64,000 nucleotides of DNA from contig JAUMYT010000004.1 in the NCBI GenBank assembly GCA_030528525.1, positions 68,407-132,406 on the forward strand. Reading direction: 5' to 3'. Position numbers and translations under genes: made by a program. Numbering within the stretch: the stretch's first letter is position 1; each line of letters opens with the position of its first letter. The stretch comes from Pasteurellaceae bacterium. Lineage in GTDB: Bacteria > Pseudomonadota > Gammaproteobacteria > Enterobacterales > Pasteurellaceae. The notes under the pieces were generated by a model. It did no database searches and was not told the origin of the DNA. It was given only the letters and a program-made list of their open reading frames with translations. This document shows, one piece after another, positions 1-64,000 of the stretch.

Positions 1-728
1 TTTCCGCATTTTGACGGAAGACTGCCTGATACCACCACAGAGCCTGCTGGCACACGTCCGTAGTGGATTTCGCCGGTTTCACGGTCATAAATTTTGGTCG
101 ATTGACCGATGAATACGCCCATTGAGATCACACAGCCGTCTTCCACAATTACGCCTTCGACGATTTCAGAACGAGCACCGATAAAGCAGTTATCGCCGAT
201 AATGGTTGGATTGGCTTGCAATGGCTCTAACACGCCGCCGATGCCCACGCCGCCAGATAAATGCACGTTTTTACCGATTTGGGCACAAGATCCAACTGTT
301 GCCCAAGTGTCCACCATTGTGCCTTCGCCCACGTATGCCCCAATGTTCACATAAGATGGCATTAATACCACATTTTTCGCAATGTAAGCCCCTTTACGCA
401 CGGTCGCTGAAGGCACCACACGGAAGCCTTCTTGTTTAAAGCGTTCTTCAGTATAGTCGGCAAATTTGAGTGGCACTTTGTCGTAGTATTTGGTTTCGGC
501 ACCGTCGATAATTTGGTTATCGTTAATGCGGAATGAGAGCAACACCGCTTTTTTCAACCATTGGTGCGTAACCCATTCGCCGTCAATTTTCTCGGCAACA
601 CGGAATTTACCGCTGTCTAAGCCTTCTAAGGCTTCTAATACCGCTGCTTTAGTTTCCGCGTCCACGCTGTTTGGGGTAATTTCCGCACGGCGTTCGAATG
701 CCGCTTCGATAATGGCTTGTAATGACAT
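1..728 (-). CDS. dapD: 2,3,4,5-tetrahydropyridine-2,6-dicarboxylate N-succinyltransferase (partial, C-terminus runs off window start)
   Basis: Minus-strand translation [19 protein letters not shown]... with hexapeptide-repeat region ([40 protein letters not shown]); plus-strand ORFs here are antisense artefacts. Confidence 0.85.
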
Positions 729-945
729 CTTTTTCTCCTGTCTTAAATGTTGAAAAATTTTGCACTTTATGAGCAAGATCTTACCCCTTGTAGGCAGATC
801 AATGTGGCAAAATGCTCGCATTGTAGCAAATCAATCGCCGATTCGCTTGAAATTGTATGAATTATCTTTGCCTATCAATTCGCTTTGACGATTTTGCACA
901 TTTCCCTTTGACTATTGGGCTGGCAATCTGTAATATTCGCACCCT

Positions 946-1470
946 ATGCAAAAAGTAAAACTCCCCCTACTGATTGACCCATATAAAGACGCTCAGCGTC
1001 GAATGGATTACGAAGGTTACCTTTCGCGTGACCAACTAAGCCGTTTGAGTGAATCTGTGGGTAATGTGCTAAGCGATGCACAAGTTACGCTGTCGTTGTA
1101 TGTTGATCCACAAAAACTGACCGTGATTAAAGGCACGGCAACGGTGGACGTGGAATTAGACTGCCAACGTTGCGGTAACCCATTTTCGCACACACTGGAC
1201 TGTACATTCTGTTTCAGCCCTGTGAAAAATATGGAGCAAGCGGACGAATTACCTGAAATTTACGACCCAATTGAGCTCAATGAATTTGGCGAAGTAAGTT
1301 TGCTGGAAATGGTGGAAGATGAATTTATTATCTCCTTGCCGTTGGTTCCAATGCATAACCCTGAACACTGTGAAGTGTCCGAGGCAGAACAAGTGTTTGG
1401 TGAATTGCCTGAAGAGCTGGCAAAAAAACCAAATCCGTTCGCCGTATTAGCTAATTTAAAGAAAAACTAG
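946..1470 (+). CDS. yceD: YceD/DUF177 family 23S rRNA accumulation protein
   Basis: 174 aa, CxxC...C pattern, sits immediately upstream of rpmF-plsX as in enterobacteria. Confidence 0.85.
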
Positions 1471-1486
1471 ATCTAGGAGAAAGCCC

Positions 1487-1657
1487 GTGGCTGTTCAACA
1501 AAATAAAAAATCTCGCTCACGTCGTGATATGCGTCGTTCACACGATGCGTTAACTACTGCTGCAGTATCAGTCGATAAAGTAACAGGTGAAACTCACTTA
1601 CGTCACCACGTTACTGCTGACGGTTACTACCGTGGTCGTAAAGTGATCAACAAATAA
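1487..1657 (+). CDS. rpmF: 50S ribosomal protein L32
   Basis: GTG start; [22 protein letters not shown]... 56 aa, classic L32 N-terminus. Confidence 0.9.
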
Positions 1658-1682
1658 TTCAAATTATCTCTCGGAGCATAAT

Positions 1683-2702
1683 TTGACCGATCTAACCCTA
1701 GCGTTAGATGTGATGGGCGGGGACTTTGGTCCCCGTATTACTATTCCTGCTACCATCACCGCATTAGAGCAGAATCCAAAGCTCAAGGTGCTGTTATTTG
1801 GTGATGAAGCCCAAATTTCCCCTTTTCTTCTTTCACTTTCTACGGATTTACGACAGCGTATCCAAATTATTCATACGGATAAAAAAGTCCCCGACCATTT
1901 GCCATTTCTGTCTGCATTACGCCAAAGTAAAGGCAGTTCAATGCGTTTGGCGTTGGAAAGTGTCGCCAACGGCGAGGCCCAAGGCTGTGTCAGTGCTGCA
2001 CATACAGGTGTTTTGATGGGGCTTGCTAAACAGCTGATTCAGCCGTTGCCCAATATCGACCGCCCTGCGTTAGTTTCACTGATTCCGACCTCCAACGGAC
2101 ATTCCACCGTAATGCTTGATTTAGGGGCAAATATCGATGCAGACAGCCAATTACTGCTGCAATTTGCCGAAATGGGCAATATTTTCGCCCAAGTGATGTT
2201 GGGCTTGGTTTTCCCGCGTCTTGCGTTGCTTAATATCGGCACGGAAGAGAACAAAGGCAATCCACAGTTACGAGAAACGCACCAACAACTCAAACAAGCT
2301 AACCATTTGAATTATCAAGGTTTTATTGAAGGAGATAAGCTGCTCAATCACTGTGCTGACGTGATTGTGTGCGATGGGTTTAGTGGCAATATCGCCCTAA
2401 AAACAATGGAAGGGGCGGTCAAAAATTTACTCTCGTTTTTCAAACCGCCAAAAGAAGAATCCAATCTCTGTCGCCATTTTAAACGTGCTGTGTTACGGCT
2501 ACTGTTTCGCCGTTATTTTCACAAGTTGCAACAAATCAATCCCGACCGTCATAATGGAGCAACATTGCTAGGATTATCTGCAGTCGTGGTGAAAAGCCAC
2601 GGTGGTGCGGGAAGTAATGCTTTTTTCCATGCGATTCAGCATGCTATTTCGCAAATTGAAAATGATATTCCTGAAAAAATGAGGCAAATGCAATCAAGCT
2701 AA
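1683..2702 (+). CDS. plsX: phosphate acyltransferase PlsX
   Basis: MTDLTLALDVMGGDFGP... aligns to E. coli PlsX N-terminus; TTG start. Confidence 0.9.
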   Translation: MTDLTLALDVMGGDFGPRITIPATITALEQNPKLKVLLFGDEAQISPFLLSLSTDLRQRIQIIHTDKKVPDHLPFLSALRQSKGSSMRLALESVANGEAQGCVSAAHTGVLMGLAKQLIQPLPNIDRPALVSLIPTSNGHSTVMLDLGANIDADSQLLLQFAEMGNIFAQVMLGLVFPRLALLNIGTEENKGNPQLRETHQQLKQANHLNYQGFIEGDKLLNHCADVIVCDGFSGNIALKTMEGAVKNLLSFFKPPKEESNLCRHFKRAVLRLLFRRYFHKLQQINPDRHNGATLLGLSAVVVKSHGGAGSNAFFHAIQHAISQIENDIPEKMRQMQSS

Positions 2703-2748
2703 ATACACAAAATGAAACGGCATCAAAGTGATGCCGTTTTACTTGCGA

Positions 2749-3153
2749 TTATTTTTTCAATAAATCACGAATTTCTGTCAGTAATTTTTCTTCTGAGCTT
2801 GGTTCTGGTGCTTTAGGCGCTTCTTCGACTGGTGCAGGTGCTTTCTTCAAGTTATTGATGAATTTCACCATCGCAAAGACTGCCATCGCAATGATTAAGA
2901 AATCAAACACATTTTGTACGAATGCACCATATTTTAACGTTACTGCTTCAGCACCATCTTGGGCTTCTTTCAATACTACAGCGAGATCTTTAAAGTCTAC
3001 ACCACCGATGAGTAAACCAATTGGCGGCATGATTACATCGTTAACTAATGATGACACGATTTTACCGAATGCACCGCCGATAATCACACCGACTGCTAAA
3101 TCAACGACATTACCTTTTACTGCGAATTCACGGAATTCTTTTAATAAGCTCAT
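2749..3153 (-). CDS. mscL: large-conductance mechanosensitive channel
   Basis: 134 aa, [37 protein letters not shown]... canonical MscL. Confidence 0.9.
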
Positions 3154-3249
3154 TACTTTCTCCTTTATGTATGGATATTTTAGGGTTCATTTTGTCCAAA
3201 ATAGACAGCGGGCGAATTATAAGCAAGTCATGCAAAATTGGTACCGATT

Positions 3250-3774
3250 TTAACTTAATTTACCAATCTTTAAGGCAAACTCACGTACTTGAGTCCAGTC
3301 GGTGTATTCATATTCTTGGCGGGTATCTGTTTCACCGCCAGTCATCTTCATGATAAAACGGATAATCAAGCGATCAAACCAACGATAACGAGGGTAGCGT
3401 AGCGCTCCTGCGAAAACCTCGACCCAATTGGGTTTCCAATCAATTTTCTCCAGCAGTTTACGTGTATAAATATTTGTTGTCGGTGTATTGCGATTAGCTT
3501 TACGAGCAGTAAGATTCACACTAAAAAAGGCAGAATGTCTTTGATTAAGCAAGGCGGAATGCATACTAATAAACTGTGCCAAAACCGGTGAAAAGTGACC
3601 ATACCGAATCGATGCACCAATAACAATCCGATCAAATTCAGCAAGCTGATTTGATGACATATTGATATGATCACGCAAGCAAAACAATTCTACATTCTCA
3701 AGATGTGAAGCAATATACTCTGCAATTTTTTGGGTCTGCCCGTCGTAGGTAAGATAGAAAATAGCGGTTCTCAT
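3250..3774 (-). CDS. hemG: menaquinone-dependent protoporphyrinogen oxidase (flavodoxin-like)
   Basis: 174 aa, strong match in memory to E. coli HemG (VIGASIRYGH..., ALRYPRYRW...). Confidence 0.85.
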   Translation of the reverse strand: MRTAIFYLTYDGQTQKIAEYIASHLENVELFCLRDHINMSSNQLAEFDRIVIGASIRYGHFSPVLAQFISMHSALLNQRHSAFFSVNLTARKANRNTPTTNIYTRKLLEKIDWKPNWVEVFAGALRYPRYRWFDRLIIRFIMKMTGGETDTRQEYEYTDWTQVREFALKIGKLS

Positions 3775-3846
3775 AATATCTGATACATAAAAATTATCAT
3801 TTTAGCTGAATTCCAACGAAGTTTAAATGAAACTAGTAAGTACAGT

Positions 3847-4458
3847 CTAAGATAATATACCCTCTAATTTCAATTTAGCTGCAAATCGCTGTGTGAGTGT
3901 TTGCTCAGCTTGCTCAAATTGGGTGGGATTGATGCCAAGCAATAACTCGATTTTCTCGCCAAATTGTTGTTCGATGATTTCAATGTCCCAATCGGTGATC
4001 CAATGTTGTAGGCTGTGAAATTGGTCGTAGTCGCACTGCAAGCGATAAGGTTGGCGTAACACTTTGCGTTCGGTTTGCAGCTGTGCTAAGGCTTGTTGCA
4101 CACCGTTGCCGCAGGCTCGCACCAATCCGCCTGTGCCAAGCAAAATGCCGCCGTAATATCGCACCACCACCGCACTGATTTCGCCCAAGCCACTGCCAAG
4201 CAAATAGTTCAACATTGGTTTGCCTGCCGTGCCAGACGGCTCGCCATCATCAGAAAAGCCGTATTGCTGTGAATCGGTTGGCGAACCTGCCACGCAAGCC
4301 CAGCAATGGTGGCGAGCCTGCGGGTGCAGGGCTTTGATTTCCGCCCAAAAGGCTTTGGCTTGTTCTAAGCCTTCGGTGTGGCGAAGGTAGGTAATGAAGC
4401 GACTTTTTTTGATCTCTTCTTCAAAAATGATGCCAGCGGCAGGGATAAAAAATTGCAT
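3847..4458 (-). CDS. yigZ: IMPACT/YigZ family protein
   Basis: 203 aa, EEIKKSRFIT..., GFSDDGEPSGTAGKPML... YigZ signature. Confidence 0.8.
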   Translation of the reverse strand: MQFFIPAAGIIFEEEIKKSRFITYLRHTEGLEQAKAFWAEIKALHPQARHHCWACVAGSPTDSQQYGFSDDGEPSGTAGKPMLNYLLGSGLGEISAVVVRYYGGILLGTGGLVRACGNGVQQALAQLQTERKVLRQPYRLQCDYDQFHSLQHWITDWDIEIIEQQFGEKIELLLGINPTQFEQAEQTLTQRFAAKLKLEGILS

Positions 4459-4625
4459 AATTTGGCGTTTTTAGTAAATAAAATGTGAAAATTTTGTGAT
4501 CTTGTTCGTGTTTTTGACATAAAAAATTTGCCAAGTCGGCAAAAGTCGAGTATATCTATAAACGTTTTTTTGTAAGAAAACGACTTACTTATTCTATATT
4601 CTTTCCTGATAAGAGGATCTATTAG

Positions 4626-5588
4626 ATGAAAAAATTACTCAAACTTTCATTAGCCGCCACTTTAGCGACCACCGCATTTTCAGCTCAAGCGAACGAGCAA
4701 TTTATTACCATTGGTACAGGCGGTCAAACTGGCGTTTACTATGTCGTGGGTCAATCGGTTTGTCAATTAGTGAACCGTGATACGGCGAAAACGAAAGTGA
4801 AATGTAACGCCCCTTCCACAGGCGGTTCGGTGGCGAACTTAAACTCAATCGCCGCTAAAGAAATGGATATGGGTATTGCTCAATCAGACTGGCAATATCA
4901 CGCCTACAACGGCTCTAGCTCCTTTGAAGGCAAGAAAAACGACAAACTCCGTGCGATTTTCTCTATTCACCCAGAGCCGTTTACGGTAATGGCTCGCACC
5001 GATGCGAACGTGAAAACGTTTGATGATTTGAAAGGTAAACGTGTCAATGTGGGTGACCCAGGTTCAGGTACACGTGCAACAATGAATGTAATTTTGAACG
5101 CAAAAGGTTGGACAGACAAAGAGTTCAAAGTGGCGTCTGAATTAAAACCTGCGGAAATGGCATCAGTTATGTGTGATAACAACTTAGATGCGATCACTTA
5201 CAATGTAGGTCACCCAAATGGTGCGTTGAAAGAAGCGGCGGCCTCTTGTGATGCTCACTTAGTGCCAGTCACAGGCGAAGCGATCGATAAATTAGTGGCA
5301 GATCACGCTTACTATGCAAAAGCGACTATCCCAGGTGGCTTATATAAAGGCACCGACAACCCAGTTGACAGCTTCGGTGTGTATGCGACTTTAGTGACAT
5401 CGAGCGATGTGTCTGAAGAGAAAGTGTATGCGGTGGTGAAAGCGGTATTCGATAACTTCGACCGTTTCAAACGTTTACACCCAGCCTTTGAAAATCTCAA
5501 ACAAGAAGAGATGATCAAAAATGCGTTATCAGCTCCATTACACGACGGTGCGGTACGTTACTACAAAGAGAAAGGTTGGATTAAATAA
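4626..5588 (+). CDS. TRAP transporter solute-binding protein, TAXI family
   Basis: 320 aa with signal peptide; ITIGTGGQTGVYY motif typical of TAXI receptors; followed by fused TRAP permease. Confidence 0.85.
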   Translation: MKKLLKLSLAATLATTAFSAQANEQFITIGTGGQTGVYYVVGQSVCQLVNRDTAKTKVKCNAPSTGGSVANLNSIAAKEMDMGIAQSDWQYHAYNGSSSFEGKKNDKLRAIFSIHPEPFTVMARTDANVKTFDDLKGKRVNVGDPGSGTRATMNVILNAKGWTDKEFKVASELKPAEMASVMCDNNLDAITYNVGHPNGALKEAAASCDAHLVPVTGEAIDKLVADHAYYAKATIPGGLYKGTDNPVDSFGVYATLVTSSDVSEEKVYAVVKAVFDNFDRFKRLHPAFENLKQEEMIKNALSAPLHDGAVRYYKEKGWIK

Positions 5589-5607
5589 TTCTCTTTCTTA
5601 AAACAAC

Positions 5608-5667
5608 GTAGGGTGGGCATTCTGCCCACCGTTACGATCTCTTGGTGGGCAAGAATGCCCACCCTAC
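5608..5667. repeat. Family C bipartite palindrome (GTAGG-hairpin...hairpin-CCTAC), copy 1
   Basis: gtagggtgggcattctgcccacc ... ggtgggcaagaatgcccaccctac. Confidence 0.8.
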
Positions 5668-5733
5668 ATTTTTTCGGCATTTTGCCCTGTCGGTTTATTA
5701 ACAAGCGGTGATTTAAGGCAAGCAAAACTTGAT

Positions 5734-5781
5734 GTAGGGACGTACTGCGTACGTCCTTGGGCGTATGCAATACGCCCCTAC
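5734..5781. repeat. Family C palindrome, copy 2
   Basis: gtagggacgtactgcgtacgtcc...gggcgtatgcaatacgcccctac. Confidence 0.8.
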
Positions 5782-5838
5782 GGATAGAGATATTGCTTAA
5801 AAATCCGACCGTTTGTTTTCTCATTTTTAGGAATTGCA

Positions 5839-8481
5839 ATGTCCACACAAGAAAAAACAGTTACCACCGCAAGTTACGACGACTTGCAAGATATGGTGGC
5901 GTCAAACGATTCGGGGGGAAGAAACCCACGTGGGTTTACCAAAAAACTGATCGTTGGCGTGGCAATTTTATGGTCGCTTTTTCAACTCTATTACACTTCG
6001 CCATTTCCATTTTGGCTACAAGAAGTGATCCGCAATGCAGGCATTGATTTGAATGTCGTGATTGATGATACCAAAGCACGCTCCATTCACTTAGCCTTTG
6101 CACTCTTCTTGGCGTATCTCTCATTCCCTGCATTTGCGAACTCGCCAAAACATCGAGTGCCTTATCAAGACTGGATCTTCGCCACCCTTGGGGCATTTTT
6201 AGGAGCGTATTACATCTTCTTCTACGAAGGCTTAGTGACCCGTTTTGGTGCTCCGAATACGCAAGATATTATCGCGGGCTGTTTAGGCGTATTGTTATTA
6301 CTTGAAGCCTGTCGCCGTAGTCTTGGATTACCGCTCGTGATTATCGCTGGCGTGTTCTTGTTGTATAACTACTTCGGGCAATTCTTGCCGACCGATTGGA
6401 TTATCAGCCATCGTTCAGGCTCGCTCTCGCAAATTGTGAACCAACAATGGATCACCACCGAAGGCGTATTCGGCGTGGCGTTGGGCGTTTCGACTAAATA
6501 TGTGTTCTTGTTCGTGTTATTCGGTGCATTATTGGATAAAGCAGGGGCTGGCAACTACTTCATCAAAACTGCTTTTGCCTATTTAGGGCACTTTAGTGGC
6601 GGGCCAGGTAAAGCAGCAGTCGTTTCATCGGGTTTAACAGGATTAGTATCGGGTTCATCTATTGCCAACGTGGTGACCACAGGCACTTTCACTATTCCAA
6701 TGATGAAACGTGTTGGCTTGAATGCCGAAAAAGCTGGGGCGGTGGAAGTTGCTTCATCAGTAAACGGACAAATTATGCCGCCAGTAATGGGGGCAGCTGC
6801 GTTTCTGATGATTGAATACGTCAATATGCCGTACAGCCAGCTGATTACTCACGCTTTCTTGCCTGCGTTCATTTCCTATATCGCCTTGGTGTATATCGTG
6901 CATTTGGAAGCTCAAAAACTTGGTTTGAAAGGCTTAGAGCGTACCGATCCGCCAAATCCAATTTATGTGACGTTAATTCGTGCCTTAGCGAGTTTCCTAG
7001 TGATTTGCATCGTCTATTTCGCAATGGAATTTAGCTTAGGTTGGATTAAAACGGCCGCACCTGATTATGCCTTCTCGATTGTGGCAGCCTTGTTAGCGGT
7101 GGTTTACCTTGCACTCATTCGCCGTGTGGCAAGTTTCCCTGATTTAGAACCAGACGATCCAAACGCACAAATTGTCAAATTGCCGTCCACCAAACCAACG
7201 GTAAACGCAGGCTTGCATTATTTATTGCCTGTGGTGGTGTTGATGTGGTGTTTGATGATCGAACGTATGTCGCCAGGGCTTTCTGCCTTTTGGGGAACAA
7301 TGGCGTTAGCGGTGATTTTGATTACCCAGCGTCCATTGCTCGCCTTCTTCCGCAACGAAAACAGCAATAAATTTGCTCTAGCTAAACAAGGCTTGAACGA
7401 GCTGAAAGACGGCTTGGAAGCAGGGGCAAGAAATATGATCGGCATCGGGATTGCCACCGCAACCGCTGGGATCATCGTAGGTGTGGTTGCCTTAACGGGC
7501 TTTGGTGTACAGCTTTCTGGCATTATCGAAATGCTCTCAATGGGCAACATTTTGTTGATGCTGATCTTAGTCGCCATTTTCAGCTTGATTTTAGGAATGG
7601 GCTTGCCAACCACCGCAAACTACATCGTGGTGTCTTCGTTGATGGCATTAGTGATTGTCGAAATCGGCAAGCAAAACGGCTTAATTGTGCCGTTAATTGC
7701 GGTGCATTTGTTCGTGTTCTACTTCGGTATTATGGCGGACGTGACCCCACCTGTCGGCTTGGCGTCCTTTGCCGCCGCAGCCATTTCGGGCGGTAGCCCA
7801 ATCAAAACTGGGGTACAAGCGTTCTATTACAGCTTGCGAACTGCCGTGTTGCCGTTCCTGTTTATTTTCAACACCGACTTGTTGTTGATTGATGTCGGCT
7901 GGGCGAAAGGCTTACTGGTGTTCGTCACGGCGACCATCGGGATTTTGGTCTTTACCGCCGTCACAATGGGCTATTTCTTCACTCGCAATAAATGGTGGGA
8001 AGGGGTAGTTTTATTGCTCGCCGCCTTTACGCTATTCCGCCCAGGGTTCTTTATGGAACACCTCTCGCCAACGGCACGCCACGTTGAGCCAGCCCAATTA
8101 GTGCAAGAGCTTGAACGCACCCCAGCAGGGCAGAATTTAATGCTCAAAGTATCAGGGCTAAATCCATACGGCAAAGAGATCGAATTTTACTCGCAACTCA
8201 TTGTGCCGGAAGGCAATTCGGGCGAAGAACGGGTGAAAGCACTCGGCTTACTGTTGTTAGACACAGGCGAGAAAATCGAGATTGACGGCAAGCCGTCACC
8301 GAAGATTATCATCGACAACGTGGAAATCGACTCGCCAGCGGCAAAAGCAGGGTTGAACTGGGATCAAGTGCTGCTAGACGTAGCTCTGCCACGGGATTCC
8401 TTACCAAAAGAGCTGATGTTCATTCCAGCGTTATTGCTGATTTTGGGCGTGGCGTGGAATCAACGTCGCCGCCGCAAGTAG
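5839..8481 (+). CDS. TRAP transporter fused permease (TAXI type) with C-terminal extension
   Basis: 880 aa polytopic membrane protein downstream of TAXI receptor gene. Confidence 0.85.
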   Translation: MSTQEKTVTTASYDDLQDMVASNDSGGRNPRGFTKKLIVGVAILWSLFQLYYTSPFPFWLQEVIRNAGIDLNVVIDDTKARSIHLAFALFLAYLSFPAFANSPKHRVPYQDWIFATLGAFLGAYYIFFYEGLVTRFGAPNTQDIIAGCLGVLLLLEACRRSLGLPLVIIAGVFLLYNYFGQFLPTDWIISHRSGSLSQIVNQQWITTEGVFGVALGVSTKYVFLFVLFGALLDKAGAGNYFIKTAFAYLGHFSGGPGKAAVVSSGLTGLVSGSSIANVVTTGTFTIPMMKRVGLNAEKAGAVEVASSVNGQIMPPVMGAAAFLMIEYVNMPYSQLITHAFLPAFISYIALVYIVHLEAQKLGLKGLERTDPPNPIYVTLIRALASFLVICIVYFAMEFSLGWIKTAAPDYAFSIVAALLAVVYLALIRRVASFPDLEPDDPNAQIVKLPSTKPTVNAGLHYLLPVVVLMWCLMIERMSPGLSAFWGTMALAVILITQRPLLAFFRNENSNKFALAKQGLNELKDGLEAGARNMIGIGIATATAGIIVGVVALTGFGVQLSGIIEMLSMGNILLMLILVAIFSLILGMGLPTTANYIVVSSLMALVIVEIGKQNGLIVPLIAVHLFVFYFGIMADVTPPVGLASFAAAAISGGSPIKTGVQAFYYSLRTAVLPFLFIFNTDLLLIDVGWAKGLLVFVTATIGILVFTAVTMGYFFTRNKWWEGVVLLLAAFTLFRPGFFMEHLSPTARHVEPAQLVQELERTPAGQNLMLKVSGLNPYGKEIEFYSQLIVPEGNSGEERVKALGLLLLDTGEKIEIDGKPSPKIIIDNVEIDSPAAKAGLNWDQVLLDVALPRDSLPKELMFIPALLLILGVAWNQRRRRK

Positions 8482-8485
8482 GCTA

Positions 8486-8524
8486 CAAGGGGGGGAGAAA
8501 CTCAAAGATTTTGTAAAATCCCCT
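8486..8524. repeat. Family A repeat (CAAGGGGG-N-TTTTGYAAAA-N-CCCCT)
   Basis: caagggggggagaaactcaaagattttgtaaaatcccct directly after stop codon. Confidence 0.75.
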
Positions 8525-8596
8525 ATGATGAATACGGTTCTTCACTTAAGCGAAGAGCCGTTGATCGTTTAAAAATTTGAGAAAATAGAACATATT

Positions 8597-9331
8597 ATGA
8601 GTGAACAAATCTATGGTATTCATGCAGTAAAGTCGTTTTTAGATAACGCACCAGAACGTTTGATTGATGTGATGGTATTAAAAGGGCGAGAAGATAAGCG
8701 GCTTAATCCGCTACTTAGTGAATTGCAAAAAATGGGCATTGCGGTGCAGCAGGTCAATCGTCAAACGTTAGACAACAAAGCACAAGGCGAGGTACACCAA
8801 GGTATTATTGCTCGCATTGTGCCTGCAAAAGAGCTCAATGAACACGATCTTGACCAGATTCTAGATCAAACCGCTACGCCATTGTTACTGATTTTAGACG
8901 GTGTGACGGATCCACATAATCTTGGTGCTTGTCTGCGAACAGCAGATGCGGCAGGGGTTGATGCGGTGATTGTACCGAAGGATAAGTCAGCACAACTCAC
9001 GTCCACAGCTCGTAAAGTGGCTTGTGGCGCAGCAGAAACGGTGCCGCTGGTGCGTGTGACTAACCTTGCTCGTACTATGCGAGATCTGCAAGCACGAAAC
9101 GTCTGGATTGTCGGTACGGCGGGGGAGGCTGAAGCAAGCCTTTATCAAGCAAAACTCACAGGGGCAATTGCATTGGTGATGGGGGCAGAAGGCGATGGTA
9201 TGCGCCGTTTAACGCGTGAACATTGTGATCAACTTATCAGTATTCCGATGGCAGGTTCAGTTTCTTCACTGAATGTGTCAGTGGCTACGGGAGTGTGCCT
9301 ATTTGAGATTGTACGTCAAGGGCGTATTTGA
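8597..9331 (+). CDS. rlmB: 23S rRNA (guanosine2251-2'-O)-methyltransferase
   Basis: 244 aa SpoU-family methyltransferase, N-terminus matches RlmB. Confidence 0.85.
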
Positions 9332-9364
9332 TTGAGTTAGCACACTGACGATAAATAACGGGGA

Positions 9365-9655
9365 TCAACGGGGCTCCGTTTTTTTACAGCCACACTTAGG
9401 AGGAACAGGATCATCTCCCCCTTCACTCAGTGGGTGGCAGCGGCAAATACGTTTGATGGTTAACCAGCCACCCTTTATTCCACCGTGAATGCGAATCGCA
9501 TCTAGTGCATATTGGGAGCAAGTTGGATAAAAACGGCAGCGAGGCCCGAGTAGCGGGCTGATTGCATAACGGTAGAAATGCACCGCACCAAGCAAGAGAT
9601 AAGCAATTAGACTGGGTTTGGCGTGTTTTTCGCTAGACGAATGTGACGTTGCCAT
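9365..9655 (-). CDS. yidD: membrane protein insertion efficiency factor YidD
   Basis: [29 protein letters not shown] motif; overlaps rnpA 3' end. Confidence 0.85.
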
Positions 9656-9990
9656 AGTTTTTCTAAGGTTTCAAACAGTTCTTGATTGGATAATTTGCCA
9701 ATACCCCCTTTTGCCACAAACACAAAATCACAATGTGGTAGTTCGTGTTGTTTCAAACGGAAGCTTTCTCGCACAAGGCGTTTGATGCGATTGCGGTCGT
9801 GAGCACGTTTTAAATGCTTTTTCGCCACCGTTAAACCCAAGCGGGCATGTTTAATTGTATTGGAGCGAGCTAATAACGTGAGTTGAGGAGTGCTGGCACG
9901 GAAAGGCTGTTCGAAGACTGCCTTAAATTGAACGGGAGCTAACAAACGTAGCTCCCGAGAGAAATTTAGCTTATTCACACTATGTAACAT
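9607..9990 (-). CDS. rnpA: ribonuclease P protein component
   Basis: 127 aa, [23 protein letters not shown] signature; immediately downstream of rpmH. Confidence 0.85.
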
Positions 9991-10025
9991 TGCGTTCTGC
10001 TAGTGTTTTGGCTAGCTTGCTGCAA

Positions 10026-10160
10026 TTATGCAGATAAGCTTTTACGACCTTTAGCACGACGACGTGCTAATACTTGACGACCGTTTTTTGTTGCCATACG
10101 AGCACGGAAACCGTGAGTACGAGCACGTTTTAATACTGATGGTTGAAATGTACGTTTCAT
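10026..10160 (-). CDS. rpmH: 50S ribosomal protein L34
   Basis: Minus-strand translation [44 protein letters not shown]; not in ORF track (<60 aa). Confidence 0.9.
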
Positions 10161-10393
10161 TTGTATCTACCTAAAAATAAAAATTGGCAACAGCCAAATA
10201 AGGAATATGAAAAATAGAGTGCGAATTCTACCGATAAATTTGCCCAAGATCAAGGCAAATTGCGAAAATTGTCTAGGGTAAAAGGCGGGATGGCTGCTGA
10301 TAATTTGCCCATTCCTTGATCTAATCTTATTCTTTTAGACGAAGAATGTGATATGTTATCACACATCAATTGGTCTCATTGAAGGAGAAATGT

Positions 10394-11581
10394 GTGGTTA
10401 ATGCAGTTAAACATTTTTTGAAGCTTGAATCAGCCAGCGGTATTTTACTGATGATTTTTGCCACGTTTGCGATTATTTTGGCGAATACGCCATTTCGTGA
10501 GTGGTATTTTGATTTTTTAGGCATGCCAGTGAGTGTGCAAATTGGTTTATTTAGTATTCATAAACCGTTGTTAATGTGGGTCAATGACGGCTTTATGGCA
10601 GTCTTTTTTGTGTTAGTGGGGCTTGAAGTTAAACGTGAGCTGTTGGAAGGGGCTTTATCTAGCTACCAAAGAGCGATTTTTCCCGCTGTGGGTGCTATTG
10701 GCGGCATGGTGGTCCCTGCACTGATTTATTGGTTTCTCAATCTCGAACACCCAGAGCACCAAGCAGGCTGGGCAATTCCGATGGCAACGGATATTGCGTT
10801 TGCACTCGGTGTGTTGGCGTTACTCGGTAAACGTGTCCCATTTGCGTTGAAAATTTTCTTATTGGCACTGGCTATTATTGATGACCTTGGTGCGATTGTG
10901 GTCATTGCTATCTTTTTCTCTCATGAATTAAGTACCACTGCGTTAGTTTCCGCAGGCTTGGCGATTGCTGTTTTGGTGATGATGAACCGTATGAAAGTGA
11001 CTGCGTTGTGTGCTTATATGGTCGTAGGCTTGATTTTATGGGCATCTGTGCTGAAATCAGGGGTGCATGCAACGCTCGCAGGAGTAATTATTGGCTTTTG
11101 TGTGCCTTTGAAGGGAAAAAATGGTGAAACGCCACTCCATCAGTTTGAACACATTCTTGCTCCTTGGTGCTCATTTGTGATTCTGCCGCTGTTCGCTTTT
11201 TCAAATGCCGGCGTGACCATTTCCGGTATGGGGTTGAATAGTTTCACCTCAACGTTAACGCTAGGGGTTATCTTTGGTCTTTTGGTTGGAAAAAGCTTGG
11301 GCGTGTTTGGTTTCAGTTATCTTGCTGTGAAACTTGGTATTGCGAAATTATCAGAAGGGATTAATTTCAAGCAGATTTTTGCGGTCTCCGTGTTGTGTGG
11401 CATTGGATTTACCATGTCGATGTTTTTAGCCGGTCTTGCTTTTGGAGGGGAAGAGGCTGATGGTAAGTTTATCTCATTGGCACGTTTAGGGATTTTGATT
11501 GGTTCATCTGTTTCGGCAATCTTAGGTTACTACTTGCTCAAATGTTTCACCACACCAGTTGTTGAAGCTGAGAAAGCTTAG
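10394..11581 (+). CDS. nhaA: Na+/H+ antiporter NhaA
   Basis: Aligns to E. coli NhaA from [15 protein letters not shown]...; likely GTG start at 10394 with AAGGAG 6 nt upstream (ORF track TTG at 10370 also possible). Confidence 0.85.
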
Positions 11582-11593
11582 GTAAGATTGCGA

Positions 11594-11625
11594 CAAGGGG
11601 GTGAGAAAAATCGATTTTTTGTCAA
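11594..11625. repeat. Family A repeat (half element)
   Basis: caagggggtgagaaaaatcgattttttgtc. Confidence 0.6.
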
Positions 11626-11681
11626 TATTCATCAATGCAAACAGGCTATATTTGTAGATATAGCCTGTTTTATTTTATGTA

Positions 11682-12431
11682 TTAATCAAAAAGCACATAA
11701 GCAATAGCGATAAGTGCACCAGCACCTACAAGAAGTGGCAAGAAACGGGCGAACTGGCAAGGAGAGCAGTTATCCGATTTATTGCAGGCTTGTGGTGTTG
11801 TTTCAGTGTTTTTTACTTTTTTACTGGTGTAAATCGTGGCTTCGTTGAAGGCTTTTTCAAATTCCTGAGCGGTGTTTTTCATCGCTAATTTGGTTGATGT
11901 GCGATACATTGGTTTGCCTTCAAATTTACTTAGATCTACATCAATATCAGTGGCAATAAACACTAAATCAGCAGCTTGTACTTCTTCTGCTGTAATTAAA
12001 TTGTTTGCACCAATTTGCCCTCGGGTTTCAATTTTGATATTCCAACCTTGGGTTTTGGCGTAATTAGAAATGGCTTCTGCAGACATAAAGGTTTGTGCTA
12101 CGCCCGTTGGACAAGCGGTTACTGCTACAATGTTTTTAGTTTTGCCATGATTTTCTAGTGGTGTGTCTTCTACGTGCAGCGGGGCTGCATCGGCGATCGC
12201 TTGCTGTAATGTAGTTTCAGGTTGGTTTAACGCTTGCTCAAGATCGACAATAGCCCCTTTTCTACCAATAAGGTTAGCTGGAACGCTTGGTTCAAACAGT
12301 AGCACAATATCAGCTTGTTCGGTTGCAACAATTTGGTGTTGTTGTTGGGTTGCTGCGTTTGTTAGTGCTTGTTCAACGAGAAATTGGCGAGCATTGCCAA
12401 GTTGTGCCGGAAAAACGAAAGAAATGTTCAT
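11682..12431 (-). pseudogene. fruA: PTS fructose-specific IIB'-IIB fragment (truncated fruA-like, ends inside first TM helix)
   Basis: 249 aa matches FruA residues 1-~215 (KNIVAVTACPTGVAQTFMSAEAI) then stops after one TM segment; full FruA IIC domain (~350 aa) missing. Confidence 0.5.
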
Positions 12432-12776
12432 GAGAAAGTCCTATATGTGTCAAAATAAATGATATTGCGAGGAGTGAGTTATCCTGTTTACGATTTGCAA
12501 TACCGATGAAATGGTTTGCATGGTTAAGTTTAACGCATTCAGCAGGCTGAATGTGGGTTTAAATGATAAATTTAGCCTAGCGACCACACAGTTTACAATG
12601 AGTTTACTGTGTGGCACTAGGGCTTGTAGTACGCCCTCAAGGTTGAGAAACGTTTCATGAACACCCGTTTAGTATGCTACATTTTCAATGCCCTTAGCCT
12701 GTAATCGAGCAATGACAACAGTGTATAACGGGAGCAAGGAACATTTCTTCAACGCTCAAGTTCTTGGCGATTGGGT

Positions 12777-13904
12777 TTACGTACTATTGCCGCATGATTC
12801 TGTTTCTCTCTCACCTAGTCCCTGTTCAATGGCTTGAGTGAGCTGTGTGAGTGCAAGTTTTGCATCATGACCACGAGCCACGATTCGTAGTCGTTCGCCT
12901 TTTTTTACCCCTAATGTCATGATTTCCATCACGCTTTTACCATCAACTAATGAGGTTTGGGCATCTAGATTCTGTACTTGAATGTGAGCGACAAATTTTT
13001 TTGCAATATTAACGAAGAAAGTGCTAGGTCTGGCGTGCAAACCATGTGTGTTTCTCAGTGTGATAATTACCTCGACTTCATCATTTAGAGTATGTTCATT
13101 TGACTCTAATATGTTGTTGAAAATTGCCAGTAGCTCTGCCTGATTAGCATTAGCTATTTTGTGTAGGATAGCGGGTTGGATCAGCTTTGTTAATTGTGGT
13201 TGAAGGCGTTGATCAACCATCGCCACACTAATTAGCGTCATACCTTGTTGATTGCGAGCAATTGCAATGCCGTTGGCAAGATTGCCGCTTGAGCTATCAA
13301 GCAAATAAATATTTGGCGCTAATGCAAGGGGGAGAGAAATACGGACTTTTTGCAAAAAATCGTGATCCACATAGCCTAGTTCATACAAGGTGGTTGCATT
13401 CACAAGAGAAAGAGTCGCTAAATTAGGAGCATCAAGTGTTAAATGGATTAAGCGTTCATTGATGCTTGGTAAAGACGGTTTGCCACTAAGTAGCATGATA
13501 AATTGGTTTAAATCTTGGGTGGTAGCGATCAGATTTGCTTTAGTATCATCGTTCAGTAGACGACTAAGATGTTGTAATAAGCATAGATGGTCGTCAGAAT
13601 TTGCTGCAATACCAATGACGACATAAGCGGTGTTGCCTTCTCCCCAATCGACGCCTTTGGGGAATTGATAAATTTGTACTCCCGTTTTTTTTACCTGTTC
13701 ACGTCCACCTAAGTCACCGTGGGGAATCGCAATGCCATTGGCTAAATAAGTAGACGCCTGTTGTTCGCGTATCTGCATACTTGTGGCATAAGCTGGTACA
13801 ACATAGCCATTTTCAATCAAACCTTGCGCAACAAGTGCAATAGCTTGTTCTTTATTGTTTACATTGGCATTGAGTTGCACATTTTTTTTCGAGAGAGTGA
13901 GCAT
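12777..13904 (-). CDS. fruB: PTS fructose diphosphoryl transfer protein (IIA-M-FPr)
   Basis: 375 aa; IIA-Fru N-domain (GIAIPHG), C-terminal HPr-like domain (NTHGLHARPSTFFVN...GVKKGERLRIVARGHDA). Confidence 0.8.
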   Translation of the reverse strand: MLTLSKKNVQLNANVNNKEQAIALVAQGLIENGYVVPAYATSMQIREQQASTYLANGIAIPHGDLGGREQVKKTGVQIYQFPKGVDWGEGNTAYVVIGIAANSDDHLCLLQHLSRLLNDDTKANLIATTQDLNQFIMLLSGKPSLPSINERLIHLTLDAPNLATLSLVNATTLYELGYVDHDFLQKVRISLPLALAPNIYLLDSSSGNLANGIAIARNQQGMTLISVAMVDQRLQPQLTKLIQPAILHKIANANQAELLAIFNNILESNEHTLNDEVEVIITLRNTHGLHARPSTFFVNIAKKFVAHIQVQNLDAQTSLVDGKSVMEIMTLGVKKGERLRIVARGHDAKLALTQLTQAIEQGLGERETESCGNST

Positions 13905-14045
13905 TGGATTCCTAGTTCACAGCGTTTTTCATTAACAGGTCGGTTAGAAATTGTAGCGTTTTAACTGTAAAGTGGTACAGTTAAAACGTAAAGAGAAATA
14001 AAAAAATCCTATCATTGTAAATGTTAGGATTTTTATGGTGACATG

Positions 14046-14465
14046 CTATGACATGATTTCATTTGAGGTGAAGAAATAAGCTATTTCACGTTTTGCTGAA
14101 GCATCAGAATCAGAGCCGTGTACTGAATTTTCTTGGTAGCTTAACGCGTAGTGATCGCGAATCGTGCCTTTTTCTCGTTTAGCGGGATCGGTTGCCCCCA
14201 TGAGGTTACGATAATGGCTAACTGCGTTTTCCCCTTCTAATACTACCACGACAACAGGTGCAGAACTCATAAAATGGACTAGAGGAGCAAAAAACGGCTT
14301 ACCTTGATGCTCGGCATAAAATCCTTCTGCTTGAGCTTGGGTTAAATGTAGCATCTTTAATGCTTTGATTTCTAAGCCATTTTGTTCAAGCAAGGACAAT
14401 ATCTCGCCAATGAGATGACGTCTCGTAATGTCGGGTTTGATAATCGCAAGGGTTTGTTGTCTCAT
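14046..14465 (-). CDS. ndk: nucleoside diphosphate kinase
   Basis: Start at internal Met ([12 protein letters not shown]...); NDK signature NAVHGSDS; ORF track start 14534 is an upstream extension. Confidence 0.9.
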
Positions 14466-14539
14466 AGGGCTCTCCTTTATAAGTATGTTGACATGGTTGT
14501 CTTGTAAATAAGGTGGGCAAATACCCACCTTCACTTTCC

Positions 14540-16588
14540 TTATTTCACCTGCATTCCAGCACTCACACCACTGTCTGCCGAAAGCAAGAACAAGTCCGCT
14601 CCGCCTGTGCCTGCGGATAAAATCATCCCTTCTGACATTCCGAACGACATTTTGCGTGGGGCAAGGTTGGCGATCATAATCACAAAACGGCCTTCCAGCT
14701 CTTCAGGTTTGCCGTAAGCGGCTTTGATGCCAGAGAACACTTGGCGTGTGTGGTCGCCTAAATCCAGTTCAAAACGCAACAGTTTGTCTGATTTCGGCAC
14801 CGCTTCGCATTTCAGCACTTTTGCCACACGGAGATCAAGTTTGGCGAAATCATCAATGGTGATTTCAGGGGCAATAGGTTCAATTTTCGTTTCGCAAGGG
14901 GTCACTTTTTTTCCTTTTTGTGCAAGTTTTTCAGCTTCCGCAAATAACGCTTTGGTTTCATCAATCACCGCATCAATCTGCTTTTTCTCCAAGCGAGTAA
15001 ATAACGCTTTAAATGGGGCAATTTGTTTGCCGAGCAATGGCGTGTCGATGTTATCCCAACGCAATTCGGTTTGTAAGAAGGCTTCGGCTTTGCTCGCCAA
15101 GGTTGGCATTACAGGCTTTAAGTAGCTCATTAACACACGGAACATTTCCAAGCCCATTGAACAAACGGCTTGTAACTCCGCATCTTTGCCCTCTTCTTTG
15201 GCAATTACCCACGGAGCTTTGTCGTCAATATATTTATTCGCTTTGTCAGCAAGTGCCATAATTTCACGAATCGCTTTGTTAAATTCACGGTTCTCGTAGA
15301 AAGAAGCGATCTGCGCTGATTGTGCGGTAAATTCGGCGAAAAGTTGCGGATCGTCCAGTTCTGCGGCTAATTTGCCGTCAAAACGTTTATGGATGAAACC
15401 TGCGGTGCGAGAGGCTAAATTCACCAATTTATTCACAATATCGCTGTTCACACGCTGTACAAAATCGTCCAAGCTGAAATCTAAATCTTCAATGCGATTG
15501 TTCAATTTTGCCGCATAGTAATAACGCAAACATTCAGGATCGAGATGCTTCAAATAGGTGCTGGCTTGGATAAAGGTACCACGGGATTTGGACATTTTTT
15601 GTCCGTCCACCGTCACATAGCCGTGAGCAAATACGTTGGTTGGTTTGCGATAGCCACTGCCTTCTAGCATTGCTGGCCAGAACAAGCTGTGGAAATAGAC
15701 GATGTCTTTGCCGATAAAGTGATACAGTTCGGCGGTGGAATCTTTTTTCCAAAATTCATCGTAATCCAAGCCTGTGCGGTCGCATAAATTTTTGAACGAT
15801 GCCATATAACCGATCGGGGCATCTAACCACACATAGAAGAATTTGTTTTCCGCATCAGGAATTTCAAAGCCGAAATACGGTGCATCACGGCTGATGTCCC
15901 ACTGCTGCAAACCGCTTTCAAACCACTCTTGCATTTTGTTGGCAATTTCAGGTTGAAGCGAACCAGAGCGAGTCCACTCTTTCAACATTCCTTCAAAACT
16001 TGGCAAATCAAAGAAGAAATGTTCTGATTCTTTCACAATTGGCGTAGAGCCTGAAACGACCGAGCGTGGATTGATCAGATCCATCGGGCTGTAAGTTGCC
16101 GAGCAGGATTCGCAGTTATCGCCATATTGATCTTCTGCTTTACATTTTGGGCAAGTGCCTTTCACAAAACGATCAGGCAAAAACATCTGCTTTTCAGGGT
16201 CAAACAGTTGCGAAATCACACGGCTTTTAATAAAGTCATTATTTTTCAACTGGTTATAGATATGGCGAGTGAGCTCTCGGTTCTCTTCGCTGTGCGTCGA
16301 ATGGTAATTATCAAAGCTGATGTTGAACCCAGCAAAATCGGCAACGTGATCTTTCTTTGCTTGTTCGATCAACTGCTCTGGGGTAATGCCGAGTTTATCG
16401 GCGTTCAGCATAATCGGCGTACCGTGTGCATCATCGGAACAAACGAAATGAATTTGATGCCCACGCATCCGTTGGAAACGCACCCAAATATCCGCTTGAA
16501 TATGTTCGAGCATATGCCCTAAATGAATTGCCCCGTTCGCATAAGGCAAGGCACAAGTGACTAAAATTTTACGTTGTGGATTTGACAT
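14540..16588 (-). CDS. metG: methionine--tRNA ligase
   Basis: [38 protein letters not shown]... aligns with E. coli MetG from residue 1; C-terminal tRNA-binding domain present. Confidence 0.9.
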
Positions 16589-16664
16589 TGTTGCTACCGT
16601 AATCACATTTAAAATGGCTCAAATTGTAACGGAAATGGGACTAGTTGTGTAGAAAAAGCAACAA

Positions 16665-16709
16665 CAAGGGGGTCAGTTTTTTGAAGATTTTGCAAAATTT
16701 TTCTCCCCT
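16665..16709. repeat. Family A repeat
   Basis: caagggggtcagttttttgaagattttgcaaaatttttctcccct. Confidence 0.75.
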
Positions 16710-16751
16710 AATGCCAGCTATTATGCATTAAGGGAGAAAATGTCTAACAGG

Positions 16752-18392
16752 TTATTTCCATGCTTTGAACTGGTTGATCAATCCATTGGTTGAGCTATCG
16801 TGGCTGGTGATTTTCTCAGCGTTTTCAAGCTCTGGCAAAATGCGGTTGGCGAGCTGTTTGCCCAGCTCTACTCCCCATTGGTCGAAGCTGTAGATGTTGA
16901 AAATCACGCCTTGCACGAAGATTTTGTGTTCGTACATTGCAATCAATGCACCAAGCGTAAATGGGGTGATTTTTTGCACCAAAATGGAGTTAGTCGGCTT
17001 GTTACCTGTGAACACTTTGAACGGTACAATATTTGCAGTTTCTGCTAAAGATCTCCCCCCTTGTACGAACTCTTGTTCTACTACCTCTTTCGATTTACCA
17101 AACGCAAGGGCTTCAGTTTGGGCAAAAAAGTTAGAAAGCAATTTAGTGTGGTGATCGCCGATTGGATTGTGGCTTTGAGCTGGTGCAATAAAATCACACG
17201 GGATCAATTTCGTGCCTTGGTGGATCAACTGATAAAAGGCGTGCTGACCGTTTGTACCGGGTTCGCCCCAAATAATCGGCCCTGTTTGATAATTCACGGC
17301 TTTGCCATCACGCCCCACAAATTTGCCGTTTGATTCCATATTGCCTTGTTGGAAATAGGCGGCGAAGCGGTGTAAATATTGGTCGTACGGTAAAATTGCT
17401 TCCGATTCGGCTCCTAAGAAGTTGTTGTTCCAAATCCCCACAAGGGCAAGTGTGGTTGGGATATTTTGCTCAATTGGGGCATTTAAGAAGTGCTTATCCA
17501 TTGCGTGAGCCCCTTCAAGCAGTTGCTCAAAATGCTCAAAGCCGAGTGAAAGGGCAATGGATAAACCGATCGCAGACCAAAGTGAGTAGCGACCGCCGAC
17601 CCAATCCCAGAATTCAAACATATTGTCAGTATCAATCCCGAATTTTGCCACTTCTTTGGCGTTAGTCGAGAGAGCCACGAAATGTTTGGCGACCGCAGAC
17701 TCATCTTTGGCAGCTCTCAATAACCAATTCCGTGCCGAATGGGCATTAGTCATTGTTTCTTGCGTAGTAAAGGTTTTTGATGCCACCAACACAAGTGTGG
17801 TTTCAGGATTTACTTTGCGTAACGTTTCAGCAATGTGCGTGCCGTCCACATTAGACACGAAGTGCATCGTTAAGTGATTTTTGTACGGACGCAACGCTTC
17901 TGTCACCATATAAGGGCCTAAATCCGAACCGCCGATACCGATATTGATCACATCGGTAATCGCTTTGCCGGTGTAACCTTTCCATTCGCCTGAAATCACT
18001 CGCTCACAGAAGCCTTTCATTTTTGCTAATACGGCATTCACTTCAGGCATTACGTCTTTGCCGTCTACTTCTACTGGTGTATTTGAGCGATTACGCAAGG
18101 CTATGTGCAACACGGCACGATCTTCGGTACGGTTAATTTTTTCGCCATTAAACATCGCATAGGTGGCGGATTTTAACTGACATTCGTCCGCCAGTTGGCG
18201 TAATAAGCTTAACGTTTGTTGATTGATCGCATTTTTGGAAAAATCGACCAAAATTTGATCGTCAAAACGCAGAGAGTATTTGTCGAAACGGTTTGGATCA
18301 TCGGCAAAAAGTTGTGGAATCGTCAGATTTTCCGCTTTGTGCTGTTCAAGAGCATTCCACGCAAAGGTTTGAGTTGGATTGATATTTTTCAT
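16752..18392 (-). CDS. pgi: glucose-6-phosphate isomerase
   Basis: 546 aa, canonical PGI. Confidence 0.9.
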
Positions 18393-18411
18393 TGGATTTT
18401 CCTTCTAAAAT

Positions 18412-18669
18412 TTATTCGGATTGAGACGCGTCCGCTTCAAGTAACGCATCCAAACGTTTTTCTAATTCATTGAGTTTTTCGCGGGTGCGTAATAACACTT
18501 GGGATTGGACATCAAACTCTTCACGAGTAACGACATCGAGTTTGGTCAGCTGAGCTTGTAGGATTTGTTTGAATTTATCTTCCAAATCATTGCCGACATT
18601 TTTTAAACCTTGTGGCAAGGCATTGTGAAGCTGTTGAGCGATGGATTCGAGATTTTTTGGGCTGAACAT
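18412..18669 (-). CDS. ubiK: ubiquinone biosynthesis accessory factor UbiK (YqiC/BMFP family)
   Basis: 85 aa, LQAQLTKLDVVTREEFDVQSQVLLRTREKL nearly identical to E. coli YqiC core. Confidence 0.8.
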   Translation of the reverse strand: MFSPKNLESIAQQLHNALPQGLKNVGNDLEDKFKQILQAQLTKLDVVTREEFDVQSQVLLRTREKLNELEKRLDALLEADASQSE

Positions 18670-18802
18670 AGTTTTCTCCAGTTGAATAACCGCATAATTC
18701 TAAAGAATTTTGGCTAAAATCAAAAGTGAAGAAAAGAAAAATCGCAATGAAAATAAAGGCAGATCAAAAAGATGAATGTTAAAAATAATTTCGAAAAAAA
18801 TA

Positions 18803-18877
18803 TGGCTGGAGTACTAGGATTCGAACCTAGGAATGCTGGGATCAAAACCCAGTGCCTTACCGCTTGGCGATACTCCA
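18803..18877 (-). tRNA. tRNA-Gln (anticodon TTG)
   Basis: Reverse complement TGGAGTATCGCCAAGCGGTAAGGCACTGGGTTTTGATCCCAGC...CTCCAGCCA; cloverleaf with TTG anticodon. Confidence 0.85.
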
Positions 18878-18914
18878 AAAGAAAAAACTAACCTAAAGTT
18901 AGTTATATTTGATA

Positions 18915-18989
18915 AGAAATAAGATGGCTGGAGTACTAGGATTCGAACCTAGGAATGCTGGGATCAAAACCCAGTGCCTTACCGCTTGG
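18915..18989 (-). tRNA. tRNA-Gln (anticodon TTG), second identical copy
   Basis: Identical 75-nt sequence to previous copy. Confidence 0.85.
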
Positions 18990-19024
18990 CGATACTCCAG
19001 TCGTTTTATTTGCTAAGCCATAAA

Positions 19025-19109
19025 TGGTGCGGGACGAGGGACTTGAACCCACACACCTCTCGGCGCCAGAACCTAAATCTGGTGCGTCTACCAATTTCGC
19101 CAGTCCCGC
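19025..19109 (-). tRNA. tRNA-Leu (anticodon TAG)
   Basis: Reverse complement GCGGGACTGGCGAAATTGGTAGACGCACCAGATTTAGGTTCTGG...; long variable arm; near-identical to E. coli leuW. Confidence 0.85.
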
Positions 19110-19111
19110 AA

Positions 19112-19188
19112 TGGTGGCTACAACGAGATTCGAACTTGTGACCCCAACATTATGAGTGTTGTGCTCTAACCAGCTGAGCTATGTAGCC
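19112..19188 (-). tRNA. tRNA-Met (elongator, anticodon CAT)
   Basis: Reverse complement GGCTACATAGCTCAGCTGGTTAGAGCACAACACTCATAATGTTGGGGTCACAAGTTCGAATCTCGTTGTAGCCACCA. Confidence 0.85.
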
Positions 19189-19217
19189 ATTGCTTTACCT
19201 ATCGGCTTTGCGGGGCG

Positions 19218-19246
19218 TATTATGCTGATTTCGTCCTAGCTCGTCA
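19218..19246 (-). promoter_or_regulatory. Candidate sigma70 promoter of tRNA operon with GC-rich discriminator
   Basis: Minus strand TTGACG-17nt-CATAAT followed by CGCCCCGC (stringent-type discriminator) just upstream of tRNA-Met. Confidence 0.45.
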
Positions 19247-19343
19247 AATACTTTTTTGCAAAAAACGCTATTTTAAACGTTTTTGAATAGAGAATCAGCA
19301 ATTTGACTAAAAAACAGCAAAATTATCTTATTTTTATAGGGGT

Positions 19344-20162
19344 TTAGCACATCGTTTTAATTTTTAATGTTTCCAAAACAGGTTCAATGTCAGGCAACAC
19401 CCCTTCCCATAACTGGAAGGCATAGGCAGCCTGCCCCACCAACATTCCTAAGCCGTCTTGACAGTTCGTTGCACCTTGCGATCGAGCGTAATGGAGAAAC
19501 GGTGTTGCCATTTCAGGGGCATATTGCATATCGTACACCTTGGCGGTGGCAAATAAATGGTTTGGTAGTTCAACATATTTGCCTTGTAAGCCCAATGAGG
19601 TGGCGTTAATGATTAAATCAAAATGCTGACTTTCCAAATCTTGTTTGCAAGGGGGGGAGATCTTGCCAAATTCTGCAAATTTTTCCGCCAAACTCACCGC
19701 TTTTTCCACCGTTCGGTTATACAAGCTAATCTGCTGTTTGGCTTGCAATAGCGGATACAGCACGCCTTTGGTTGCACCGCCTGCTCCTAAAATCAGCACT
19801 TTTTGTTGTGGTTTGAGCCAGCCGAGTCGGGTTAAATCGGCGACAAGTCCCAATCCGTCGGTATTGTCCGCATACAGTCGCCCATCGTCCAATCGCTTGA
19901 GCGTATTACAGGCTTGGGCTTGCAGGCAACGCTCGCTGTGTAAATCCGCCATTGCAAAGGCACGCTCTTTAAAAGGAGCGGTAATATTCGCCCCTTTTGC
20001 CCCTTGGGCAAAGAAGGCTAGAAGTTGTTGTTCAAAGTCAGCAAGATCGCCTAATTTCGCTGCATACTCCACATTCTTTCGCGTCTGTTCGGCGAATAAT
20101 TGATGAATGTATGGCGATTTACTTTGAGCAATCGGGTTGCCCCAAACAGCATAGTGATTCAT
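19344..20162 (-). CDS. aroE: shikimate dehydrogenase
   Basis: Start at internal MNHYAVWGNPIAQSKSPYIHQ...; 272 aa; upstream 77 aa of ORF-track frame is extension. Confidence 0.85.
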   Translation of the reverse strand: MNHYAVWGNPIAQSKSPYIHQLFAEQTRKNVEYAAKLGDLADFEQQLLAFFAQGAKGANITAPFKERAFAMADLHSERCLQAQACNTLKRLDDGRLYADNTDGLGLVADLTRLGWLKPQQKVLILGAGGATKGVLYPLLQAKQQISLYNRTVEKAVSLAEKFAEFGKISPPCKQDLESQHFDLIINATSLGLQGKYVELPNHLFATAKVYDMQYAPEMATPFLHYARSQGATNCQDGLGMLVGQAAYAFQLWEGVLPDIEPVLETLKIKTMC

Positions 20163-20173
20163 TTTCTCTCCTA

Positions 20174-20731
20174 TTAGCCTTGGCGGAAAATTTGTTGAGT
20201 AAATATATCTCGAATTTCGGACGGATTTTGCCTGCCTAACGTCGGCTGATTGAGCACAGGAAAATCCGTTCCAAATTGTGTGATAACTTCCTCTGCCGTG
20301 CGACAAGGCGGTATCCCTGTCAAATTGGCACTGGTGGACGTTAAAGCAAAACCCGTGGCTTCGCATAATGCCACCACCGCAGGCACTTGACAAAGCCGTA
20401 CCGCAATGCTGTCAAATTGCCCTTTGAGATAGCGTGGTACACTACGTTTGGCAGGCATTATCCAGCTAATCGCTTGCTCGCTTCTTGGCTGCTCAAACCG
20501 TTGCCACTCAGTTTCGGTTAAATGCGTATCATCAATAAACGGCAATAAATAGTCTTTGTGTGGCGCAACCAAAATCAAGCCTTTTTCTTCGGGGCGTTGT
20601 TTTAATGCAAGCAATGCTCGCACTGCTGTTTCGCTGTTAGGATTACAGCCCAGCCCGAACACGGCTTCGGTTGGGTAGGCAACTACTTGATTTTGCTTGA
20701 GTTTCTCGACAATCTGTTCAAAATTATTCAT
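20174..20731 (-). CDS. tsaC: L-threonylcarbamoyladenylate synthase (YrdC/TsaC)
   Basis: [15 protein letters not shown] motif; start at [11 protein letters not shown]. Confidence 0.8.
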
Positions 20732-21257
20732 TCGGTTCTTCAAATAAGTGCTGGCAAGTTTTATTGGCACAGCAAAGGTAAGTTTTATTACGTACTTTTT
20801 TCTGGGTCGCTAACGGATAATCACATTCAGGGCAGTTCACCTGAATTGGCTTGCTCGGTAAAGTCAATTTGCAATGCGGATAACCTGTACAGCCGTAAAA
20901 ATGTTTGCCCGAACGCCCCATTCGTTCGACTAATTTATGGGTTTTACATTCTGGGCAGTCAACTTCTTCCGCCGTTTCAGGCTCATTTTGTACCACAAAA
21001 TCGCATTCAGGATACTGGCTACACCCAATAAAAATGCCAAAATGCCCCTGTTTGAGTTGCAGAAAATGCCCACATTCTGGGCAAATTTCGTCTAAGGTTT
21101 TGAGAATGTGCGTACTCTGTTGCAACGGTTTGAGATAGTGGCAACGAGGGTAATTGGAACAGCCTAAAAATAGCCCTTGCTTGCCTTTTTTGAGCTGTAA
21201 AGGCGATTGGCATTCAGGGCAAAATTCCGTCTGCTTGGTCGATCTGAACAGGCTCAT
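20724..21257 (-). CDS. yrdD: DNA topoisomerase-type C4 zinc-ribbon protein (YrdD-like)
   Basis: 177 aa with four CPxC...GC..YP.C zinc ribbons; conserved yrdD-tsaC-aroE order. Confidence 0.75.
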
Positions 21258-21592
21258 TGCAATGGCTCAACTCGCTCAAATTCGATCACCCAAAATTGCG
21301 TTTCATTCGGATAGATTTCACGGATCACTTGGCGTAATTCATCCAAACGCATATTTTCTTGCTGGGCGTGGCGTTCGTTTAGATCGTCAAAGTGAATTGG
21401 CGTGACCGACAACACGCGAATATGAGCGAACAAGCGGTGGGTTTCGTGCGTTAAAACGCAAAGTAGCTGTTCAGGCTGAAAATGGGATTCCGATTGATCC
21501 CGAATGGTAATGGTTTTCTTACCACTTAAAATATCCGCTTCAAAGCGGCTGAAAAAGGTAATTTGGTGCGGTTTATTCCCATTCATTGTCAA
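21254..21592 (-). CDS. yqfB: ASCH domain protein (YqfB-like N4-acetylcytidine amidohydrolase)
   Basis: 112 aa, [23 protein letters not shown]-terminus typical of YqfB. Confidence 0.7.
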
Positions 21593-22028
21593 ACTCCAAG
21601 TTCATTAAATGGCTAAAATGATCAGACGAAAAACCGTGGCTTAACATATATCGCCACATTTTTTGCTTGGCTTTGAGATCCCACTCTTCAGGGCATTTTT
21701 TCTGAAAAACACGCTCGGCAAGTTCAAACCAATCAATTTCACTATTTTCTAGCTCTTGGGTAATCAGCCAATCTGCCACGCCTTTTAAGCGAAGTTCTTG
21801 CTTTAAGCGAGCAGGACCATAACCTTGCTGAGATCGTGAGCGGATAAAATGTTGGCAAAAGCGTGCATCGCTCTGCCATTGATGCGTTTGTGCGGTTTCG
21901 ATCGCTTGCTCAATCTCATCGGCTTCATACGCTTTTTGTTTGAGTTTTTGGCGAAGTTCTCGCTCGCTGTAATCTCGCCGAGAAAGCAGATAAACCAGAT
22001 ACTGCGTGGCACTGTATTTTGTTTTCAT
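21573..22028 (-). CDS. recX: recombination regulator RecX
   Basis: 151 aa; immediately downstream of recA. Confidence 0.85.
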
Positions 22029-22072
22029 CGTGGGAATATAACAAAAATGCGGTGAAATACCGCATTGAAAAT

Positions 22073-22136
22073 GTAGGATGGGCTTCAGCCCATCAAAAAA
22101 TCATAAAAAAGTGTGATGAGCTAAAGCCCATCCTAC
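22073..22136. repeat. Family C palindrome, copy 3 (recA-recX intergenic)
   Basis: gtaggatgggcttcagcccatc...gatgagctaaagcccatcctac. Confidence 0.8.
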
Positions 22137-22138
22137 GA

Positions 22139-23260
22139 TTAAAGTTCTTCTTCAAACTGCTCTTCGGCTTCATCAGCGTTGTCGTTATTATCACTACTAT
22201 CATCAGTCGCCTTAAAAGCGATATTCGGTGACGACATAAACAACTCACGCAAGGCTTTTTCGATATTTTCCGTCTGTTCTGGATTCTCTTTCAGCCATTT
22301 CAACGCATTGTTTTTACCTTGACCGATTTTCTCGCCATTGTAGGAGAACCACGCCCCCGATTTCTTGATTAAATCGTGTTCTACTGCCAAGCCAAGGATT
22401 TCCCCAACTTTTGAAATGCCTTCGCCGTACATAATATCAAATTGTGCGGTGCGGAATGGCGGTGCGACTTTGTTTTTCACAATTTTTACTTTGGTTTCAC
22501 TACCTAAAATCTCTTCGCCATCTTTCACGACACCTGAACGGCGAATATCTAAACGCACAGAGGCATAGAATTTCAACGCATTACCGCCTGTAGTGGTTTC
22601 AGGGTTGCCGAACATCACGCCAATTTTCATACGGATTTGGTTGATAAACACCACCAAACAGTTTGTGGTTTTGACGTTCCCCGTGAGTTTACGCAGAGCT
22701 TGCGACATCAAACGTGCTTGCAAGCCCATATGCGAATCGCCCATATCGCCTTCAATTTCTGCTTTTGGTGTTAAAGCGGCGACGGAGTCCACGATAATCA
22801 CATCCACCGCACCAGAGCGAACTAACGCATCACAAATTTCTAACGCTTGCTCGCCGTGATCGGGCTGAGAAATCAATAATTTATCGGTATCCACACCTAA
22901 TTTGCGAGCGTAAACCGGATCAAGTGCGTGTTCGGCATCAATAAAGGCACAGGTTTTGCCTGCTTTTTGGGCTTCGGCAATCACCGAAAGGGTCAGCGTG
23001 GTTTTACCTGATGATTCAGGCCCATAAATTTCCACAATTCGCCCCATTGGCAAGCCACCAATTCCAAGGGCTAAGTCTAAGCCAATAGAACCCGTTGAAA
23101 CTGCTTCAATATCAAGCTGTTGGGTTGAACCTAAGGTCATAATCGAGCCTTTGCCGAATTGCTTTTCAATTTGAGCGAGTGCAGCGGCAAGGGCTTTATC
23201 TTTTGCTTCTGGATCGGTATGTCTGACAACTTCAGGCGTTTTGGATTTTTTCTCTGCCAT
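22139..23260 (-). CDS. recA: recombinase RecA
   Basis: 373 aa; [19 protein letters not shown]alker A; acidic C-terminal tail. Confidence 0.92.
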
Positions 23261-23309
23261 AAGGCGTTCCTTTCAAGGTTAAATAGGGATAATGTTGGGC
23301 GGTATTATA

Positions 23310-23325
23310 CTGTTTAGATATACAG
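23310..23325. promoter_or_regulatory. LexA (SOS) box upstream of recA
   Basis: taCTGTttagatatACAGtt matches CTGT-N8-ACAG about 50 nt upstream of recA start. Confidence 0.7.
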
Positions 23326-23367
23326 TTTCAACCTTTTTTTATGATTTTTTCGATCCGTGTCGCAAAA

Positions 23368-23970
23368 TTAGATTAAGACTGCTGATCTATTGATCGGAAT
23401 CGCTCGGCTCAATTCAAACGGATTCAACGCATTGATGAGCATAATCTGTTGATAATCAAACAGATTTTCTGGGCAAATTTCCGTCAGTACCACCTGTTTT
23501 TGATCCAGCAAGTAGCTTAATTGCGTGCCTTTGAGCAAATAGTCGGCAGGGCTATACCACACGCCATTTTTCAGCAACAACAAATTGCCAATAGTGCAGT
23601 CGCTCACTTTGCCGTTATTCACGATAATGCTTTCCACATTTTGCATTTTTTGACCGAAATCTACCCCCTTGCGATCGCTGTATTTGAAGCGATAATCTAG
23701 ATTTTCGGTGTAAACACATTGAAATTGCTCAATTTTTCTCGGTTGATAAGGATAAAAGCCGACCGCAAAATCGCTCGCATTGTAATCCATTCGACAGCGA
23801 AAAAAGCCGTGCTGAAATTCCGTTGGGATCGGGATTTGGCGTAGAACCAACCTACATTCCGCCTTGAAATAGTGCTGAAAGGCAAAATTGACCCGTTGCT
23901 GGTGGTATTCTACACGGCGAAATTGCCCATCAACCACCGCCAAGGTTTCAAACAGCGGAAATCGGCACAT
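23368..23970 (-). CDS. pabC: aminodeoxychorismate lyase (class IV aminotransferase fold)
   Basis: 200 aa; overlaps and follows pabB-like gene. Confidence 0.65.
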   Translation of the reverse strand: MCRFPLFETLAVVDGQFRRVEYHQQRVNFAFQHYFKAECRLVLRQIPIPTEFQHGFFRCRMDYNASDFAVGFYPYQPRKIEQFQCVYTENLDYRFKYSDRKGVDFGQKMQNVESIIVNNGKVSDCTIGNLLLLKNGVWYSPADYLLKGTQLSYLLDQKQVVLTEICPENLFDYQQIMLINALNPFELSRAIPINRSAVLI

Positions 23971-24937
23971 ACACTTTTTCCAAAATTTCGTTGTATTCGT
24001 CTTCTAGCACACTTTGTGACGTAATGCCGCCGCCGCTGCGGAAAATCAGCTCGCCATTTTGTTGCTCGATGTAGCGAATTGCCACCGCACTGTCTAAACT
24101 TTCGCCGTCAAAATAGCCAAAAATCCCCGTGTAGTAACCCCGTTCGGCTTGTTCGGCTTGCTGAATAATTTGCACCGTTTTCTCTTTCGGTGCTCCGCTA
24201 ATTGAACCTGCGGGCAAGAGTTTTGCGAGCATTGTGCCGATTTCCGTTTGCCAATTTTCAGGCAAGTCGCCACAAATTTCCGAGCTAGTTTGGTAAATCG
24301 CCCCACGGTGTGTTTGCACTTTTTCCAGATAGCGATATTTGCTGACCTGAATGTGGCGAGAAACCAAGGCGAGATCGTTGCGAATCAAGTCCACAATGGT
24401 GTTATGTTCGGTAAATTCTTTGGGCGAGTTGAGCAACGTTTCTGCTGCATTTGGTTCGTTGGCGTTGATCGTGCCTTTCATCGGGTAGGAGTAGATTTTG
24501 TTATGCTCAATTCGCACAAAACATTCGGGCGAAAAGCAGACAAATTGCCCGTTTAAATGCAGTTTATATTTGGCTCGGCTGGCAGAAAAAATCTCTGCCA
24601 AACTGTAATTGGTTTGGATCTTGGTTTGGCAAGTGAGATTGAGCAAATAGCTGTTGCCTGCTTGAATTTCTCGCTGCACGAGTGCGAAGGCTTGCTGATA
24701 GTGGGCGTAATCAGTCGGCTCGAAAGCAAATTCAAACGGTTTGGCAACGGCTTGGTTTTCGCTATTTGCGTTGTGTGGAAAGATAAACGAAATGCCGTGT
24801 TGATGAGCTTGCTCAAGCGGTGCGATCAACGGCTTTTTTTGCTCAAAATCGATCAGAAAAAAGAACGGCTTTCTTTGTTGCCCGAACTGGTTGGCGGTGT
24901 GGATAAAGTGTTGCATTTCGCCCTGAATATCAATCAA
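23948..24937 (-). CDS. pabB: aminodeoxychorismate synthase component I (short chorismate-binding form)
   Basis: 329 aa; chorismate-binding C-terminal motifs (GAPK...SGGGI). Confidence 0.75.
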   Translation of the reverse strand: MIDIQGEMQHFIHTANQFGQQRKPFFFLIDFEQKKPLIAPLEQAHQHGISFIFPHNANSENQAVAKPFEFAFEPTDYAHYQQAFALVQREIQAGNSYLLNLTCQTKIQTNYSLAEIFSASRAKYKLHLNGQFVCFSPECFVRIEHNKIYSYPMKGTINANEPNAAETLLNSPKEFTEHNTIVDLIRNDLALVSRHIQVSKYRYLEKVQTHRGAIYQTSSEICGDLPENWQTEIGTMLAKLLPAGSISGAPKEKTVQIIQQAEQAERGYYTGIFGYFDGESLDSAVAIRYIEQQNGELIFRSGGGITSQSVLEDEYNEILEKVYVPISAV

Positions 24938-25007
24938 ATAAAGCGGATTATAGCAAGTTTTGACCCCAAGGCGTGCTATTGTTTTGATAGTTTGGTGTTA
25001 TACGAAA

Positions 25008-25077
25008 GTAGGGGCGAACCTATGTGTTCGCCCTCTCTAATTTTGGTATTCGGGCGGACACACAGGTCCGCCCCTAC
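25008..25077. repeat. Family C palindrome, copy 4
   Basis: gtaggggcgaacctatgtgttcgccc...gggcggacacacaggtccgcccctac. Confidence 0.8.
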
Positions 25078-25121
25078 GCTAATGAAAAAACATACAGAGC
25101 AATAAAATCTCCCCAAGAATG

Positions 25122-26099
25122 TTATTTACTCACCGCCTTCTGCCAAGTCGCTAACCATTGTTTCACAGTTTCGGTGCTTGGTTCGCCGTAGTTGAGCGTT
25201 TTATAGGTTGGCAAGGTGTTGAACAGCGGATCGGCTTGGCTGCTGACCACGGGTTTCATCACGTTATGGAAAGAGATGATTTTTTGGGCTTCTGGCTGTT
25301 GTAAGAATGCCAAGAAGTCTTTCGCCAATTTCGGCTGTTTGCTCGCTTTGGTAATTGCAGCCACTTCTGTTTGTACCAAATGCCCTTCGTCAAAGTTGGC
25401 GGCAACGTAGTTTTCATCTTTCTCGTGCCATTGGTGGTAAAGTGGCGATGTGGCATAACTTAACACTAAATCCGATTCGCCTTTTAAGAACGCTCCGTAG
25501 GTTTCTGACCAGCCTTTGCCGACCGTCACGGTGTGTTTGGCGAGATCTTGCCACGCTTGCTCGGCGTTATCGCCATAGACGGTGTTTACCCAGAACAGCA
25601 AGCCACGTCCGACGGTGCTGGTGCGTGGATCTTGGTAAATCACTTTCAGATCTTGGCGTTCGACCAACTCTTTCAAACTTTTCGGCGGATTAGCGAGTTT
25701 TTCTTTGTTATAGATGAACGCATATTCGCCGAAGTCGTACGGCATAAAGGTTTTGTCGTTCCACGCTAAATCTAAGCCGCTCGTGTCCAAGCCGTGTGCC
25801 ACGAACAAGCCTGATTTTTCGGCTTCAGGCATCACGAAATTGTCAATGCCGAGCATCACATCAGCTTTGGTTTTATCGCCTTCTAAGCGGATACGGTTGA
25901 ACATCGTCACGCCATCTTCAAACGGCATAAATTTCAAATCGCAGCTGCATTGCTGTTCAAACAAGGCTTCCAATTTCGGTGCAGGCCCCCATTCGGATGT
26001 GAAGGAGTCGTAGGTGTACACGTTTAAGGTCGGTTGATTGGCGGCTGCCGATAAAGATAAAGCAAGAGCGGAAAGGGCGAAAGTGGTTTTGAATTTCAT
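25122..26099 (-). CDS. thiB: thiamine ABC transporter substrate-binding protein
   Basis: 325 aa with signal peptide, family-1 SBP; preceded by TPP riboswitch; no thiP/thiQ adjacent. Confidence 0.8.
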   Translation of the reverse strand: MKFKTTFALSALALSLSAAANQPTLNVYTYDSFTSEWGPAPKLEALFEQQCSCDLKFMPFEDGVTMFNRIRLEGDKTKADVMLGIDNFVMPEAEKSGLFVAHGLDTSGLDLAWNDKTFMPYDFGEYAFIYNKEKLANPPKSLKELVERQDLKVIYQDPRTSTVGRGLLFWVNTVYGDNAEQAWQDLAKHTVTVGKGWSETYGAFLKGESDLVLSYATSPLYHQWHEKDENYVAANFDEGHLVQTEVAAITKASKQPKLAKDFLAFLQQPEAQKIISFHNVMKPVVSSQADPLFNTLPTYKTLNYGEPSTETVKQWLATWQKAVSK

Positions 26100-26141
26100 T
26101 GAATGTTCCTTCTAAAATGTGAAATAGAAGGATTTAAAACT

Positions 26142-26240
26142 GGAGCGAAAAGTCAGTTCCTGTCTCAAATCCCTACGCTGATATTAGTCAGATCAGGTTC
26201 TATGGGTATTTCTCAGCTTTGCGAACAAAGCACCCCAATG
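26142..26240 (-). promoter_or_regulatory. TPP riboswitch (THI element) in thiB leader
   Basis: Minus strand GGGGTGC...GCTGAGAAATACCC...GAACCTGATCTGACTAATATCAGCGTAGGGA matches the THI-box consensus. Confidence 0.8.
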
Positions 26241-26278
26241 AGAACGGGCGGATTATACCGCTGTTAAAGAAAGTGGTG

Positions 26279-26310
26279 CAAGGGGGTGAGAATTTCAAAA
26301 ATTTTGCAAA
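26279..26310. repeat. Family A repeat
   Basis: caagggggtgagaatttcaaaaattttgcaaa. Confidence 0.7.
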
Positions 26311-26364
26311 TCCTCGGTAAATCGCTACAATGCTCGGGTTTTTCACAATCAATAAGGAAACCCT

Positions 26365-27027
26365 ATGAAAATCGCAAAAAATGTTGTGCCAAGTATTGCT
26401 TACCAAGTACGTACTCAAGACGGCGTATTAGTGGACGAAGCTCCAGTACAACAACCTTTAGAATACTTACACGGTCACAATAATTTAGTTGTTGGTTTAG
26501 AAAATGCATTAGAAGGCAAAGCGGTTGGCGATGTGTTTGAAGTGCGTGTGAAACCTGAAGAAGGCTACGGCGAATACAACGAAAATATGGTGCAACGTGT
26601 GCCAAAATACGTGTTTATGGGCGTGGACGAATTAGAAGTGGGGATGCGTTTTATCGCTGACACTGATGTCGGTCCATTGCCTGTGGTGATTACTGCAGTT
26701 GAAGGCGATGAAGTGGTGGTAGACGGCAACCATATGTTAGCTGGTCAAGAATTGCTATTCAGCGTGGAAGTGGTTGCCACTCGTGAAGCGACCTTAGAAG
26801 AAATCGCCCACGGTCACGTGCATCAAGAAGGTGGCTGCTGTGGCGGTCACGACAGCGATGAAGAAGGTCACGGCTGTGGTTGTGGTAGCCACCATCATCA
26901 CCATCACGATGAAGAAGCCCACGAAGGTTGCTGTGATGAACATCATCACCATCACCACAATGGCGAGTGCTGCGATGAACACCATCACCATCATCACACT
27001 GCAGATGAAACGTGCAAAAAGCACTAA
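26365..27027 (+). CDS. slyD: FKBP-type peptidyl-prolyl isomerase SlyD with long His/Cys-rich tail
   Basis: 220 aa; FKBP plus IF domain, then ...GGCCGGHDSDEEGHGCGCGSHHHHHHDEEAHEGCCDEHHHHHHNGECCDEHHHHHH. Confidence 0.85.
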   Translation: MKIAKNVVPSIAYQVRTQDGVLVDEAPVQQPLEYLHGHNNLVVGLENALEGKAVGDVFEVRVKPEEGYGEYNENMVQRVPKYVFMGVDELEVGMRFIADTDVGPLPVVITAVEGDEVVVDGNHMLAGQELLFSVEVVATREATLEEIAHGHVHQEGGCCGGHDSDEEGHGCGCGSHHHHHHDEEAHEGCCDEHHHHHHNGECCDEHHHHHHTADETCKKH

Positions 27028-27042
27028 TATCAAGGTTAACCA

Positions 27043-28569
27043 ATGAGTGAGACCCAACTCAACACCGGCACGGATTACCTCCGTGCCATTTTAAGTTCTA
27101 AAATCTACGATCTTGCCCAAGTCACGCCCTTGCAAAAAATGGAAAAATTGTCGGAGCGTTTGGGCAATACGATTCTGATCAAACGAGAAGATCGCCAGCC
27201 TGTTCACAGTTTCAAACTGCGTGGGGCTTATGCGATGATCTCCAGCCTTTCTGCTAAACAAAAAGCCGCTGGCGTGATTGCGGCATCTGCGGGCAACCAC
27301 GCTCAAGGCGTGGCACTTTCTGCAAAACATCTCGGCTTGCGAGCATTGATTGTGATGCCACAAAATACGCCGTCAATTAAAGTGGATGCGGTACGTTCAT
27401 TTGGTGGCGAAGTGTTGCTGTATGGGGCGAATTTTGACGAAGCCAAAGCCAAAGCCTTAGAACTTTCCGAAGAATTACAAATGACCTTTGTTCATCCCTT
27501 CGATCACCCATTAGTGATTGCAGGGCAAGGAGCAATCGGTTTGGAATTGGTGCAACAGAGCAACCATTTGGATTATGTGTTTGTGCCAGTCGGCGGTGGC
27601 GGTTTAGCCGCAGGCGTGGCGGTGCTGATTAAACAGCTAATGCCTGAAACTAGAGTAATTGCAGTCGAATCGAAAGATTCCGCCTGCCTATTCCACGCCT
27701 TGCAAGCAGGCAAGCCTGTTGAATTAGATCGTGTCGGTTTGTTTGCGGACGGCGTGGCGGTGAAACGCATTGGCGATGAAACCTTCCGCCTGTGTCAGCA
27801 GTACATTGATGATGTGGTTCTGGTCGATAATGATGAAATTTGTGCGGCACTCAAAGACATTTTTGAGAATGTGCGAGCGGTAGCAGAGCCGTCAGGGGCG
27901 TTGTCGTTGGCAGGGCTGAAAAAATATCTCGATCAATATCAAATCCAAGGCAAGCAGTTTGCTTGCGTGCTGTCGGGGGCGAATATGAATTTCCATACCC
28001 TCCGCTATGTGTCGGAGCGTTGTGAAATTGGCGAAAAACAGGAAGCCTTGATTGCGGTAACGATCCCTGAACAGAAAGGGGCATTTTTGACCTTCTGTGA
28101 AATTCTCGGCAACCGTGCGGTCACTGAATTTAACTACCGCCACGCAGACGATCAACGCGCGTGCATTTTCGTGGGCGTGCGAGTGAGTGGCAATAAAGAG
28201 AAGTTAGAGATCATCAAAAGCCTGCAAGAAAATGGCTACGATGTGGAAGATTTGTCCGATGACGACATCGCCAAAACCCATATTCGCTATATGATCGGCG
28301 GTCGCCCTGCGTCTATTCCACAAGAAGTGCTGTATCGTTTTGATTTCCCAGAACAGAAAGGGGCGTTGCTCAACTTCTTGCAGAAATTGATCGATTGGGA
28401 CATTTCGCTGTTCCACTATCGAGCTCACGGGGCGGACTACGGCGATATTTTAGCGGCGTTTGTAGTCAATGAAGACGAACACGAACAGTTCAAACAAGAT
28501 TTGGTGCGTTTAGGCTACCGCTCGCAGAATGTCAGCGACAGCTTGGCGTATCAGTATTTTTTGAAATAA
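27043..28569 (+). CDS. ilvA: threonine ammonia-lyase, biosynthetic
   Basis: 508 aa; PLP lysine motif SFKLRGA; two C-terminal regulatory domains. Confidence 0.9.
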   Translation: MSETQLNTGTDYLRAILSSKIYDLAQVTPLQKMEKLSERLGNTILIKREDRQPVHSFKLRGAYAMISSLSAKQKAAGVIAASAGNHAQGVALSAKHLGLRALIVMPQNTPSIKVDAVRSFGGEVLLYGANFDEAKAKALELSEELQMTFVHPFDHPLVIAGQGAIGLELVQQSNHLDYVFVPVGGGGLAAGVAVLIKQLMPETRVIAVESKDSACLFHALQAGKPVELDRVGLFADGVAVKRIGDETFRLCQQYIDDVVLVDNDEICAALKDIFENVRAVAEPSGALSLAGLKKYLDQYQIQGKQFACVLSGANMNFHTLRYVSERCEIGEKQEALIAVTIPEQKGAFLTFCEILGNRAVTEFNYRHADDQRACIFVGVRVSGNKEKLEIIKSLQENGYDVEDLSDDDIAKTHIRYMIGGRPASIPQEVLYRFDFPEQKGALLNFLQKLIDWDISLFHYRAHGADYGDILAAFVVNEDEHEQFKQDLVRLGYRSQNVSDSLAYQYFLK

Positions 28570-28578
28570 CGTACTTTA

Positions 28579-28750
28579 CTCTCTCCCGTTTACGGGAGAG
28601 AGACAGCAAAAAATGCGTTCAGTATTTTTTGCAGAGAGAGGGCAACAAGTAGTGATGTATCACTTATTTTTAAATTTAGAAGCCCTCTCCCTCCGAAAAT
28701 CCTATGGATTTTCTCCACCCTCTCCCGTAAACGGGAGAGGGTAATTGATA
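28579..28750. repeat. Family B MITE-like element with hairpin termini (CCCGTTTACGGG)
   Basis: ctctctcccgtttacgggagagagac...ccctctcccgtaaacgggagaggg. Confidence 0.75.
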
Positions 28751-28813
28751 GGGAGTAGATTTGCAGAAAATTGCAAAGATCTGCCCCCTTGCATTGGGGA
28801 TTATCACAGTTTC

Positions 28814-28879
28814 GTAGGATGGGCTTTAGCCCATCAATATCATAAATAGATTAAAATGATGGGCTAAAGCCCATCCTAC
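28814..28879. repeat. Family C palindrome, copy 5
   Basis: gtaggatgggctttagcccatc...gatgggctaaagcccatcctac. Confidence 0.8.
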
Positions 28880-28892
28880 ATTAGGATAAAAA

Positions 28893-30227
28893 ATGGCAAA
28901 TCGTAAATATTTCGGCACAGACGGCGTGCGTGGCGAAGTGGGAAAATTCCCCATCACGCCTGAATTTGCATTAAAACTGGGTTGGGCAGCAGGCAAAATC
29001 CTTGCCACACAAGGCTCTAAGAAAGTGTTGATCGGCAAAGACACTCGTATTTCAGGCTATATGCTGGAATCCGCATTGGAAGCGGGGTTAGCTGCCGCTG
29101 GGCTTTCTACTGCATTCACTGGCCCAATGCCAACGCCAGCGATTGCCTATCTCACTCGAACTTTCCGTGCTGAAGCAGGCATTGTGATTTCTGCATCGCA
29201 CAACCCCTATTACGACAACGGCATCAAGTTCTTCTCAGCGAGTGGCGAAAAACTGCCCGATGAGGTGGAAGAAGCTATCGAAAAATTGCTTGATGAGCCG
29301 ATGGATTGCGTTAGCTCTGCCGATTTAGGGCGAGCCAGCCGAATCAACGATGCCGCAGGGCGTTATATCGAATTTTGCAAAAGCACTTTCCCAGTCCATT
29401 TAAGCCTTGAAGGGTTCAAAATTGTGGTGGACTGTGCTAATGGAGCGACCTACCACATTGCGCCAAACGTGATGCGTGAACTTGGGGCGGAAGTGATTGA
29501 AATCGGCACACTCCCTGATGGCTTGAATATCAACGAAAAATGCGGTGCGACAGACATCAACGCTTTACAAAAAGTCGTGGTAGAGTCAGGTGCGGATGTC
29601 GGCTTAGCCTACGACGGCGATGGCGACCGCTTGATTATGGTCGATCACTTAGGCAATAAAGTCGATGGCGACCAAATCCTATTCATCATTGCTCGTGAAG
29701 CCTTGCGTGCAGGTAAATTGCAAGGCGGTGTGGTCGGTACCTTAATGAGCAATATGAGCTTGGAAATCGCCTTAAAAGATCTGGCGATTCCATTCGTGCG
29801 TGCCAACGTGGGCGACCGCTATGTGCTTGAATTACTGAAAGAAAAAGGCTGGAAGTTCGGCGGCGAAAACTCGGGGCATATCATTGTGCTAGACAAAAAC
29901 ACCACAGGCGATGGTATTGTGGCATCGTTGGAAGTGCTGGCTGCAATGGCAAATCACAAATTGAGCTTGAACGAATTGGCGAAAGCCGTGCCGTTGTTCC
30001 CACAAGTGTTGCTGAACGTGCGGTTTGAAGGCGGAGCAAATCCACTAGAAAGCGAAGAGGTGAAAGCGGTAGCCGCTGCTGTGGAGCAACGCTTGGCAGG
30101 TAAAGGACGCATTCTTCTACGGAAATCAGGCACCGAGCCGTTAATTCGTGTGATGGTAGAATGCCAAGATGCGGAGCTAGCACAACGTAGTGCTGAAGAA
30201 ATTGTTGAAGCGGTGAAAAGGAATTAA
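28893..30227 (+). CDS. glmM: phosphoglucosamine mutase
   Basis: 444 aa; active site SASHNP. Confidence 0.9.
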
Positions 30228-30286
30228 GGCAAGCGGTGCGATGAGTAATGTTTTTTACACATCGTGCCGTTTTTGTAATCATTATG

Positions 30287-30345
30287 TAGGATGGGCTTTA
30301 GCCCATCCTACAGATATTTGAGTGATGGGCTAAAGCCCATCCTAC
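30287..30345. repeat. Family C palindrome, copy 6 (two hairpins each followed by CCTAC)
   Basis: gtaggatgggctttagcccatcctac...gatgggctaaagcccatcctac. Confidence 0.8.
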
Positions 30346-30357
30346 GATTAAGGGAAA

Positions 30358-31020
30358 ATGATGGATCAACTAGAAATGAAAAAAATTGCGGCACGAGCGG
30401 CGTTACAATATGTGAAACCTGACACCATTGTCGGTGTGGGAAGCGGTTCAACGGTAAACTGCTTCATTGAAGCCTTGGGCGAAATGCGTGATGAGATCAA
30501 AGGGGCGGTGGCAGCCTCCAAAAATTCCGAAGAGTTACTTCGCAAACAAGGCATTGAAGTGTTCAACGCCAACGATGTGTCAAGCCTTGATGTCTATATT
30601 GACGGGGCGGACGAAATCACGCCACAGGGCTATATGATCAAAGGTGGCGGTGCGGCATTAACCCGTGAAAAAATCGTCAGCTCGCTAGCGAAGAAATTCG
30701 TTTGCATTGTGGACGAAAGCAAACAAGTGGACGTGCTCGGCTCGACTTTCGCTTTGCCTGTGGAAGTGATCCCAATGGCTCGCTCCTACGTTGCTCGCCA
30801 ATTAGTCGCCTTAGGCGGCAGCCCAGAATGGCGTGAAAATGTGGTCACAGACAACGGCAACGTGATTTTAGATGTGTACAATTTCAAAATCCTAGAACCG
30901 CTCAAAATGGAGCAGACGATCAACAACATCGCAGGAGTCGTCACCAACGGCATTTTCGCCCAACGCTACGCTAACGTGACCATTGTCGGCACACCAAGCG
31001 GGGCGAAGATTATTGAATAA
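30358..31020 (+). CDS. rpiA: ribose-5-phosphate isomerase A
   Basis: 220 aa; GVGSGSTV and DGADE motifs. Confidence 0.9.
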
Positions 31021-31063
31021 CAAGGGGGCAGATTTTTGAAAAAATCTGCAAAATCTTTTTGGG
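31021..31063. repeat. Family A repeat
   Basis: caagggggcagatttttgaaaaaatctgcaaaatctttttggg, directly after rpiA stop. Confidence 0.7.
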
Positions 31064-31170
31064 ACGTATGCAATACGTCCCTACATTAGATGATGATCGA
31101 AAAATGGGAAAAATCCCCGTTTGTAGGGGCGTATTGCATACGCCCACGGACGCAAACATTGCGTCCCTAC
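31061..31170. repeat. Family C compound element (three hairpins framed by GTAGG/CCTAC)
   Basis: gggacgtatgcaatacgtccctac...gtaggggcgtattgcatacgccc acggacgcaaacattgcgtccctac. Confidence 0.75.
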
Positions 31171-31205
31171 ATTTATAACGTACAAACACAACATTCGGAG
31201 CTATT

Positions 31206-32438
31206 ATGACAACAAAAGTTTCTCTTGATAAATCCAAAATCAAATTCGTCCTACTTGAAGGCGTGCACCAAAACGCCCTTGATGCCCTAAAAGCCGCAGG
31301 CTATACCAATATCGACTTCTACAAAAAAGCGTTAGACGGTCAGGAATTGGTCGAGGCGATCAAAGATGCCCACTTTGTCGGCATTCGTTCCCGCACTTTT
31401 TTAACCGAAGAAGTACTGGCACAAGCCCCGAAACTCATCGCCATCGGCTGTTTCTGTATCGGCACTAACCAAGTGGATCTGGAAGCTGCTAAACGCCGTG
31501 GGATTCCTGTGTTCAACGCCCCGTTCTCCAACACTCGCTCGGTGGCGGAATTGGTCTTGGGCGAAATTTTGTTATTGATGCGTCAAGTGCCCACAGCAAA
31601 TGCAGAAGTTCACCGTGGCATTTGGAATAAATCCGCCACAGGCTGTAACGAAGTGCGTGGCAAAAATCTTGGGATTATCGGCTACGGACATATCGGTTCG
31701 CAATTGAGCATTTTGGCGGAAGCCATTGGTATGCGAGTCTATTTCTACGACATCGAAAACAAATTGCCACTAGGTAACGCTCAACAAGTTGCTAGCCTTG
31801 ATGAATTATTGGCGTTCAGCGATGCCGTTTCATTGCACGTGCCTGAAAATCCATCGACCAAAAATTTATTAAATGCCAGCAATCTGTCGAAAGTGAAAAA
31901 AGATGCGGTGATCATCAATGCGGCTCGTGGCACGGTGGTGGATATTGATGCGTTGGTCGATGTGTTGAAATCAGGGCATATTCGTGGGGCAGCGTTAGAC
32001 GTGTTCCCTGAAGAGCCGGCGTCCATCAACGATCCATTTGTTTCGCCATTAACCGCATTTGACAACGTGATTTTAACCCCGCACATTGGCGGATCGACCT
32101 CCGAAGCACAGGCGAATATCGGCTCGGAAGTGGCAAATAAATTCGTGAAATATTCCGACAACGGCTCCACACTCTCTGCGGTAAACTTCCCAGAAGTTTC
32201 CCTACCAGAACACAGCGGCACCAAGCGTTTGTTACACATTCACACCAACAAACCAGGTATTTTGAACAAAATCAACCAAGTGTTCGTGGATTTAGAGGTA
32301 AACATCGCCGCCCAATACTTACAAACCGACCCAACCATTGGTTATGTGGTGATTGATGTCGAATCAGAAAATACTGACGAAGCATTAAAACGTTTGAAAG
32401 CGATTGATGGCACCATCCGCAGCCGTGTGTTGTATTAG
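31206..32438 (+). CDS. serA: D-3-phosphoglycerate dehydrogenase
   Basis: 410 aa; NAD-binding GIIGYGHIGSQ; C-terminal ACT domain. Confidence 0.9.
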   Translation: MTTKVSLDKSKIKFVLLEGVHQNALDALKAAGYTNIDFYKKALDGQELVEAIKDAHFVGIRSRTFLTEEVLAQAPKLIAIGCFCIGTNQVDLEAAKRRGIPVFNAPFSNTRSVAELVLGEILLLMRQVPTANAEVHRGIWNKSATGCNEVRGKNLGIIGYGHIGSQLSILAEAIGMRVYFYDIENKLPLGNAQQVASLDELLAFSDAVSLHVPENPSTKNLLNASNLSKVKKDAVIINAARGTVVDIDALVDVLKSGHIRGAALDVFPEEPASINDPFVSPLTAFDNVILTPHIGGSTSEAQANIGSEVANKFVKYSDNGSTLSAVNFPEVSLPEHSGTKRLLHIHTNKPGILNKINQVFVDLEVNIAAQYLQTDPTIGYVVIDVESENTDEALKRLKAIDGTIRSRVLY

Positions 32439-32507
32439 GGCTTAAGCAATTCTATTGTTAGATAGAACACAATAGTATTGCTTTGATTTTAACCATTTTT
32501 GAATGGA

Positions 32508-32540
32508 AAAAGGCACTTGTTATATGCAAGTGCCTGTTTG
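32508..32540. terminator. Bidirectional hairpin between serA and island gene
   Basis: aaaaaGGCACTTGttatatgCAAGTGCCtgttt: 8-bp stem flanked by A-run and T-run. Confidence 0.5.
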
Positions 32541-32545
32541 AATCA

Positions 32546-33277
32546 TTAAATGAATTTAATACAATCTAACTCTTCTAGATAAATCTTATATAACTCCATA
32601 AATATCTTATCAATAAGAATCAATAGTGAGAACCATATAAAATAATTCTCATACGGATAATCTTCTTTTACTAGTGTATTCAATGATGGTAAGTTCTGCT
32701 GATAAGATCTTGTATTGTGAGCAATTCTATTTCTATTTTTATAGAAACTATCTTCATACTGTTGTTTTAAGTGTTCACCTAGAATATTCTTACAATCAAT
32801 CGCAAAGTAAGATTCCTTAATTGTTTTCCAATAATCTAAATAGGTTGTATAGCCTCTTTGAGACCAATAATAAAAAAGGCTATTCTCGACAGTATTACTG
32901 ATATTGCTATAAGATAATATCTCCTTTTTTAGTTTATTAAAGGTGTTTACAAAATCAAAATTAGGTGATGTTATTTTAATTTGTTCTATAAGGAATTTAT
33001 ATACATCATTTTTATCCTTATACTGTGAGCAACCAGATTTAGACAGGTTGTTATTTAAGAATGTATATCTAAAATTATGGTTGTTGTTTGCCATTTCCCA
33101 TAGGATACATTTTATTTTCTGTTCTTGTGCTCCAGCCATTTTAATAAGAATAGACTGCAGTATATAATCTGATAAGGGATGGGTTTCAATGCCATGTTTT
33201 ATATTTTTAACCGATGATACTCCCTCATTCAGGATATCTGAAACAGGGGATAATATAAATTTAATATTTTGGTTCAT
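32546..33277 (-). CDS. Hypothetical protein with HEPN-like Rx4H motif (RNRIAHN), possible Abi_2/AbiD-like; in low-GC island
   Basis: 243 aa ORF, about 25-30% GC by hand count on samples; motif ...YKNRNRIAHNTRSY...; 17-nt overlap with upstream DUF262 gene. Confidence 0.6.
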   Translation of the reverse strand: MNQNIKFILSPVSDILNEGVSSVKNIKHGIETHPLSDYILQSILIKMAGAQEQKIKCILWEMANNNHNFRYTFLNNNLSKSGCSQYKDKNDVYKFLIEQIKITSPNFDFVNTFNKLKKEILSYSNISNTVENSLFYYWSQRGYTTYLDYWKTIKESYFAIDCKNILGEHLKQQYEDSFYKNRNRIAHNTRSYQQNLPSLNTLVKEDYPYENYFIWFSLLILIDKIFMELYKIYLEELDCIKFI

Positions 33278-34487
33278 TTAAATACTCCCCATAAATTTCA
33301 ATTGATCGACTAATTCTCTTTCTAAGGTGTGTAAGCCCATTGGGTGAACGACTATGGCGTTCATCATTTTTCATGTCATTAATACAATTTTCTATTTCGT
33401 TTCTTATTTCATAATTTTTATCATAGTTGATAGAGCAACCATCAAGTAAAATATAATATATAGCCCCAAACAAATACATATCTAAATCAATTATTGATTT
33501 GAATTCTTTATTATCTGCTAACAAAGTAGAAAGATAATTTTTTAAAGCGGACATTCGGATTATATGATTGTTATTTTCGATTAATGGCAGAGAATCTCCA
33601 AATTTACTATGTTCTTTCTCTGATTCTTCATTTTGCTCTGAGCAGCAAGAGATCACAGAATATATATACTCTTCGTAGTATTTCTCCATTTGAGATTTTT
33701 GACCTCTAGCAACCTTTTTAATATCATTACAATATTTATATTCGGATAACAACGACAAATATCGAATAAAGTCCGCTTTGCTTGGGTTACCATTAATGGT
33801 TAACTTATATTCTTTAGTAAATTCTGGATCAAAAAATGGTTGTAAATCCTCAACTAAATAATAAAGAGAAGCCCTGCTTTCTTGTGGAAGTAAAGGTTTT
33901 CCTTGGATATTTATTTCTTTAAAAACAGAAGCATAATATTTTTGGTGTGCTTTTTGATCGTTATTATCTGGAACTAAATAGCAAAAGCCTAAATAATGCT
34001 TGTCGAAAAAATCATCCTCTAGTTGTAATGATAATTCTTTATATTCTTTTCCTATCTTCGTGATAATTTGCTCTTTTGTTTTCCCTTTTTCCTGCAACAC
34101 CGCAAAACGCCATTCTAGGATATTATCGATCCTATCGTCAGGATCGTCATTTTCATCAATTGTACTGTCGTATAGTTCTATATTATCTGATGATTTCTTA
34201 AAACGTTCTTTATCAGGAAATATACCCAAATAAGCGAGTAAGATACTGGTAAGTCTTTGCTGACCGTCGATAATAAGATTGACATTTTCTCCAGATTCAT
34301 CTCTGAATGAGCCAATCGTGACAGGAGGGATAAAATGCTCTTTTCTAAAGGAGTTTATTAATGTGCTCACTTTGGGTTCATCCCATACAAAATATCGCTG
34401 ATATTTGGGTAATAATAAATTTTTTGATAAAATTAGATCGAGCCAATGTTTTAGAGAATATTCTCCATAATAAACTTTATTTCCCAT
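33261..34487 (-). CDS. DUF262 (ParB/Srx-like, GmrS-type N-terminal domain) protein without DUF1524 HNH domain; in low-GC island
   Basis: 408 aa; KYQRYFVWDEPKVSTLINS...NLIIDGQQRLTSILLAYLG matches the DUF262 DGQQR signature; C-terminal 170 aa unassigned. Confidence 0.7.
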   Translation of the reverse strand: MGNKVYYGEYSLKHWLDLILSKNLLLPKYQRYFVWDEPKVSTLINSFRKEHFIPPVTIGSFRDESGENVNLIIDGQQRLTSILLAYLGIFPDKERFKKSSDNIELYDSTIDENDDPDDRIDNILEWRFAVLQEKGKTKEQIITKIGKEYKELSLQLEDDFFDKHYLGFCYLVPDNNDQKAHQKYYASVFKEINIQGKPLLPQESRASLYYLVEDLQPFFDPEFTKEYKLTINGNPSKADFIRYLSLLSEYKYCNDIKKVARGQKSQMEKYYEEYIYSVISCCSEQNEESEKEHSKFGDSLPLIENNNHIIRMSALKNYLSTLLADNKEFKSIIDLDMYLFGAIYYILLDGCSINYDKNYEIRNEIENCINDMKNDERHSRSPNGLTHLRKRISRSIEIYGEYLNEPKY

Positions 34488-34744
34488 AAAATGCCTCTTG
34501 CACTGATGTTGTCATATTATGTTCTTCACTCACAATGAGAACTCTATTTTTTCATTACTTTCTCAACTCTATTATCCTCTAGTTTATTCCAACATGCTTT
34601 TCTCCATACTACTCTCTTTGGGAATTAAAGGTACACAGACGGCTAAAAGAGACACTATAGGTGCGACAGCATAGTGTTGAGCGAGTAGTGAATGGTGAAT
34701 TATTGTTTATAAAGCAAACAGTGACAACTTTCGGATTTTCAATT

Positions 34745-34760
34745 TGTGAGGCTGATCACA
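34745..34760. promoter_or_regulatory. Consensus CRP binding site
   Basis: aattTGTGAggctgaTCACAaatt: perfect TGTGA-N6-TCACA. Confidence 0.6.
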
Positions 34761-34788
34761 AATTAATATAGACTTAATTACGTGAAGA

Positions 34789-34822
34789 GGAAAAAAAATG
34801 GCTAGCCTTTTGGCTAGCCATT
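34789..34822 (-). terminator. Rho-independent terminator of dppA paralog
   Basis: Minus strand AATGGCTAGCC-aaaa-GGCTAGCCATT followed by TTTTTTTT. Confidence 0.75.
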
Positions 34823-34844
34823 TTCGTGCTATGAGAAGTTTGGA

Positions 34845-36440
34845 TTAATCGGTTAACTTCGTACCATAGAAATACGAGTAGCCGAATGGGCTTTGTTTGT
34901 AATCCTGTACACGTTTGCTGGTTGGGGCAAAGTTGATCGAGTGAGCCACGTTGATCCACGGGGATTGCTCTTTGATAATCACTTGAGCTTGCTCGTAGAG
35001 TTTGGCTCGCTCGCCTTTATCAGACAAGCCAATCGCTTTCGCTAATAACGCATCTAAATCCGCATTTTTGAAACGTGCGTAGTTGCTGTTGCCGATGTTA
35101 TCGCTGCCTAATAATGGCGATAAGAAGTTATCAGGATCACCATTGTCGCCTGACCAGCCGTAAGTCCCTGCGGTCAATTCACCTGCCTTGGTGCGTTTGA
35201 TGTAATCGCCCCATTCATAGCTAACCAGTTTGGTTCTTACGCCCACTTTTTCCCAGTCTGCTTGAACTAATTCCGCCATACGGCGTGGGTTCGGGTTAGA
35301 CGCACGCACCACAGGTTGCACCCAAATGTCCGTTTCAAAACCGTTTTCAAAACCCGCTTCTTTCAATAATTCCTTGGCTTTTTCTGGATTGTATTCGTAG
35401 TCGGTAATGCTGTCGTTATAGCCCCAAATTGTTGGTGGCAATGGGTTTTTCGCTTGCACGCCTGCACCACGATAAACCGCTTCTAAAATTGCTTTTTTGT
35501 CTACCGCATAGTTCAACGCTTGACGCACTTTTACGTTATCAAACGGGGCTTTTTCGGTGTTGAATGCGATATAAGCAATGTTCAACCCTGGCTGTGAAAG
35601 CAAGTTCACTTTCGGGTCGGTTTTCATTTTGTCTAAATCGGCTGCATTCGGGAAGTCCATCATATCGCACGCCCCTGCTTGCAATTTCGCATAACGAGCG
35701 GTGGCATCTGGCACGATGTCGAAGATCAAACGATCAATATCCGCTTTACCGTTCCAGTAGTCTTTGTTAGCTAAGAAACGAATTTTTTGATCTAACTGAT
35801 AACCTGCAAACACGAATGGGCCTGTACCGATTGGGGTGGTGTCCACTGTTTCAGGTTTGCCTTCGGCTAACATTTTGTCGGCATACTCGGCAGAGTAGAT
35901 CGAGATGAAGTCCATCCCCAAGCTTGACAAGAACGTTGAATCTTGACGATTTAAAGTAATTTTCACCGTGTGATCGTCCACTTTTTCCACCGATTTCAAC
36001 AAGGTTGGGAATTTCATCGCCTTGAAGTACGGGTAGGTTGCTTTCGACACATTGTGGTATGGGTGGTTTGGATCTAACTGGCGTTGGAACGAGAATACCA
36101 CATCGTCCGCATTGAAATCACGGCTCGGCTTGTAATCTTTGGTGGTGTGGAATTTCACGCCTTTGCGTAAATTGAAGGTGTAAGTTAAACCATCTTCGCT
36201 CACCGTCCAACTTTCTGCCAATGCAGGCTCGATTTCCGTTGAACCACGTTTGAATTCGACCAAACGGTTATAAACTTGTTGCGAGCTGGCGTTATAAGAA
36301 ATCCCGTCCATCACTAACGCAGGGCTGAAGCCTGTTGGCGAACGACTCACGCAGTTGATAAAAGTTTTATCCGCTGCTTGGGCGAAACCTGAAACGAGTA
36401 AACTCGCCGCAATCAATGAGAATTTAGTCTGTAATTTCAT
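34845..36440 (-). CDS. ABC transporter substrate-binding protein, family 5 (orphan DppA/HbpA-like paralog)
   Basis: 531 aa with signal peptide; extensive similarity to dppA at 40011; no permease or ATPase genes adjacent. Confidence 0.8.
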   Translation of the reverse strand: MKLQTKFSLIAASLLVSGFAQAADKTFINCVSRSPTGFSPALVMDGISYNASSQQVYNRLVEFKRGSTEIEPALAESWTVSEDGLTYTFNLRKGVKFHTTKDYKPSRDFNADDVVFSFQRQLDPNHPYHNVSKATYPYFKAMKFPTLLKSVEKVDDHTVKITLNRQDSTFLSSLGMDFISIYSAEYADKMLAEGKPETVDTTPIGTGPFVFAGYQLDQKIRFLANKDYWNGKADIDRLIFDIVPDATARYAKLQAGACDMMDFPNAADLDKMKTDPKVNLLSQPGLNIAYIAFNTEKAPFDNVKVRQALNYAVDKKAILEAVYRGAGVQAKNPLPPTIWGYNDSITDYEYNPEKAKELLKEAGFENGFETDIWVQPVVRASNPNPRRMAELVQADWEKVGVRTKLVSYEWGDYIKRTKAGELTAGTYGWSGDNGDPDNFLSPLLGSDNIGNSNYARFKNADLDALLAKAIGLSDKGERAKLYEQAQVIIKEQSPWINVAHSINFAPTSKRVQDYKQSPFGYSYFYGTKLTD

Positions 36441-36551
36441 TGGATCTCCTATTGGATATGAATAAAAATGAGTGTTTCTTGTACAAGATAACGATATTTA
36501 CGTCAAAGGTAAAGTACAAATTTTTGTGTGATATAACCAAAAGCTATATAC

Positions 36552-36585
36552 AAGGGGGTGAGTTCAGCACACTTTTTGTAAAAAT
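36552..36585. repeat. Family A repeat
   Basis: caagggggtgagttcagcacactttttgtaaaaa. Confidence 0.65.
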
Positions 36586-36629
36586 ATGACGCATAGAAGA
36601 ACTTCCCCCCAATCACTCCTCAACAAAAA

Positions 36630-37961
36630 TTAAATCAAAATATTCGCCAAGAAAATCCCCACACAGCAAGCAGTAACGACGCCGATCAAACCAGGCACCA
36701 TAAAGCTGTGGTTGAAGTAGAATTTGCCGATTTTGGTGGTGCCTGTTACGTCAAAGTTTACGGTGGCAATGTCTGACGGATAGTTCGGAATGAAGAAGTA
36801 GCCGTAAGTCGCTGGCAATAAACCGATCAATAACGGAGCAGGCAAACCTAAAGCTAACCCCACAGGCAAGAGCATTTTGGCGGTTGCCGCTTGGCTGTTG
36901 ATAACCACAGACACCGCAAACAAGGCAAAGGCGAATGTCCACGGATAGGCATTAACCATATCGGTGATGCCTGCTTTAAAGGACGGCATTGCGAATTTGA
37001 AGTAAGTGTCGCTCATCCACGCAATCCCGAAAATCGCAATGGCTGCCACCATTCCTGACTTAAACACCACGCCATTCGGCACTTTTTGCACATCGGTTTT
37101 AGTCGCTAATAAGATGATACCGCCAAACGCCAACATCACCATTTGAATGATCACACTCATTGCGATCGGTTTTGGAGCATCGCCAATGGTGCGAACTTCT
37201 GGGTATTTCGCAATCAAAATAATCACGACAAGGGCAAGCAAGAACAGCAACACCGAATTTTTCGCCGAAGCGGGTAATTTCTCATCTAATGAAGTTGCGG
37301 TGGTATTCGCAATGCGTTCTTTCCACATTGGATCTTGCAAACGGCGTTGATATTCAGGATCGTCCGCCAACTCTTTGCCCCGTTTCAAGCTATACAATGA
37401 AAGAGCAACCGTCCCTAAGAATGTGGCAGGAATCGTGACCATCACAATGCTAATCAGACTCAAACTTTCAAAGCCAGGTAATTTGACCATTTCGCTTAAA
37501 TAGTAAACTACCGCCGCAGAAATTGGGCTACCAGTGATCCCCAACTGCGAAGCGACAGATGCCGCCGCCATTGGGCGTTCTGGACGGATTTGATTTTTCA
37601 ACGCCACATCGCCAATAATCGGCATAATCGAATACACAGCGTGCCCTGTACCGAGCATTAAGGTCATCATATAAGTGACTAACGGCCCGAGTAAGGTTAC
37701 CCGTTTTGGATTGCTCCGCAAAATGCGTTCTGCGATTTGGAGCATAAATTTCAAACCGCCAGCGGCTTCCAACACGGAGGCACAAGTGACCACGGCAATG
37801 ATGATCAACATCACATCAATCGGTGGCGAAGTCGGTGGCATACGCAAAATAAACACTTCCACCACCAAGCCAATGCCAGAGACCACCCCTAAACCCACAC
37901 CGCCAAAACGGCTACCTGCGTAGAGGAACGCCAGTAACAGTAAAAACTCAAAATAGAGCAT
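36630..37961 (-). CDS. dcuB: anaerobic C4-dicarboxylate transporter (DcuA/DcuB family)
   Basis: 443 aa; aligns along full length with E. coli DcuB in memory. Confidence 0.85.
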   Translation of the reverse strand: MLYFEFLLLLAFLYAGSRFGGVGLGVVSGIGLVVEVFILRMPPTSPPIDVMLIIIAVVTCASVLEAAGGLKFMLQIAERILRSNPKRVTLLGPLVTYMMTLMLGTGHAVYSIMPIIGDVALKNQIRPERPMAAASVASQLGITGSPISAAVVYYLSEMVKLPGFESLSLISIVMVTIPATFLGTVALSLYSLKRGKELADDPEYQRRLQDPMWKERIANTTATSLDEKLPASAKNSVLLFLLALVVIILIAKYPEVRTIGDAPKPIAMSVIIQMVMLAFGGIILLATKTDVQKVPNGVVFKSGMVAAIAIFGIAWMSDTYFKFAMPSFKAGITDMVNAYPWTFAFALFAVSVVINSQAATAKMLLPVGLALGLPAPLLIGLLPATYGYFFIPNYPSDIATVNFDVTGTTKIGKFYFNHSFMVPGLIGVVTACCVGIFLANILI

Positions 37962-38078
37962 AACGATTTCCTTCCATTAAAAAATAAAACCTCCTTATTG
38001 TACGCCATTTGATCAATGTAAATTTTATCTAGGTCAAACAATCGCGGATTAATCCCAAATTTTTGTTTTTCATCACAA

Positions 38079-38112
38079 CAAGGGGGTGAGAAAGAGAGCG
38101 TTTTTGCAAAAA
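38079..38112. repeat. Family A repeat
   Basis: caagggggtgagaaagagagcgtttttgcaaaaa. Confidence 0.7.
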
Positions 38113-38230
38113 TATCCATTCAGATGAGAATTTTTTAGTCAATGTAAAATATTGCAAAATTCTTAAAGAAACCGTTTGCATTTTTATGTTGGCTCAGTTA
38201 TAGTCTCGTCCATTCATTTTAGGAGTTCTT

Positions 38231-38275
38231 ATGTTTACTTTTGCTATCCATCATCATCACCATTTCCCTGAATAA
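38231..38275 (+). CDS. His-rich leader peptide MFTFAIHHHHHFPE
   Basis: AGGAG RBS 5 nt upstream; five consecutive His codons; followed by hairpins and terminator before transporter gene. Confidence 0.6.
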   Translation: MFTFAIHHHHHFPE

Positions 38276-38362
38276 TCTTTCGGGCATTTGGCGTGTTCGG
38301 AAGAACTTCCGAACAATCGAAATGTGATAAATGATAGCAAATTAAGCATAAACCATTTCAAA

Positions 38363-38405
38363 CCCCTTCGGAAGTCCAAACTTTCGAAGGGGTTTTCTTT
38401 TTCAT
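38363..38405 (+). terminator. Attenuator terminator
   Basis: CCCTTCGGAAGT-ccaa-ACTTTCGAAGGG followed by GTTTTCTTTTTC; upstream CTTCCGAA can alternatively pair with the 5' arm. Confidence 0.65.
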
Positions 38406-38436
38406 TTTAAATTTCATCTTACAGGAGAAAAAAACG

Positions 38437-39825
38437 ATGCTATTGGCAAATGAAGTCGTCATCTCAATTATCGTGTTGCTCGCATTAAGTTTAATGCGAA
38501 TCAATGTGGTAATTGCGTTGATCATCGCCGCACTCACTTGCGGTATTTTGGGTAACTACGGTAATGTGGTTGAAGGCAATACCGTTGGGCTGGCAGATGC
38601 CTTGTCGGCTACGGTAAAAAGTTTCACGGGCGGTTTAGGCGGTGGGGCCGAAACGGCGATGAACTATGCGGTACTCGGGGCATTCGCTGTGGCGTTATCC
38701 AAATCAGGTGTGACTGATCTGTTGGCGTACAAAGTGATCCAAGCCTTTGGCAAACGCCCGTCAGGTCGTTCGATGTTTTGGTTTAAATACACGGTGCTGT
38801 TTGTGTTGGTGGCGTTCTCAATGTCGTCACAGAACTTGATCCCTGTACACATTGCATTTATTCCAATCGTGGTTCCACCGTTGTTGAGCGTATTTAACCA
38901 ACTCAAAATCGACCGCCGTGCTGTCGCCTGTGCCTTAACTTTCGGTTTAACGGCGACTTATATGTTGATTCCAGCAGGCTTCGGGCAGATCTTTATTGAG
39001 AGCATTTTGGTTAAAAACATCAACCAAGCTGGACAAGAATTCGGCTTAGCAACCGATGTGGCAGGTGTCACCAAAGCCATGGCAGTGCCTGTCATTGGCA
39101 TGATTTTGGGTTTACTTACGGCGATTTTTATCAGCTATCGCAAGCCTCGTCAGTACGCAACGAACAGCACTGTTCAAGTAGACGATTTAGAAAGCCGTGT
39201 GGCAGGTGTGACCAAATTTAACATTGGCGTGAGCGTACTGGCGATTGTCGCAACCGGTTTTGTGCAATTAGCAACTAACTCGACCATTCTTGGCGGTTTA
39301 ATCGGCTTGGTGATCTTCGCTTTGGGTGGCGTATTCAAACTCAAACAATCCAACGACATTTTCCAAGACGGCTTGCGTTTAATGGCAATGATCGGTTTTG
39401 TAATGATTGCCGCATCAGGCTACGCCAGCGTAGTGAAATCCACAGGCGGCGTAGTGGAATTGGTTGAAAGCATCAAAGGAGCAATCAGCTCAAAAGAGAT
39501 GGCAGCGTTCTTGATGTTATTGGTCGGCTTGTTCATCACAATGGGCATTGGCTCATCCTTCTCAACTGTGCCAATTATCGCCACCATTTATGTGCCACTG
39601 TGTATGTCGTTTGGCTTCTCACCACTTGCGACCATTGCGATTGTAGGCGTTGCTGCTGCCCTTGGCGATGCAGGTTCACCAGCCTCTGACTCAACTCTTG
39701 GGCCAACATCTGGTTTGAATGCAGACGGCAAACACGACCACATTTGGGATTCTGTTGTACCTACCTTCTTACACTATAACATTCCGTTGTTAGTCTTTGG
39801 TTGGGTTGCGGCAATGGTGTTATAA
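38437..39825 (+). CDS. NhaC-family transporter (YuiF/HutT-like, putative histidine importer)
   Basis: 462 aa polytopic membrane protein; preceded by His-codon leader and attenuator. Confidence 0.75.
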   Translation: MLLANEVVISIIVLLALSLMRINVVIALIIAALTCGILGNYGNVVEGNTVGLADALSATVKSFTGGLGGGAETAMNYAVLGAFAVALSKSGVTDLLAYKVIQAFGKRPSGRSMFWFKYTVLFVLVAFSMSSQNLIPVHIAFIPIVVPPLLSVFNQLKIDRRAVACALTFGLTATYMLIPAGFGQIFIESILVKNINQAGQEFGLATDVAGVTKAMAVPVIGMILGLLTAIFISYRKPRQYATNSTVQVDDLESRVAGVTKFNIGVSVLAIVATGFVQLATNSTILGGLIGLVIFALGGVFKLKQSNDIFQDGLRLMAMIGFVMIAASGYASVVKSTGGVVELVESIKGAISSKEMAAFLMLLVGLFITMGIGSSFSTVPIIATIYVPLCMSFGFSPLATIAIVGVAAALGDAGSPASDSTLGPTSGLNADGKHDHIWDSVVPTFLHYNIPLLVFGWVAAMVL

Positions 39826-39837
39826 GTCTAACGCCGA

Positions 39838-39890
39838 CAAGGGGGTAAGAAAACCCAACTTTTTATAAAACATAGGGGAAATATCCCCCT
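39838..39890. repeat. Family A repeat (complete palindromic form)
   Basis: caagggggtaagaaaacccaactttttataaaacataggggaaatatccccct. Confidence 0.75.
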
Positions 39891-40010
39891 TAGCCGAAAA
39901 AAATGATTGCAACTCATCAAAAAATCGGTATATTCCAAAACTGTCTTATTTTCTAAACAATTGTAACATTTTAATAACAACACAACATTTCAACTCAACA
40001 GGAGTGAACT

Positions 40011-41606
40011 ATGCAAAAACTCACTAAGCTCTCTTTCATTGCACTCGCCGTCATTTCAGGTACGGCAATGGCAGCACCAAAAACCTTCGTCTATTGTAGT
40101 GAAGCATCGCCTTCGTTTCTTAGCCCACAGTTAGGCACAGATGGGGCAACGTTGGACGCGTCAGGTCAGCCGATGTTTAACCGTTTAACAGCATTTGAAG
40201 CTGGCACAACCAATATTATTCCATCATTGGCAGAAAAATGGGATGTGTCAGAAGACGGTAAAACTTACACTTTCCACTTGCGTAAAGGCGTGAAATTCCA
40301 CGCTAACAAAGTGTTTAAACCAACCCGTGACTTCAATGCCGATGACGTTTTATTCTCTTTCAATCGTCAGTTAGATCCAAATCACCCATATCACAAAGTG
40401 TCAGGCGGCACTTACGAATACTTCACCGGTATGGATATGCAAAACATTATCGACAAAGTGGAAAAAGTCGATGATTACACCGTGAAAATTAGCCTAAAAG
40501 TGGCGAACGCCCCGTTTTTAGCGAACTTGGCGATGGATTTTGCCTCTATTCTGTCTGCCGAATATGGCGACAAAATGCTCAAAGCGGGCAAACCTGAAAC
40601 CGTGGATAACCAACCAATCGGCACTGGCCCGTTTGAATTTGTCTCTTATCAAAAAGATTCCACAGTGCGTTTCAAAGCCTTTGAACAATACTGGGCAGGC
40701 AAAGCGAAAATCGATCGCTTAGTGTTTGCGATTACGCCTGACGCGTCGGTGCGTTATGCCAAATTGAAAAAAGGTGAATGCCACGCAATGCCATATCCAA
40801 ACCCAGCGGACGTGGAAAAACTCAAAACCGATTCCGAAATTGAGTTGCTCACTCGCCCTGGTTTGAACATTGGCTATCTCAACTTCAACGTGCAAAAAGC
40901 CCCGTTTGACAATGTGAAAGTCCGTCAAGCGTTAAGCTATGCGGTAAACAAAGATGCGATCATTGAAGCGGTTTACCAAGGGGCTGGGCAAAAAGCGAAA
41001 AACCCAATTCCACCAACAATGTGGTCGTACAATGAAGACGTGAAAGATTACGACTACGATCCAGAAAAAGCCAAAGCATTGTTGAAAGAAGCAGGCTTTG
41101 AGAACGGCTTTGAAACGGATTTATGGGCAATGCCTGTTTCTCGTCCGTACAACCCGAACGCTCGCCGTATGGCGGAATTAGTTCAAGCCGACTGGGAAAA
41201 AGTGGGCGTGAAAGCGAAAATTGTTAGCTACGAATGGGGTGAATACCTCAAACGGATGCGTGCAGGCGATCACCAAACGGGTATGATGGGCTGGACGGGC
41301 GACAACGGCGACCCAGACAACTTCTTGAACACTTTGTTAAGCTGTGCAGCGGTGAACTCAGGGTCTAACTATGCGAAATTCTGCCACAAAGAGTTTGATG
41401 GCATTGTGACCAAAGCCGCTCAAGAAACCGATGTGGCAAAACGTACCGAGCTGTACAAACAAGCTCAGTTGCTGTTTAAAGAACAAGCCCCGTGGATCAC
41501 CGTGGCTCACTCCACCACCTACTTCCCAGTACGCAAAGAAGTGAAAGGCTATGTGGTTAGCCCATTCGGCTTACACGATTTCTACCCTGTGGAGTTAGCG
41601 AAGTAA
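40011..41606 (+). CDS. dppA: dipeptide ABC transporter substrate-binding protein
   Basis: 531 aa; near collinear match to E. coli DppA. Confidence 0.9.
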   Translation: MQKLTKLSFIALAVISGTAMAAPKTFVYCSEASPSFLSPQLGTDGATLDASGQPMFNRLTAFEAGTTNIIPSLAEKWDVSEDGKTYTFHLRKGVKFHANKVFKPTRDFNADDVLFSFNRQLDPNHPYHKVSGGTYEYFTGMDMQNIIDKVEKVDDYTVKISLKVANAPFLANLAMDFASILSAEYGDKMLKAGKPETVDNQPIGTGPFEFVSYQKDSTVRFKAFEQYWAGKAKIDRLVFAITPDASVRYAKLKKGECHAMPYPNPADVEKLKTDSEIELLTRPGLNIGYLNFNVQKAPFDNVKVRQALSYAVNKDAIIEAVYQGAGQKAKNPIPPTMWSYNEDVKDYDYDPEKAKALLKEAGFENGFETDLWAMPVSRPYNPNARRMAELVQADWEKVGVKAKIVSYEWGEYLKRMRAGDHQTGMMGWTGDNGDPDNFLNTLLSCAAVNSGSNYAKFCHKEFDGIVTKAAQETDVAKRTELYKQAQLLFKEQAPWITVAHSTTYFPVRKEVKGYVVSPFGLHDFYPVELAK

Positions 41607-41611
41607 GCCTA

Positions 41612-41668
41612 CAAGGGGTAAGATTGTTCGGATTTTTTGCAAAATTTTGTTAAAATCTGACCCCCTTG
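41612..41668. repeat. Family A repeat (complete palindrome)
   Basis: caaggggtaagattgttcggattttttgcaaaattttgttaaaatctgacccccttg. Confidence 0.8.
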
Positions 41669-41677
41669 TGAGATCAA

Positions 41678-41790
41678 AATCTGCCCCCGCTTGCGGGGGA
41701 AGTGGTTGAGCGAAGCGAAACCGAAGGGGGCGATAATTACCCCCTACCCCTTGCTTCGCAAGGTACTTCCCCCGTAAACGGGGGCAGAAT
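41678..41790. repeat. Family B MITE-like element
   Basis: atctgcccccgcttgcgggggaagt...acttcccccgtaaacgggggcagaat inverted termini. Confidence 0.8.
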
Positions 41791-41807
41791 AAATTAAGAG
41801 ATTTTCA

Positions 41808-42812
41808 ATGTTTCAGTTTGTTATTAAACGTATTTTAATGGTGATCCCAACCTTTTTAGCGATCACTTTGATTACCTTTGCCTTGGTGCATTTAATCCCT
41901 GGCGATCCGATTGAGATCCGAATGGGGGAGCGTGGGCTGACCCCAGAAGTTCACGCCCAAATGATGCAACAGCTCGGTTTAGATCGCCCCTTGCCAGAAC
42001 AGTATTTCAGCTATATCAAAGGCGTGTTACAAGGCGATTTAGGCAACTCTTTCCGCAATAATGAACCCGTATTGAAAGAGTTTTTCACGCTATTTCCTGC
42101 TACGGTAGAACTGGCGATTTTTGCATTAGGCTGGTCGCTGATTGGCGGCGTGATTTTGGGCGTAATTGCGGCAGTGAGAAAGGATTCGTGGATTTCGCAT
42201 ATCGTAACTTCTATGTCACTCACTGGCTACTCAATGCCGATTTTCTGGTGGGGCTTGATTTTGATTTTATACTTGTCCACGCCACTTGGCTTGCCTGCAT
42301 CGGGGCGTTTGCCGTCCGAATATTGGATCGAAGCCGAAACTGGCTTTATGTTAATTGATACGTGGAACTCGGACGAGCCAGGCGCATTTGCGGCAGCGAT
42401 TAAATCGCTGATTTTGCCTGCGGTGGTTCTCGGCACCATTCCCCTTGCGATCATCACGCGTATGACCCGTTCATCAATGCTGGAAGTGCTTGGCGAAGAC
42501 TATATCCGTACTGCCAAAGCCAAAGGCTTGAACACCACTCGCATTGTGATCGTCCACGCCTTACGCAATGCGTTAATTCCTGTGGTAACCGTGGTCGGTT
42601 TGATTATCGGGCAGCTATTATCAGGTGCGGTGCTGACGGAAAATATCTTCTCCTGGCCAGGCATCGGCAAATGGGTGATTGATGCGATCAACTCCCGTGA
42701 TTACCCTGTGTTACAAGGCTCGGTATTGATTATTGCCACCTTGATTATTTTAGTGAATTTAACGGTCGATTTGATTTACGGTATCGTGAATCCACGGATT
42801 CGGCATAATTAG
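41808..42812 (+). CDS. dppB: dipeptide ABC transporter permease
   Basis: 334 aa BPD-transporter permease. Confidence 0.9.
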   Translation: MFQFVIKRILMVIPTFLAITLITFALVHLIPGDPIEIRMGERGLTPEVHAQMMQQLGLDRPLPEQYFSYIKGVLQGDLGNSFRNNEPVLKEFFTLFPATVELAIFALGWSLIGGVILGVIAAVRKDSWISHIVTSMSLTGYSMPIFWWGLILILYLSTPLGLPASGRLPSEYWIEAETGFMLIDTWNSDEPGAFAAAIKSLILPAVVLGTIPLAIITRMTRSSMLEVLGEDYIRTAKAKGLNTTRIVIVHALRNALIPVVTVVGLIIGQLLSGAVLTENIFSWPGIGKWVIDAINSRDYPVLQGSVLIIATLIILVNLTVDLIYGIVNPRIRHN

Positions 42813-42822
42813 AAAATAACCA

Positions 42823-42950
42823 TCCCCTCCCCCGTTTACGGGGGAGGGATAGGGTGGGAGGAACAATTTTGCAAAACGTGGCATAAATTCAGCCCCCGTT
42901 GCTTCGCAATCTCCCCTCCCCAGCCCTCCCCCGCAAGCGGAGGAGGGAGT
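42823..42950. repeat. Family B MITE-like element
   Basis: atcccctcccccgtttacgggggagggat...ccctcccccgcaagcggaggagggag. Confidence 0.75.
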
Positions 42951-42980
42951 ATTTAAAATTGAATTTTAGTTGGAGTATCA

Positions 42981-43871
42981 ATGTCTAGTATTGAACTAAC
43001 TTCCCCTGCACCCAAAACGCCCTTGCAGGAATTTTGGCACTATTTTTGCCAAAACCGTGGGGCAGTCATCGGGTTAGCCTTTATTGCGGTGGTGTTTATC
43101 TGTAGCGTGTTTGCAGATTTCATCGCCCCATTCGATCCCATCGAACAGAACCGTTCTGCCTTGTTACTGCCACCGATGTGGTTTGAAGGCGGCAACAGTG
43201 CCTATATTTTAGGCACAGACGACATCGGGCGGGATATTCTTTCTCGAATCATTCACGGAGCAAGACTGTCGGTGTTTATCGGCTTAGTGATCGTGTTGCT
43301 CTCTTGCGTGTGTGGCGTGATTTTGGGCTTGCTCGCAGGCTATTACGGCGGAATGATCGACATCATCATTATGCGATTTGTCGATATTATGTTGGCGATC
43401 CCAAGCCTACTTTTAACCATTGGCGTAGTGACGATTCTCGGGCCTGATCTGATTAACGCTGCCATTGCGATTGCCGTGGTGTCGATTCCCAGCTATGTGC
43501 GTTTAACGCGTGCCTCGGTAATGAGTGAAAAAAATCGGGATTATGTCACCGCTTCTCGTGTGGCAGGAGCAGGCGTATGGCGATTGATGTTTGTGGTGAT
43601 TTTGCCCAACTGCCTTGCACCGCTTATCGTGCAAATGACAATGGGGATTTCTAACGCCATTTTAGAGCTTGCCGCTCTCGGCTTCTTAGGCATTGGTGCA
43701 CAACCGCCAACGCCAGAGCTTGGCACAATGCTTGCCGAATCTCGTGGTTTTATGCAGTCGGCAAACTGGTTGGTCACAATCCCAGGTTTGGCAATTTTAT
43801 CGCTCGTGCTTGCCTTTAACTTAATGGGTGACGGCTTGCGTGATGCCCTTGATCCAAAATTAAAACAGTAG
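42981..43871 (+). CDS. dppC: dipeptide ABC transporter permease
   Basis: 296 aa. Confidence 0.9.
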   Translation: MSSIELTSPAPKTPLQEFWHYFCQNRGAVIGLAFIAVVFICSVFADFIAPFDPIEQNRSALLLPPMWFEGGNSAYILGTDDIGRDILSRIIHGARLSVFIGLVIVLLSCVCGVILGLLAGYYGGMIDIIIMRFVDIMLAIPSLLLTIGVVTILGPDLINAAIAIAVVSIPSYVRLTRASVMSEKNRDYVTASRVAGAGVWRLMFVVILPNCLAPLIVQMTMGISNAILELAALGFLGIGAQPPTPELGTMLAESRGFMQSANWLVTIPGLAILSLVLAFNLMGDGLRDALDPKLKQ

Positions 43872-43880
43872 GAGCGGAAA

Positions 43881-44858
43881 ATGGCATTATTAGAAGTAAA
43901 CGAACTTTCCGTGCATTTTGGCGATCAAAAAGCCCCGTTTAAAGCGGTGGATCGCATTAGTTATACGGTCAATGAGGGCGAAGTACTGGGCATTGTGGGC
44001 GAATCGGGGTCGGGCAAATCGGTCAGTTCCTTGGCAATTATGGGCTTGATTGACTACCCAGGTAAAGTGTACGCCAACGCCCTGCAATTTAATGGCAACG
44101 ATTTGTTAGCGTTAAGCTCGAAAGAGAAGCAGAAAATTGTTGGGGCTGATGTGTCGATGATTTTCCAAGATGCGATGACTAGCCTCAACCCAAGCTACAC
44201 CGTCGGTTTCCAAATTATGGAAGCCTTGAAAGTGCATCAAGGTGGCAGCAAAAGTTGGCGAAAAGAACGTGCAATCGAATTGCTGACAATGGTCGGCATT
44301 CCTGACCCAACGTCTCGCCTTGATGTTTATCCGCACCAACTGTCTGGCGGTATGAGCCAGCGTGTGATGATTGCAATGGCGATTGCCTGTAACCCAAAAC
44401 TGCTGATTGCAGATGAACCAACAACTGCATTAGACGTGACCATTCAAGCCCAAATCATCGACTTACTGCTTGAGCTGCAACGTAAAGAGAATATGGCGTT
44501 GATTTTGATTACCCACGATTTAGCGTTAGTGGCGGAGTCCGCTCACCGCATTATTGTGATGTACGCAGGGCAAGTGGTGGAAGAAGGCAGAGCGGAAGAG
44601 ATTTTCAAATCGCCGCTGCACCCTTACACGCAGGCATTATTGCGTGCCTTGCCTGAATTTGCCGAAGGCAAATCTCGCTTGCAGTCGCTCCCTGGTGTTG
44701 TACCTGGGAAATACGACCGCCCACAAGGCTGCCTGCTCAACCCACGCTGCCCGTATGCCACCGACTTGTGTCGTTCCCAAGAGCCTGCATTGCAAATGCT
44801 CAATGGACGACAAGTGAAGTGCCATACGCCATTGAATGCGGAAGGGTTGCCTAGCTGA
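43881..44858 (+). CDS. dppD: dipeptide ABC transporter ATP-binding protein
   Basis: Walker [17 protein letters not shown] signature. Confidence 0.9.
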
Positions 44859-44878
44859 TTGATTATAGGTAGGGGCGG

Positions 44879-44941
44879 ACCTAGGTGTCCGCCCGTTATC
44901 ATTAAATCATTTTTCGGGCGAACACATAGGTTCGCCCCTAC
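44879..44941. repeat. Family C palindrome, copy 8 (between dppD and dppF)
   Basis: gtaggggcggacctaggtgtccgccc...gggcgaacacataggttcgcccctac. Confidence 0.8.
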
Positions 44942-44955
44942 AGAAGAATAACAAT

Positions 44956-45936
44956 ATGCAAAAAAATATCGAAACCCCACCGCTTCTTGATGCGGTGGAT
45001 CTGAAAAAATATTATCCCGTCAAAAAAGGGCTGTTTTCCAAGCCGAAATTGGTCAAAGCCGTGGACGGCGTATCATTCCGTTTAGAACGGGGCAAAACCC
45101 TTGCGGTTGTGGGCGAGTCGGGCTGTGGCAAATCGACGTTGGGACGAATGCTCACAATGATCGAATGCCCGACCGAAGGCGAATTGTTCTACAACGGGCA
45201 GAATTTTTTGGAAAACGATCGTGAAACGGTCAAACTTCGCCGTAAGAAAATTCAAATCGTGTTCCAGAACCCCTATGCCTCGCTCAATCCTCGCAAAAAA
45301 ATCGGCACGATTTTAGAAGAGCCGTTACTGATCAACACCGCACTTTCTGCCAAAGAACGCAAGCAAAAAGTCTTGGATATGATGGCGAAAGTCGGCTTAA
45401 AACCCGAATTTTACGACCGCTATCCACATATGTTTTCGGGCGGACAACGCCAACGGATCGCCATTGCTCGTGGCTTGATGTTAGAGCCTGACATCGTGGT
45501 GGCGGACGAACCTGTTTCGGCGCTTGATGTGTCGGTGCGAGCCCAAGTGCTAAACTTGATGATGGAATTGCAAGAAGAGATGGGCTTGTCCTATGTGTTC
45601 ATTTCCCACGATTTATCGGTGGTGGAGCATATCGCCGATGAAGTGATGGTAATGTACCTTGGGCGAGTGGTGGAGCAAGGCGACACCCAAACGATTTTCA
45701 GCAACCCACGCCACCCTTATACCCAAGCGTTGCTCTCCGCCACGCCACGCTTGAACCCTGAACATCGCCGTGAGCGGATTAAACTGACGGGCGAGCTACC
45801 AAGTCCACTCAATCCGCCAAAAGGTTGTGCGTTCCACGCCCGTTGTCGTCTAGCCACCGAGCGTTGTAGCCAAGAGCGCCCAGAGCTAAGAACTTACCCA
45901 GACGGGGCAAAAATCGCCTGTTTTATGGTGGAGTGA
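44956..45936 (+). CDS. dppF: dipeptide ABC transporter ATP-binding protein
   Basis: Walker A GESGCGKS; FSGGQRQR. Confidence 0.9.
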   Translation: MQKNIETPPLLDAVDLKKYYPVKKGLFSKPKLVKAVDGVSFRLERGKTLAVVGESGCGKSTLGRMLTMIECPTEGELFYNGQNFLENDRETVKLRRKKIQIVFQNPYASLNPRKKIGTILEEPLLINTALSAKERKQKVLDMMAKVGLKPEFYDRYPHMFSGGQRQRIAIARGLMLEPDIVVADEPVSALDVSVRAQVLNLMMELQEEMGLSYVFISHDLSVVEHIADEVMVMYLGRVVEQGDTQTIFSNPRHPYTQALLSATPRLNPEHRRERIKLTGELPSPLNPPKGCAFHARCRLATERCSQERPELRTYPDGAKIACFMVE

Positions 45937-46096
45937 AATATTAAAAAAGACTGAGCTACCATCTATACCTGATGAGATAGGATTGTATTCTCACTGAGTT
46001 ATAGATCACTGCTTCAGTCTTTTTATGTTTACCTATGATGGGAGGGAAGATTAGAAATATTTTGGTAAAATCTTCATATTTCTCCCCCCCTTGTAT

Positions 46097-47386
46097 CTAT
46101 TGTACTTTAGTCACTTTCGCCACGATGTAGCCGATCACACAACCGACCACCGCAAACGGTAACCATTCCATTGAAAGATCTTTCAGTGGTAGGTTAGCAA
46201 TAAATTCCACGCCTGCCACAGATAAAATCGACACAATAGTCACTAAACCAAGCGAAATTCGCTGTGCCAACAACGGCAATGGCAAGACGATGTTGATCAA
46301 CATTAAGAAGATGATGGTCATCGAAATTGGGTAAAGCACTAATAATACGGGTACAGACTTGCTGATCACCGCACTTAGGCCTTGGTTTGCCAAGGCAAAG
46401 CTGATTAAGATGAACAAGACGACATACATTTTGTAAGAAATTTTCGGGAAAATTTCGTGGAAGTATTCGCTCACGGCAACCGCTAAACCCACGGTGGTGG
46501 TTAAACAGGCAACCGATACGATGATACCTAAGACTAGACGACCTAGTTCACCAAAAGTTTCCGTCGCAGCAGTATTGAGAATATAGGTCCCAATATTCAT
46601 CCCTTTTGCATTTAAGTCTGCGAGAGTGTCTGCTGAAACAGGTAAATTGTTACCAATCCAACCTAATGCCACATAAATTAAACCCAACGCAACCGCAGCG
46701 ATAATGGCAGCTAAACTGGTTTGTTTGATTAATTCTGATTGGTTGCTGACTTTGGCTTTAATGGCATTTAGCACGATCACAGAGAATGCCAATGAAGCCA
46801 ACGCATCCATCGTGAAATAACCTTCTAACATACCGCCAACAAAGGCATTCTCTTTTGGTGTTGAGGCAGCAGGAACGGCATCGCTTGAGAATAACAGGTA
46901 AGCTTTTACCACTAAGGCAACAATAGAGATAAGTAAAATTGGCGTAAGCACCGAGCCAATACGGTCAACCATTTTGGAGGGATTTAAACTTAACCAAAGT
47001 GCTAAGCTGAAATAAATTACGGTGAAAATAAGCAGTGAAAGCCAGTTTGGATCTGTTAAAAACGGTAAAATCGCCATTTCATAGGCAGTTGCCCCTGTAC
47101 GAGGGCCTGCGAAGAATGGGCCAATTGCCAAATAAATTGCCATTAAAAAGGCAACAGAGAACCAAGGGTGAACACGGTTTAACACTGCTTTATAGCCACC
47201 TTGGTAAAACCCGCTGACAATAATACCGAGTAAAGGTAACCCGACTCCCGTTGCAACGAAACCTGCGATAGACGACCAAAATTCGCTACCGCTATCCAAA
47301 CCTAATTTTGGTGGGAAAATTAAGTTACCTGCCCCAAAAAAGATGGCAAATAACATAAAACCGACCACAAATACACTTTTATTCAT
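46097..47386 (-). CDS. brnQ: branched-chain amino acid transport system II carrier
   Basis: Start at internal MNKSVFVVGFMLFAIFFGAGNLIFPP...; LIVCS family. Confidence 0.85.
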   Translation of the reverse strand: MNKSVFVVGFMLFAIFFGAGNLIFPPKLGLDSGSEFWSSIAGFVATGVGLPLLGIIVSGFYQGGYKAVLNRVHPWFSVAFLMAIYLAIGPFFAGPRTGATAYEMAILPFLTDPNWLSLLIFTVIYFSLALWLSLNPSKMVDRIGSVLTPILLISIVALVVKAYLLFSSDAVPAASTPKENAFVGGMLEGYFTMDALASLAFSVIVLNAIKAKVSNQSELIKQTSLAAIIAAVALGLIYVALGWIGNNLPVSADTLADLNAKGMNIGTYILNTAATETFGELGRLVLGIIVSVACLTTTVGLAVAVSEYFHEIFPKISYKMYVVLFILISFALANQGLSAVISKSVPVLLVLYPISMTIIFLMLINIVLPLPLLAQRISLGLVTIVSILSVAGVEFIANLPLKDLSMEWLPFAVVGCVIGYIVAKVTKVQ

Positions 47387-47502
47387 TCTGTAAGACCTTA
47401 AAGTAAATAAAAAGAAAGGGGCAAATTTTACCCTAAAAAAAGCAATGAACCAATTCATTCTATGAATTGGTTCAATTTTATTTTGTAATCAATACAAAAT
47501 GG

Positions 47503-47537
47503 CTTTTGCACTTTTTGCCTAAGATCTGACCCCTTGC
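47503..47537. repeat. Family A repeat
   Basis: cttttgcactttttgcctaagatctgaccccttg. Confidence 0.6.
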
Positions 47538-47547
47538 AGGGCAGAAA

Positions 47548-48276
47548 TTAGTTCATATACAAGCCACCATTCACGTGAATGGTTTCGCCTGTGATGTAGC
47601 CTGCATCTTCAGAGGCTAAAAACGCCACGGCTTTGGCGATGTCTTTCGCTTGCCCAAGTTGCCCAGCAGGGATTTGACTTAAAATTGCATTTTTTTGCTC
47701 ATCAGTCAGTTCTTCGGTCATATCGGTAGCGATAAAGCCTGGGGCGACCACATTCACGGTAATGCCACGTGATGCCACTTCTTTGGCTAACGATTTAGAG
47801 AAACCAACTAAACCTGCTTTGGCGGCACAGTAGTTCGTTTGTCCTGGGTTGCCACTTGAGCCAACCACCGAACCAATGGTAATAATGCGACCGTAACGTT
47901 TTTTCATCATTGAACGCAACATTGCCTTTGACAAACGATAAACAGAGGTTAAATTGGTTTGAATGATGTCAAACCACTCATCGTCTTTCATTCGCATTAA
48001 CAGGTTATCACGCGTGATCCCGGCGTTATTAACTAAAATATCGATCTCGCCGAATTGCTCTTTGATGTGAGCCAACACTTGCTCGATAGAATCTGCATTG
48101 GCAACGTTTAACACCAAACCTTTGCCCTTCTCGCCTAAATAAGCAGAAATGCTTTCTGCCCCTTTTTCAGAGGTTGCGGTGCCGATCACAAATGCTCCTT
48201 TAGCCATTAATTCTTCGGCGATGGCACGCCCAATACCACGAGTTGCCCCCGTGACTAATGCGATTTTATTTTGCAT
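47548..48276 (-). CDS. fabG: 3-oxoacyl-[acyl-carrier-protein] reductase
   Basis: 242 aa; TGATRGIGRAIA; YCAAK. Confidence 0.9.
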   Translation of the reverse strand: MQNKIALVTGATRGIGRAIAEELMAKGAFVIGTATSEKGAESISAYLGEKGKGLVLNVANADSIEQVLAHIKEQFGEIDILVNNAGITRDNLLMRMKDDEWFDIIQTNLTSVYRLSKAMLRSMMKKRYGRIITIGSVVGSSGNPGQTNYCAAKAGLVGFSKSLAKEVASRGITVNVVAPGFIATDMTEELTDEQKNAILSQIPAGQLGQAKDIAKAVAFLASEDAGYITGETIHVNGGLYMN

Positions 48277-48295
48277 TGTTTTTCTCCATTTTGAT

Positions 48296-48475
48296 TGCCC
48301 TCGCCCGTTTACGGGAGAGGGACAGATTTGAGCTTCGTTCAGAAGCGAAAATCAGGGAGAGGGCAAAATCGTATTTTTCTAAAAAATCAGCGGTGGATCA
48401 CCCCTTTTCGCCCTCTCTCTGCGAAAAATTCTGAACGTATTTTTCGCTGTCTCTCTCCCGCAAGCGGGCGAGAGT
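48296..48475. repeat. Family B MITE-like element inserted between fabD and fabG
   Basis: tgccctcgcccgtttacgggagagggacag...ctgtctctctcccgcaagcgggcgagag. Confidence 0.75.
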
Positions 48476-48481
48476 CGCATA

Positions 48482-49417
48482 CTAAAACGTTAAACCATCA
48501 AATGATGCCACATCATTCACCGCTTTTGCAGTAATCTCTTTGGAAATCCGACCAGCCAAACCCGTTAAGACTTTATTCGGCCCGATTTCGTATAAGGTGG
48601 TCACCCCTTCGGCTGCCATTTTTTCGACAATTTCCGTCCAACGCACAGGGCTGTAAAGCTGACGAACCAACGCATTACGAATGGCTACCGCTTTGGTTTC
48701 TACTTGTACATCCACGTTGTTGATCACAGGCACTTGCGGTGCGTTAAGTGTAAGATGCACCAAGGCTTCCGCCAGTTTATCCGCCGCAGGTTTCATCAAT
48801 TCACAGTGTGAAGGCACACTCACTGCCAATGGTAAAGCACGTTTTGCCCCTGCTTCTTTACACAATGCACCTGCACGCTCTGCCGCCGTTTTTGTGCCTG
48901 CAATCACGACTTGCCCTGGCGAGTTGAAGTTTACCGCTGACACAATTTCGCCTGTTTCTTGTTGAGCTTGCTCACACGCGTTGATGATGGCTTCGTTATC
49001 CAAACCGATAATCGCAAACATCGCCCCTGTGCCTGCTGGCACGGCATCTTGCATTGCTTGACCACGTAATTCCACCAATTTCACCGCTTCTTGGAAATCC
49101 AACACGCCTGCACACACCAACGCAGAATATTCGCCCAAGCTATGCCCTGCCATTACCGCAGGTTTTTGCTCTGGGAATTTTTGTTGCCAAATGCGGTATA
49201 ACGCCACCGATGCGGTTAATAACGCAGGTTGCGTGCGGTGGGTTTGCCCTAAATCGTCTGCAGTTCCGTTTTGAACCAGATCCCATAAATCGTAGCCAAG
49301 CACATCGCTGGCTTGTTTGAAGGTTTCTTCCACGATTGGGTATAGCGGAGCAAGATCCGCCAACATTCCCACCGCTTGTGAACCTTGACCTGGGAATACC
49401 ATTGCAAATTTAGACAT
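48482..49417 (-). CDS. fabD: malonyl CoA-acyl carrier protein transacylase
   Basis: 311 aa; GHSLGEYSA active site. Confidence 0.9.
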   Translation of the reverse strand: MSKFAMVFPGQGSQAVGMLADLAPLYPIVEETFKQASDVLGYDLWDLVQNGTADDLGQTHRTQPALLTASVALYRIWQQKFPEQKPAVMAGHSLGEYSALVCAGVLDFQEAVKLVELRGQAMQDAVPAGTGAMFAIIGLDNEAIINACEQAQQETGEIVSAVNFNSPGQVVIAGTKTAAERAGALCKEAGAKRALPLAVSVPSHCELMKPAADKLAEALVHLTLNAPQVPVINNVDVQVETKAVAIRNALVRQLYSPVRWTEIVEKMAAEGVTTLYEIGPNKVLTGLAGRISKEITAKAVNDVASFDGLTF

Positions 49418-49456
49418 AGTTTGATCCTTAATTTTAAAGTTTCATAAATCTTGTAG

Positions 49457-49604
49457 ATTCTGCCCCCGCTTGCGGGGGAAGTACCGCCGAAGGCGGGGTA
49501 GGGGGCGAAACGATGGTTCTGCAAAAAATTGGTAAGAAATTACCGCTTGTTTGCCCCCTTCGGCTCGTTTCACTCGCCACTTCCCCCGCAAGCGGGGGCA
49601 GAAT
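49457..49604. repeat. Family B MITE-like element, intact reference copy
   Basis: ATTCTGCCCCCGCTTGCGGGGGAAGT...ACTTCCCCCGCAAGCGGGGGCAGAAT terminal inverted repeats; internal hairpins; contains ACCGCTTGT (USS reverse complement). Confidence 0.8.
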
Positions 49605-49606
49605 TT

Positions 49607-50230
49607 TTAATCTCTCGTATAATCTTCCCGCACAATCCGCACATATTGCCCGATACTGTGCCAGCCGAGTGTGAGATAAAGCTGTTTGCCCATTTCGCTA
49701 GCACAGAGCAAGCCTTGGTGAATACCCCGTTCAGCCGCTTTTTTGTTGAGTAACGCCATCACTAGCGTGCCGAAACCCTGACGGCGGAAATTCGGCTCGG
49801 TGCCGATTCTGTCTGGCACAATAAAGCCGTGGTAAAAACCCGCTTGCCCTTCGCACACCAGCTCGTCGTTTGGGCTGAAGAGGCTTAACACCTCCCGATT
49901 GTCGCTTTCTTCCCATTTAAGGGTAAATTTTTCGGGTAACGTGACCTCTTGTTGGGACAGTTGCTCACATACCATCATATCGGCAGTCATTGTCTGCTTC
50001 CAGCCTTGCGGAACCGCCTTCAAACCGCTAACGCACAAATAATCTTTATTCGACACTCTCGGCAAAATTTCGCCTAAATTTTCTGGGCTGAACATCAACC
50101 ACTCAAATTGTCGCCTGCCGTCATTAAGGGCAAAGCAGTATCCGTTTTCAACAGCGGTAGGTTGCGGAATTTGGCGAGAAATCACCCAACCGCCGATCCA
50201 ATTTTCCCAAAATGTTTTGCTGTTCATCAT
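49607..50230 (-). CDS. GNAT family N-acetyltransferase
   Basis: 207 aa; C-terminal RRQGFGTLVMALL...GW acetyl-CoA binding motif. Confidence 0.65.
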   Translation of the reverse strand: MMNSKTFWENWIGGWVISRQIPQPTAVENGYCFALNDGRRQFEWLMFSPENLGEILPRVSNKDYLCVSGLKAVPQGWKQTMTADMMVCEQLSQQEVTLPEKFTLKWEESDNREVLSLFSPNDELVCEGQAGFYHGFIVPDRIGTEPNFRRQGFGTLVMALLNKKAAERGIHQGLLCASEMGKQLYLTLGWHSIGQYVRIVREDYTRD

Positions 50231-50244
50231 GTCTCTTTTCCATA

Positions 50245-50277
50245 TTTTGCAAAAACTCGGCGGTTCTCACCCCCTTG
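50245..50277. repeat. Family A repeat (reverse orientation)
   Basis: ttttgcaaaaactcggcggttctcacccccttg. Confidence 0.7.
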
Positions 50278-50982
50278 CTAATCCGCCGAATAATACAATT
50301 TGCCGATTTCTATCTTCTGGCGACCTTGGGCTTCACGCCATTTATTCGTATCACGCAACGAATACACACAGCCACAATACTCTTGCTGATAGAACCGCTC
50401 CCGTTTGCTGATTTCAATCATTCGTTGCGAGCCGCCGCCTTTTCGCCAGTTGTAATCCCAATAGACCACATCATCGTATTTTTCCGCCGCACGATGTCCA
50501 CAGCCGTTGATTTGGTTCATATCTTTCCAGCGAGAAATCCCCAAGCAACTGGTAAATACAGGGAAGCCATTTTCGTGGGCGTATTGAGCGGCTTTTTCAA
50601 ACCGCATATCAAAGCACATTGTGCAACGAATGCCACGCTCTGGCTCGTCTTCCATACCTTTGGCACGGTTGAACCACTCTTGGCGGTCGTAATCGGCATC
50701 AATAAACGGAATACCCCATTTTTCCGCAAAACGAATGTTCTCTTCCTTGCGGATCAAATACTCTTTGAGTGGGTGAATATTCGGGTTGTAGAAGTAGATG
50801 GTAAATTCAATACCCGAAGCGTGAATCGCTTCCATTACTTCGCCCGAACAAGGGGCACAGCAAGAGTGCAACAGCAATTTGTTGTGTCCGTTGGGGAGTT
50901 CTAATTTTTCACGCACAAACGGAGCGTTGGGGTCTTTGCCTTTACGGGTTTTCTTGATGGTTTTTTGTTCTGTCATAATCAT
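50278..50982 (-). CDS. queH: epoxyqueuosine reductase QueH (DUF208)
   Basis: [11 protein letters not shown] and CTMCF cysteine motifs. Confidence 0.8.
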
Positions 50983-50998
50983 TTATGTGAAAGATAAA

Positions 50999-51491
50999 AT
51001 TCTGCCCCCGCTTGCGGGGGAAGTACCCGAACGACAGTTCGGGGGTAGGGGGCAAAATCGTTTTAAGGGTTACGGTTTAAATGCAGATAAATTTCATCTA
51101 GCACGTTATTTAATTGGGTTTTGATTTGATGATTAGTAAACCGTAATACTTTAAATCCCGATTGATTTAGTATAACTGTTCTTTGTTCATCATAATCTAA
51201 TGCTTTGGGTTCAAAATGTTGTGAACCATCAATTTCAATAATTAATTTAGCAGGAATACAAACAAAATCTACGATATATCCTGCAATCACGGCTTGTCGC
51301 CGAATTCTAAATTGGCTTAATCTGCCTTTACGGATTTGTTGCCATAAAATGACCTCTTCAAAAGTCATATTTGAGCGAAGTTGCTTTTTATATTTTGTTA
51401 GGGTTGCTGTTTCTGATTGCCTAAAATTTTTCATATTGCCCCCTACCCCTTCGCTACGCTCAGGTACTTCCCCCGCAAGCGGGGGCAGAAT
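50999..51491. mobile_element. Family B element split into two halves by a DUF559 gene
   Basis: Left half ATTCTGCCCCCGCTTGCGGGGGAAGT...(50999-51060) and right half ...ACTTCCCCCGCAAGCGGGGGCAGAAT (51436-51491) flank ORF exactly. Confidence 0.7.
51063..51434 (-). CDS. DUF559 (Vsr/restriction-endonuclease-like) domain protein
   Basis: 124 aa from MKNFRQSE...; VDFVCIPAKLIIEIDGSQH...VLRF matches DUF559 core; ORF-track N-terminal 22 aa are read-through of repeat. Confidence 0.75.
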   Translation of the reverse strand: MKNFRQSETATLTKYKKQLRSNMTFEEVILWQQIRKGRLSQFRIRRQAVIAGYIVDFVCIPAKLIIEIDGSQHFEPKALDYDEQRTVILNQSGFKVLRFTNHQIKTQLNNVLDEIYLHLNRNP

Positions 51492-51509
51492 TTTATCCAC
51501 TTAGTGAAT

Positions 51510-52490
51510 TTAGTAAGAACGATCCACCGACAAATACGCCAATGAACTCAACGCTTGTTTAAACTCGCTCTCTGGCAAAATGGCGATGGCATCCACGGCT
51601 TTTTGGGCTTCTTGTTTGGCTCGGTTCATTGTGTAATCCAATGATTTTTGTTCTGCCATAATCGCTAAAATTTCGTCTAAGGCATCACGTTTGCCACCTT
51701 GCTCAATCGCTTCACGGATTAACGCAGCCTGTTGTGGATTGCCGTTTCGCATTGCGTGGAGCAATGGCAATGTTGGCTTGCCTTCGGCTAAATCATCGCC
51801 GATATTTTTGCCCAATTTTTCCGCATTGGCACTGTAATCCAAAATATCATCAACAAGTTGGAACGCTGTACCCAAATAGCGACCGTAATCCTGCAAGGCT
51901 TTTACTTCTGCTTCAGTTGCCCCAGCCACCAACGCAGCACATTGCGTTGCCGCTTCAAACAGGCGAGCCGTTTTGCTGTAAATCACCTGCATATAATTTT
52001 CTTCGGTGGTGTCTGGGTCGTTGATGTTCATCAGCTGCTGCACTTCGCCTTCGGCAATCACATTGGTCGCATCGGACATCACTTTCAGTACAGGCAACGA
52101 GTTTAGGCTGGTCATCATTTGGAACGCCCGAGTGTAGATAAAATCGCCCACCAACACACTTGCCGCATTGCCAAAGCGAGCGTTGGCGGTCTCTTTGCCC
52201 CGACGCATATCCGACTCATCCACCACATCGTCGTGCAGCAGGGTCGCAGTGTGGATAAACTCCACAAACGTCGCACAAGTGATGTGATCTTTGCCCTGAT
52301 AGCCCAACGCCTTGGCAGCCAGCACCGCAATCAGTGGACGAATGCGTTTTCCGCCGCCGCTGATGATGTAATGCCCCAGCTGATTGATAAGAACAACATC
52401 AGAATTGAGTTGGGAGAGAATAGCGTGATCGACCGCTTGCATATCGGCGTTGGCAAGTTGAGAGATTTGTTCGAGAGTCAGTTGTGTCAT
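51510..52490 (-). CDS. ispB: octaprenyl diphosphate synthase
   Basis: Start at MTQLTLEQ...; DDVVDESDMRRG and DDILD motifs. Confidence 0.85.
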   Translation of the reverse strand: MTQLTLEQISQLANADMQAVDHAILSQLNSDVVLINQLGHYIISGGGKRIRPLIAVLAAKALGYQGKDHITCATFVEFIHTATLLHDDVVDESDMRRGKETANARFGNAASVLVGDFIYTRAFQMMTSLNSLPVLKVMSDATNVIAEGEVQQLMNINDPDTTEENYMQVIYSKTARLFEAATQCAALVAGATEAEVKALQDYGRYLGTAFQLVDDILDYSANAEKLGKNIGDDLAEGKPTLPLLHAMRNGNPQQAALIREAIEQGGKRDALDEILAIMAEQKSLDYTMNRAKQEAQKAVDAIAILPESEFKQALSSLAYLSVDRSY

Positions 52491-52602
52491 TAGATTATCG
52501 TTTTCAATGTACAAAATAAGACGAGATTTTACCTGAATTCAAGGCAGCAAAAAATAAGATCATACTAAAAAGCCACACATCATCGTGTGGCTTTGCGAAG
52601 CA

Positions 52603-53946
52603 TTACTTCAACCCAAGCTTCTTCTCAAGATAGTGGATATTGGTGCCACCTTCACGGAAGTTTTCGTCAGATAAAATCTGCTCGTGCAGTGGGATGTTGG
52701 TTTTAATCCCTTCAATGATGGTTTCGGATAACGCATTTTCCATACGGCGAATGGCGATTTCACGATTTTCGCCATAAGTAATGAGCTTGGCAATCATTGA
52801 ATCATAATGCGGAGGCACAGCATAGCCTGCGTAAATGTGCGAATCCCAACGCACGCCCAAACCACCAGGGACGTGTAAGCGTCCGATTTTACCTGGGGAA
52901 GGCAAGAAGGTTTTGGAATCTTCGGCGTTGATACGGCACTCAATGGCGTGGCCACGCACTTTGATGTCTTCTTGCTTGATGGAAAGTGGCAAGCCTGATG
53001 CAATACGCAGTTGTTCTTTGACCAAATCCACGCCTGTAATCATTTCCGTCACAGGGTGTTCCACTTGGATACGCGTGTTCATTTCGATGAAGTAGAACTC
53101 GCCGTTCTCGTATAAGAATTCAAAAGTCCCTGCACCACGGTAGCCGATTTCGATACAAGCATTGGCACAACGTTCGCCGATTGAACGGCGTAATTCATCA
53201 GTAATCCCTGGAGCAGGGGCTTCTTCCACCACTTTTTGATGGCGACGTTGCATTGAGCAGTCACGCTCGGCTAAATAGACCGCATTGCCGTGCGTATCCG
53301 CCAGCACTTGGATTTCGATATGGCGTGGGTTTTCAAGGTATTTTTCCATATAGACCATATCGTTGTTGAATGCGGCTTTCGCTTCGGCTTTGGTCATCGC
53401 AATGGATTCTTCCAAATCTTTTTCGTGATGCACCACTCGCATTCCACGACCACCGCCGCCGCCAGAGGCTTTGATGATCACTGGATAGCCGATTTTTTTG
53501 GCAATCTCTTTATTTTTCGCCACATCGTTGCCCACAGGGCCGTCTGAACCCGGTACGCACGGCACGCCCGCTTTTTTCATTGCGGTAATGGCGGAGACTT
53601 TATCGCCCATTAAACGAATGACATCGGCGGTTGGACCGATAAAGGTAAAGCCTGAACGTTCCACTTGCTCGGCAAAATTGGCGTTTTCGGATAAGAATCC
53701 GTAACCTGGGTGAATCCCGTCTGCACCTGACACTTCTGCGGCAGCAATAATCGCTGGAATGTTCAAATAGCTTTTGGTGGACTGGGCTGGGCCGATACAA
53801 ATGGTTTCGTCAGAGAGAAGTACGTGTTTGAGTTCACGGTCTGCGGTGGAGTGGACTGCCACGGTTTTGATGCCAAGCTCACGGCAGGCACGCAAAATAC
53901 GCAAAGCAATCTCGCCACGGTTGGCAATGACAACTTTTTCTAACAT
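52603..53946 (-). CDS. accC: acetyl-CoA carboxylase biotin carboxylase subunit
   Basis: Start at [16 protein letters not shown]...; 447 aa. Confidence 0.9.
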
Positions 53947-53965
53947 TAGTCTGTCCTTTGAGTTG

Positions 53966-54020
53966 CAAGGGGGTGAGAAAATCAAAGATTTTGCAGAAAA
54001 TAGGGAAGATCTCCCCCCTT
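53966..54020. repeat. Family A repeat (complete palindrome) between accB and accC
   Basis: caagggggtgagaaaatcaaagattttgcagaaaatagggaagatctcccccttg. Confidence 0.8.
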
Positions 54021-54029
54021 GTAAATGAA

Positions 54030-54503
54030 TTATTCGATGATGAAGAGTTTTTGGTCGAATTCAACCGCTTCGCCGTCGCTGACGAGAATCGCTTTGACCA
54101 CGCCGGCTTTGTCAGATTCGATGCGGTTCATCATTTTCATGGCTTCCACAATGCAGAGAGTGTCGCCCACTTTAACACTTTGACCTTCTTCCACGAAAGG
54201 CTTCGCTTCTGGGCTTGGGCTACGGTAGAAGGTGCCGACCATTGGCGAACGCACAGCGTGACCGCTCACTTCTGCCGCCACAGGTGCAGGGGCAGCTGCG
54301 GGTGCCGCAGAGGCGACTGGTGCTGGACTTGCCGCTGGTGCTGGGGCAACTTGCGGGGCTGCCACATATTGGACTGCTGCTTGTGGTGCCACAGGGGCAG
54401 CACGGCTAATGCGAACTGTGCCTTCTTCTTCTGACACTTCTAATTCTGTGATGCCTGATTCTTCAACCAGTTCGATAAGTTTTTTGATTTTGCGAATATC
54501 CAT
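54030..54503 (-). CDS. accB: acetyl-CoA carboxylase biotin carboxyl carrier protein
   Basis: 157 aa; Pro/Ala linker; EAMKMMN biotinylation motif. Confidence 0.9.
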
Positions 54504-54650
54504 AATGAGATCCGTTTTTTAAGAGTTGTACAATTCAGAAACGCTAAATTTTAGCGTGAAATCGGTGCGTAGATTACCTGAAATTTGCGTAATTTGCGAT
54601 GAAAATCTTGTAAAAATGGCGATTTTATCGCTTTTTTACAGCTGATCGTA

Positions 54651-55100
54651 TCAGTTGAACTTTGCCGATTTTGCCAAAAAATCCAAAGCAAAATCGAGGG
54701 CGTAGTCATAGCCTTTTGCCCCCAATCCGCAAATCACACCTTTGGCAACATCGCTTAAATAGGAGTGATGGCGAAATGGCTCACGGCTGTGGACATTGGA
54801 TAAATGCACTTCCACAAACGGAATGCCAACCGCCAACAACGCATCACGCAATGCCACGCTAGTGTGGGTAAAGGCGGCAGGGTTGATGATAATAAAATCC
54901 ACCTTTTCAAAGGCTTGATGAATGCGTTCAATCAACGCCGCTTCGCTGTTGCTTTGAAATGTTGCCAGTTCAGCTCCTTTCGATTGAGCCAGTTGTTGCA
55001 AATGTTGTTCAATGTCGGCAAGGGTTTGTGAGCCGTAAATCTGTGGCTCTCGTTTGCCGAGCATATTGAGATTCGGGCCGTTTAATAACAGAATGTTCAT
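54651..55100 (-). CDS. aroQ: 3-dehydroquinate dehydratase type II
   Basis: 149 aa; [14 protein letters not shown]. Confidence 0.9.
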
Positions 55101-55109
55101 TGTGCCTCC

Positions 55110-55451
55110 TTATAACAGTTCTTTGACTAACTCAGGCGGTCGGCAAAATCTCGTTTTTTCTCGCCCCCTTGCAAAGGGGCGGTTGAGTAGACGCGGGTGA
55201 GCTGCCATTCGCTCGATGATTTCCGCTTTGCTTAACGATTTATCGGCGATAAATTGCGAATATTCGTCCACATCGGTGCGGAGTGCTTGCTCAATCGTAA
55301 TACCACTTTCGTCAATCAGCTGCGTGATCAATTCGGCAGAGAGTGGCGTTTTCAGGTATTCCACAATCTCAACGTTCACGCCATTTTCTTGCAAGATCGC
55401 CAAGGTTTCACGGGATTTACTGCATTTTGGGTTATGGTAGAGCGTAATCAT
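55110..55451 (-). CDS. arsC: ArsC-family reductase (glutaredoxin-dependent type, YffB-like)
   Basis: 113 aa; MITLYHNPKCSKSR; ...LNRP...LCRP. Confidence 0.7.
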   Translation of the reverse strand: MITLYHNPKCSKSRETLAILQENGVNVEIVEYLKTPLSAELITQLIDESGITIEQALRTDVDEYSQFIADKSLSKAEIIERMAAHPRLLNRPFARGREKTRFCRPPELVKELL

Positions 55452-56759
55452 TTAGTCGTCCTGTTTGATGTCTTTGCGAAGGGAGACCATTAGCTGATCG
55501 ATTTTCAGATGTTCGGTGTCGATAATTTCAAATTTGTAATCGCCATACAGCACAAAATCGGTCTTTTTCGGGATTTTGCGGAGCATATACATCATAAAAC
55601 CGCCAATGGTTTCGTAATTTTCTTGGTTCGGAAATTCTTCAATATCCAAGGCACGCATCACATCTTCGAGTGGCGTTGAGCCATCAATCAACCACGAATC
55701 TTCATCACGACGGACAATCTGCTCTTCTTCGTTGGAAACGAGCTCGCCCATCACAATGCTCATTACATCGTTGAGCGTTACGATCCCGACCACCAAGGCA
55801 TATTCGTTGATGATCACCGCAAAATCTTCGCCTGAGGATTTGAACAACTCCAACACTTCATACAACGACAGCGTATCGGGAATATACAACGCTTTGCGAA
55901 GTACACGGTTATCGGTCAGCGACACGGTTTCTTGTTGCAAATAGAGCGTCAGCAAGGTGTGCGATTCCACATAGCCGATGATTTTATCGAGGCTGCCATC
56001 GGCAATCAGCAATTTGGAATGGGAGTTTTGTTGTAAGGTTTCGAGGGTTTGCTGACGGCTGAAGGATTTATCCAAAAATACGATATTTTCACGAGTTGTC
56101 ATTGTGGACGTGACCGTGCGTTGTTGCATATCCAAAATGTTTTCGATCAAATAATGCTCTTGGGTTTTCAGTACGCCTGCTTCCGCCCCTGCGTCCACCA
56201 TTGCGATGATGTCTTCGGAGGTCATATTGTCTTGGCGAACGGTGGAAATGCGTAAGGCACGGAACAGCATATTTGCAATCCAATCAAACAGCACCACCAA
56301 CGGCTTGAACAGTAAAATCGTGAAACTCATCACGCCGACTAATTTCAACGCCACTTTTTCAGGGTTCGCCATTGCCATTCGTTTTGGCATTAAATCCGCC
56401 AACAGCACAAAGGCAATCGTTACCAACGCAAACGACAGCCACGATGATGCCGTATCTAACCATTCCGCTTGGCTATAAGGCGATAAAAACTGCTTCACAT
56501 AAGGGGTGATCGCCCCTTCGCCAATCATACCGCCAAGGATCGCCACCATATTCAGCCCAATTTGCACCACCGTGATAAATTGCCCCGGTTGCTCTTGCAA
56601 CGCCAACACTTTTTTAGCTTGTTCGTTGCCTTCATTGGCTAAATTTTGCAGTTTGAGTTTTCTTGCCCCAGCCAGTGAAATTTCCGCGGAAGAAATCACG
56701 GCACTCAACACAATTAGCAACAAAATAATAAAAATTGATTCAACGAGATTTAAACCCAT
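55452..56759 (-). CDS. HlyC/CorC (CNNM) family transporter (DUF21-CBS-CorC)
   Basis: 435 aa; N-terminal DUF21 TM domain, CBS pair, C-terminal CorC_HlyC. Confidence 0.8.
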   Translation of the reverse strand: MGLNLVESIFIILLLIVLSAVISSAEISLAGARKLKLQNLANEGNEQAKKVLALQEQPGQFITVVQIGLNMVAILGGMIGEGAITPYVKQFLSPYSQAEWLDTASSWLSFALVTIAFVLLADLMPKRMAMANPEKVALKLVGVMSFTILLFKPLVVLFDWIANMLFRALRISTVRQDNMTSEDIIAMVDAGAEAGVLKTQEHYLIENILDMQQRTVTSTMTTRENIVFLDKSFSRQQTLETLQQNSHSKLLIADGSLDKIIGYVESHTLLTLYLQQETVSLTDNRVLRKALYIPDTLSLYEVLELFKSSGEDFAVIINEYALVVGIVTLNDVMSIVMGELVSNEEEQIVRRDEDSWLIDGSTPLEDVMRALDIEEFPNQENYETIGGFMMYMLRKIPKKTDFVLYGDYKFEIIDTEHLKIDQLMVSLRKDIKQDD

Positions 56760-56893
56760 AATTCTGTTTGAGAGAGAAAAAGTGGCGAAATTATAGCAAA
56801 GGCAGGGGATTTGTAAAAATCGTTGAAAGTCCGCCCATTTTTTGCAAAATTAGGCGAAGAAGTTACCCCTTGTATTCATCAACGAAGGAGAAA

Positions 56894-58324
56894 ATGATGG
56901 AACTTTACTATTTTATCGGCACAATCGCCCTTGTGGCATTTATTGTGATCAGCCTAGTGGTCGCCTTGTTGTTCCGCCGTGTGGTCAAAACCAACGAAGT
57001 GCATATCGTGCAATCGGGCGGCAAAACCACCTCTTATGGCAAAGATACGGGCAACGGCAACGTGTACTATGCGTTTCCGTCTTGGTTGCCGTTAATCGGG
57101 GTCAGCACTATTGTATTGCCTGTGTCGGTGTTCTCGATCAAAATCGACAACTACGAAGCCTACGATTTAGAGCGTTTGCCGTTTGTGGTGGATATTACGG
57201 CGTTCTTCCGTGTGTCGGATTCCAACTTGGCGGCACAACGGGTATCCGATTTCCGTGATATGAACGTGCAACTGGTGGACATTATTCAGGGCTCGGTGCG
57301 TTCAATTCTCTCTAGCCGTAATTTGAACGACATTTTGCAAGTGCGTTCTGAATTGGGCGATGATTTTACTGCCGCAGTCAAAGAGCAGCTGAAAAACTGG
57401 GGGATTGAGCCCGTTAAAAATATCGAGTTGATGGATATTCGTGATAGTGGCGGCTCTAAAGTGATTTTCAACATTATGGAGATCAAAAAATCCTTTATAG
57501 AAAAAGAGAGCCGTGTGGAAGTGGCTCGCAACCAAAAAGAAGCCCAAATTGCCGAAATCGAAGCGAAAAAAGAAGCGGACGTCAAACAGCAAGAAGCGGA
57601 AAAAGAAGTTGGCTTAAAAACTGTCGAAAATCAGCGTGAAGTTGCCGTTTCCAACGAGCAGGCTCAACAGTTGGTAAAAGAGCAGGAAAAAATCACCAAA
57701 GAGCGTGAAATGGAAGTCAAACGGGTGGCGGAAGTCAAACAGGCGGAAATTGCCAAAGACGTGGAAATTGTCAAAGCCGACCAAGACAAACGCACCCAAG
57801 AGATCAAAGCCGAAGCCAATCGCAATGCGTTGATAATCGACTCCGAAGCGGAGAAACAGCACCAAATTTTGGTTGCCGAAGGGGAAAAACAGAAAGCCTT
57901 TTTAGAAGCGGAAGCCTTGCTCGAAACCAAAGATAAAGAAGCTCAAGGGATTGCGAAAATCGGTTCAGCAGAAGCGGAAGCCAAACAGAAATTGGAAATC
58001 TCGCTCGTGTCAGGGCAAATCGAATTGGCAAAAGAGATCGGCAGTAACGTGGGTTATCAGCAATATTTGGTCAGCATTCGCCAAATCGAAGCCAACCAAG
58101 CCATTGGCGTGGAACAAGCCAAAGCGTTGTCCAACTCCGAGATGAAATTTATCATCAACGACGCCAAAGTGGACAAAGGAATTGAGCGAGTGGGCGAGCT
58201 GTTTAGCTCCACAGGTGGCACAAAACTGGCAGCGACGTTGGAAGGCTTAAACCAATCCGACATCGGCAAAGCGTTGATTGAGAAGTTTTTAGGCAATCAA
58301 ACCCCGCCTAATCCTTCAAAATAG
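56894..58324 (+). CDS. yqiK: flotillin-like SPFH/band-7 protein (YqiK family)
   Basis: Start ATG with AAGGAG RBS; N-terminal TM, SPFH domain, long E/K/A-rich coiled coil. Confidence 0.8.
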   Translation: MMELYYFIGTIALVAFIVISLVVALLFRRVVKTNEVHIVQSGGKTTSYGKDTGNGNVYYAFPSWLPLIGVSTIVLPVSVFSIKIDNYEAYDLERLPFVVDITAFFRVSDSNLAAQRVSDFRDMNVQLVDIIQGSVRSILSSRNLNDILQVRSELGDDFTAAVKEQLKNWGIEPVKNIELMDIRDSGGSKVIFNIMEIKKSFIEKESRVEVARNQKEAQIAEIEAKKEADVKQQEAEKEVGLKTVENQREVAVSNEQAQQLVKEQEKITKEREMEVKRVAEVKQAEIAKDVEIVKADQDKRTQEIKAEANRNALIIDSEAEKQHQILVAEGEKQKAFLEAEALLETKDKEAQGIAKIGSAEAEAKQKLEISLVSGQIELAKEIGSNVGYQQYLVSIRQIEANQAIGVEQAKALSNSEMKFIINDAKVDKGIERVGELFSSTGGTKLAATLEGLNQSDIGKALIEKFLGNQTPPNPSK

Positions 58325-58383
58325 CATAAAAAAACATCTGTGGCATTTGCCACAGATGTGAATATTCCGTATAAACGTGAAAA

Positions 58384-58965
58384 TTAGAAGCGATAGGTTG
58401 CATTGGCTCCTAACGTATTTGCGTTTTTACTTTGGTTATCAAACGTCGCACGACTTCTTAAATATTCCGCCCCTAATTCAAAATTAGACGAAACCGCATA
58501 TTTTGCACCAATACCAATGCCTAAGCCATTACCTGTACTGGATACCGAACGCTGATAAGAAGAACCCGGAGCAATACTACGCACTTTCACATCAGTTTTT
58601 GCCACAGAATAGCCGACTTTCACATAGGGTAAGAAATTCGCTGCCACTCGGTAGCCTTGTAAATAGCTTACCCCCGCACGCCATTTTTCATTGATTTGAC
58701 TAGAATTCGTTTGTGTTTGGTAGTCTTGTAATTTCGAGCTATTAAATTTCGCTTTACCTTCCACTAAACCGACAAGGTTGTTGCCATAGTCAAAACCATA
58801 ATCCACTACGACGCCCACGCCCGTTGCACGTTTTAAGCCTTCGTATTTTGTCGAGGTTAAGTCAAGCCCAATTCCCCAGCCTGCAAATGTTGTTCCAACT
58901 GGGGCAGCTGTTGCCGTTGATGCCAAGCCAAGCAAGGCGATGAATGCCAATTTTTTCATTTTCAT
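58384..58965 (-). CDS. small outer-membrane beta-barrel protein (OmpX/PagC/Opa-like)
   Basis: 193 aa; signal peptide; alternating beta strands; C-terminal YRF. Confidence 0.7.
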   Translation of the reverse strand: MKMKKLAFIALLGLASTATAAPVGTTFAGWGIGLDLTSTKYEGLKRATGVGVVVDYGFDYGNNLVGLVEGKAKFNSSKLQDYQTQTNSSQINEKWRAGVSYLQGYRVAANFLPYVKVGYSVAKTDVKVRSIAPGSSYQRSVSSTGNGLGIGIGAKYAVSSNFELGAEYLRSRATFDNQSKNANTLGANATYRF

Positions 58966-59040
58966 GCTCCTATATGAATGAAAAGCGAGGTCAGTTTACC
59001 CCTTCGCTCCCCTTTACACAAGCAAAGAAGCCAGCAAACT

Positions 59041-59086
59041 GCCCCTGCAAGGGGGTGAGAAACAGAAACTTTTTGCAAATCTCACC
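59041..59086. repeat. Family A repeat
   Basis: gcccctgcaagggggtgagaaacagaaactttttgcaaatctcacc. Confidence 0.7.
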
Positions 59087-59096
59087 GAATGACTAA

Positions 59097-64000: not shown

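What the first reader, a model, noticed from the sequence alone, without database searches (positions are those of the whole stretch)
32546..33277. Partner protein carries an Rx4H motif (RNRIAHN) suggesting a HEPN/Abi_2-type RNase
The motif YKNRNRIAHNTRSY lies in the C-terminal third of a predicted all-alpha 243-aa protein. That is the usual position of the HEPN catalytic R-X4-6-H motif. Abi_2 family proteins (AbiD, AbiF) show very similar R-N-x-x-A-H strings. The gene's start overlaps the stop of the DUF262 gene.
Basis: partly seen in the sequence, partly recalled or inferred. Interest (0 to 1): 0.6.

Follow-up and report, generated by a model that had tools for sequence, protein, structure and literature searches.

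The report
HEPN RNase gene paired with DUF262
The 243-residue protein encoded just behind a ParB-like (DUF262) gene belongs to an unclassified family of the HEPN ribonuclease superfamily, and the pair looks like a horizontally acquired two-gene anti-phage module of an already known type (DUF262 + HEPN, as in PD-T4-2).

Summary
ORF 32546-33277 (-) encodes a 243-aa all-alpha protein with RNRIAH at residues 182-187, and its ATG overlaps the end of a DUF262 gene by 17 nt.

The motif is not a chance string. R[NH]xxAH is kept in 238 of 240 homologues, and it forms one of the two most conserved blocks. The other block is an upstream E-x3-K.

In 82 of 83 loci with upstream DNA, from many phyla, a co-diverging DUF262 gene lies immediately upstream. 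That gene is NsnA-like, keeps an invariant DGQQR and has no nuclease domain. No third gene is conserved and there is no AbiF-type RNA.

Best reading: a DUF262 sensor coupled to an AbiD-like HEPN RNase effector. This is a new variant of a known kind. RNase activity and defence are untested.

The parts
34699..34727 (-). Promoter-like site (TTGTCA, 17 nt, AATAAT) upstream of the DUF262 gene. It follows the terminator of the neighbouring oppA-like gene at 34794-34825.
   Evidence: 10 of 12 consensus match; a consensus scan only, not evidence of function.
33261..34487 (-). DUF262 / ParB-like gene, 408 aa. The N-terminal half is the GmrSD_N domain with DGQQR (34254-34268). The C-terminal half is helical and the whole protein is co-linear with the Menshen sensor NsnA. 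No nuclease domain was found.
33261..33277 (-). 17-nt overlap between the end of the DUF262 gene and the start of the partner gene, which suggests translational coupling.
   Evidence: Overlaps or gaps of at most 8 nt are also seen in most related loci.
32546..33277 (-). Partner gene: a 243-aa all-alpha HEPN-superfamily protein of an unclassified, AbiD/Abi_2-like family.
33095..33148 (-). Conserved block 1, residues 44-61 (LIKMAGAQEQKIKCILWE). It contains E52-x3-K56 (33110-33124), the HEPN-type upstream Ex3[KR] element, and is the most conserved stretch of the protein.
   Evidence: HEPN features are taken from PMC3710099.
32717..32734 (-). Predicted catalytic motif R182-N-R-I-A-H187, at the C-terminal end of helix 168-187. 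A loop and the long helix 212-241 follow it.
32511..32535 (-). Terminator-like hairpin followed by a T-run, 11 nt after the partner's stop codon. It lies between the convergent serA and partner genes.
32439..34844 (.). Low-GC islet (30.6% GC against 45-46% in the flanks) that holds only these two genes, between serA and an oppA-like gene. No integrase and no flanking direct repeats were found.

Best explanation
The 243-aa protein is a single-domain HEPN-superfamily ribonuclease of an undescribed family, whose nearest detectable relatives are the AbiD/AbiF (Abi_2) proteins. It is the effector of a self-contained, horizontally mobile two-gene module. The first gene of that module encodes a ParB-like DUF262 NTPase with a helical, NsnA-like C-terminal half and no nuclease domain.

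Proposed mechanism:
1. The two proteins are made from one transcript, with coupled translation, and form a complex that keeps the RNase silent.
2. The DUF262 protein recognises invading (possibly modified) phage DNA. This involves nucleotide binding or hydrolysis at DGQQR, as in GmrSD, BrxU and SspE.
3. The resulting conformational change releases or activates a HEPN homodimer, whose composite R182/N183/H187 site (assisted by E52/K56) cleaves RNA without a metal ion.
4. Translation stops and the infection is aborted.

What is shown: gene order and overlap, strict and co-diverging pairing across phyla, motif conservation, a helical model whose best specific matches are HEPN domains, and remote similarity to Abi_2/AbiD. 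What is inferred: RNase activity, dimerisation, the sensor role of DUF262, the defence function and the RNA target.
For: Motif and conservation:
- R[NH]xxAH is kept in 238 of 240 relatives.
- The two most conserved blocks are 44-61 (with E52-x3-K56) and 179-197 (with the motif).
- These match the HEPN hallmarks in PMC3710099: Rx4-6H at the end of helix 3, a polar N/D/H after the R, and an upstream Ex3[KR].
- In the AF2 model, RNRIAH ends helix 168-187 and is followed by a loop and the long helix 212-241.

Fold:

Sequence similarity to HEPN families:
- Of 150 members, 52 hit PADLOC AbiD (best 2.6e-6). Single members hit PD-T4-2_B, CARF_HEPN models, Csm6 and Csx1, and two hit Cas13a.
- In Pfam, 12 hit Abi_2 (best 3.4e-5), 4 hit HEPN_MAE_28990 and 3 hit HEPN_RiboL-PSP.
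- The alignments contain the motif. For example, P0195 residues 38-192 align to Abi_2 positions 41-181 of 184.
- hhalign of the family against 18 annotated Abi-family proteins aligns RNRcAHN with RNxCAHh: score 37.4, P 1.6e-4. Controls score lower: reversed 19.0, unrelated DUF262 16.8, and 23.5 at most in 30 column shuffles.
- The relaxed, low-confidence alignment also puts E52/K56 opposite the invariant E87 and R91 of Abi_2.
- In AbiF, RNQCAH is required for toxicity (PMC12373285).

Genomic context:
- A homologous DUF262 gene lies immediately upstream on the same strand in 82 of 83 loci with upstream DNA.
- No third gene is conserved.
- The pairwise-identity matrices of the two proteins correlate at r = 0.71; the maximum over permutations is 0.21.
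- Neighbouring genes are typical of defence islands and mobile elements.

The DUF262 partner:
- DGQQR is invariant.
- It matches NsnA along its full length.

Precedent:
- PD-T4-2 (DUF262 + HEPN PF18735) protects E. coli against T4, also in its native strain.
- HEPN-ParB operons were noted in 2013.
Against: - The window protein itself matches no model in Pfam, PADLOC or NCBIfam, even at E <= 10. The one NCBIfam listing, a GatC model at E 0.15, is far below its cut-off.
- The family consensus sequence matches no HEPN model either.
- All HEPN hits of family members are below the curated thresholds.
- Recurrence alone is not proof: Mov-10_helical (11 members) and GOLD_2 (7 members) also recur.
- The confident hhalign region is only 21 columns, with a probability of 51%.
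- Foldseek against the PDB found nothing, and sequence searches of the PDB found nothing.
- I could not inspect the 3D positions of E52, R182 and H187, nor model a dimer or a heterocomplex.
- There is no experimental evidence for RNase activity, toxicity or phage defence in this family.
Confidence: 0.62

Rival explanations
1. The pair is a toxin-antitoxin or addiction module and not a sensor-effector defence system. The HEPN protein is a toxin, and the DUF262 protein is a constitutive protein antitoxin whose loss or degradation frees the RNase. The module would mainly stabilise the mobile DNA that carries it.
For: - The two-gene operon has overlapping genes and strict co-inheritance.
- HEPN toxins are commonly neutralised by a cognate partner: MNT in HepT systems, RNA in AbiF.
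- One related locus (L007) sits among other TA pairs.
Against: - A 400-aa protein with an invariant DGQQR NTPase motif and an NsnA-like putative DNA-binding half is far more elaborate than known antitoxins.
- DUF262 proteins act as DNA sensors or NTPases in every characterised defence system: GmrSD, BrxU, SspE, Menshen, Dazbog.
- The putative toxin gene lies downstream of its partner, which fits either model.
- The two models are not mutually exclusive.
Confidence: 0.2
2. The HEPN-like protein is catalytically inert. It would act as a dimerisation scaffold or regulator, like the HEPN domain of AbiA, while the DUF262 protein does the damage as a ParB-like nuclease or NTPase.
For: - Anantharaman et al. 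describe ParB domains in these operons as DNases.
Against: - R182 is invariant and N183, A186 and H187 are at least 90% conserved across about 240 sequences that are otherwise about 29-47% identical. This is the signature of a catalytic site, not of a scaffold.
- The same residues are needed for AbiF toxicity.
- The DUF262 protein has no DUF1524/HNH or other nuclease domain.
Confidence: 0.08
3. It is a conventional AbiD/AbiF-type type III toxin-antitoxin system. The HEPN protein would be held in check by a small RNA encoded nearby, and the DUF262 gene would be an unrelated neighbour.
For: The closest detectable relatives are AbiD and Abi_2, and that group works with an upstream non-coding RNA.
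Against: - No Rfam match, including the abiF motif RF03085, was found in the window locus at E <= 1 or in 11 diverse related loci at gathering score.
- There are no tandem repeats.
- No non-coding sequence upstream or downstream is conserved among divergent loci.
- There is no intergenic space before the gene, because it overlaps the DUF262 gene.
- DUF262 is the invariable, co-diverging neighbour.
Confidence: 0.03
4. It is not a HEPN protein at all. It would be a family-specific helical protein whose conserved RNxxAH serves another purpose, such as ligand or partner binding, and the HEPN-like signals would be convergent.
For: - All matches to HEPN models are sub-threshold.
- The confident profile-profile alignment is only 21 columns.
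- Foldseek finds no HEPN structure.
Against: - Four independent HEPN models (Abi_2/AbiD, MAE_28990, RiboL-PSP, PD-T4-2_B) are hit, and the alignments examined include the motif.
- The hhalign score is far above the controls.
- The position of the motif in the secondary structure, and the Ex3K element, fit the superfamily definition.
- The gene context is the one already described for HEPN families.
Confidence: 0.07

Closest known systems
PD-T4-2 (Vassallo et al. 2022; E. coli ECOR65)
   Same: It is a two-gene system made of a DUF262 protein and a HEPN protein, without DUF1524. It has been validated as an anti-T4 defence, also by deletion in the native strain. It has the same architecture and, presumably, the same logic.
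   Different: - The HEPN component of PD-T4-2 is of the RiboL-PSP type (PF18735).
- Here the partner does not match the PD-T4-2_B model (only 1 of 150 family members does, at 0.0044) and is closer to AbiD.
- The DUF262 protein matches PD-T4-2_A only around the DGQQR region (residues 26-83, 3.3e-8), whereas it matches NsnA along its full length.
- The mechanism of PD-T4-2 is itself unknown.
AbiD / AbiD1 / AbiF group (Pfam Abi_2, PF07751)
   Same: - Both have a single HEPN-type RNxxAH catalytic motif. AbiF has RNQCAH, whose R and H are needed for toxicity.
- Both have an upstream conserved Ex3[KR] element.
- This is the nearest family by HMM and by profile-profile comparison.
   Different: - Scores are below the curated Abi_2 threshold (best members about 17 bits against 25.6).
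- Confident similarity is restricted to about 21-70 residues around the motif.
- The protein is shorter: 243 aa against about 290-350 aa.
- There is no upstream ncRNA antitoxin.
- It is invariably paired with a DUF262 protein instead.
Menshen (NsnA-NsnB-NsnC)
   Same: The DUF262 protein matches the PADLOC NsnA model almost end to end (residues 17-403 to positions 58-383 of 385, 9.3e-14). This corresponds to ParB-DUF262 plus the C-terminal region that Li et al. call ParBDB and predict to sense DNA.
   Different: There is no NsnB ABC ATPase and no NsnC (inactive PIN plus nuclease) gene, either here or in any of about 80 related loci. The effector is a HEPN protein, a domain not reported among Menshen effectors.
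RiboL-PSP-HEPN and MAE_28990 HEPN families in ParB operons (Anantharaman et al. 2013)
   Same: These are HEPN proteins encoded in operons with ParB-like genes and predicted to be RNase components of defence or conflict systems. A few members of the present family hit these Pfam models weakly.
   Different: These are different HEPN families. The hits are rare (3 and 4 of 150 members) and sub-threshold. MAE_28990 operons also carry a DNA methylase, which is absent here.
GmrSD / BrxU / SspE type IV restriction-like enzymes
   Same: They share the DUF262 N-terminal domain with DGQQR. BrxU and SspE are the best structural matches of the partner's neighbour.
   Different: Those enzymes carry a fused DUF1524/HNH DNA nuclease. 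Here no nuclease domain is present, and the predicted effector is a separate RNase.

Membership tests
HEPN superfamily | Conserved R-x4-6-H motif, with a polar residue (N/D/H) directly after the R. | tested here: met
   R182-N183-x-x-A186-H187. R182 is invariant and N183/H187 are at least 90% conserved in 150 sequences. R[NH]xxAH is present in 238 of 240.
HEPN superfamily | The motif sits at the end of core helix 3 and the start of the loop leading to helix 4, with inserts tolerated between helices 2 and 3. | tested here: met
   In the AF2 model (pLDDT 86), helix 168-187 ends with RNRIAH, then comes a loop with short helices, then helix 212-241. A helical insert at 67-151 follows the long helix 30-65. 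The criterion is from PMC3710099. This was judged from secondary-structure order; the coordinates were not inspected.
HEPN superfamily | A second conserved acidic residue upstream, typically within Ex3[KR]. | tested here: met
   E52-Q-K-I-K56 lies in the most conserved block of the family. A relaxed hhalign places it opposite E87-x3-R91 of Abi_2, at low confidence.
HEPN superfamily | Four-helix up-down core that superimposes on solved HEPN domains. | tested here: inconclusive
HEPN superfamily | Metal-independent RNase activity from a composite site formed by dimerisation. | not testable with these tools
   No multimer modelling or biochemistry was available.
Pfam Abi_2 (PF07751) / AbiD-AbiF group | The sequence scores above the curated Abi_2 threshold (25.6 bits). 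| tested here: not met
   The window protein has no hit at E <= 10. 12 of 150 relatives hit, with a best E-value of 3.4e-5. The three relatives examined individually scored 11-17.6 bits. hhalign against 18 Abi-family proteins gives P 1.6e-4, probability 51%, 21 columns.
Pfam Abi_2 (PF07751) / AbiD-AbiF group | An associated upstream non-coding RNA antitoxin (abiF motif, RF03085). | tested here: not met
   No Rfam hit in the window locus or in 11 related loci. No tandem repeats and no conserved non-coding sequence. The gene overlaps the preceding ORF.
PD-T4-2 | Two adjacent genes: a DUF262 protein and a HEPN protein. | tested here: met
   The architecture is present here and in 82 of 83 related loci.
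PD-T4-2 | The proteins match the PD-T4-2_A and PD-T4-2_B models. | tested here: not met
   For model A there is a partial match only (residues 26-83, 3.3e-8). For model B the window protein has no match, and 1 of 150 relatives matches at 0.0044.
Menshen (NsnABC) | An NsnA-like sensor together with an NsnB ABC ATPase and an NsnC effector. | tested here: not met
   The NsnA-like match is full length. No further conserved gene exists in the window or in the related loci.
GmrSD / BrxU / SspE | DUF262 fused or coupled to a DUF1524/HNH DNA nuclease. | tested here: not met
   Only GmrSD_N is detected. The C-terminal half is helical and has no nuclease-fold match.
Swt1-like and RNase LS (LsoA/RnlA) HEPN families | A match to the corresponding Pfam HEPN models. 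| tested here: not met
   No such family appears for the window protein at E <= 10, nor among the 25 most-hit families listed for the 47 and 150 relatives.

The most novel reading that the evidence does not exclude
An AbiD/F-clade HEPN RNase (the clade proposed as the ancestor of Cas13) has exchanged its RNA antitoxin for a protein partner, a ParB-like DUF262 NTPase related to the Menshen sensor NsnA. The result would be a minimal module that senses DNA and cleaves RNA, in which a DUF262 sensor controls an effector in trans without the ATPase relay that Menshen uses. If so, the pair would be a simple system for finding out what DUF262 domains recognise and how they pass the signal to a separate effector.
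Probability: 0.4. Interest if true: 0.55.

Novelty: new variant of a known kind. Interest (0 to 1): 0.4.

Why it matters
The partner family is annotated almost everywhere as 'hypothetical protein' and has no Pfam, NCBIfam or PADLOC model. Yet it comprises about 500 clusters at 50% identity and occurs in at least 158 species from many phyla.

Recognising it as a HEPN RNase that is always coupled to a DUF262 gene has three consequences:
- It adds an unlisted family to the DUF262 + HEPN class of candidate anti-phage systems.
- It shows that NsnA-like DUF262 sensors are combined with effectors other than those of Menshen.
- It gives a second, sequence-independent example beside PD-T4-2 for working out how DUF262 proteins control a separate effector.

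It does not reveal a new principle. ParB-HEPN operons were predicted in 2013, and one such system has been validated.

Tried and rejected
- Direct scans of the window protein against Pfam, PADLOC and NCBIfam gave nothing useful, even at E <= 10.
- A majority-consensus sequence of the family gave only spurious Pfam hits.
- Sequence searches of the PDB with both family profiles gave only irrelevant hits. Foldseek against the PDB gave nothing.
- The AFDB50 fold library was not available.
- The profile searches of the large protein collections list only the best 120-150 hits, all of them family members. The distant tail that might bridge to annotated HEPN families could not be seen.
- The pNP40 (AbiF) accession was not in the plasmid collection. 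I used phage phiC2 AbiF and 17 plasmid Abi-family proteins instead.
- tblastn of the partner against plasmids found one pseudogene fragment in a Fusobacterium replicon, and against phages found nothing.
- The idea of an AbiF-type RNA antitoxin was tested and rejected.
- A third conserved gene (methylase, ATPase) was looked for and not found.
- Flanking direct repeats or an integrase that would delimit the islet were not found.
- Global hhalign mode gave no alignment.

Full report
**1. Observation**

YKNRNRIAHNTRSY is residues 179-192. RNRIAH (residues 182-187, window 32717-32734) is the only R-x4-6-H in the protein and lies about 75% of the way along it.

The preceding gene (33261..34487, minus strand, 408 aa) is Pfam GmrSD_N/DUF262 (E 1.4e-24, residues 21-209). 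The partner's ATG lies 17 nt inside its 3' end.

On its own the motif is weak evidence. Shuffles of this protein contain R-x4-H in 9.6% of trials and R-x4-6-H in 27%, although RN..AH appears in only 0.035%.

**2. Conservation**

The protein has 96 relatives at E <= 1e-3 in the 90%-clustered collection. A profile search finds 505 clusters at 50% identity. None of those listed carries a Pfam domain.

In a 150-sequence alignment with 29% mean column identity, R182 is invariant and N183, A186, H187 and N188 are at least 90% conserved. R[NH]xxAH is present in 238 of 240 sequences. The two exceptions are a truncated protein and one degenerate copy.

The two most conserved 10-residue windows of the whole protein are 44-61 (KMxGxQEQKxKCxxWE, containing E52-x3-K56) and 179-197 (YxxRNxxAHNxxSYQxNLP).

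**3. Is it HEPN?**

According to Anantharaman et al. 2013 (PMC3710099), the superfamily is defined by:
- a polar N/D/H directly after the R;
- often an upstream Ex3[KR] element;
- frequent inserts between helices 2 and 3.

The AlphaFold2 model (pLDDT 86, pTM 0.86) is all-helical. The order is a long helix at 30-65 carrying E52/K56, a helical insert at 67-151, helix 168-187 ending in RNRIAH, a loop, and the long helix 212-241. This order fits the definition.

**4.

The window protein matches no Pfam, PADLOC or NCBIfam family, even at E <= 10. Its relatives do give matches:
- Against Pfam, of 150 members, 12 hit Abi_2 (best 3.4e-5), 4 hit HEPN_MAE_28990 (best 1.9e-4) and 3 hit HEPN_RiboL-PSP.
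- Against PADLOC, 52 hit AbiD (best 2.6e-6). Single members hit PD-T4-2_B, CARF_HEPN models, Csm6 and Csx1, and two hit Cas13a.
- No Swt1 or RNase LS model appears among the families listed.

All the alignments I examined include the motif:
- P0195 residues 38-192 align to Abi_2 positions 41-181 of 184.
- P0238 residues 184-256 align to AbiD positions 174-239 of 277.
- P0223 residues 89-207 align to RiboL-PSP positions 60-171 of 191.
- P0195 residues 124-204 align to PD-T4-2_B positions 61-145 of 168.

All of these scores are below the curated thresholds. Two unrelated families (Mov-10_helical and GOLD_2) also recur, so recurrence alone is not proof.

I therefore built an alignment of real Abi_2 proteins: AbiF of phage phiC2 plus 17 annotated plasmid 'Abi family proteins'. 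In that alignment R202, N203, H207 and E87 are invariant.

hhalign of the two family profiles aligns ~lY~hRNRcAHNt~SYQ~Nl with ~l~~~RN~CAHh~Rl~n~~. The score is 37.4, P 1.6e-4, probability 51%, over 21 columns. The controls score lower: the reversed alignment 19.0, the unrelated DUF262 alignment 16.8, and 30 column shuffles at most 23.5. With a relaxed alignment threshold, the co-linear extension also places E52/K56 opposite E87/R91 of Abi_2, but at low confidence.

In C. difficile AbiF the motif is RNQCAH, and R202D or H207D abolishes toxicity (PMC12373285). RNQCAH also occurs as a variant in the present family.

My conclusion is that the protein is very probably a HEPN-superfamily member, and that its nearest detectable relatives are the AbiD/F (Abi_2) proteins. 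It is not a member of Abi_2 as curated.

**5. Context**

A scan of one genome per species found relatives in 158 of 185,579 species. Bacteroidota dominate. Moraxella, Haemophilus, Gilliamella, Streptococcus, Lactococcus, Treponema, a cyanobacterium, Desulfobulbus, Campylobacter and others also carry it.

In 82 of the 83 loci where upstream DNA is available, a homologue of the window's DUF262 protein (E 1e-22 to 1e-145) lies immediately upstream on the same strand, usually overlapping. No other gene is shared among the loci. The pairwise-identity matrices of the two proteins correlate at r = 0.71, against a maximum of 0.21 over permutations. The pair is therefore inherited and diverges as a unit.

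The neighbouring genes differ from locus to locus and are typical of defence islands and mobile elements. They include an integrase with conjugative-transposon genes, a helicase + HATPase + PLD cluster, AAA_13, DUF3800, MNT-HEPN, VapBC and IS66. The family is nearly absent from the plasmid and phage collections and is rare in IMG/VR, with 5 loci.

In the window, the pair forms a 2.4-kb islet of 30.6% GC in a 45-46% GC Pasteurellaceae chromosome, between serA and an oppA-like gene. It has its own promoter-like site and terminator, and no integrase or flanking repeats.

**6. The DUF262 partner**

DGQQR is invariant. This motif is required for nucleotide hydrolysis and for defence in GmrSD-like proteins.

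The pair therefore has only one plausible catalytic effector, the HEPN protein.

**7. Mechanism**

The best-supported model is a sensor-effector pair. The DUF262 protein restrains the RNase and, on recognising phage DNA and binding or hydrolysing a nucleotide, frees a HEPN dimer that cleaves RNA and aborts the infection.

The anatomy, the pairing and the conservation are shown. Everything downstream of them is inferred from the named families.

The rivals are:
- a plain toxin-antitoxin reading, which is not exclusive of the main model;
- an inert HEPN scaffold, made unlikely by the invariant R and near-invariant N and H;
- an AbiF-type RNA-controlled toxin, tested and rejected: no RF03085 or other Rfam hit, no repeats and no conserved non-coding DNA;
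- a non-HEPN protein.

**8. Comparison and novelty**

ParB-HEPN operons were described for the RiboL-PSP, MAE_28990 and some Abi2 families in 2013. PD-T4-2, which combines DUF262 with a PF18735 HEPN protein, is a validated anti-T4 system.

The present pair has the same architecture, but both components are different. The sensor is NsnA-like and not PD-T4-2_A-like. The effector is AbiD-like and not RiboL-PSP-like. Current defence-system models do not detect the effector.

It differs from Menshen in lacking NsnB and NsnC. It differs from AbiD/F in lacking the RNA partner. It differs from GmrSD, BrxU and SspE in lacking a DNA nuclease.

I file it as a new variant of a known kind. It is useful for annotation and as a minimal model of DUF262 signalling, but it would not surprise a specialist. 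Interest 0.4.

Noticed in passing
window 31057-31171 and 5733-5757: REP-like palindromic elements (consensus about GGGACGTATGCAATACGTCCCTACA). Three copies in alternating orientation lie in the rpiA-serA intergenic region and one more lies at 5.7 kb. That is 5 pattern matches (two of them the two strands of one palindromic copy) against 0 expected in shuffles.
   Followed up: partly
L007 3076-5747: In one metagenomic relative, a canonical MNT-HEPN pair (NTP_transf_2 + PF05168 HEPN) directly precedes and overlaps the DUF262 gene. Four genes with two different HEPN proteins therefore appear to form one operon, and a VapBC pair lies downstream.
   Followed up: no
Proteins P0060, P0061, P0066-P0068, P0116, P0120, P0151 and others (about 300-320 aa): A subgroup of the partner family carries an insertion of about 60-70 residues between the two conserved blocks (K/E-rich in P0116, the one example read), so the profile matches in two stretches. 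Its significance is unknown.
   Followed up: no
Protein P0209 (248 aa): This full-length family member has lost the catalytic motif (HRTHLVANAIAY in place of RNRxAHNxxSY) but keeps the N-terminal block. It may be an inactivated copy.
   Followed up: no
L088 4001-4201 (Fusobacterium vincentii NZ_CP084075.1, labelled a plasmid but 2.1 Mb): This is a 67-residue remnant of the C-terminal, motif-bearing part of a partner homologue (45% identity). It lies in an intergenic region with no ORF of 100 aa or more, so it is probably a decayed copy.
   Followed up: partly
L002-L005 and L060, positions 199-4662: In a widespread gut-metagenome relative (P0074, seen on more than 80 contigs), the pair sits directly after a three-gene cluster: SNF2/DEAD helicase + HATPase_c_3 + PLDc_2. 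An IS66 element follows it. This may be a composite defence island.
   Followed up: no
L023 6965-7038 (Gilliamella mensalis): A tRNA gene lies about 230 nt downstream of the partner gene, which suggests insertion at a tRNA-associated hotspot in that genome.
   Followed up: no
L042 5588-6046 (-), L055 3010-4335 (+), L064 2221-4599 (+), L076 11703-12500 (+): Other ORFs near the module in related loci carry HEPN-like RNxxAH strings (for example YAQRNAIAHG and YDYRNFSAHP). This hints that HEPN genes cluster in these islands.
   Followed up: no

What the first reader, a model, noticed from the sequence alone, without database searches (positions are those of the whole stretch)
38221..38436. His5 leader peptide and attenuator in front of a NhaC/YuiF-family transporter, predicted histidine-regulated uptake system
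A 14-codon ORF (MFTFAIHHHHHFPE) with a good RBS carries five consecutive His codons. It is followed by a hairpin (TTCGGAAG-aa-CTTCCGAA), an AT-rich spacer, and a strong intrinsic terminator (12-bp stem then U-run) whose 5' arm can alternatively pair with CTTCCGAA. This is the classic architecture of his-operon-type transcription attenuation. Here it controls a transporter gene rather than a biosynthetic gene, which implies that the 462-aa NhaC-family protein imports histidine.
Basis: partly seen in the sequence, partly recalled or inferred. Interest (0 to 1): 0.6.

Follow-up and report, generated by a model that had tools for sequence, protein, structure and literature searches.

The report
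Histidine attenuator before a histidine-transporter gene
A 14-codon upstream reading frame with five histidine codons, followed by switchable RNA hairpins and a terminator, forms a textbook histidine-sensing attenuator in front of a YuiF-type transporter gene; it is real, but the same arrangement is already catalogued in related Pasteurellaceae.

Summary
The leader ORF is 38231-38275 (MFTFAIHHHHHFPE). It is preceded by TAGGAG and followed by hairpins A:B and C:D and a 16-bp terminator with a U-run. Rfam's His_leader model (RF00514) matches 38251-38399 at 68.8 bits, above its gathering score of 49. When the nascent transcript is folded with a ribosome parked on the His codons, it switches to B:C plus D:E, which sequesters the terminator's 5' arm. 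Without a ribosome, or with one at the stop codon, C:D forms and the terminator arm stays free. The same leader precedes the orthologous transporter in 38 of 80 Pasteurellaceae genomes, and base changes keep both conformers paired. The downstream 462-aa protein has the YuiF/NhaC-type Pfam architecture. A YuiF-type protein of S. aureus has been shown to take up histidine. Sun et al. 2013 list yuiF under His-leader control in H. influenzae, H. parasuis and A. aphrophilus. The only possibly new point is a co-varying long-range helix. It pairs the first leader codons, including the AUG, with the spacer before the terminator, and neither the Rfam model nor the classical model includes it. Interest is low.

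The parts
38175..38204 (+). Promoter-like site, TTTGCA-18 nt-TATAGT. The likely transcript start is near 38211.
   Evidence: Consensus scan, 9 of 12 matches. The number of such sites in the region equals the shuffle expectation, so this is a plausible but unproven promoter.
38220..38225 (+). Shine-Dalgarno sequence TAGGAG of the leader ORF, five bases before the ATG
   Evidence: Read directly from the sequence.
38231..38275 (+). Leader ORF MFTFAIHHHHHFPE plus TAA stop. The five His codons are at 38249-38263.
   Evidence: Translation. Orthologous leaders keep 3-5 His codons and a (L/F/S)(P/T)(E/D) ending, while the N-terminal residues vary.
38231..38248 (+). 5' strand of the long-range helix P0. 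It covers the AUG and the first six codons.
   Evidence: It pairs with 38333-38349: 16 bp, duplex energy -16.6 kcal/mol, z = -4.9 against shuffled spacers. It is part of the minimum-energy fold when no ribosome is present.
38260..38272 (+). Segment A. It overlaps the last His codon and the Phe-Pro-Glu codons.
   Evidence: A:B helix of 10 pairs, -10.6 kcal/mol. It corresponds to the first hairpin of the RF00514 consensus.
38276..38291 (+). Segment B. It pairs with A, or alternatively with C.
   Evidence: B:C is 12 bp, 38276-38287 with 38293-38304, at -13.3 kcal/mol. It is the minimum-energy partner when A is masked.
38293..38304 (+). Segment C. It pairs with D, or alternatively with B.
   Evidence: Alignment columns 55/72 switch G-C to A-U in 9 versus 15 sequences, and the A:B and C:D pairs remain valid.
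38305..38315 (+). Segment D. It pairs with C, or alternatively with E as the antiterminator.
   Evidence: C:D is 9 bp at -11.8 kcal/mol. D:E is 9 bp at -8.7 kcal/mol.
38333..38349 (+). 3' strand of the long-range helix P0, inside the AT-rich spacer between D and E
   Evidence: Cognate 5'-strand/spacer pairs are more stable than non-cognate pairs across 11 lineages.
38360..38375 (+). Segment E, the 5' arm of the terminator
   Evidence: Terminator scan. The arm is paired with D in the His-stalled nascent fold.
38380..38405 (+). Segment F (3' arm of the terminator, 38380-38395) and the U-run TCTTTTTC
   Evidence: 16-bp stem with 7 G-C pairs and a 4-nt loop, -24.4 kcal/mol.
38423..38427 (+). Shine-Dalgarno sequence AGGAG of the transporter gene
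   Evidence: Read directly from the sequence.
38437..39825 (+). Regulated gene: a 462-aa YuiF/NhaC-type membrane transporter
   Evidence: Pfam PF03553 (E = 4e-72) plus PF13726 (E = 7e-19). It is 100% identical to a protein of a Pasteurellaceae MAG that carries the generic name 'Na+/H+ antiporter family protein'.
39874..39890 (.). Palindromic hairpin after the transporter gene. The gene therefore appears to be monocistronic.
   Evidence: Terminator-like site reported on the minus strand. The next gene, dppA-like at 40011, has its own promoter-like site at 39907-39934.

Best explanation
This is a ribosome-mediated, histidine-sensing transcription attenuator. It is homologous to the hisL leader of the his operon and controls a single gene for a YuiF-type (NhaC-family) histidine uptake permease.

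**Proposed mechanism**
1. Transcription starts near 38211, and a ribosome loads on the leader ORF.
2. When charged tRNA-His is plentiful, the ribosome runs through the five His codons to the TAA stop and covers or releases segment B. C pairs with D. E is left free and pairs with F, and RNA polymerase terminates at the U-run near 38400 before reaching the transporter gene.
3. When charged tRNA-His is scarce, the ribosome stalls on 38249-38263 and masks segment A. B then pairs with C, and D pairs with E before F is transcribed. The terminator cannot form, and the transporter gene is transcribed. Histidine import therefore rises when histidine is limiting.
4. Without any translation, A:B, C:D and a closing long-range helix (P0) form, and termination is the default.

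**Shown here:** the sequence elements, membership of the RNA family, the ribosome-position-dependent switch in predicted folds, and conservation with covariation.

**Inferred:** actual histidine-dependent readthrough, the transcript start, and histidine as the substrate of this particular protein.
For: - **RNA family.** RF00514 matches at 68.8 bits against a gathering score of 49, over the full model.
- **Homology to hisL.** In the alignment with the E. coli hisL leader, CATCATCACCAT, CCTGA.TA.TCTTTC.GGC and the CCCC..GGAAG terminator core are shared.
- **Switching in the window.** In the nascent transcript with A masked, the minimum-energy fold is B:C plus D:E at -26.7 kcal/mol. With no ribosome, or with one at the stop codon, C:D forms and E is not paired with D.
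- **Switching in orthologues.** The antiterminated fold is 4-13 kcal/mol better than any fold with E free in 22 of the 24 distinct orthologous leaders. The other two, a detection artefact there, show the same switch.
- **Conservation.** A covariance model finds the leader directly upstream of the orthologous gene in 38 of 80 Pasteurellaceae genomes, at 130-158 bits.
- **Covariation.** Antiterminator pairs are 94% paired, against at most 61% when the partner columns are slid. A G-C to A-U double change (9 versus 15 sequences) is compatible with A:B, B:C and C:D at once.
- **Selection on the His codons.** They vary synonymously (CAT/CAC), and the peptide N-terminus varies freely.
- **Transporter family.** The Pfam architecture fits, and a homologue is named YuiF histidine transporter.
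- **Published biochemistry.** S. aureus 0846, a YuiF-type protein, was shown by 3H-histidine uptake to be the main histidine transporter (PMC10817146).
- **Published regulation.** yuiF is under HisR or His T-box control in Firmicutes (PMC9413887). It is under His-leader control in H. influenzae Rd, H. parasuis and A. aphrophilus (PMC3766115, Additional file 1).
Against: - At equilibrium the 16-bp terminator always wins. B:C plus E:F is -37.7 kcal/mol and B:C plus D:E is -22.0. Antitermination therefore rests on co-transcriptional kinetics that were modelled only crudely, by truncation plus a fixed ribosome footprint.
- D:E closes a loop of about 53 nt.
- Covariation in the core helices comes from few independent events, essentially two clades, and some shuffle controls are not exceeded.
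- The promoter assignment is weak.
- No direct sequence comparison with S. aureus 0846 or B. subtilis YuiF could be made.
- NCBIfam has no model for the protein, and no solved structure exists.
- 42 of 80 orthologous genes lack the leader, so the regulation is dispensable in many species.
Confidence: 0.88

Rival explanations
1. The attenuator is real and senses tRNA-His charging, but the transporter's substrate is not free histidine. It could carry a histidine precursor or derivative, such as histidinol or urocanate. It could be a cation/proton antiporter whose activity merely supports histidine uptake or pH homeostasis.
For: Public annotation calls the protein 'Na+/H+ antiporter family protein'. 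The Pfam domains are antiporter families. The S. aureus homologue was also reported by others to have K+/H+ antiport activity at alkaline pH (PMC10817146). The substrate was not tested for any Pasteurellaceae member.
Against: Three independent histidine-specific regulatory devices (His attenuator, His T-box, HisR repressor) sit in front of yuiF genes in distant phyla. Direct 3H-histidine uptake depends on the S. aureus homologue. Inducing an importer on histidine starvation is the simplest logic.
Confidence: 0.08
2. The short terminated leader transcript (about 190 nt) is mainly a trans-acting small RNA or a small-protein gene. Control of the downstream gene would then be incidental.
For: His leaders appear as abundant short intergenic transcripts in H. 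influenzae RNA-seq (PMC4659474). The leader RNA is very stably folded, z = -8.2.
Against: The peptide sequence outside the His run is not conserved. The element always lies immediately upstream of the same gene, in the same orientation. Its alternative pairings are conserved. No target complementarity was sought or seen.
Confidence: 0.03
3. It is a chance short ORF next to an ordinary terminator or stem-loop, with no regulatory switch.
For: Short ORFs and hairpins are common in AT-rich intergenic DNA. The promoter match is no better than chance.
Against: There is no upstream co-directional gene to terminate, because dcuB is divergent. The Rfam match is above the gathering score. A run of five CAY codons is not expected by chance. 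The element is conserved in 38 genomes, with the His codons preserved.
Confidence: 0.01

Closest known systems
His-leader-controlled yuiF of other Pasteurellales (H. influenzae Rd KW20, H. parasuis SH0165, Aggregatibacter aphrophilus), as listed in Sun et al. 2013, BMC Genomics 14:597 (PMC3766115, Additional file 1)
   Same: The RNA family (RF00514) is the same. The regulated gene family (yuiF) and the bacterial family are the same. My own loci from the H. haemolyticus/H. influenzae group, H. parainfluenzae, Glaesserella australis, Rodentibacter, Ursidibacter and Bibersteinia carry clearly orthologous leaders.
   Different: The host is an unnamed Pasteurellaceae MAG whose nearest named relative for this protein is Frederiksenia canicola, at 87% identity. 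The upstream neighbour is a divergent dcuB-type gene rather than the ttcA-like or other co-directional genes seen elsewhere. The D-E spacer is longer (44-48 nt) and the terminator stem is longer (16 bp) than in the other leaders.
hisL leader/attenuator of the E. coli and Salmonella his operon (Johnston et al. 1980 model: A:B, C:D, E:F versus B:C, D:E)
   Same: It has the same six-segment architecture and the same mechanism. The sequences are alignable, including the His codons, the Pro-Glu/Asp end of the peptide, segment B and the terminator core.
   Different: It has five His codons instead of seven. It controls one transporter gene instead of the eight biosynthetic genes. The spacer between D and E is AT-rich and longer.
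YuiF-type histidine permeases of Firmicutes: S. aureus SAUSA300_0846, and B. subtilis yuiF under the HisR repressor or His T-boxes
   Same: The protein family is the same by Pfam architecture. The logic is the same: histidine availability controls an importer.
   Different: The sensing device is a DNA-binding repressor or a tRNA-binding T-box, not a leader peptide. Sequence identity to those proteins was not measured here.

Membership tests
Rfam RF00514 His_leader (his-operon-type ribosome-mediated attenuator) | Covariance-model score at or above the curated gathering score | tested here: met
   68.8 bits against 49, model positions 1-126 of 126, at 38251-38399 on the + strand.
Rfam RF00514 His_leader (his-operon-type ribosome-mediated attenuator) | Short translatable leader ORF with a run of consecutive His codons | tested here: met
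   TAGGAG, five bases, then ATG. The ORF has 14 codons, five of them consecutive CAY codons.
Rfam RF00514 His_leader (his-operon-type ribosome-mediated attenuator) | Intrinsic terminator between the leader ORF and the regulated gene | tested here: met
   16-bp stem plus U-run at 38360-38405, about 35 nt before the gene's start codon.
Rfam RF00514 His_leader (his-operon-type ribosome-mediated attenuator) | Mutually exclusive antiterminator pairing that is favoured when the ribosome stalls on the His codons | tested here: met
   B:C plus D:E is the minimum-energy fold of the nascent RNA with A masked. C:D forms and E is not paired with D otherwise. 94% of cells are paired across 24 leaders, against at most 61% in slid controls. 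This is computational evidence only.
Rfam RF00514 His_leader (his-operon-type ribosome-mediated attenuator) | Histidine- or tRNA-His-dependent readthrough in vivo | not testable with these tools
   This needs reporter fusions, Term-seq or Northern blots with and without histidine limitation.
Rfam RF00514 His_leader (his-operon-type ribosome-mediated attenuator) | Located upstream of hisG and the his biosynthetic operon (typical of the family, not defining) | tested here: not met
   The downstream gene is a transporter. The published His-leader regulon already includes yuiF and hisJML transporters.
YuiF-type histidine permease (NhaC family) | Pfam architecture Na_H_antiport_2 (PF13726) at the N-terminus plus Na_H_antiporter (PF03553) | tested here: met
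   E = 7e-19 and 4e-72.
YuiF-type histidine permease (NhaC family) | Full-length homology to proteins named YuiF | tested here: met
   P0128 is 48% identical over residues 1-462 and is named 'predicted histidine transporter YuiF (NhaC family)' by IMG. That name is itself a prediction.
YuiF-type histidine permease (NhaC family) | Sequence orthology to the experimentally tested S. aureus SAUSA300_0846 or to B. subtilis YuiF | not tested
   Those sequences could not be obtained with the tools available.
YuiF-type histidine permease (NhaC family) | Histidine uptake activity | not testable with these tools
   This needs uptake assays.

The most novel reading that the evidence does not exclude
His-type attenuators may carry a fourth conserved structural element that neither the classical A-F model nor Rfam RF00514 includes. 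It is a long-range closing helix (P0) between the first codons of the leader ORF and the spacer just upstream of the terminator. In this window it includes the AUG and spans 38231-38248 with 38333-38349.

P0 would enclose A:B and C:D in a three-way junction and make D:E topologically unfavourable. It would also hide the leader start codon once the first ribosome has left. In effect it would lock the terminator-prone fold, and only the first, co-transcriptional ribosome would count.

Evidence:
- Each lineage has its own P0 sequence.
- Cognate 5'-strand/spacer pairs average -10.95 kcal/mol and non-cognate pairs -6.33. No permutation out of 20,000 reached the observed sum.
- E. coli hisL has a version of the helix.
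- An E. coli probing study reported unexplained extra RNase T1 cleavage at the Shine-Dalgarno and AUG region when the RNA shifts to the antiterminator. The same study notes that the classical model predicts this region to be unstructured (PMC10065794).

Caveat: from memory, P0 may correspond to the 'acceptor stem' of the tRNA-His-like cloverleaf drawn by Ames et al. in 1983. I could not check this.
Probability: 0.3. Interest if true: 0.35.

Novelty: already known. Interest (0 to 1): 0.14.

Why it matters
For annotation, the gene now labelled 'Na+/H+ antiporter family protein' in this MAG and its relatives is best read as a histidine-regulated, probable histidine importer. The intergenic region should carry a His_leader feature and a 14-codon leader peptide gene.

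Biologically it adds one more instance of an amino-acid attenuator moved from a biosynthetic operon to an uptake gene. This matters for host-adapted Pasteurellaceae that scavenge histidine. It does not open a new question, because the mechanism, the RNA family and the link to yuiF are all published.

Two by-products may deserve a short follow-up. One is the patchy presence (38 of 80) of the roughly 250-bp leader cassette at otherwise syntenic positions. The other is the co-varying long-range helix P0.

Tried and rejected
1. **Equilibrium folding of the complete leader with a masked ribosome footprint.** The terminator persisted in every state. This is uninformative for a kinetic switch, so I replaced it with folding of the nascent transcript cut before segment F.
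2. **An off-by-one coordinate in my first script.** It was corrected.
3. **MAFFT alignment of the leaders.** It puts the terminator in a shifted register, because the window has one extra U-A pair. The model-based realignment kept that register. The 'double changes' counted at columns 141/170 and 145/166 are therefore partly alignment artefacts, and I do not count them as covariation.
4. **Automatic terminator detection.** It failed for several leaders and for L046 and L049. Each of these leaders gave a valid result in the other call.
5. **NCBIfam scan of the transporter.** No family matched.
6. **PDB sequence search.** No hit.
7. **Vitreschak et al. 2004 (FEMS Microbiol Lett 234:357).** From memory, this paper first predicted yuiF as a histidine transporter from attenuators. 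It is not held and is cited only through the reference list of PMC9413887.
8. **Leaders outside Pasteurellaceae.** The single genome scan returned only Pasteurellaceae among its best 80 loci. Proteins from the representative search (for example the Neisseria homologues at 54% identity) are outside what the context look-up is stated to accept, so I did not try it.
9. **Looser search for His-rich upstream ORFs in the leaderless loci, and the covariance-model search.** Nothing was found, so absence of the leader there is real at this sensitivity.
10. **Paper on Shewanella queuosine and the H. influenzae dual RNA-seq paper.** Both concern only the his operon leader.

Full report
**1. What is in the sequence**

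The intergenic region between a divergent DcuA/DcuB-type C4-dicarboxylate transporter gene (36630-37961, minus strand) and a 462-codon ORF (38437-39825, plus strand) is 475 bp long. It contains the following elements, in order.

- A weak sigma-70-like site, TTTGCA-18-TATAGT, at 38175-38204.
- TAGGAG at 38220-38225.
- A 14-codon ORF at 38231-38275 encoding MFTFAIHHHHHFPE.
- A 9-bp hairpin at 38294-38315.
- An AT-rich spacer.
- A 16-bp G+C-cored stem at 38360-38395, followed by TCTTTTTC.

A run of five CAY codons occurs nowhere else in the 64 kb, except inside the His/Cys-rich tail of an FKBP-type (SlyD-like) protein gene. No shuffle contained such a run. The leader folds far better than shuffled sequence, z = -8.2.

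**2. Identity of the RNA**

Rfam's His_leader model RF00514 matches 38251-38399 over its full length at 68.8 bits, above the gathering score of 49. A direct alignment with the annotated E. coli K-12 hisL leader shows shared blocks: the His codons, CCTGA.TA.TCTTTC.GGC, and the CCCC..GGAAG/CTTC..GGGG terminator core. The element is therefore a homologue of the his operon leader, not merely an analogue.

**3. The switch**

I use the classical names for the segments.

| Helix | Coordinates | Pairs | Energy (kcal/mol) |
|---|---|---|---|
| A:B | 38260-72 with 38279-91 | 10 | -10.6 |
| C:D | 38294-302 with 38307-15 | 9 | -11.8 |
| E:F (terminator) | 38360-75 with 38380-95 | 16 | -24.4 |
| B:C (alternative) | 38276-87 with 38293-304 | 12 | -13.3 |
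| D:E (alternative) | 38305-13 with 38367-75 | 9 | -8.7 |

With the whole terminator present, the terminator is always in the minimum-energy fold, whatever is masked. As in the classical systems, antitermination must be decided before F is made.

I therefore folded the transcript up to the terminator loop.
- With everything up to 12 nt past a His codon in the A site masked, the fold is B:C plus D:E at -26.7 kcal/mol.
- With no ribosome, or with a ribosome at the stop codon, C:D forms and E is not paired with D.
- The antiterminated fold is 6.2 kcal/mol better than the best fold with E free.

**4. Comparative evidence**

The transporter is 100% identical to a protein of a Pasteurellaceae MAG. 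Its nearest named relative is Frederiksenia canicola, at 87% identity. One scan of species-representative genomes gave 80 Pasteurellaceae loci at 69-84% identity.

A covariance model built from the first leaders found the element immediately upstream of the gene in 38 of the 80, at 130-158 bits. It found nothing comparable in the other 42. A looser search for His-rich upstream ORFs agreed.

- **Leader peptides.** They keep 3-5 His codons, sometimes interrupted by one Arg, with synonymous CAT/CAC variation and a (L/F/S)(P/T)(E/D) end. Their N-termini differ freely.
- **Conserved switching.** All 24 distinct leaders show the same ribosome-dependent switch: 22 of them, with a gain of 4-13 kcal/mol from sequestering E, and the other two.
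- **Pair counts.** On the model-based alignment the antiterminator is 94% paired, against at most 61% in slid controls. The terminated fold is 85% paired, against at most 59%.
- **Most telling change.** The G-C to A-U change at alignment columns 55/72 (9 versus 15 sequences) also keeps U-G/U-A in A:B and C-G/U-G in C:D. The same nucleotides therefore satisfy both conformers.
- **Caveat.** The core helices vary mainly between two clades, so the number of independent events is small. Some apparent double changes in the terminator are register artefacts.

**5. Patchy distribution**

Presence or absence of the leader does not follow synteny. With the same co-directional upstream gene, the gap is about 290-350 bp when the leader is present and 25-140 bp when it is absent.

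- **Leader absent:** Actinobacillus sensu stricto, Mannheimia, Gallibacterium, Avibacterium, H. parahaemolyticus and others.
- **Leader present:** the H. haemolyticus/H. influenzae group, H. parainfluenzae, several Rodentibacter, Ursidibacter, Bibersteinia, Glaesserella australis, Otariodibacter and this MAG.

This agrees with the published table. There, A. pleuropneumoniae has a His leader only at the his operon, H. parasuis only at yuiF, and H. influenzae Rd and A. aphrophilus at both (PMC3766115, Additional file 1).

**6. The regulated gene**

The protein has the Na_H_antiport_2 plus Na_H_antiporter architecture. It has no NCBIfam model and no solved relative. The family is small: 736 representatives at E <= 1e-3 among 1.8 billion proteins. 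One full-length homologue, at 48% identity, is named 'predicted histidine transporter YuiF (NhaC family)' by IMG.

Published work supports the family assignment.
- S. aureus SAUSA300_0846, annotated both as an NhaC-type antiporter and as a YuiF-type permease, is the main histidine transporter by 3H-histidine uptake (PMC10817146).
- yuiF is a regular member of HisR regulons and of His T-box regulons in Firmicutes (PMC9413887).

Histidine import is therefore the best-supported function, but it is an inference for this protein. A hairpin at 39874-39890 and a separate promoter-like site before the next gene, a DppA-type binding protein, suggest that the attenuator controls this one gene only.

**7. 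Comparison with what is known, and novelty**

The RNA is a member of RF00514 by every feature I could test. The one untestable feature is the in-vivo response. The association of a His leader with yuiF in Pasteurellales is explicitly tabulated by Sun et al. 2013. From my memory of its abstract, it goes back to Vitreschak et al. 2004, which is cited in PMC9413887 but is not held.

The finding is therefore a correct rediscovery, and I rate it already known and of low interest.

**8. A possibly new detail**

In the ribosome-free folds, the first six codons of the leader ORF pair with the spacer between D and E. In the window this is 38231-38248 with 38333-38349: 16 bp including the AUG, duplex energy -16.6 kcal/mol, z = -4.9.

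- All 24 leaders, and the E. coli hisL leader, have such a helix built from different sequences.
- Across 11 lineages, cognate 5'-strand/spacer pairs average -10.95 kcal/mol and non-cognate pairs -6.33. No permutation out of 20,000 reached the observed sum.
- The helix is absent from the RF00514 consensus.
- An E. coli study states that the classical model predicts the 5' region to be unstructured in both conformers. The same study observed more RNase T1 cleavage at the Shine-Dalgarno and AUG region when the RNA shifts to the antiterminator (PMC10065794).

I read this helix as a lock on the terminator-prone fold that also occludes the leader start codon. This is an inference, and it may have been drawn before as part of the tRNA-His-like cloverleaf of Ames et al. 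1983 (from memory only).

**9. Verdict**

The kind of system is already known. My confidence is 0.88 that this is a functional histidine attenuator controlling a probable histidine importer.

Noticed in passing
window 38231-38248 with 38333-38349; also L001-L079 leaders and L081 (E. coli hisL): A long-range helix pairs the first leader codons with the spacer before the terminator. Each lineage has its own sequence version. Cognate pairs are much more stable than non-cognate pairs (no permutation out of 20,000 reached the observed sum). The helix is not in the RF00514 consensus or the classical A-F model.
   Followed up: partly
loci L001-L080, upstream of the transporter match: The roughly 250-bp leader cassette is present in 38 and absent in 42 of 80 Pasteurellaceae genomes. 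This holds even where the upstream gene is the same: the gap is about 290-350 bp with the leader and 25-140 bp without. That suggests repeated loss or gain.
   Followed up: partly
L038:2900-2960 and the equivalent region in L042, L046, L047 (H. haemolyticus group); L051 and other H. parainfluenzae loci: A second short ORF with its own AGGAG lies between the attenuator's terminator and the transporter gene. It reads MQRHHHYLFDNQKF (three His codons) in H. haemolyticus and MRHLTLNQFSFMRPFTFN in H. parainfluenzae. The window has no equivalent.
   Followed up: no
L001:2925-2985 (Ursidibacter maritimus): A tandem hexamer, (AACTTT) x 9, lies between the terminator and the transporter's ribosome-binding site. 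U. arcticus (L002) has only two copies. It could be a length-variable simple repeat in the 5' UTR.
   Followed up: no
window 26365-27027 (+): An FKBP-type (SlyD-like) ORF carries a C-terminal tail with three H6 runs and several Cys pairs. It is the only other place in the window with runs of five or more His codons. A threonine dehydratase (IlvA-type) ORF follows at 27043-28569.
   Followed up: partly
window 26152-26247 (-): A TPP riboswitch (RF00059, 70.5 bits) lies on the minus strand.
   Followed up: no
window 18806-19188 (-): A cluster of four tRNA genes was found by the Rfam tRNA model.
   Followed up: no
window 34845-36440 (-) and 40011-41606 (+): Two paralogous 531-aa DppA-type substrate-binding protein genes flank the dcuB/transporter pair in opposite orientations. 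The right-hand copy scores 882 bits against the DppA equivalog, below its cutoff of 1005. It is followed, after a roughly 200-bp gap, by an ABC permease gene at 41808-42812.
   Followed up: partly

What the first reader, a model, noticed from the sequence alone, without database searches (positions are those of the whole stretch)
50999..51491. A family B element is split exactly in the middle by a DUF559 (Vsr-like endonuclease-fold) gene
The two halves of a family B element (50999-51060 and 51436-51491) flank a 124-aa DUF559 ORF (51063-51434, minus). The ORF's stop abuts the left half. Its start lies 1-2 nt inside the right half, so that translational read-through of the repeat creates the artefactual N-terminal extension MDKILPPLAGEVPERSEGVGGN in the ORF track.

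Two readings are possible. The DUF559 gene may have inserted into the element as a selfish or homing-like cargo. Alternatively this may be the autonomous, nuclease-encoding parent of the non-autonomous MITE copies. DUF559 single-domain proteins are PD-(D/E)xK nucleases of unknown role, so a link to an inverted-repeat element would be informative.
Basis: partly seen in the sequence, partly recalled or inferred. Interest (0 to 1): 0.7.

Follow-up and report, generated by a model that had tools for sequence, protein, structure and literature searches.

The report
Nuclease gene inside triplex-type palindromic repeat
A small Vsr-like nuclease gene (DUF559) sits exactly at the centre of a palindromic repeat of the long-unexplained "box C / intrastrand-triplex" kind, and the same layout holds for almost every related DUF559 gene sampled, so this orphan protein family and this orphan repeat family appear to belong together.

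Summary
Window 50993-51060 and 51435-51497 are inverted arms that bracket a 123-aa DUF559 gene (51063-51434, minus). The arms align end to end with two gene-less copies (41679-41790 and 49457-49607).

The arms are not ordinary MITE ends. Each arm is a C5/G5 hairpin, then a GNA-loop mini-hairpin, then a mirror G-tract. This is the box C / PIT / TM_ECO intrastrand-triplex motif, known since 1992 with no enzyme ever linked to it.

The gene-plus-arms unit recurs at three different chromosomal sites in Pasteurellaceae and in a Maricaulis genome. It is absent from the same ispB-queH site in two close relatives.

Of 64 non-redundant metagenomic DUF559 genes, 62 have such a motif within 130 nt of start or stop, and 36 have one on both sides. 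Among 72 control ORFs, 8 had a motif on one side and none had motifs on both. E. coli ycjD and the Neisseria protein of PDB 3HRL also have these motifs nearby.

The gene is under purifying selection (dN/dS 0.06-0.26), and the arms are conserved beyond neutral expectation.

Best reading: a REP/RAYT-like pairing of a Vsr-fold nuclease with its own structured repeats. A homing-type cargo is the main rival. The mechanism is inferred, not shown. No paper in the searchable library reports the link.

The parts
50993..51060 (+). Downstream ('D-type') arm. C5/G5 hairpin 1 at 51005-51020; perfect mini-hairpin CCCGAAC-GACA-GTTCGGG at 51026-51043; mirror G-tract TAGGGGG at 51046-51052. It abuts the DUF559 stop codon.
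51063..51434 (-). DUF559 (YcjD-like, Vsr-fold PD-(D/E)xK) nuclease gene, 123 aa. Catalytic-type residues D56, E67, D69 and H73 are invariant in the family alignment.
51435..51497 (-). Upstream ('U-type') arm. Hairpin 1, then the conserved GAGCGTAGCGA segment (a GCGTAGC mini-hairpin), then GGGGTAGGGGG. The last G-tract lies 5 nt before the ATG, where a ribosome-binding site would sit.
49457..49607 (.). Gene-less doublet of the same family (D-type arm on the left, U-type arm on the right). Its 45-nt central spacer carries an ACAAGCGGT uptake-signal 9-mer.
41679..41790 (.). Gene-less doublet of the same family (U-type arm on the left, D-type arm on the right) with a minimal spacer.
42826..42975 (.). 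Doublet of a sister family (CCTCCCCCG...CGGGGGAGG stems) with the same motif grammar and no gene.
28581..28758 (.). Doublet of a third family (CCTCTCCCG...CGGGAGAGG stems) with the same motif grammar and no gene.

Best explanation
The DUF559 gene and its two arms form one conserved selfish or semi-domesticated module. It is the gene-bearing member of a family of palindromic doublets built from box C / PIT-type motifs. In relation to the gene-less doublets it resembles a RAYT gene flanked by its REP sequences.

Proposed mechanism (inferred, not shown):
1. When the arms are single-stranded or extruded, during replication, transformation or supercoiling stress, they fold. The fold is a C5/G5 hairpin, a GNA mini-hairpin and a third G-tract that can pair as a triplex.
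2. The Vsr-fold nuclease recognises this folded structure in its own repeat family and nicks or cuts it.
3. Host break repair or template switching, copying from another family member, maintains, homogenises and occasionally spreads the doublets and the gene-bearing copy.

The upstream arm also supplies the ribosome-binding G-tract.

Shown here: the architecture, its generality, its occurrence at different loci, and selection on both gene and arms.

Inferred: that the protein acts on the arms, and every mechanistic step.
For: 1. **Same unit at different loci.** The same arms-plus-gene unit lies next to ispB (window; L010; L214). In Ursidibacter it lies between a beta-galactosidase gene and an EIIA gene (L009). 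In Glaesserella parasuis it lies between a pilin gene and a pilB-like gene (L004). It also occurs in a Maricaulis genome (L078).
2. **Presence/absence at one site.** Vespertiliibacter has a clean 70-nt ispB-queH spacer. Frederiksenia canicola has unrelated sequence there.
3. **Generality of the motif.** 62 of 64 non-redundant DUF559 loci have a PIT-type motif within 130 nt of start or stop, and 36 have one on both sides. Among 72 control ORFs, 8 had one on one side and 0 on both (Fisher 4e-27 and 1e-15). Motif density is 8.4 per kb at gene ends against 0.36 per kb elsewhere. The 80 fetched loci from which these 64 come form 73 clusters at 70% identity and span 30-69% GC.
4. **Flank-to-flank inverted repeats.** 26 of 72 DUF559 genes have one, against 4 of 90 control ORFs.
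5. **Named organisms.** N. gonorrhoeae, E. coli ycjD, Sinorhizobium, Deinococcus and Picosynechococcus show motifs near the gene.
6. **Selection on the gene.** dN/dS is 0.06-0.26 with dS above 1.
7. **Selection on the arms.** The U-arm differs at only 2 positions between window and L010. Hairpin-2 stems vary by compensatory change: 86 distinct sequences among 107 arms, with 76% paired against 7% of shuffles.
8. **Copy numbers.** The window holds one DUF559 gene and five doublets in 64 kb. DUF559 was the only gene that recurred in tight brackets across 895 kb.
9. **Weak arm-protein tracking.** Protein identity is 52.8% for pairs of loci sharing the arm stem and 46.6% for other pairs.
10. **Chromosomal habit.** The gene is rare on plasmids (38 of 72,556 records) and phages (3 of 50,697), like RAYT genes.
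Against: - No experiment or computation here shows the protein binding or cutting the arms.
- A 123-aa hydrolytic nuclease cannot rejoin DNA. How new insertions arise at naive sites is therefore unexplained.
- No target-site duplication is visible.
- 38% of complete E. coli genomes lack ycjD, yet most keep box C copies.
- Holder et al. found TM_ECO loci largely fixed among strains.
- A Caulobacter DUF559 protein (VsrA) has a methylation-linked, host-level phenotype.
- U-arm sequence is 48 of 50 identical between Maricaulis and this Pasteurellaceae genome while the proteins are 36% identical. That argues against tight protein-arm co-evolution.
Confidence: 0.4

Rival explanations
1. Homing-type cargo. 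The palindromic doublets spread by some other, unknown means. The DUF559 gene is a free-standing homing endonuclease that cuts the centre of intact doublets and is copied into them by break repair. It is a parasite of the repeat rather than its parent.
For: - The gene replaces exactly the central spacer of an element that exists intact elsewhere.
- Near-universal flanking by the motif is also what a homing gene would show.
- Arm sequence is only weakly tied to protein sequence.
Against: - The orthologous empty site in Vespertiliibacter has no doublet, and the Frederiksenia site has unrelated sequence.
- The window holds one gene copy against two same-family intact doublets nearby that remain unfilled.
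- Gene and arms are tightly co-adapted: the arm supplies the ribosome-binding tract, and in many relatives the last codons and stop lie in the arm.
Confidence: 0.3
2. Host repair nuclease. DUF559 is a solitary Vsr-like mismatch or damage endonuclease serving the cell. The flanking motifs are expression signals (ribosome-binding tract, transcript-end hairpins) or simply a favoured landing place for an unrelated repeat.
For: - Caulobacter VsrA, a DUF559 protein, drives an SOS response when the ScmA cytosine methylase is absent (PMC12907096).
- The gene is under strong purifying selection.
- It is chromosomal and rare on plasmids and phages.
- The G-tract sits at Shine-Dalgarno distance.
Against: - The unit keeps its arms while sitting at unrelated loci in related genera, and it is present or absent among close relatives.
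- No methyltransferase gene is adjacent in the window; the genes called in the loci also show none.
- The arms are the same sequence as multi-copy gene-less repeats.
- PIT elements showed no promoter or terminator activity in earlier work quoted in PMC4666352, and the scan here found none.
Confidence: 0.15
3. Coincidence. Two solo arms or an unrelated repeat happened to land on either side of an ordinary gene.
For: PIT-type arms are dense in these genomes: 460 in 895 kb. Solo arms do flank ordinary genes by chance, for example the murB, sdhB and thiC fragments.
Against: - The association statistics argue against chance.
- The arm-gene junctions are conserved across genera.
- The halves align end to end with intact copies.
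Confidence: 0.03

Closest known systems
REP / REPIN sequences and their RAYT gene (REPtron)
   Same: - A single chromosomal nuclease-type gene is flanked by inverted copies of a short structured repeat.
- That repeat also occurs many times as gene-less inverted doublets.
- It is mostly chromosomal, persists at a locus and is rare on plasmids.
- The repeats look designed to fold as single-stranded DNA.
   Different: - The enzyme is a Vsr-fold PD-(D/E)xK hydrolase, not an HUH tyrosine transposase, so it cannot rejoin DNA.
- The repeats are hairpin plus mirror G-tract (triplex-type) motifs, without the GTAG/CGTC tag of REPs.
- Any activity on the repeats is untested.
box C / PIT elements / TM_ECO intrastrand-triplex motifs (Bergler 1992; Hoyne and Maher 2000; Holder et al. 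2015, PMC4666352)
   Same: - Same grammar: pyrimidine stem, loop, purine stem, loop, mirror purine tract.
- Intergenic location.
- Often found as inverted pairs made of two different arm types.
- Present in hundreds of genomes, including H. influenzae.
- A type 'A mm' TM_ECO lies just downstream of E. coli ycjD.
   Different: - In the window family the second loop is expanded into its own GNA mini-hairpin.
- Published work reports no associated gene and states that no mobility function was ever found nearby.
- Here a specific gene family is attached.
I-Bth0305I and other homing endonucleases with a Vsr-like catalytic domain (PDB 3R3P)
   Different: - Not located in an intron or intein.
- No separate DNA-binding domain.
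- The target, if any, would be a multi-copy structured repeat rather than a unique gene sequence.
Vsr and Caulobacter VsrA (very-short-patch repair endonucleases)
   Different: - No Pfam Vsr (PF03852) match was listed at E up to 0.01.
- No linked cytosine methyltransferase gene.
- The gene is embedded in repeats and differs in location between relatives.
IS200/IS605 elements and integron attC sites (single-strand hairpin recognition)
   Same: Asymmetric structured ends that fold as single-stranded DNA and differ between the left and right end.
   Different: No HUH transposase or integrase is present, and there is no evidence of a circular intermediate.

Membership tests
DUF559 (PF04480), Vsr-like PD-(D/E)xK nucleases | Pfam model matched above its gathering score | tested here: met
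   131.7 bits against a cut-off of 20.6, E=1.2e-38. NCBIfam PRK09767 (YcjD equivalog) scored 85 bits, below its 218-bit cut-off, so this is a relative of YcjD and not its equivalog.
DUF559 (PF04480), Vsr-like PD-(D/E)xK nucleases | Conserved acidic/His catalytic-type residues and the Vsr-like fold | tested here: met
Vsr (very-short-patch repair endonuclease) | Genetic linkage to a cytosine-5 methyltransferase gene | tested here: not met
   The neighbours are ispB and queH. No methyltransferase gene appears among the genes called around the homologues.
Vsr (very-short-patch repair endonuclease) | Nicking 5' of the T in a T:G mismatch | not testable with these tools
   This needs enzyme assays.
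REP/RAYT (REPtron) | Gene flanked by inverted copies of a repeat that is also abundant without the gene | tested here: met
REP/RAYT (REPtron) | The enzyme is an HUH Y1 (IS200-like) transposase | tested here: not met
   Only DUF559 and related PD-(D/E)xK models match.
MITE with an autonomous IS parent | The parent encodes a transposase, and target-site duplications flank the copies | tested here: not met
   No transposase domain was found in the only ORF. No duplicated flank appeared in six aligned copies.
Homing endonuclease gene | The gene interrupts a sequence that occurs intact elsewhere | tested here: met
Homing endonuclease gene | The gene-less allele at the same locus carries the intact target | tested here: not met
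   Vespertiliibacter and Frederiksenia ispB-queH spacers hold no doublet. Only two empty alleles were seen, so this is weak.
Homing endonuclease gene | The protein cleaves the intact target | not testable with these tools
   This needs enzyme assays.
box C / PIT / TM intrastrand-triplex motif | Pyrimidine stem, loop, complementary purine stem, loop, mirror-repeat purine tract | tested here: met
   A custom finder recovers all six family-B arms and the E. coli TM_ECO next to ycjD. The grammar matches Table 1 of PMC4666352.
box C / PIT / TM intrastrand-triplex motif | Inverted pairs built from two different arm types | tested here: met
   U-type plus D-type arms occur in both gene-less copies and in the window's gene-bearing copy; L214 carries the same loop-2 on both arms. 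E. coli pairs always combine a type A with a type B motif.
box C / PIT / TM intrastrand-triplex motif | The isolated strand actually forms a triplex | not testable with these tools
   The folding tool models Watson-Crick pairs only. It does show the C-tract competing between the two G-tracts.

The most novel reading that the evidence does not exclude
YcjD-like DUF559 proteins are the long-missing enzyme partner of box C / PIT / TM intrastrand-triplex repeats across bacteria. On this reading a Vsr-fold nuclease recognises a folded hairpin-triplex DNA structure and drives the maintenance and spread of these repeats. That would make a new class of nuclease-dependent structured-DNA element alongside REP/RAYT.
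Probability: 0.35. Interest if true: 0.85.

Novelty: new variant of a known kind. Interest (0 to 1): 0.77.

Why it matters
Box C / PIT / TM motifs have been catalogued since 1992 in E. coli and in more than 260 genomes. They are tied to local genome instability, but no origin, function or associated gene is known. The main study states that no mobility function was ever found near them.

DUF559 is a very large 'unknown function' family that includes E. coli YcjD and a solved Neisseria structure.

A near-universal physical link between the two gives each a concrete, cheap test: purified YcjD on TM_ECO oligonucleotides and plasmids. It would add a second repeat-plus-enzyme system, with a different enzyme fold and a different DNA structure, to the REP/RAYT paradigm.

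It also explains a recurrent annotation artefact: proline/glycine-rich extensions on DUF559 proteins, such as PLAGEVPERSEG and PSP..GEG.

Tried and rejected
- **Rfam.** No family matches the arms. The only hit was a chance miRNA match far below threshold.
- **Promoter and terminator scan of 50900-51620.** It found nothing in the arms.
- **Other cargo genes inside brackets.** I searched 895 kb. The other apparent brackets enclose fragments that look, by their sequence alone, like ordinary genes (KAS, MurB, SdhB, ThiC); no domain search was run. They lie between solo arms. Only DUF559 recurs.
- **Control ORFs with strong flanking inverted repeats (L187, L205).** These lie beside or inside large ORFs (1126 and 815 aa) that also span the DUF559 match. 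I did not pursue them.
- **E. coli box C copy number against ycjD presence.** The result is inconclusive. Megablast with a 66-nt query gives 1-7 places per genome and is biased by the query locus.
- **Target-site duplication.** None was seen.
- **Gene inversion between the arms.** PMC9881135 lists DUF559 proteins as enriched among predicted inversion targets. In the window, L010 and L214 the gene has the same orientation as ispB.
- **Genome-wide scan with the hairpin-1 pattern.** It could not give copy numbers for the source genome.
- **Literature.** Ten full-text searches were run (DUF559, ycjD, PF04480/COG2852, box C/PIT, intrastrand triplex, REP/RAYT with Vsr, sequence and peptide strings). 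None found a paper linking DUF559 to these repeats. Subscription-only papers, such as Hoyne et al. 2000, could not be read.

Full report

Yes. Window 50993-51060 and 51435-51497 are inverted copies of one another. One segment is 41 nt at 95% complementarity and a second is 17 nt at 94%. They bracket a single ORF.

That ORF matches Pfam DUF559 at E=1.2e-38. Its only sequence relative in the PDB is the uncharacterised Neisseria protein 3HRL.

Read from the sequence, the gene is 51063-51434 on the minus strand and encodes 123 aa. Its TAA lies 2 nt from the left arm. Its ATG follows ...GGGGTAGGGGGCAAT of the right arm.

The longer 145-aa ORF that begins MDKILPPLAGEVPERSEGVGGN is read-through of the arm from an upstream GTG. 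A deposited Glaesserella parasuis protein (P0005) carries the same kind of extension.

The arm core CTGCCCCCGCTTGCGGGGGAAGTAC occurs six times in the window, against none in shuffles. The six occurrences make three elements:
- the gene-bearing element;
- a gene-less copy at 41679-41790;
- a gene-less copy at 49457-49607.

When the two halves are joined they align end to end with the gene-less copies and with copies from other genomes. The gene occupies exactly the position of the 0-45 nt central spacer.

**2. What are the arms?**

They are not plain terminal inverted repeats. Each arm has three parts:
- a C5/G5 hairpin (CCCCCGCTTGCGGGGG);
- a second, variable hairpin;
- a G-tract that mirrors the 3' half of the first hairpin (GGGGGAAG ... 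GAAGGGGG or TAGGGGG).

A genome-collection scan with the first hairpin returned 117 loci, mostly Alphaproteobacteria. It also returned Haemophilus paracuniculus, G. parasuis, Luteimonas, Dialister and others. All show this same three-part grammar.

The second hairpin has 86 different sequences among 107 arms. Even so, 76% keep a terminal stem of at least 4 bp, against 7% of shuffles. Structure is therefore conserved through compensatory change.

The loops of the second hairpin are C-GNA-G / GCGAAGC. From my own knowledge these are the exceptionally stable DNA mini-hairpins described by Hirao and by Yoshizawa.

Pyrimidine stem, purine stem and mirror purine tract are the definition of the box C / PIT / TM_ECO intrastrand-triplex motif. 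That motif was found in E. coli in the 1990s, found again by Maher's group in E. coli, Synechocystis and H. influenzae, and catalogued in more than 260 genomes by Holder et al. (PMC4666352).

That paper makes four points relevant here:
- The purine-type triplex cannot form in RNA.
- Inverted pairs always combine two arm types.
- The motifs had no promoter or terminator activity in the earlier PIT studies the paper cites.
- No transposase or other mobility function was ever seen near the motifs.

The window elements likewise combine two arm types. The 'U' arm carries GAGCGNAGCGA. The 'D' arm carries a perfect hairpin. A simple motif finder I wrote picks up five doublets of three sequence families in the 64-kb window. 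No Rfam family matches the arms.

**3. Is the gene-arm association specific to this locus?**

No. It holds at three levels.

*Close relatives.*
- The same unit is next to ispB in near relatives (L010-L012, 90% protein identity) and in Pasteurellaceae bacterium Orientalotternb1 (L214).
- In Ursidibacter it lies between a beta-galactosidase gene and an EIIA gene (L009, 71%).
- In G. parasuis it lies between a pilin gene and a pilB-like gene, with variant arms and extra arm copies nearby (L004, 68%).
- Frederiksenia canicola has the most similar named IspB (94%). It has unrelated sequence in the ispB-queH spacer.
- Vespertiliibacter pulmonis has a clean 70-nt spacer there, with no doublet.

So the unit is present or absent among close relatives and sits at different loci in different genera.

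*A distant class.* A Maricaulis genome has a DUF559 gene only 36% identical to this one. It lies between a U-arm and a D-arm. Its U-arm is 48 of 50 identical to a window arm.

*The family at large.* I fetched 80 metagenomic loci encoding relatives. They form 73 clusters at 70% identity and span 30-69% GC.

| Test | DUF559 genes | Control ORFs in the same loci |
|---|---|---|
| Significant inverted repeat between 150-nt upstream and downstream flanks | 26 of 72 | 4 of 90 |
| PIT-type motif within 130 nt of start or stop | 62 of 64 | 8 of 72 |
| PIT-type motif on both sides | 36 of 64 | 0 of 72 |

- Fisher tests give 4e-27 for a motif on at least one side and 1e-15 for motifs on both sides.
- Motif density is 8.4 per kb at gene ends and 0.36 per kb elsewhere.
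- The usual layout is a plus-oriented motif ending at the start codon and a minus-oriented motif beginning at the stop.
- Some arms are essentially the E. coli TM_ECO sequence. In L145 the sequence CCCTCTCCCTTTGGGAGAGGGCTAGGGTGAGGG is identical on both sides.

Named organisms show the association too:
- E. coli K-12 ycjD runs into a C-rich hairpin. About 170-200 nt downstream lies a type 'A mm' TM_ECO, and between the gene and that motif lies a duplicated fragment of the gene's 3' end.
- The N. gonorrhoeae gene has a motif just upstream and three more downstream.
- Sinorhizobium, Deinococcus and Picosynechococcus copies have motifs at or near their ends.

This also explains the proline/glycine-rich tails seen on many database DUF559 proteins.

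**4. Is it functional?**

- *Selection on the gene.* It is under purifying selection: dN/dS is 0.06-0.26 among Pasteurellaceae copies, with synonymous divergence above 1.
- *Selection on the arms.* Over that same divergence the U-arm differs at only 2 positions between window and L010. The D-arm keeps hairpin 1 and the G-tract, and replaces its second hairpin with a different, equally perfect one. The arms are therefore constrained, or homogenised against other copies, rather than decaying.
- *Catalytic-type residues.* D56, E67, D69 and H73 are invariant.
- *Copy number and habitat.* The window holds one DUF559 gene. Relatives are rare on plasmids and phages.

**5. How does it most likely work?**

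The architecture parallels a RAYT gene with its REP sequences. A single, mostly chromosomal nuclease gene sits between inverted copies of a structured repeat. That repeat is far more numerous without the gene.

I therefore favour (0.4) a cognate pairing. On this reading the Vsr-fold nuclease recognises the folded arm (hairpin, mini-hairpin and third strand) when the DNA is single-stranded or extruded. It nicks the arm. Host repair or template switching then maintains and occasionally spreads family members. Only the architecture, its generality, its changes of locus and the selection are shown. Every enzymatic step is inferred.

Four observations tilt me toward this reading over a pure homing cargo (0.3):
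- the one-to-many copy ratio;
- the empty orthologous site with no doublet;
- the spacer shared between species by gene-less copies: the window copy at 49457-49607 and H. paracuniculus L067 share ...TTACCGCTTGTTTGCCCCC;
- the co-adaptation of arm and gene ends.

The homing reading has real support. The nearest functionally characterised fold relative is a homing enzyme, and the gene sits dead centre in a sequence that exists intact elsewhere.

A hydrolytic nuclease cannot by itself explain insertions at naive sites. That weakens my preferred reading.

A host-repair role (0.15) is suggested by Caulobacter VsrA, a DUF559 protein that triggers SOS when a solitary cytosine methylase is removed (PMC12907096). 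That role does not explain the locus changes or why the arms match multi-copy repeats.

Chance (0.03) is excluded by the controls.

**6. Comparison with what is known, and novelty**

- The protein is a member of DUF559.
- It is not Vsr proper: no Vsr model was listed at E up to 0.01 and no methylase gene is linked.
- The arms meet the sequence definition of box C / PIT / TM motifs, with an expanded second loop.
- The unit works like a REPtron on paper, but it fails the defining RAYT test because the enzyme is not an HUH transposase.
- It fails MITE/IS tests: no transposase and no target duplication.
- It meets one homing criterion, fails one weakly, and leaves the decisive one untestable here.

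Ten full-text searches found no paper connecting DUF559 with these repeats. The main box C study explicitly reports finding no associated mobility gene. One large screen lists 'DUF559 domain-containing protein' among products enriched for flanking inverted repeats, without comment (PMC9881135).

Subscription-only literature could not be searched, so prior notice cannot be excluded. I rate this a new variant of a known kind (a repeat-plus-enzyme pairing), with interest 0.77. It ties two large orphan families together and makes both directly testable.

**7. Limits**

- The motif finder is permissive: 7-nt stems with one mismatch allowed per element. The matched controls are what carry the argument.
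- The metagenomic sample is the 80 best relatives of this protein (36-51% identity), not the whole Pfam family.
- Whole-genome copy numbers for the source organism could not be obtained. The source is a Pasteurellaceae MAG whose IspB is identical to MDO4697595.1.
- The empty-site test rests on two relatives.

Noticed in passing
window 49542-49550 (minus strand), inside the spacer of the gene-less copy at 49457-49607; also L067 about 3160-3175: The central spacer carries ACAAGCGGT, the Apl-type DNA uptake signal 9-mer of Pasteurellaceae. The 9-mer occurs 6 times in the window. H. paracuniculus L067 shares the same spacer segment. The repeat could therefore hitch-hike on natural transformation.
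   Followed up: partly
window 28581-28758 and 42826-42975: Two further palindromic doublets follow the same hairpin-plus-mirror-G-tract grammar but have different stems (CCTCTCCCG.. and CCTCCCCCG..). With these, the window holds five doublets of three families in 64 kb and only one DUF559 gene.
   Followed up: partly
L078 1003-1055 against window 41681-41730: A U-type arm is 48 of 50 identical between a Maricaulis (Alphaproteobacteria) genome and this Pasteurellaceae MAG. The enclosed or nearby DUF559 proteins are only 36% identical. Either the repeat was transferred recently between classes or the sequence constraint is extreme. This is unexplained.
   Followed up: partly
L210 (E. coli K-12 NC_000913 1351040-1351760): Downstream of ycjD lies a duplicated fragment of the gene's own 3' end (GGAGACGGTGCTGGAGAATATTC...) and then a type 'A mm' TM_ECO/box C motif. 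PMC12817139 reports that ycjD and the eefRABCD efflux operon are alternative occupants of this fabI-sapF site. ycjD is in 3378 of 5426 complete E. coli genomes.
   Followed up: partly
L004 2700-2990 and 3400-3700 (G. parasuis CP121769): The DUF559 gene between the pilin and pilB-like genes is surrounded by clusters of several extra arm copies on both sides. Spacers of about 55-65 nt separate the nearest arms from the gene, so the arrangement is looser than in the window.
   Followed up: no
L211 3482-3691 (Frederiksenia canicola); L212 and L213 end at about 3588: At the same ispB-queH site F. canicola has a different 210-nt insert with its own hairpin (GTTACTTTTCTTTGCATTGCCAAAGAAAAGTAAC). Two short-read contigs break inside it, so it may be another repeat family using the same site.
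   Followed up: no
L187 1520-4900 and L205 1721-4168: Long ORFs (1126 and 815 aa) span the DUF559 match, so some relatives may be domain fusions rather than stand-alone genes. A PIT motif was found only upstream of them.
   Followed up: no
P0005 and other database proteins: Public annotations extend DUF559 proteins through the arms. This produces spurious N- or C-terminal peptides such as LPPLAGEVPERSEGAGGG, PSPQPSPLRGEG, PPHPDPLPKGEG and PPFTKGG.
   Followed up: yes
window 18806-19188, 26152-26247, 38251-38399: Ordinary RNA features found by the Rfam scan: a cluster of four tRNA genes, a TPP riboswitch and a histidine operon leader.
   Followed up: no
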